From Diadema antillarum (Eukaryota), in the NCBI RefSeq assembly GCF_040938485.1, contig NW_027272280.1, forward strand, positions 248,001-312,000: a stretch of DNA of 64,000 nucleotides, read 5' to 3'. The notes below the pieces were generated by a model, which had not been told where the DNA came from, searched no databases, and saw only the letters and a program-made list of their open reading frames with translations. A program made the translations under genes and the position numbers. Shown in pieces: positions 1 through 64,000 of this stretch; position 1 is the stretch's first letter, and each line of letters opens with the position of its first letter.

Positions 1-254
1 TGCAATCGCGAATGAGGAACTTATCTTGCATTAAAAACTAAAATATCCAAAGGGATATCGCTACTGTATATACTTTTTTTTTTCATTTTCCTTTTTTGAA
101 ATTACATGATAATTCTATATGCCTCTGTTTATGTATGCGTCATAAATTTACGTTATATCAATGAAATCAATTCATGATCAATTCTGTCATCCGAAGATGT
201 GTGGGCAAACGGGTATCATAGCTCAATATACCTCAATGAATATAAAGATAAAGG

Positions 255-256
<2 letters not shown>

Positions 257-306
<50 letters not shown>
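257..306. repeat. (TA)n microsatellite
   Basis: Uninterrupted TA run of about 25 units. Confidence 0.95.
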
Positions 307-309
<3 letters not shown>

Positions 310-1775
310 AATCATCATCATCATCACCATCTATGTGTGTGCATAAATGATATATTATACGTGTGTGTGTGCGTGATTGTTTTAGTTTTTGTACAAATGT
401 TCTTTTTGTACTTTTCACCTAAGTAAAAATCCAGTGAATGAACGTAATTTCTGAAATTATCTTGTGTGTTTTCTTAACCGTTATACTGTCAATACCAATC
501 GAAGACTATACCGGTCTTCACAGCTAGAAAATGTTAAATGCTTTTCGGCAGTGGTCCTGAGAAGTTTTAGTTTAACATGTAAATTCGTTTCATATCAGTT
601 TTCTCTATATGTTAGCTGCCGAATGCTTCCTTTATCTGGTTTGGTTTGTCTCAAAGATACATGAGAAAGTAAATTGATCTGTTCACAAGAAAAAAAATAT
701 ATATTACGCATAGTTGATATCAAATGACACAAACTGACAGAAACAGATGGCACGAAAGGACATCAATGACACCATACAAGATTTTCAGCAGTGGTTTTTT
801 TCTTCACGAATACACCGACAGAGATTGTATAAAAGTATATAGGCTGCTCTCACTGAAACCATTCATTTTGATAAAGATCTCACCGAATAACTACGTAGAT
901 ATATAGCGACGCGTAACGGCAAACATATACTGCAATGTTGTCATCCATATTTTGTCTGTAGCTTCCCTCCTCATTCTGACAAAGGTAGGTTACTGGTATG
1001 TTTACGGCCCTAAATTGCCCCGGCTCAGCAAAATTATGATAGAATTGGGCTATTATCGAGATATCAGCGTTGAAGCCCTAAAGTGTATTTACTCACGCCT
1101 CTCAAAGTCCCAGTCACCTTTTCCGTCCCTTATTTTCCCCTAAGTCGTCAGTTTATGGTCCGAAACACGCACCAACATCTAGTGACAATTTCCGACCCAA
1201 ACTTGATGACGCTATATTATGCTCAAGTGTACCGCATTTATAGGTGCAATGACAGAGAGGATGAAAGCACAATCAAAACTAATGTAGGCTTATATATACA
1301 GTTATTGTGAGAACATTTTGCAAAAGTGCACCTGCATCAAAGAAATTGTATTATGGTACAATGTCATGTGTGTTTCTCACATTGACCTCAATGCACGTAA
1401 GCAATGTACATTGTATATAGACGTATAATTTGCTGCCGAGTATATATCAACCCTTTCCATGCCAATGAGTCATGCACGCGTTTCACACACAAACTTGTGG
1501 ACAGGAAATAAGCATGCAGAGGGTTAAATGGAGAGGACACGCGCCTTCATCACAATTTGCTGGGTTATTGATTCAAGGACATCAGCGTGCAGTAGGGGCC
1601 CTACCTATTATACTCATTGATGTTGCAGCCTATATGAGGCATTAATGTAATAATACTTACATACGCGGGTATGTGCAGATATTGTATTACCATATATGTT
1701 ATACTTTTTTGATGAATTGATAATTTGATACTAACATTCCGTTATCTTTATTTCAGCGATATGAGATTGCAGATC

Positions 1776-1927
1776 GGGGCCTCGTTTCATAAAACTTGTT
1801 TTCAATAACAAGTTACGATAGCCTTTAGTATAAGCTACTGAAATCTTTGCATCTGATTGGCTGAGAGCAAATTTGTCAAAGAAATGTGGCAGTTGTTACT
1901 GATAACAAGTTTAATGAAACGGGACCC
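1776..1927. mobile_element. Short MITE with GGG..CCC termini (PIF/Harbinger-like)
   Basis: Imperfect TIRs gggcctcgtttcataaaacttgtt / aacaagtttaatgaaacgggaccc. Similarly organised elements at 14194-14312 and 51235-51419. Confidence 0.55.
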
Positions 1928-1944
1928 AGAGCACACTTTATTAA

Positions 1945-2500
1945 AGGTAGGGGATACCTTTTACAGACCTCCCAAAATGCAGCAAAACATTGAATATGAA
2001 CCTCAGGGGACTTGTTTAGGCCACTGCTGAGAAATTTGGAAGTCAACAGTTATCTACAATTTGAATAATGCACAAAACTCAACTACTCAGTAGTTCTGTG
2101 GATGTGTCAGCCACACTTAAGCCTCTGTGTTGCAGTCTTCTGTATTTTTTATCTATAAACACAAATCTAAAAGTATAAGAGCTGATGTAATAACATATAG
2201 AGTGTGTGGCAAGAATGTATATAGAAATGTTTGTAAGTTTTGATGAACTTTCTTCACAAAATACACATGATGGACACACATGCAGTGCATGGGTCTGCAA
2301 AGGTAGCCTAGTAATGTACTGGAATTTACGGTGAGCCCCGAAAAAAATTCAATTCCAAATCTAACGGTCAATAAAAATGTACTAAATGTTACCTTCCACT
2401 TTCAATACTTTATGGGAGTTTCTAAAATGATACTCTCTTCAACATACCACTGTATTTATACAACTCTTCATTTGAGGCATGCAAATGGGATTCCCTACCT
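1945..2500. mobile_element. Non-autonomous DNA transposon with TTAA TSD (Kolobok-like)
   Basis: TTAA|aggtaggg ... ccctacct|TTAA: short TIR, AGG..CCT termini, TTAA on both sides. Confidence 0.65.
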
Positions 2501-3170
2501 TTAAGTTTGATACTCCGATAGACTAATTAGCAAACAATTGAACCTCTGTTTCTAACATTAGTGAAACGCTTTCATGCTGAAGCGATATCAGAATGAATCC
2601 AAGAAAACACAATCATGAAACGATTCACCTGACTTCTAATTTATATATAACACCAGATGTCTATCTATCTCTTTTTCTCTCGCATTATAAATACACACAC
2701 ATACTTAACCATTAATATCTATACATGTATAATAAGTCAAACACGAATTGAAGAACAAAATAAAACGCGATATACAACCGAAAAGGAGCAGTGCGCCTGT
2801 GACTGCACGTATAGGAAGAGTCCTTGAATCGAAATTCCAAGAGAATATTACGAACTAAAGCACGAATTTAAATAGTGAAATAGAAACTTACACACAACAA
2901 AAGAAATGCGCAAGATGTTTCTCTATACAATGTACATTTTATAGTTGCGCCTTCTTTATAGGTTTAACTGCTTTCCGGGTAACTAATGGATTCTAAATTA
3001 TACAAACAACAACTCAAAGCCAAACATGAACTGAAGGCGTATGTTGGGAGCATATGCTGCCTAATGATGAACCGCAAGCCCATATACAAGTCTAGATTGA
3101 TGTTAATCAGAAGGAATTATGAAACCAAGTCCTCTATTCCCCTTTAATGCGCAATGACTGATCTGCTCAG

Positions 3171-6100
3171 GTTGTCTTCGAACTGGTGAGTGATGTCGAC
3201 GGTAATTACTATGGGGAGTTCAGCTCGGTCGACGACGGCATCAATCGAATCTGGCTGCGCCTCGTCGCCGAGGCCGACGAGCGTGTCTACGGCGGTGGCG
3301 AACAGTTCTCATACTTCAACATGCGCGGGAGGACATTCCCAATATGGATCCAAGAACAGGTAACCGGAACCAGTCCTTTTCTCTCTTTGTTTGTCTATTA
3401 TTTTCTTCATTTATTTATGTTTATTCATTAATTCAGTCATTTATGCATTTATTTACTCATTAATTTGATTTTAGTCATTTACTTATTTATCTGTACCTAT
3501 TTATTCATTATTTATACATTCATTTATTTCTTACTATTCAATAATTATCTACTTTACTCGTCATTATCATGACTCCAATCAGACGCTGTTCTCGACAGGA
3601 ACACAAACTGAAATTGAAACAGCGAAAGAAGGAATTCAACTGATAATATGAATTTTGCTAGGTTTGCCTACACCTACACCGTTTCGTTCGTACCCCTCAG
3701 TAACAGCTTCCTGAAGTGTGATTGATAACAGAACAACAAGCAATCATCAAAATCAATTATTTACATTTTTTTAAGAATCAATGTATATTGACATTATTTC
3801 TACATGACGTTGGTATGCATGTCAATCTGTCAAGTGACTAAGACTAAGAATCTGCAAGTTTTCGTTTCTGCAAAGTAATTACAATATCAAGTTATATGTT
3901 GAAGCTGTACTTAAACATGCGCTTAGATAAGTTCGCGGAAGGGGAATGCTTTCTTATTTAGAGAATGTGATGTGTTTTTGAACTGTAGGGTGTCGGCCGC
4001 GACAAAAACTACGAGATCACCTTCCTAGCCGACCAGCGCGACGGGGGAGGAGGCGACTATTACACCACCTACTGGGCGCAGCCCACTTTCCTCTCCAGTC
4101 GCAAGTACTACGCGCACTTCACGACGAACGCGTACTCCGAGTTTGACTTCCGATCTAGCGCGTACCACGAGATTCAACTGTGGGGGGATTCCCCTGGTCG
4201 AGTCTACTTTTTCACGGGGGCGACCTATGTGGAACTGGTGGAGCAGATGACGGCTTACCTGGGCAGACAGCCGATGCCGCCGGAGTGGGTGTACAACGGG
4301 ACCATCATCGGGGTGCAAGGGGGCACAGACTTGATGCTGGAATATCTGGCCCTTGCAGAGGTGAGGTATATTTTTGTTTGGCGGTAAACTATGGAACATT
4401 TGATTATCACGTAATACACCGGGTTGCCCTATTGATCTGCTGACGTAATTTCCGCATCTGCAAGCAATATTTCGGTTACGTATATTGTAATGGTGTGATG
4501 ATCGGGCAAATTTGTAATAGAAACAAAGTGAAGGGGTAGACAATGGCTCCTGTTTGCTTTTTCCCTATTATGATGCTTCTTAGTATCCTACGAAAGGAAT
4601 CACTCCAACATTTTTTTTTCGTTCTCTTAATAGTTCGACTTCTACAATATTCAGTAACAGTATAGAAAGATAACTCGCTAGATTTAATGTCTTCGATAAT
4701 TTGGTGATCTGTTTTTAGACGCAGTTGCTACACAATGCATCAACCTGACATGGATAATATATACATAAGCCTCGTGTTATATCCAATGCTAGTTAGTTGA
4801 TGCATCTTTTTAGGTTATCAGGTCCTAAACCTTGAGGAGTGCTGCCTATAGCATTTTCGAAAGGTGACGAGATGATTAGCATACACCGAGCGTAACTTAT
4901 GAATTATTCATCTTACTTTGTTCGACTTTTCGTCATCTCATACAGGCTCATGGGATAAGAGTGAGTGGCATTTGGATTCAAGACTGGGCGGGGCGCATCA
5001 CAACATCCTTTGGTAGACGCCTCTTCTGGAACTGGGAGTGGGATCCTGAACAGTACCCTAATCTGGATCAGGTCATTGTCGATCTGAAGAAGCGCGGTAT
5101 TCGGATTCTCGTCTACGCCAACCCCAATCTCAACAGGGAAGGGAGCCTGTATCAAGAAGCGGCGAGGGAGGATTATCTAATCAAAAACACGAGTGGAGAC
5201 CCTTACATTGTCGATTATGGAGAGTTCTTTTGCGGGATAGTGGATTTCACCAACCCTGATGCCGCGCAGTGGTACAAGGACAGGATAATCAAGCAGAACA
5301 TGTTGGATCTGGGGATAGGGGGTTGGATGGCAGACTTCGGGGAGTATCTCCCCATCGACGCGGTGTTCCACAGCGGAGCGGAAGGGACAGACATCCACAA
5401 CAAGTGGCCGGCGATTTGGGCTCAGGTGAACCGGGAAGGGGTGGAGGAGGCGGGCCAGCTGGGAGAGATCCTGTTCTGGATGCGTGCTGGTTACACCGGA
5501 TCGCAGGAGTTCAGCGTCATGACCTGGGCTGGTGACCAGTTTGTGGATTACGGTCTAGCTGACGGCATCGCTTCCGTCATCCCGGGCGCCCTTTCGCTGG
5601 GCATATCCGGCTACGGGATGAACCACTTCGACATCGGCGGCTACACATCGCTCTTCGACGTCACCAGGACGGAGGAGCTCTTCCTCCGCTACGCCGAGAT
5701 GGCCGCCTTCACCACCATGATGCGGACCCACGAGGGCAACCGGCCTGACGAAAACTGGCAGTTCTATTCCAGCTCGCACACGATGTACGAGTTCGCGCGA
5801 CACACTGAAATCTACGTCGCCCTCAACGACTACGTGAACGCCACGATTTGGGAGAACCACGAGCGCGGCATACCCGTCCAGAGACCGCTCTTCCTGCACT
5901 TCGAGAAGGACGAGACATCCTACGATATCCAGTATCAGTACATGTTCGGTAACGATCTGCTGGTTGCGCCTGTCTACGAGCAGGGCATAGAAAGCTGGGA
6001 AGTGTATCTTCCGCCGGAAAACTGGGTGTTCCTCTGGGATGAAACCATCACGTCAGTAGGAGGGGAGACCGTGACGGTTCCTGCCCCGATGGGTAACATC

Positions 6101-7326
6101 CCGGTCTTCTTCCGCAGCGCGTCCCCCTGGGCGGATACTTTCAGGAGCTTGAGGCAAATCTCGGCAGGTGAGTCAGAGTCATCAGTCTTTTAATCAGTGC
6201 TCTATCACAGCACTGTGTGTTTACATTGCGACCCATTTATAATTCGACGCATGCAAACTCCATGTTGTGATCATCGTTATTATCTTCTATCTTTTTTAAC
6301 GCGCTCGCGTTCCTTGGCGGCGATTGCGGAATCCACTCTGCGCCAAAAATGTGTGATGAGACGGTTAATAATCTTGCATCCTCCATCCCCGCCGACTTTA
6401 AAAAGATTATAATTTTCTTTATGGTGGACGCCAAAGACGCGTTGTACGACAGGTGGTAAACCAGTTACACTACTAGTATAATTATGCTATGTATAATAAT
6501 AAAAAAAAATGATTAAATGTTATAGTGTCGACTCGGCAGATTAGGCGTGTGCAAAAATTATTGCGTATAGATAGACTGTCTTGACCGCAGAATAGCAAGG
6601 CCAGATACATCTGGCTCATAAATATTATGAGACCGAGATTTTTGATCATTCAGTCCCCCAAATCCGAGATAGTTGTTCTATAGACACCCTTTATCTTCTT
6701 GAGGTGATCGACGGCTAATTTTGTTCGTTTATGCGAAATATGAAAATCCCAATACTGTAGTCCCCTGGGACTGCCCATAGTTCATAATCCATCGCCCAAT
6801 CATAAAATTTGGTATCAACCTTTGTTCAAGGGGTGTAAAATAATTTCGTTCGTTATAACGTCATCTCATCTGCTAAACGATGCCTAGCAGCCGCGAGTTA
6901 AATTGCGGTGTTCAATTTTGTTATGATTGTATAGCTCCATGATCGAACAAGGAGGTAAGAACTTCTAGGCAAGCTCGCCTAGTACCTATACGTGGTCGTA
7001 CTTATATAGCTGACTGAACTGGATAATGAAATAACTACGATCTCATATCCATCTGCTTCACAATTTACAATCTTTACAGTACGTTTTGAGATCGTGGCAA
7101 AATTACATAAAACGACCGTTTAGTGGTGACGGATTACAAGTATGCTAGAAGTATAATGACGTCACACTGTAATGTGTTCATAATCTCGAATGCAGTGACG
7201 GTCCCCCCGCCGACAGCCACAAGTGCGCCGTTTACTACCGACAGCGTGGGTATGACGACGCCATCCATGTTCTTCACGGTGTGTGCGATACTCGCGGGTT
7301 TCGTTGTGCGCCGTTCCCAGAAGTAG
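3171..7326 (+). CDS. yihQ: GH31 sulfoquinovosidase (YihQ)-like alpha-glycosidase, spliced; 5' exons not found in the window
   Basis: Exons 3171-3359, 3989-4360, 4946-6167 and 7196-7326 have AG/GT borders in matching phase (reading through the 6168 donor stops at 6193). The spliced protein contains YGGGEQFSY, EQGVGRDK, GGDYYTTYWAQPTFLSS, LGRQP, GVQGG, WIQDW, FGRRLFWNW, WMADFGEYLP (nucleophile Asp), WAGDQ (acid/base Asp), DIGGYT, RTHEGNRP and DLLVAPV, colinear with E. coli YihQ as recalled. Confidence 0.9.
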
Positions 7327-8571
7327 ACATGCAACCAACGAGATGATAACAATTATACACAAAGAGGATGTCGCCATCGAAATGTAATCAATATTTGGTA
7401 AGGTGCTTTCACGAGGCTAAAAATTTTATACTTCGGGTTTGACAATCCAGTTGATAGCCTGACTTTACGTAGTGGAAAATCCGTCTACATTAATGTTTAT
7501 GTCGCTTACACGCGTTCACTCAATATAATGCTGGATTCGCAGTTTGTAGAATTAATCAGGCTGTTAATTGTTTTTCTTTTCTGATTTTTTCTCCGCCTTT
7601 GATGGGACATTTTCCTGTGGCAACAAAAATATAACGTCGAAGATAATCATATTTGAATATGTAAAGAGCTTAATTCTTTTATATGTGTTACAGTACTTTG
7701 TGTTACTATAATTATTTTCTGTAGATAGTCTGTCTTTATCATTTATTCCCTTGTTTATGGTATGAAGAAGCCGTTTTGGATTTAGGCAGGAACCCCCCCC
7801 CCCCCCAATATAAGAAAAATAATAAATAGAAAAACAAGAAGCAAAACAACTCACTGTAAGACATAATATCAGCATTTTCAAAAGATTCTAAACGTGGAAA
7901 TGTTTAAATGGAAATCAGTTGATGGTGTATCTGCGATGGCACTGAACAAAACATGGATTTTCACCACAGATAATCCCCCTTCTCCAAACTCTGCCTGTTT
8001 TATACTTTTTTTCATGTTTGCTTTTGTTTCTCTCCACTATATCAGTCAATTCAATCCCTCCTGCATTTTGCCCTTGCAGTTTTAGTCTACGTATTGTACC
8101 TCAATATTTTGTACAATTAATATGTATGATATTCACTGACTCTGTCAATTATGTGAATTTAACCACCTTGTATTATTTCGAACTACTTTTCCCGCACTTA
8201 TTTGATGTGTTGATGTGGGTAATATGACAAATAATACAAGTGCTACATTAATTACCAAATTATCTGTCTCGCTATCTTGTTACTCTGGCATATCTTTGAT
8301 GTGTTTCAAACTTTCACATATACTGGAGTGTCTATGCCCCGTATGAAGCTCACGAGTCTGCTTCGACAATGCAGAGAGAAAGAAGTGACAAAGTCTTCAA
8401 GCTATGCCCTAAAAACTTACTAGAATTCAGATTTAAAAAATAGCAAAATGTGTTTCAGGTGGTTGAATATGTAAATTATAATCCATTCTAGATGACTGTG
8501 GATTAGTAAAAAAACCTCTGCAAATCGACACAAAATGTTCACACTTGATCTTTTTACATTCCCTCTATGTT

Positions 8572-8780
8572 CTGTAAAAGTGGATATTTTCGTGCGAGTA
8601 ATTTTTCGCGCTAGGCTGGGTGAGAAGAGTTTCGCGTGTTTTTAAATCCGTGGAATCAAGACATCACACACAGGACTATATGGCAAGCAAAAATATTCGC
8701 GTGCTTTTATTTTCGCGCTAGTTTCTGGTTGCGCGAAATGCGCGAAAATTTCAACACCGCGAAAATTTCCACTTTTACAG
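8572..8780. mobile_element. MITE, CTGTAAAAGTGGA TIR family (copy 1)
   Basis: TIR ctgtaaaagtgga / tccacttttacag; near-identical copy at 51807-52005. Confidence 0.8.
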
Positions 8781-9109
8781 AGTATATGCTACCAACACAG
8801 TGCATCAATGATGCATCTTTATTTGCAACATATACATAAATAGCACCAAGAATGTATAAACATATAAACAAGAAAAAAAAAAACACCCCAAAACCTCAAA
8901 CAAGATCTCAGTATTGGTGACAGATCCCATGAAGAGAGGGCTAACCTCTGGCTTCAATGTTTCTGATCATATTGTTTTAGTGTTTGATCTTTTCTGTTTA
9001 GATGTGTTCATTAAAGAAAAAATCCCCTCTCTGCTACAAGTGTATTTGTGTCATAAAAGGAATTATAGACTTTGTATATTCAGTTTAAATAATGTATAAT
9101 TATTATATA

Positions 9110-9384
9110 CACCCAACCAAAAAAGTTGTATTTTTGGATATATCTCAAAAAGTATTTCACCGATTTTCATAATTCAAATGGGATTGGATAAGTAATTTTA
9201 TTACTCATAACATGAATGGCGTATCATTGCCACCAGATATCCCTATTGGTGTGAAAAAAAAAATGCATTTTATGTCAAAATGCATGGAAAAAAAAAGTTA
9301 TTAAAAAAAATTATGAAAATCGGTAAAATACTTTTTGAGATATATCCAAAAATGCTAGGGGGAACTTACTTTTTTGGTTGAGTG
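9110..9384. mobile_element. Tc1/mariner-like MITE with long TIRs and TA TSD
   Basis: TA|cacccaaccaaaaaagt ... acttttttggttgagtg|TA, plus a subterminal inverted block (ggatatatctcaaaaagtatttcaccgattttcataatt). Confidence 0.75.
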
Positions 9385-10228
9385 TATACTTCTAGACACA
9401 CTGTACATTGAAGCAAACTGTGGACTCTATGAAGCCCATTATGCATGCCACAGCTAAGTTAACATGCACATTACTCTTCTCACAAATAGATATTCACAAC
9501 TAAGAGAAGACATAGAGTAATGATACTAAATGACAATGCCACGGTTCTGTATATTTGTTGCATTTTATTTACAAAGGCATTCATTTAAACATCTTCAATC
9601 AACATGACCATCCAATCACTGTATAGAAAATATATGATTTCTTGTTTTTGTTTGTTTCTTTGCTTCTTTAAATCTAGACATATGTATGTGATCAACATCA
9701 CCTTGCTCCGCAACAGTAGTGATAATTGAACACTGTGTCTGACACAAATGTCCTCAGGAACATGTACAGTCTTCAGTTGCATATCCTCCCTGAATTAGCA
9801 AAACTGTCTGCATCGTTACAGAGAAGAATAAAGTGACATTTGAATATGTAAAACATCACATTACAGCCATGAATAATGAAGCTATTGTGATGAACTCTGT
9901 AGGCATTATCATAGGTTGTATTCATGTTGCACTAACATTAGAATAACAGCTCAAAATGATGTTGAGAATGATAGAAGGTTGATAATAACAGTGACAACAA
10001 TGATAGCAACCATAATTATGATAACTGAACCTCATCTGTATATATATGAAACTCAGTTAACTGCCTCACAGGATGAGGGCATTGCTATACCAAGTACTGG
10101 TCTACAATCACCTGCAGAAGACTTTGAGTTCAGAAAATTAAAAAAAAAATATGTGAAATCAACACACAGTAAAATTTTGAGTGAAATGGATAATTCTGGG
10201 AAACTTTAGAAAAGTTTGAACATCAATA

Positions 10229-10581
10229 CAGTGGACTCCCGTTATGACAAAGTCCTGGGGACCAGCAGTTTTCTTTCGTTATATCGAAAGTCATTATAAC
10301 CGAACAAATAAACAATAAAAATAAATAGAACCGATAATATTGCAGACTGACTTTTTATTTTCATTGCAACTGATTGACAAATTGCCTTACTTCGACGTAA
10401 ATAAGCACTGAATTGATCAGTGTTTTGGTAGTAAACACTGATCAATTCAGTGCTTATTTACGTCGATGTAGGGCAATTTGTCAATCAGTTGCAATGAAAA
10501 CACCTCGACGGAAGAATTCCATGAATTTACTTTTTACATGTATTTTGTTATAATCATGTTTGTTATAATGGGAGTGCACTG
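10229..10581. mobile_element. Tc1/pogo-like MITE (TA|cagtg TIR) containing an internal hairpin
   Basis: TA|cagtggactcccgttat ... ataatgggagtgcactg|TA. Confidence 0.7.
10358..10500. repeat. 143-bp near-perfect palindrome
   Basis: Arms of about 68 bp with 2 mismatches around a tggtagt loop. Confidence 0.9.
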
Positions 10582-10582
10582 T

Positions 10583-10849
10583 ATTAAAAATCATGATACT
10601 TTGTGGTTGTTTGTTTACCCACTAGTTTGTATCCACGCAAGTAGCATGAAGTTCAAAAGACCAAGATTATTTGGATGCCATAAAACATGAACTAGTACGA
10701 TCAAGATTAATTGGATGCCATGAAACATGAACTCATAAAGTTCATGTTTCATGGCATCCAATTAATCTTGGTCTTTTGACCTTCATGCTGCTTGAATCGA
10801 TAGAAACTGGTGGGCAAACAAACAACCACAAAGTATAATGATTTTTAAT
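10583..10849. repeat. Foldback (imperfect inverted repeat) element
   Basis: attaaaaatcatgatactttgtggttgtttg... is mirrored at 10849; internal duplication of about 37 bp (caagattaattggatgccatgaaacatgaact). Confidence 0.8.
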
Positions 10850-11038
10850 TGAAGCAGTGGTGAACAGTTGATTTCTACCAATTTGCAGGTATTCTACTAG
10901 CATACCATCCTTTATATAGCTTGAAGCTCTAAAGAGGATCACCTTTTCAGGGAAAAAAAAACATCTAGGAAATATACATTACTAATTCCAGAAAAAAAAA
11001 AAACCTTTCTGCTTGCATATCATTATTTTTTCATAATA

Positions 11039-11570
11039 CAGTGCACTCCCATTACAACGAACACGGTTATAACGAAATTTCGTTATAACGAAGTAAAACT
11101 TCAGGTCCCGAAATTATCGCCATTAAAGTCTATGGTACAAAATTCGCTTATAACGAACACGGTTATAGCAAAATTTTCGTTATAACAAAGTATTTTTCGA
11201 GCACCACTGGAAAAGAAAAACAAAAGAAATAAGCTCGGTTATAACGAACTGAGGATCGCTTTCGAAAATACGCAGCGGAACAAGCATTCATAGCGTCTCT
11301 GCATGGGCGAACGCGTCACATTACTGTGTGTTCGCTTGGTGTGTCACGCACAGTTTCCGAGTTGAACTTGCATTATTGTAATACTATAATCTCAAATTGA
11401 ATAACTATTTGTTTTATTGTTCACATAGCTTTCCAGTGTATGACGAGTATTCATCAAACAGAATATCATATATGCGCGGCTTCCTTGTTTTCGTTATATA
11501 TTGTATTTGTTCGGTTATAACGAAAGAAAACTGCCAGTCCCAAGCATTTCGTTATAGCGGGAGTGCACTG
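11039..11570. mobile_element. Tc1/pogo-like MITE, same family as 10229-10581, opposite orientation
   Basis: TA|cagtgcactcc ... gggagtgcactg|TA with repeated gttataacga motifs. Confidence 0.75.
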
Positions 11571-11865
11571 TACTTGCTCAATACATGTATACTCAAAAGT
11601 TTCACTGATCTGCTAATTCTCTTTCAAAATTTTCTTCTAGAAGAAAATTTATTCTACAGATGTAATCCTCCTGGATCAATTGTATTATGTCAATTGCATT
11701 TGCTCTTAAAATAAACATAACATGCTCACTATCTTCACTCTCCGGAAATGTTTTACTTTTAAGATCTCATGCGAAATTGCACCATAATTGGGATGCATTT
11801 TGTTGTTTTTGTTTTTCTAGATAAGATAAAATATATGTTTCAGTAGAAAAAAAAGGCAGAAAGAA

Positions 11866-49575: not shown

Positions 49576-51806
49576 TGCTTGTCTGACGCTGATCCGCCTT
49601 GAAGACTGAATTTTGGAGAAAAAAGAAAGATCATGAGTGACCAGATACATCAATTCTTCCTGTGTGTAGCCACATCTTTGTCTGGAAAATAATCAAATGG
49701 AAGGTGCATCTCACATTCCCTCATCAGTTTCCTTTCTTGCCTTGAACTCTCGTAAGAATATGAACTACGATTCTCTAAGTTTCCTTAGCTCAGGGAAATG
49801 TTTGATGTAATACCTAATTTGATACACTGTATGACAGTATTCATTATTGGATTAAATCACTTCCATTTGTTGAGCTGTTAGCGTATTTTGCTCTTCTTCA
49901 TCAGTTTCGATGTGATGACAAAACAAGAGGATACTAATGTAACACGCTCTTGTTCCATGCTATCTTCATTTTACTGTTATACAGTCACATCTAATGTTGC
50001 TGCATTGTTCCGAGCGACAAAGGTCACAAGTGGGAAAAAAATGTGTACAGTGGGGAAACATATGAAAGAAAAAAAATGCTTGCACAAAAAAAAATTGTCT
50101 TCTTTATGTCTTTTGATTTGCCCTTTAATGAATGCTGCCAACCAGACAATAAGTAATGAATTTGTGATGAATAATCATGTTGATTAAAGATTGACGAAAT
50201 TAGAACAGAGGGGCTATTTACTGCGGTTTTGAGAGGATCACTGGTGGAAGCATGATGGCCAGAGCTGATTTGATAGTGTAAGATTGGATTTGGAAAAAAG
50301 ACATGCAGAAATGTTTTCTTGTGATATAAACCATGAAATCCACCTATTTTAATTTTTTTTAAGAGCAAAAATATAGAAATTGAAACAAAATTTATGGACA
50401 AGATGTAGACTTGTCCTTAACTTGTTCCCTACAATGTAATGGCCCAGCAGCGATTGCTGTAGTGATTTGTTTTGATTTGTTTTGTTTTTTCATGCAGCTG
50501 TACATCTATTTCTTATTCAATTTTCAATTTGTTTAAACTTTTACAAATTTAACATGAAATACAGGTAGCTCAAAATGAGAAAGTTGTTTTCCTGTAATAT
50601 CAGAGCTTAAACAAAGATAATGTATAATGAAACTCTTTCCTGCTGTGTGAAATCTCCAGATATGTCTGCATTTTTATGCATTGTGGCAGGTCATCAGTGA
50701 TCAGTCAATGAGGAAAAGATTTTCAGACAAAAACTTTCTAATTGCTCATGTTTATTTCACCCCAGACAGACCTTACCACTCTTTACAGAGTGGTGAAAAT
50801 GGTAGCATTTGCATTTTGATACGGAGCTTCCTCCTTTTCTTTCAAAAATGTATTAACTACTAGTTAGTATTTGATTCTTGACAACTCAGCTGTCTTATGT
50901 ATTTAAGAGTCTTCATTTTTAAAGCGGATTATTTACAAAGTGTTTATGTAAATTATAGACCATTTTAAACATGTTGCTTTATACTCATTCAAAGTCATAA
51001 GAAGTTGCCACAGACCACTTCAAGAGTTGGGGAAAAAATGAATAATTCAGTGCCTTATGAAGTAGGTGCTGTAGGGAGTGACTATAATTTGCCAAAGTTT
51101 GCGTTGCTGCATTAGCTGTAAGTGTCATATTCCCTCTCCCAGCGAGTATGTACAATGTACATACCCCAATCTCATGCATGTATTTGTAAAATTTGCACAA
51201 GCAAACACACTAGTCAATGACTCATCAAAGTCCAGGGGTCTGTTTCATGAAAGTCTTGTGAGACTTTTCGCTCGTAAGACACACTCGTATGAGAGACTTC
51301 ATGAAATAGATTTTACATCTTTTTTGAAAGTCTCCCATAGCTACATACATGTTTGAGCAACTTTGGCCATTCTGAGATTTATGTAGACTTTTATGAGATG
51401 ATTTCATGAAATGGACCCCTTGTCTTGTCCATGGCCGACAGATAAACCATGGAGTTGTAGCTGCATCAGGGGTGTAATCTTATGTGTTGTTGCAATTAAC
51501 CCGGTCAGTACGGAAATAATTTGCACAGGGATGGCTTTACAGGAGAATTTACTCTAGTGTAGCTATGTGGTTGTGTGTCTCTTTCAGTGCATTCGAGTGC
51601 TCTGAAATGAACCAAAGCAAACCGAACTAAAGTGTACCGGACTGTACTGTGCCAGATTTGGAGCGTTTGAGCGCTCTGTGGAGAAAGCATACCTCTTGAG
51701 TTATTTTTAGAGGGAGTCACACATTTTGTAGCAAGAGGGTCATTCACCTTGTGCGCTTCAACTATTTACAGATGCCCCAAACAAAGAGAATGACCTCTTT
51801 GCACTA

Positions 51807-52005
51807 CTGTAAAAGTGGATATTTTCGCGTGACTAATTTTTCGCGCTTGGCCGGGTCGGAAGAGTTTTGCGTGTTTTAATTCCGCGGAATCAAGACATCA
51901 GGCACAGGCACATATGGCAAGCAAAAATATTCGTGTGCTTTTATTTTCGCGCTAGTTTCTGGTTGCGCGAAAATTTGAACACCGCGAAAATTTCCACTTT
52001 TACAG
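51807..52005. mobile_element. MITE, CTGTAAAAGTGGA TIR family (copy 2), TA TSD
   Basis: TA|ctgtaaaagtgga ... tccacttttacag|TA; homologous to 8572-8780. Confidence 0.82.
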
Positions 52006-52893
52006 TATGACATATGTGCATGATACGTGCGTTCTTCGCATGTGAACTTTTGGTATGCTTTTGGTACCCCTTTTGAGCATATGGGGAAGTGGTCCACTTG
52101 TGGCTCAGTTCAGTTTGGTACGGAACACTCTGGGAGCGTTAGAGCGCTCCTCTGGCACAGGTTCGGTATGGTTCAGTTCGCTTTAATAGCAGAGCACTCA
52201 AACACACCTTTTGAACCAAAGGTGATGTTAGCAAGTGTCGGCTGAATGGGCTGATTTTACCAGTTTTCTAGTCCACTCTAGTAGCAGTGATTCATGTTAT
52301 CAAATCATCCAGTCTCAGAAGTATTTCCTGCTTTTTAGGTTAAGGAGACTAGACACCCTTGTTGATTTGAACAATCGGCTTTTTCTGGCAACTTCTCAGA
52401 GGGAAAACAGCTTTCCTTACATGTTGCTTTATTGCGTGATGTCCATCCCAACTTTCGCACAAGATTTATAGCAGTGCTCAAAAAAAAATATATATATTTG
52501 TGAATCAATACATGTACTGTGTACACTCTATGTGTATTTATTATGAGCATTTCTATAAGTATATTACAGAAAATATGTAGATTAACTTATAGAACTATCT
52601 TGGCATACATTGTGAAGTGATGTTCTAGAATTCAAAGTGGCCCTCAAATTAAGGTCTTTAATGTATTACTATGTGCCAGTGCAGGATTACATGTTAATTC
52701 TTGAAGAGTCTTTCATTCTATAGTGTCTATTACATGTAGTGTGTTTAAACATGTTGTGCAAATTTGCTTTTAAAATTTTAATGTTCAGAGTTAATTACTT
52801 CAAAGTATGTAAATGACTGTGTGTTTACAGGTGATGTTGGAAAAATGTACTTAAGGTATACATTATACCAGAATCAAAGAGGTTAATTTATTG

Positions 52894-53385
52894 CAGAGAC
52901 TCCAACCGCAAGCACCTTCTGATCTGGAGATTCTCCCGCCTGAAACCCAGGGTTCGAAATTGGCAATGGTCCGCTGGCCATTGGCCACCCAAAATCACGT
53001 CGGACTAGCTAAAAATCATAAAATTCTGAGGTTACTAGTCCGTCTGGCTAGCCAAAAAATCGCTTCAGTATCAAAATTGATTCTAAGTAGTCCGCCTGGC
53101 TAGTTTAAAAAAAAGTTAAGTGCGACCCCTGAAACCCCTAGCAAACGGGAGACTCCAAGTTTATGTGTGCGAAGCACGAAGTTCCTAGGGTTATAGATGC
53201 TCTCTGGTGCTATCTAAGGCTTATTTTTGCTACATACGATAGCAATAAGTAAGAAATCCTTTCCAACGGGAGACATTGAGCCAGGGCGGGAGAAATTAAA
53301 TCTCATATGGGAGAATGGGAGATTTTGCGAAAATGGGGTTTCGGCGGGAGATCTCCCGTCGAAAAGGGGAGAGTTGGAGTCTCTG
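52894..53385. mobile_element. hAT-like MITE (6-bp TSD) with a nested 184-bp MITE (52948-53131, 5-bp TSD)
   Basis: Outer: TTATTG|cagagactccaac...gttggagtctctg|TTATTG (perfect 13-bp TIR). Inner: AAACC|caggg...ccctg|AAACC. Confidence 0.65.
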
Positions 53386-53647
53386 TTATTGTCTGATAGG
53401 ACAGTTTATCTGTCAACATCATTTTGCAAGTGCATGTACACTTTTTTTCTTCTTTTTTTCAGGACCATTTCTGTTACAGCATACAACAGTAGGTGCAGGA
53501 TGTCATTGGTTTTCATGGTAGCAAACTACACTGTAGCACTAAAATACTTTGAGAGATGAAGGATAGTTTGCAAACCAGAGTCACTTGCTGACAAAGCATA
53601 CACAAAAGGCATGTTTGGGTACATTAAAGGGTGTTAGGGTACATTAA

Positions 53648-54604
53648 AGGGAACCCTTACCCAAAGAGAACATAAAGAAAATATAAAGAAAATTCCACAA
53701 AAATTCACTTTTCTAGCATTATGAAAGAGTACTTGACTAACCGCTTTCAGAAAGCAGGGGGAAAAGAATTGCTACCCTATATGTCAGTATCAAGTTGATG
53801 GAATGTGTAATTTTCATGAAAAATGTATTTTTGTGGAATTCCCTTTATATTGTTGTCCACTTATACGTCATAACCTCTAGTAGTCTCCTCATCCAGCGGT
53901 TCCAACACCAGAACTTTAAAAAGTTATAACTTTTGCATCGATTGTCCGATTTTCCTCAAACTTTCACTGATGTGTTCTACTAATGTTGCTGCTTTCACTC
54001 AATCCACATCGCTCTTTGGGTTTGGGTTCCCTTTAAAGGACAAGTTCACCTTCATAAACATAAGGATTGAGAGAATGCAACAATATTAGTAGAACACATC
54101 AGAGAAAGTTTGAGGAAAATTGGACAATCGATGCAAAAGTTATGAATTTTTAAAATTTTTGTGTTGGAACCGCTGATTGAGGAGACTACTACAGCTTGTG
54201 AGTCATATGCGTACAACAGTATAAAGAAAATGTAAAAGAAAATTCAACATATTTTCACTTTTTTCGCATAATAAAAGAGCTCTTGACTTGCCTCTTTCTA
54301 AAGGCAGGGGGAATAATATTACCCATAACATTTGTCGGTAACGAGTCAGGGGAATGTGTACTTTTTTCAAAAGATGGCATTTTGTGAAATTCTCTTTATA
54401 TTTTCCTTATATTGTTGTACGCATGTGACATCTAAGTTATTCAACACTGCAGTAGTCTTCTCATCCAGCGGTTACTGCACAAAAACTTCAAAAATTCATA
54501 ACTTTTGAACGGATTGTCTGATTTTCCTCAAACTTTCAATGATGTGTTCTACTAATATTGCTACATTCCCTCAATCCTTATGTTTATGAAGGTGAACTTG
54601 TCCT
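53648..54604. mobile_element. Two abutting Kolobok-like MITEs (53648-54032 and 54037-54604) sharing one TTAA
   Basis: TTAA|agggaaccc...gggttccct|TTAA|aggacaagttcacc...ggtgaacttgtcct|TTAA. Confidence 0.8.
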
Positions 54605-55032
54605 TTAATAACCACATACTTACAAACTCTCAAGTTAAGTAAACCTTGAAATTGTACCAATTTTGGAAAATGTATACAATATGGATTCCCATCATGTTTG
54701 CTTGTCTTTTGCTTAGTTAAGCATAATGTAACTTTTGACAGATTATATTTGTTTGTTTTGTCGTTTACCTTCGGTATACATGGTACTAAAAGCAGTATAG
54801 ATTCTGACATGCTTATATTGTGGCCATAACACATCTATATCCTGGTTTTTGGAAACATGCTTGTAGTGCTCTTGCATATGAATAAAATTCATCAATTCTA
54901 TTGACCGTAACAGCAAGTTTCTATGCAGGTATTTGGTGCACATGCAAGTGTACAATGTATTAGAATGTCAAGTGCAACACCATGTGCGAGCCTTCCATGT
55001 TACACCTAATAAGAGCCATATCAGCATATAAA

Positions 55033-55057
55033 CTCACATCACCACTGCGCACTCACA

Positions 55058-55096
<39 letters not shown>
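55033..55096. repeat. (CA)n microsatellite
   Basis: About 30 CA units, slightly interrupted. Confidence 0.9.
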
Positions 55097-55118
<22 letters not shown>

Positions 55119-56193
55119 CCCATTGCATTTTACACTTTTTTCCCTGCTTAGATTAAATCACCCATCTTCACAAATCACAGATAAAAGACTGGCGTTTGTA
55201 TTTTCATATTATTATTATTATTTTTAATCATTTGAACCAATACATTTCTTCACTGTATCAGAAGTACATGTATATGATAGAGAACCTGAAAGTCATTCAT
55301 TGCCATACAATGTGATCAAAACTTCTTCTTCTTTTTTTTTTTGGGGGGGGGGGCAAATTGGAAAGTGAATATTCAGCTTTTGAAGTTACAAATAACATTC
55401 ACTGGACCATCCTAAACAGTTATTTTGGATCAAGATGATCACTTCCCTCAAGTGGAAGTGTCAGTAGCTTGGATGAGCAGTAGACTAGATAGAAAATGCG
55501 GGAATGAGGACATGTACAAGTGTACATGAAAAAGCACACATAACTCTTATTGCCGACATCACAAATACCTTTTCAACTTTGTTTCCACAGAGAATATCCC
55601 ATAACAAATCACACTTGGAGATCTCTGAGTAGATGGTATATCCACATAGCATACAACTTCTGGTATACATGTGTACAAGATTTCTGATGTGGTTACACAT
55701 TTCCATTTTAGCGTGTTGTTGGTGGGTGACTAAACTTGGCTCAACATTAATGTGATCCTGTGGTGCTTTCCTGCATTGCAGATTGGAAATTAACTTGTCC
55801 TTCTGTCCTGACATTACGAGAGGGCATTCTGAGCAGTTTTCAAGACAAAACCATTGAATGTATGTTTCATTCATATAGGCAGCTGACATTATTGTTACGT
55901 CCATGTCACACTTGAAAAAATATACACAACATAAATCAAAAATTCGTTAAATCCACATGAAGTCGTATGAGTGTTCCTACACAATCATCGCAAGAAGGCT
56001 ATGGTGAATTCTTCCAAGCCTCCACGCAAGCGCAAATGTCATGCTCAAGATGTGCAAACATGGAATTATTCTACGAGCAGCAGATGGCTTATGAAACACT
56101 ACTCCCCTCACACGCTCACACTTCCTTGGGTATGACATCATTTCGGGTGTACAGGCAAATTGCAAAAATCTCCGCTGGCAGTCCTGTTGCTCA

Positions 56194-58278
56194 TTAGTTG
56201 TACATCTCATATGTGTATTGCTCTGTGTGGGTCGCATCAAAGGACACCGATATGGAGTCAATCTCCAGCGCAAACTCCCCGTCAACAGCGTCAGCCATTG
56301 TCAGGCCGACGGCAGTGACCGACTCAAGGTCAGGAGGAGTCTGCTTGTCCTGCACACGGCCTTTACTGGACATGAAGAACTTGGTGAAGGGTATCTGAGG
56401 CAGAAAGAAGGGGAACAGGTTGCATACAAATACTCTATGAGACTCTAATACACAAATACATTTATATTTGTACAGTGGACTAGCTACAATGAAGAAAACT
56501 GATATTAAAACAAACTTCTTCAAACCATCTTCTCTTGCCCCCATAATATTCTAAAGTTTCTTTGCATTCTATTGTTTAGCAAACCAAGACATAACAAAAT
56601 ATGGAGTTATCAAAATAATTTCACTAATTGATCCAAACGAGTTTGTTTTCACAAGACTCCACTGCACATTAAATGAATCTAGGGTTATATACCTCATAGT
56701 TGACACTTAATTATCATTAAGGAGAAGGCTAAAAAAGAAAGAGGAATTATGTAATAAATAAAATACAATGCAGAAGGTGCAACCTTTCTCCAAGGGCTCT
56801 GCAGAACATGGACAAATGCCAAGACTGAATATGTGAATGACACAATGGCATCTAAAGTGATCTCTCGGAAATTGTTGTCTCAGGTGAGATGACTGAAATT
56901 ATTTGCATACTGCTCATGAATTTGTTCTATGATGGATGACTTCCCCTTGTCCCATTTTGCTCAAATCTGCACATCCTTATCTCTGCAATGCCACTGAAAT
57001 CATTAAAAAGTTTTCTGACCGAGGGAATTTCTCCTAACGGCAGAAGCAAAGGAGTGAATGGAACCTTCTTATGTGGCACAAACTTTGAAATTTTAGCTAA
57101 AGCCCGATGTCTTTCCAATGAGACGGGATGAGTAATTTCTCTTACCGAAACATCCTGCCAGTACGGGCCGCCCCTTGTGAACATGAAGTAGCTCCAAACG
57201 TCATCATGCGTGTCCGTGAAATAACCCTTGATTATAAGATTCACCATATACGCCCGACCATCGCCCCTGACCCTCATCCGCAACACGTTGAATGGAGACA
57301 GATCAAACGAAAGCTTTCTGTTGAAGGACCCCTGAAGCAGACCAAAAAAAAAAATTGATATTTCCAGCAAAGGGCAAACTGAAAGGGAATACAATAATTC
57401 CCTCAGCAGACTGCAAAGTATAACAGCAATTTGTGAAATCCACAACATCTACTTACAAGTTCATCTTCCTTGGAAGATTAGGGGGAGGGGGGAGCTGATA
57501 TCACCTGTTAATGTCACTTGCCATCATAATCAAATCCTGTAGCTAATCTCCATCGTCTTCTGCAAATAGATATTTACTGAATTACACATTAACTGTACTT
57601 TGTATACATGTGTACTGTATGACAATCATGTTGTATTCTGACAGGAATATAACTGTACGAACAGAAAATAAACATTTATGAGATAAGAGAAAGAAACGAA
57701 AATTTGGGGAATGAATGACATATAGAGGTTTTACACTACATACCTATCAAATTATCACTGTACATCAAATGATATAGAGAGAATGACTCTGACGGGCAGA
57801 ATCTACTCACATAGACCTGCTTTGATCGAATAGCGCAGTAACCACTTCTCGCAGTTTCTCCGTCACGGGGTACCTCGGTACACAGGTTACCATGGAAGAG
57901 CAGTTTGTTGTTCCGGCTGACAGACAGGGCTGCCGTGCTCCTGCCTCCAATATCCTTGTCCGTTTGCACTGAGAAATCGTCCACGCTCTCCGGGCCGCGA
58001 AAGTGCCACAGCACTCGATTCTGGTCGAACATGGTATCAAGGTTTGGGCTGCGTAGCTTCGTCATCATCTCCTCCCCCCACATCTTCACATTCCGATTGA
58101 AGTACTTGAGTAAACTCTCCCTACGCCGTGTACTTTGGCCATCTCTGCCATCCGAACCTGTGCTGCTCAACCTGCAACACCCAGCACAGACGGGAGGGGT
58201 TCTTTCCCAAAGTTCTAGTGTTCTTCTCCCGAATAAGTGTCTGACAAGGGCAGGGCACTTTCGTTGTAGTAGAGCCAT
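56194..58278 (-). CDS. NDUFAF1: Complex I intermediate-associated protein 30 (CIA30)
   Basis: Exons 58278-57811, 57331-57146 and 56394-56194, all phase 0. Motifs: TDKDIGGRS, FHGNLCTEVPRDGETARSGY, LRMRVRGDGRAYMVN, YFMFTRGGPYWQ, IPFTKFF, DGEFALEIDSI. Confidence 0.94.
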
Positions 58279-59529
58279 GGTGCACAGTTCTAGGTAGATC
58301 TCCACATAAATCCTATATCAACAATACCGTGTGCTTGATTAAACTCCTCTGCTCTGGATGATTACAGTGCAGTCATTTGTACATTCAGATTCTATGACAA
58401 CGTCATGCACTGCTCACCAATGCACTTTGACTTTTGTATGCATTCTTCTTCCTGCTGCATTGTGAGCATTTCTTAAACCTGCAAATAAGAAAATGAAAAA
58501 GGAGTAAGGAAAAAAAAAAAGATGAAGCTTGGCCCTGGAGGGGGAAGAACTAAAAGGGTATAGATTTAAAACTTAATACAAAACATTCACTCATTAATTT
58601 TAACCAGTAACTTTATATTAAACATACGTTTGCCCAACCAGACGCCGTGCGCCAGCACCGACACTTGTGTACAGCGATGCTAGGGCTGTGTATAGTTAAA
58701 TATACAATGTACATATATTGTTCAGACAGAAAATTTGTCTGTCCTCTGCTTAAAAAAATAACTTTTTGACTTTATGGCCCTCCTTTGATAGGAAAGAGGG
58801 GATCCTGTGAAAGCCAGATATAGTCTCTGTGGAGCACATCCTTGACTTCAACAAGATAAAGACCCGATCTTTCTGTCAGGGTATTGTACCGGTATATGAA
58901 AAATTCACTCTGTATCATACAATCACACAAATTAAACTAGTAGTAGTAATATGTTGTAATAGATTGTACAAAATGTATTCTTTAGACTTTATACCTCTTT
59001 TTAATTTCATCTTATTTAACCTGCAACAACATACATGTAGGGTCATGTTACATTTTTATTTTCACCATATGTTCAGACATGCATTATTTGCATACTAGAT
59101 CTAATTGTTAAACACTGTTGCAAACTTGTTTATGTTACTAAATGTTATTTGTTAGACTTGTTTAATCCAACTACCACGGGTACCATGTAAATTAATGATG
59201 TAATTTACGTTTGTAATGTGTAAAACCATGAGAGTATCCTGAAAGACAACCCCGAGCAAACCAAACTATAATCACATAGCCCATTACTAACGTTGGTGTC
59301 AAGCTGGAGGAGAAAGAGGAAATCCAAATAAATTTTGATACAGTAATGTCAGTAAGATAGGACCCTAGACACCGCACCTGTCCCTGGTAGTAACGTTTAG
59401 TAAACAAACAACGTTTAGAACTTAGATAGAAGAGGAATCTTCATCCAGAAAGGTTTTTGAGGAAGAATTTTCATCATTGCTCCCCCTCTGTTAAATTGTA
59501 CTGTACTGAAATCTCTGGAAATACTTACC

Positions 59530-59900
59530 AATCACTCAGATCTCGCTCTATATTACGAACATTTTCCCGTGTACATTTTCCAGCAATATTTTACACGCGT
59601 CGCGAAATGGTATGACTATTACAGTTTACCTAGCACAGAGCTGAGGGCAGCACACGGCTCATGCGATGTCATCTGCCATGCACGTTGCTTCTGCGCTCGC
59701 GCGCCGATCGCTCATTTTGTGTGCGTGTTACGTGTGTACGTGTACGTAAAATTTACTGCTGTTGCGTTACACGCTGATTGTGCAATGGCGACGATGACAA
59801 GGAATCGCTACTCAGCTTCCAATGTTCGCTCATTTTTCTTCATTTTTCAGCTTTTTTCTTCCTAACTGTGGTCAACCATTATAATTATGGCGACTTAGGT
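59530..59900. promoter_or_regulatory. Probable CpG-rich bidirectional promoter, NDUFAF1 / EIF1AD
   Basis: The genes diverge. There is a minus-strand donor (g|gtaagt) near 59528, local CpG enrichment and YY1-like ATGGCG motifs. No transcript evidence. Confidence 0.5.
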
Positions 59901-60283
59901 TCCAGCAGTCGGCGGAGTGTCTTCTGAGAGAAGTGAAAGGAAAGTGTAATTCGCCGAACTGTCTCGATACGATAAGCAGAAACGTCAACTTCAGTGTGTG
60001 ACAATTCAACCAACATTACAGGAAAAGCAATATTGTGGGACTACGAGATCGAATAGCTACAGGGCAGTCTTTCCAGCCAGCTAGTCTGTGCCGCACGCTC
60101 TGTCTGACATCTGATGATCTGTGTCGTGTGTCTGGTCTGTTTCGCTGCTCCATCCTTATAATACGCAATCCCTTTTCCCAACGTTCGGTATCTTTCCAGC
60201 TTGACCTTCATTTATTTTTTCCTCGCTCGGTGACCAGGAGACAAGTAACGTATCCTAGAATAGAAGTAAGATCTACTTTCATC

Positions 60284-63200
60284 ATGTCAAAAGCTACAAA
60301 GCGGAAACACGTCACGCGGGAAGTGTTAGAAGATTACATTTTACCAGAGGAGAATCAGCAAATCTTAAAGGTTGGTCATTTAAAGTTACCTTGGAATATT
60401 TTAAACTCTTATCAAAAGTTGTGACGCTAGGTGTAGTAGTGTTGCTTATTGCTATAAAATAGGTGTCTATATTCTTACATGTATTTCGGGTAAATTACAG
60501 AATACCGGCAACCAATCACGGAGAGCGCAAATCTCTCTGAAAAGAGCGTAGAATGTAGAACGTAGAATTACGCTTGCCGATAGCAACCATCTGAAATATC
60601 AAAATCCAATCTGTGATACGGTCCATGATTCGGCTGTCGACAATTGCATTTCAGTTCGGGAAACCCACTCACAAGGGGGGCCCCTCCTTATAAGTAACCC
60701 GTCCCCCTTATAAAGTAACCCCGTCCCCCTTATAAGTAACCCCCGGGGCACCCCTTATAAGGAGTCTCCACGCTTTTTTGCAATGCAACGCGAAAATGAA
60801 AGGACTGCGGCAATTCGCTTGACTATGTCCATAAAGCTTCACAAGTTTCCTAGTTACTCACGAATTTTGAGCAAAATCGGTTCGAGGCATCATATCTAAA
60901 ATCATGGATTTAAATGCGATGTCAAACGACCCATGCGAATGCTGAAATGCGAGCGATTACTGGCGTGAGTGCCGCCAGGCGCGGCGGCGCGGCAATGCTT
61001 GAGTGCAGACGTGGCGACTGAGTACGAAAGTCTCCGTACTCAGTCGCCACGTCTGCACTCAAGCATTGCCGCGCCGCCGCGCCTGGCAACACTCACGCCA
61101 GTAATCGCTCGCATTTCAGCATTCGCATGGGTCGTTTGACATCGCATTTAAATCCATGATTTTAGATATGATGCCTCAAACCGATTTTGCTCAAATTTCG
61201 TGAGTAACTAGGAAACTTGTGAAGCTTTATGGACATAATCAAGCGAATTGCCGCAGTCCTTTCATTTTCGCGTTGCATTGCAAAAAAGCGTGGAGACTCC
61301 TTATAAGGGGTGCCCCGGGGGTTACTTATAAGGGGGACGGGGTTACTTATAAGGGGGACGGGTTACTTATAAGGAGGGGCCCCCCTTGTGAGTGGGTTTC
61401 CCGAACTGATTTGTTTATGTGTTTTCTTTAATCTGTGGGATGAGAAGTAAATTTTTATGGTATCTTTAATATTCTTACATTGTTCTCGGGGGTTTCGGGT
61501 GTGTCCCCCGAATAATTAAAGTAGTTCTAGATCAACTAGAAAATGATGGCAATTTAGGTGAGACTGGAAAACGATCACTGCCTATCTAATTGCTGGTGCT
61601 AGAGCTTTACGCACTGTGTGGGTGCGTTTGACAGCCTGCCATGTTGACTCAATATACAGCATACGTGTACATGTACGTTGTGATCTGTACAATTACAATT
61701 AAGTAGAGTAAACATGCCATGATTCGGTCACTTAAGGGGCTATTAGTGATATCGGCCAAATTCTGAATGGTGTATGAAGTAATTTCTCGCTTATCTAGAA
61801 TGAAATATTGTACTTTATTCTTTTCTTATACTAAATTATTCTCATTCTTACAATATATTGGGATTTTGCGATTCCCGACAACCTCTTTTTAAGCCATGAT
61901 TCAGTCGCGCCTGCCTTTGTTCGGTCACGCGCGGTACCGTGATTCGGTCTGTACATTTCTGTGTAGTTTGTTAATACTTCTTGGAAAAAATAAGTAACCA
62001 AATTCCACGATCTCCTTCGCAAAATACTACTTTAACTAATGCTGATCTAAATTTGTAGGAACCTACTTTTGAAATGGGTAAAGACAACTGATTAGAAACA
62101 CTCACTAGTTACTTGTCTCGTACTTGTCTTCTCGTGCATGATCGTGTGTAACATGTTGCTAAACTAACCAAGTGATGGTGCACTTGCAATCCAAACGCGC
62201 GCTCACAAGTGGTCTGGTGGATCGCCTGACCGAATCATAGTCGAGCGCCCTCTTAAGGGCATGGGTTACCTTTTTTCAAATAGCTTCAACCACAGTCGGC
62301 CATTTGCAATCTAGCCGCAGTAGAGTGAAGACCAAAATCTTTGCTCTCTCATACATATGTAATTTTACGCAATTTACATAACAACTCACCACATGGTAGG
62401 TCTACCAAAGGCTCTATAAATTCTTAACTCGCCTGTTAATAAACCCCGGAAATGGCCTCTCAAGCGGTGAGAGGATGATTTTGCAGGCAGTTCTGGGGAA
62501 CAAAAAGGTATGTATACCCCTCTACCGTGGCGGTAATTTTAGTCAAGGACTTCAACATTCAAATAGCCCACTGAGACTTCTCATGTTTATTCATGAGTTT
62601 CTAGCGAGACTCAGATGCAGGCATGTGACTGAATCACGGAAGTGACCGAACGATGGGTCGTTTACTCTACATATGCGTATTGAGTCTGCACGCATGTTTA
62701 CTAGTGTACAGGCATAGTGGTTGAGCGCGCAATTGTCTCATGACAAAACGCGTATACGCCCTGCCTTGCCAAACTAGTGTAGTGTGATTGATCGTGAATG
62801 ACTTGTGTCGAAAAGAGATGAAGGAAGAAGGATGCCAGCTGTGATGACGTCATCACCTTTAAAGTAGTTCCGCCAAAATCGGCTCGATTTTATTTATCGA
62901 CGATTTACTGGAGTTATCTTGATTTAGAACAGTTTTCCTCCGAAACCACTCAGTTTTCCTCCGAAACCACTCAATTTTCTTTAAATTTGTGTGGTCAACC
63001 TACTTTTTGATGGCCGTTTTGTTCCCGGACTTTTTTGAGGCCGCAGACGACGGGAAAGACGAATTTCAGCCCTTTGCTTTGGGCTGAAATTCATCTCTAA
63101 GGAAGAGCCACCGGAGGCGGGGCCAAAGGCCCCACCTCCGGTGGCTCTTATACACACCAATATGCTAATTTATATGACGCAAAACCGGTTTTCTGTAATT

Positions 63201-63578
63201 TCCCCCTTATTTCATATCTTTAATCAAAAAGTGGTCTATGAGTACGGTCTAGTAGTATAGTACATAGGTCCACCTAAATTTATACATGTGTAGGCCCTAG
63301 AGAGTAGAATCTACAATTGCAGCATTTCATTTAAGGTATTATAGTAGGCTCTAATAAAATAGTATGAAACTTGATGGTATTGCAATACCATAGTCTTCAA
63401 CTATTTACATGAAAGCGTTTTAGTAAGTGTTCTTTTAATATGCAAATGATCGGTGTTTCTCAATCTCAGATACTCGGAGGGAGGGGGAACAACCTCCATG
63501 AGGCCCAGACTTCCTTGGGGGATAAATTCCTCATCAGCATGCCCACCAGATTCCGCAAAAATGTGTGGATCAAACGAG
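60284..63578 (+). CDS. EIF1AD: Probable RNA-binding protein EIF1AD, first two coding exons (gene continues beyond the window)
   Basis: Exons 60284-60370 (MSKATKRKHVTREVLEDYILPEENQQILK) and 63470-63578 (ILGGRGNNLHEAQTSLGDKFLISMPTRFRKNVWIKRG), canonical splice sites. Confidence 0.92.
60652..61408. mobile_element. 757-bp foldback element (near-perfect palindrome) with 4-bp ATTT TSD
   Basis: Arms 60652-61026 and 61035-61408, 8-nt loop aaagtctc, CAG..CTG termini, ATTT on both flanks, three subterminal cccttataagtaacccc repeats per arm. Confidence 0.9.
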
Positions 63579-64000
63579 GTAAGACACATCTGCATAGCAC
63601 AAATGTTTCAGACTGAGATCAAATGTTTGAAAACATATGAACATATTTCAAGAAAGTATGTTTGCTTTCCTTTTCATTGTATTATTATGATTTTTTTTAT
63701 GAAGAAAGTTAACAAGAGTGGGGGGGGGGGGGGGGGGGAGTAAACACCATGCCCCCACCATGGGGCCCTCTCAATGGAGCTGAACATTGCAATGCTGTTT
63801 AGCTCCCTTCTACAGTACTCCAGTATTCTTGGCCCCAGTGTTAATGTCCCAATTCAAAGCACTTCCTCCTCAGTCCTTCAACGGGTACTGAAAGTGCCAG
63901 TACTGCAGTGTCTTGGTTGTTTGCTCCTAAAGTGTATTTGAACTGTATCCTTTTAATTGCTATGTAGAATCAATCCACTCGAACTCAAACTAACATGAAA

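What the first reader, a model, noticed from the sequence alone, without database searches (positions are those of the whole stretch)
3171..6193. Intron-containing animal sulfoquinovosidase with an intact QQRWY sulfonate-recognition motif
Seen: the spliced protein is colinear with bacterial YihQ and keeps GVQGG (Q), WIQDW (Q), GRRLFWNW (R, W), DIGGYT (Y), both catalytic Asp residues (WMADFGEY, WAGDQ) and RTHEG. Spliceosomal introns in AT-rich DNA argue against bacterial contamination. Known: R301/W304/Y508 plus the Q/Q (or K/E) pair define SQases that release sulfoquinovose from the plant and algal sulfolipid SQDG; characterised enzymes are bacterial, and eukaryotic homologues are mostly predicted. 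Inference: a marine grazer may encode its own enzyme for algal sulfolipid digestion, possibly from an ancient horizontal transfer, giving animals a direct role in the sulfur cycle.
Basis: partly seen in the sequence, partly recalled or inferred. Interest (0 to 1): 0.8.

Follow-up and report, generated by a model that had tools for sequence, protein, structure and literature searches.

The report
Sea urchin sulfoquinovosidase gene, already known
The window holds exons 2-5 of a real, spliced sea-urchin (Diadema) gene for a membrane-anchored enzyme that very probably cuts the sulfur sugar off algal sulfolipids. RefSeq already names this gene "sulfoquinovosidase-like", and a 2026 preprint already describes the animal family.

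Summary
Three GT-AG, frame-preserving exons (3171-3359, 3989-4360, 4946-6167) plus a fourth (7196-7326) encode a protein colinear with bacterial YihQ. All eight residues that define sulfoquinovosidases are present. Exon 4 alone scores 625 bits against NCBIfam's YihQ equivalog (cut-off 553).

The region is 99.2% identical in protein to RefSeq "sulfoquinovosidase-like [Diadema antillarum]". Exon 1, which carries the signal peptide, lies about 0.3 kb left of the window. The stop at 6193 is an intron read-through. A spliced contig from a public run joins 6167 to 7196, which adds a Pro/Thr stalk and a hydrophobic anchor.

The gene is under purifying selection (pN/pS 0.11). It is not contamination. 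In a maximum-likelihood tree, bacteria and animals split at 100/100 support, and the echinoderm part follows the species tree. Two intron positions are shared with hemichordates and amphioxus.

The horizontal-transfer idea is neither shown nor excluded; any transfer would predate the deuterostome ancestor.

Uchida et al. (bioRxiv, February 2026) already report animal SQases in 65 species, echinoderms included. Novelty is therefore low. Small additions here are an intron map and a tandem echinoid paralogue ending in KDEL.

The parts
1..3170 (+). 3' part of intron 1. Exon 1 (start codon, signal peptide, first 102 codons) lies left of the window.
   Evidence: No match to residues 1-102 of the D. 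antillarum protein or to HMM positions 1-87 anywhere in the window. Window 26-1942 aligns to L006 10622-12430, and exon 1 in L006 is 10001-10306.
3171..3359 (+). Exon 2 (63 codons, phase 0 at both ends). End of the N-terminal beta-sandwich domain, with the GGGEQF motif.
   Evidence: Splice sites. PF13802 hit. NF007746 model positions 101-154. Same exon in the RefSeq model of D. antillarum.
3989..4360 (+). Exon 3 (124 codons). Start of the TIM barrel, and holds the Q262 equivalent (4316-4318).
   Evidence: NF007746 model positions 155-273. PDB 5aed residues 154-268, and K245 of 5ohs aligns with this Q. Run X4's spliced contig covers 4003-4360.
4946..6167 (+). Exon 4 (407 codons plus 1 base). 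Catalytic barrel and C-terminal beta-sandwich. Holds Q288, R301, W304, D405 (nucleophile), D472 (acid/base), Y508 and H537.
   Evidence: PF01055 and PF21365. NF007746 at 625 bits against a cut-off of 553. PDB 8r56 and 5aed at E 1e-153 and 1e-149. Codons checked. The X4 contig joins 4360 to 4946/4947.
6168..7195 (+). Intron 4 (phase 1, GT..AG).
   Evidence: X4 joint 6163->7192, 'GT..AG (cut +4)'. RefSeq model junction.
7196..7326 (+). Exon 5 coding part (stop at 7324-7326). Encodes a Pro/Thr/Ser-rich stalk, a 15-residue hydrophobic segment and the basic tail RRSQK, giving a C-terminal membrane anchor (transmembrane or GPI signal). The 3' UTR runs on to about 7800.
   Evidence: Translation. Kyte-Doolittle maximum 2.36. 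97.7% identical to residues 696-739 of the D. antillarum protein. The X4 contig covers 7192-7393 and extends about 400 nt beyond the laid stretch.

Best explanation
This is exons 2-5 of the five-exon Diadema gene that RefSeq names 'sulfoquinovosidase-like'. It is a vertically inherited animal member of the YihQ subfamily of glycoside hydrolase family 31.

Shown here:
- The gene is intact, spliced and under purifying selection.
- It keeps every residue known to define bacterial sulfoquinovosidases.

Inferred:
- The protein enters the secretory pathway through the signal peptide of exon 1.
- The C-terminal anchor encoded by exon 5 holds it on the outer or luminal face of a membrane, most likely in digestive epithelium. 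Vertebrate GH31 brush-border glycosidases are tethered in a comparable way.
- There it hydrolyses the alpha-glycosidic bond of dietary sulfoquinovosyl diacylglycerol or sulfoquinovosyl glycerol by the retaining double-displacement mechanism. The D405 equivalent would act as nucleophile and the D472 equivalent as acid/base. The R301/W304/Y508 equivalents would bind the sulfonate, and the Q262/Q288 pair would shape the pocket.
- The products would be free sulfoquinovose plus glycerol or lipid.
- Because no animal sulfoglycolysis genes are known, the sulfoquinovose is probably passed on to gut bacteria.
For: - Gene model and splicing.
- Family assignment: exon 4 alone scores 625 bits and the full-length orthologue 897 bits against NF007746 (cut-off 553), covering model positions 9-681 of 683. 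Solved SQases are the best PDB matches by more than 100 orders of magnitude over other GH31 enzymes.
- All eight key residues are present. They are conserved in most animal and all sampled bacterial members.
- Identity: 99.2% identical to D. antillarum XP 'sulfoquinovosidase-like'.
- Selection: pN/pS 0.11, from 13 synonymous and 5 non-synonymous differences.
- Phylogeny: the echinoderm clade has 97/92 support and follows the species tree. The window gene is sister to the Diadema and Lytechinus orthologues at 100/100.
- Add-ons absent from bacteria: signal peptide in the orthologue's exon 1, anchor and three N-glycosylation sequons.
- Substrate: SQDG is detected in sea urchin lipidomes (PMC12248970).
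- Expression in relatives: digestive-organ expression of animal SQases in molluscs and amphioxus, and signal peptide or anchor predictions (Uchida et al. 2026).
Against: - No animal SQase has been assayed, so substrate specificity rests on residue conservation alone.
- The only expression evidence is one spliced contig from a coded run about 4% diverged from the window. It gives no tissue information.
- Whether the anchor is a transmembrane helix or a GPI signal is not decided.
- Exon 1 was not seen in this genome copy, only in the 97.5%-identical assembly.
Confidence: 0.78

Rival explanations
1. It is a GH31 enzyme of the YihQ lineage that has drifted in animals to another substrate, such as an ordinary alpha-glucoside, a 6-modified glucoside or an endogenous glycoconjugate. 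It would then not act on sulfolipid.
For: NCBIfam still labels the YihQ equivalog 'alpha-glucosidase'. Some animal paralogues have lost Y508, Q288 or R301, so the lineage can change specificity. A tandem echinoid paralogue ends in KDEL, which suggests a non-digestive role for at least that copy.
Against: This particular copy keeps all eight residues, including the sulfonate triad. In bacterial SQases that triad is what excludes glucosides, according to Speciale 2016 as summarised in Uchida et al..
Confidence: 0.15
2. It is bacterial contamination, or a recent lineage-specific horizontal transfer into the urchin genome.
For: The nearest non-animal relatives are all bacterial, at 53-58% identity. 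The exons are much more G+C-rich than their surroundings.
Against: - Three GT-AG introns in the window and a spliced contig.
- The same locus appears in an independent D. antillarum assembly, with animal neighbours.
- LINE-type reverse transcriptase and a CIA30 gene lie in the window.
- Bacteria and animals split at 100/100, and the echinoderm topology equals the species tree.
- Intron positions and phases are shared with Ptychodera and Branchiostoma.
Confidence: 0.01
3. It is a decaying or unexpressed gene copy.
For: Exon 1 is not in the window. No run on record as RNA holds the stretch.
Against: The frame is open over 637 codons. pN/pS is 0.11. A spliced contig exists. Exon 1 is intact in the near-identical assembly.
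Confidence: 0.04

Closest known systems
RefSeq 'sulfoquinovosidase-like [Diadema antillarum]' (P0136, 739 aa) and the 'animal SQase' family of Uchida et al. 2026 (bioRxiv 10.64898/2026.02.11.705467)
   Same: It is the same gene. Five amino-acid differences in 637 residues, identical exon lengths and junctions, the same anchor, and the same predicted role.
   Different: It comes from a different individual, haplotype or very close species. The DNA is 97.5% identical over 9.2 kb, and intron 1 differs by repeat content.
E. coli YihQ (PDB 5aed/5aeg/5oht) and related solved SQases (8r56, 6pnr)
   Same: Colinear over the whole catalytic core. Identity is about 52-58% in exon 4. All of Q262, Q288, R301, W304, D405, D472, Y508 and H537 are kept.
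   Different: The animal protein adds a signal peptide, a Pro/Thr stalk and a hydrophobic C-terminal anchor, and its gene has introns. The bacterial proteins are cytoplasmic and end where exon 4 ends.
Agrobacterium SmoI/SQase (PDB 5ohs)
   Same: Same fold, same catalytic residues and same sulfonate triad. E 3e-127.
   Different: Agrobacterium uses the K245/E270 pair, whereas the urchin gene has the E. coli-type Q/Q pair.
Vertebrate brush-border GH31 enzymes (sucrase-isomaltase, maltase-glucoamylase) and MYORG
   Same: GH31 fold and membrane tethering of a luminal glycosidase. This is a working analogy only.
   Different: They are far more distant in sequence, at E 1e-10 to 1e-25 against 1e-149 for YihQ. 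They lack the sulfonate triad and are anchored at the N-terminus (the anchoring point is from general knowledge, not tested here).

Membership tests
Sulfoquinovosidase (YihQ/SmoI subfamily of GH31) | Scores above the curated cut-off of the YihQ equivalog model (NCBIfam NF007746) over its full length | tested here: met
   Exon 4 alone scores 625.4 bits against a cut-off of 553. Exons 2-4 cover model positions 101-680 colinearly. The 99%-identical full-length orthologue scores 897 bits over positions 9-681 of 683.
Sulfoquinovosidase (YihQ/SmoI subfamily of GH31) | Catalytic nucleophile and acid/base aspartates (E. coli D405, D472) and H537 | tested here: met
   GAC at 5333-5335, GAC at 5534-5536 and CAC at 5729-5731, placed by alignment to 5aed.
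Sulfoquinovosidase (YihQ/SmoI subfamily of GH31) | Sulfonate-binding triad R301/W304/Y508 | tested here: met
   CGC at 5018-5020, TGG at 5027-5029 and TAC at 5642-5644.
Sulfoquinovosidase (YihQ/SmoI subfamily of GH31) | Q262/Q288 pair (or the K/E pair) | tested here: met
   CAA at 4316-4318 and CAA at 4979-4981. The first aligns with K245 of Agrobacterium 5ohs.
Sulfoquinovosidase (YihQ/SmoI subfamily of GH31) | Groups with SQases, not with other GH31 clades | tested here: met
   The PDB ranking puts six SQase entries at E 1e-127 to 1e-153. YicI follows at 1e-42 and MYORG at 8e-21. The tree of SQase-family members places it in the echinoderm clade. No GH31 outgroup was included, so the root is untested.
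Sulfoquinovosidase (YihQ/SmoI subfamily of GH31) | Hydrolyses SQ glycosides (SQDG, SQGro, pNP-SQ) and not glucosides | not testable with these tools
   Needs an enzyme assay. No animal member has been assayed, according to Uchida et al..
Animal SQase (Uchida et al. 2026) | Single PF01055 domain, N-terminal signal peptide, and often a C-terminal GPI or transmembrane anchor downstream of the GH31 domains | tested here: met
   One PF01055 and one PF21365 domain. The anchor is encoded by exon 5. The signal peptide was seen only in the orthologue's exon 1, which lies outside the window. No SignalP, NetGPI or TMHMM run was possible.
Horizontally acquired bacterial gene in animals | Animal clade nested inside bacterial diversity in a rooted tree, and absent from other eukaryotes | tested here: inconclusive
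   In the unrooted tree the sampled bacteria and the animals are two sides of one 100/100 branch. No outgroup or K/E-type SQases were available. No non-animal eukaryote appeared among the best 120 hits of two searches, but the lists are truncated.

The most novel reading that the evidence does not exclude
All bilaterian SQases, this one included, descend from a single bacterium-to-animal transfer into the bilaterian stem. The gene was then domesticated by adding a signal peptide, introns and a separately encoded membrane-anchor exon, and was duplicated in echinoids into an anchored copy and a KDEL-terminated copy. That would make it one of the oldest functional bacterial gene acquisitions in animals, and it would give grazers a host-encoded entry point into the sulfoquinovose cycle.
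Probability: 0.35. Interest if true: 0.55.

Novelty: already known. Interest (0 to 1): 0.3.

Why it matters
[quoted passage not shown] A host-encoded, gut-exposed sulfoquinovosidase in a keystone reef grazer would mean the animal itself opens the sulfolipid and supplies sulfoquinovose to its microbiota.

That idea is already in print as a hypothesis, and the gene is already named in RefSeq. The value of this window is therefore confirmatory. It gives a clean, transcript-supported gene model in Diadema, evidence of purifying selection, and an intron map showing the gene was already an interrupted, anchor-bearing animal gene in the deuterostome ancestor.

Tried and rejected
- Exon 1 in window 1-3170: searched by tblastn with N-termini of seven homologues, by hmmsearch --max with a family HMM on all six frames, and with the D. 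antillarum N-terminus. Nothing was found. It lies left of the window.
- RNA runs: no listed holder is on record as RNA. One run (X4) nevertheless holds a spliced contig. X1-X3 behave as DNA, because their contigs run through introns.
- First greedy exon mapping: it failed for Apostichopus and was redone with longer seeds and an exact junction solver.
- First pN/pS count: it was wrong because exon 5 of L006 was offset by 3 nt. It was corrected.
- Initial impression that echinoderm and gastropod genes share no intron at all: softened after exact mapping. Patella has a phase-1 intron one nucleotide from the echinoderm phase-0 site at EQ|G, and a phase-0 intron two alignment columns from the deuterostome intron 1.
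- Rooted origin test: not done.
- Structure prediction: judged unnecessary at more than 50% identity to solved SQases.
- Earlier findings: the word search found nothing.
Full report
**1. What is in the sequence**

Joining 3171-3359, 3989-4360 and 4946-6167 on the + strand gives one open frame of 594 codons. Each exon is preceded by a pyrimidine-rich tract ending in AG and followed by GT. The first two introns are phase 0.

The exons are 57% G+C (GC3 74%), and the introns are 31-40%. The window overall is about 38% G+C and has no N runs.

**2. Family assignment**

- Pfam finds the GH31 N-terminal domain in exon 2 and the GH31 TIM barrel plus C-terminal domain in exon 4.
- NCBIfam's YihQ equivalog NF007746 matches the three exons colinearly at model positions 101-154, 155-273 and 279-680 of 683. 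Exon 4 alone scores 625 bits, above the whole-protein cut-off of 553.
- Against solved structures, the six best matches are sulfoquinovosidases or close kin (8r56, E. coli YihQ 5aed/5aee, 6pnr, Agrobacterium 5ohs/5ohy) at E 1e-127 to 1e-153. The next GH31 enzyme, YicI, is at 1e-42, and MYORG is at 8e-21.
- Counting along the printed alignments, and checking the codons by script, places Q262, Q288, R301, W304, D405, D472, Y508 and H537 at 4316, 4979, 5018, 5027, 5333, 5534, 5642 and 5729 respectively.
- The Q at the first position aligns with K245 of the Agrobacterium enzyme, so this gene has the E. coli-type Q/Q pair.

**3. Whose gene it is**

A first protein search found starfish, sea cucumber and gastropod proteins ahead of bacteria. 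A second search, with a gastropod query, listed RefSeq "sulfoquinovosidase-like" proteins from many aquatic invertebrates.

One of these, from Diadema antillarum (P0136, 739 aa), is 99.2% identical to the window's product. There are five differences in 637 residues.

The D. antillarum contig aligns to window 2733-11870 at 97.5% identity, and to window 26-1942 at 82%. The window is therefore another haplotype, another individual or a very close relative, not the same assembly.

The RefSeq model has five exons, and the last four have exactly the lengths and junctions found here. Exon 1 encodes 102 residues that begin with a typical signal peptide. It sits at L006 10001-10306, while window position 26 corresponds to L006 10622. 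Exon 1 is therefore roughly 0.3-0.6 kb left of the window. This agrees with my failure to find it inside the window.

**4. The true 3' end**

Public run X4 (coded organism A) holds a 2181-nt contig that covers 4003-4360, 4947-6163 and 7192-7393. It skips both intervening stretches. The second joint carries GT..AG ends and resolves to 6167|7196.

Exon 5 (7196-7326) adds 43 residues: a Pro/Thr/Ser-rich stalk, a 15-residue hydrophobic segment (Kyte-Doolittle mean 2.36) and a basic RRSQK end.

Runs X1-X3 carry contigs that run through introns, so they behave as DNA. The X4 contig differs from the window by about 4% in exon 4. It is evidence of splicing in a close relative or a divergent allele, not in this very individual.

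**5. Is it functional and native?**

- Between the window and the D. antillarum assembly there are 13 synonymous and 5 non-synonymous differences in 1914 coding bases, giving pN/pS 0.11.
- The window also carries LINE-type endonuclease and reverse-transcriptase ORFs and exons of a CIA30-domain gene.
- In the D. antillarum contig, the neighbours are a second GH31 gene upstream and a CDP-alcohol phosphatidyltransferase gene downstream.
- A careful maximum-likelihood tree was built from 56 rows under LG+C20+F+G4. Nine rows were left out as long-branched, fragmentary or unnamed, and they are listed.
- In that tree the 24 bacterial sequences separate from all animal sequences at 100/100 support.
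- Echinoderms are recovered at 97/92 with crinoid, asteroid, holothurian and echinoid order. Lophotrochozoans are recovered at 100/99.
- The window gene sits with D. antillarum and Lytechinus copy 1 at 100/100. A second echinoid copy (D. setosum, Lytechinus copy 2) is its sister, so the duplication predates the Diadema/Lytechinus split.

**6. Intron map (not in the literature I could read)**

I solved the junctions exactly for eight annotated genes.

- The phase-0 intron after Diadema residue 102 falls in the same alignment column and phase in Lytechinus, Ptychodera and Branchiostoma.
- The phase-1 intron just before the stalk/anchor exon is present in all six deuterostome genes, within three poorly aligned columns. 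It lies exactly where bacterial proteins end.
- The phase-0 introns at 165/166 and 289/290 are in all four echinoderm genes mapped (two sea urchins, a starfish and a sea cucumber; no crinoid was mapped) and in no other gene mapped.
- Gastropods have five or more other introns. One Patella intron is one nucleotide from the 165/166 site, and another is two alignment columns from the first deuterostome intron.
- The gene was therefore already interrupted and anchor-bearing in the deuterostome ancestor. A recent transfer is excluded.

**7. Mechanism**

By homology, this is a retaining alpha-glycosidase that works by double displacement. The D405 equivalent is the nucleophile and the D472 equivalent the acid/base. 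The sulfonate is held by the R/W/Y triad.

The eukaryote-specific ends point to a catalytic domain facing the lumen or the outside of a membrane. Those ends are a signal peptide, three N-X-S/T sequons, a stalk and an anchor.

Two further observations fit a digestive role:
- Sea urchin tissues contain SQDG (PMC12248970).
- In molluscs and amphioxus, animal SQases are expressed mainly in digestive organs (Uchida et al.).

These localisation and substrate steps are inferred, not shown.

**8. Prior knowledge**

Uchida et al. (bioRxiv 10.64898/2026.02.11.705467, February 2026) report the following:
- SQase homologues in 65 animal species across nine phyla, including Echinodermata.
- Conservation of the same seven residues.
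- Signal peptides, GPI or transmembrane anchors downstream of the GH31 domains, and digestive expression.
- A gene tree that broadly follows the species tree, except for rotifers.
- No downstream sulfoglycolysis genes in Tridacna.
- That Speciale et al. 2016 had already seen animal homologues.

The preprint's main text does not mention introns, exons, paralogues, tandem arrangement or KDEL, and it names no sea urchin.

**9. Verdict**

The enzyme-family assignment is as firm as sequence can make it.

The digestive and sulfur-cycle reading is reasonable but unproven and already published as a hypothesis. Ancient horizontal transfer remains open. The finding is a good annotation of a known gene, not a discovery.

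Noticed in passing
L006:1-1219 (D. antillarum contig, about 9 kb upstream of the orthologue; outside the window): A tandem GH31/SQase paralogue whose last exon ends in ...GKDEL, an ER-retrieval signal, with no anchor. The D. setosum protein P0148 ends the same way, and the crinoid Antedon protein ends in HEEL. Echinoids therefore carry one membrane-anchored and one probably ER-retained copy. The 2026 preprint does not mention this.
   Followed up: partly
Proteins P0122, P0123, P0124 (Nucella, Babylonia, Littorina); also P0143, P0139, P0177: A caenogastropod paralogue clade has replaced Q288, R301 and/or Y508. Several other animal copies have Y508F, including Lytechinus copy 2, Asterias and Orchesella. 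These copies may no longer recognise sulfonate.
   Followed up: no
window 1774-1930 and 1941-2504: Two MITE-like elements in intron 1, with 38-nt and 31-nt terminal inverted repeats. Contig depth across 1800-2600 is about 10,000-fold or more above the flanks in runs X1-X3, and several hundred-fold above the exon depth in X4. This stretch does not align with the D. antillarum assembly.
   Followed up: partly
window 33738-36732 (-) and 27519-28031 (+): ORFs of 675 aa and 314 aa with reverse transcriptase and AP-endonuclease domains, the pattern of a non-LTR retrotransposon, plus a separate RT fragment. An earlier scan note reads 27862-40124 as an LTR element. I did not resolve this.
   Followed up: no
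window 56927-58305 (-): Two ORFs matching consecutive halves of the CIA30 domain (complex I assembly factor), probably exons of an ordinary nuclear gene.
   Followed up: no
window 11860-13059, 28380-29500, 44442-45659: An element of about 1.2 kb is present three times in the window, at 85-89% identity to L006 25995-27189. One copy interrupts the colinear alignment with the D. antillarum contig.
   Followed up: no
L007 (Lytechinus pictus orthologue): The exon structure is the same, but intron 1 is about 30.7 kb and the last intron uses a GC donor.
   Followed up: no
window 6168-6193: Retaining intron 4 would end the protein after eight extra residues and give a soluble form. No contig supports this, and the only transcript-like contig is spliced.
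   Followed up: partly
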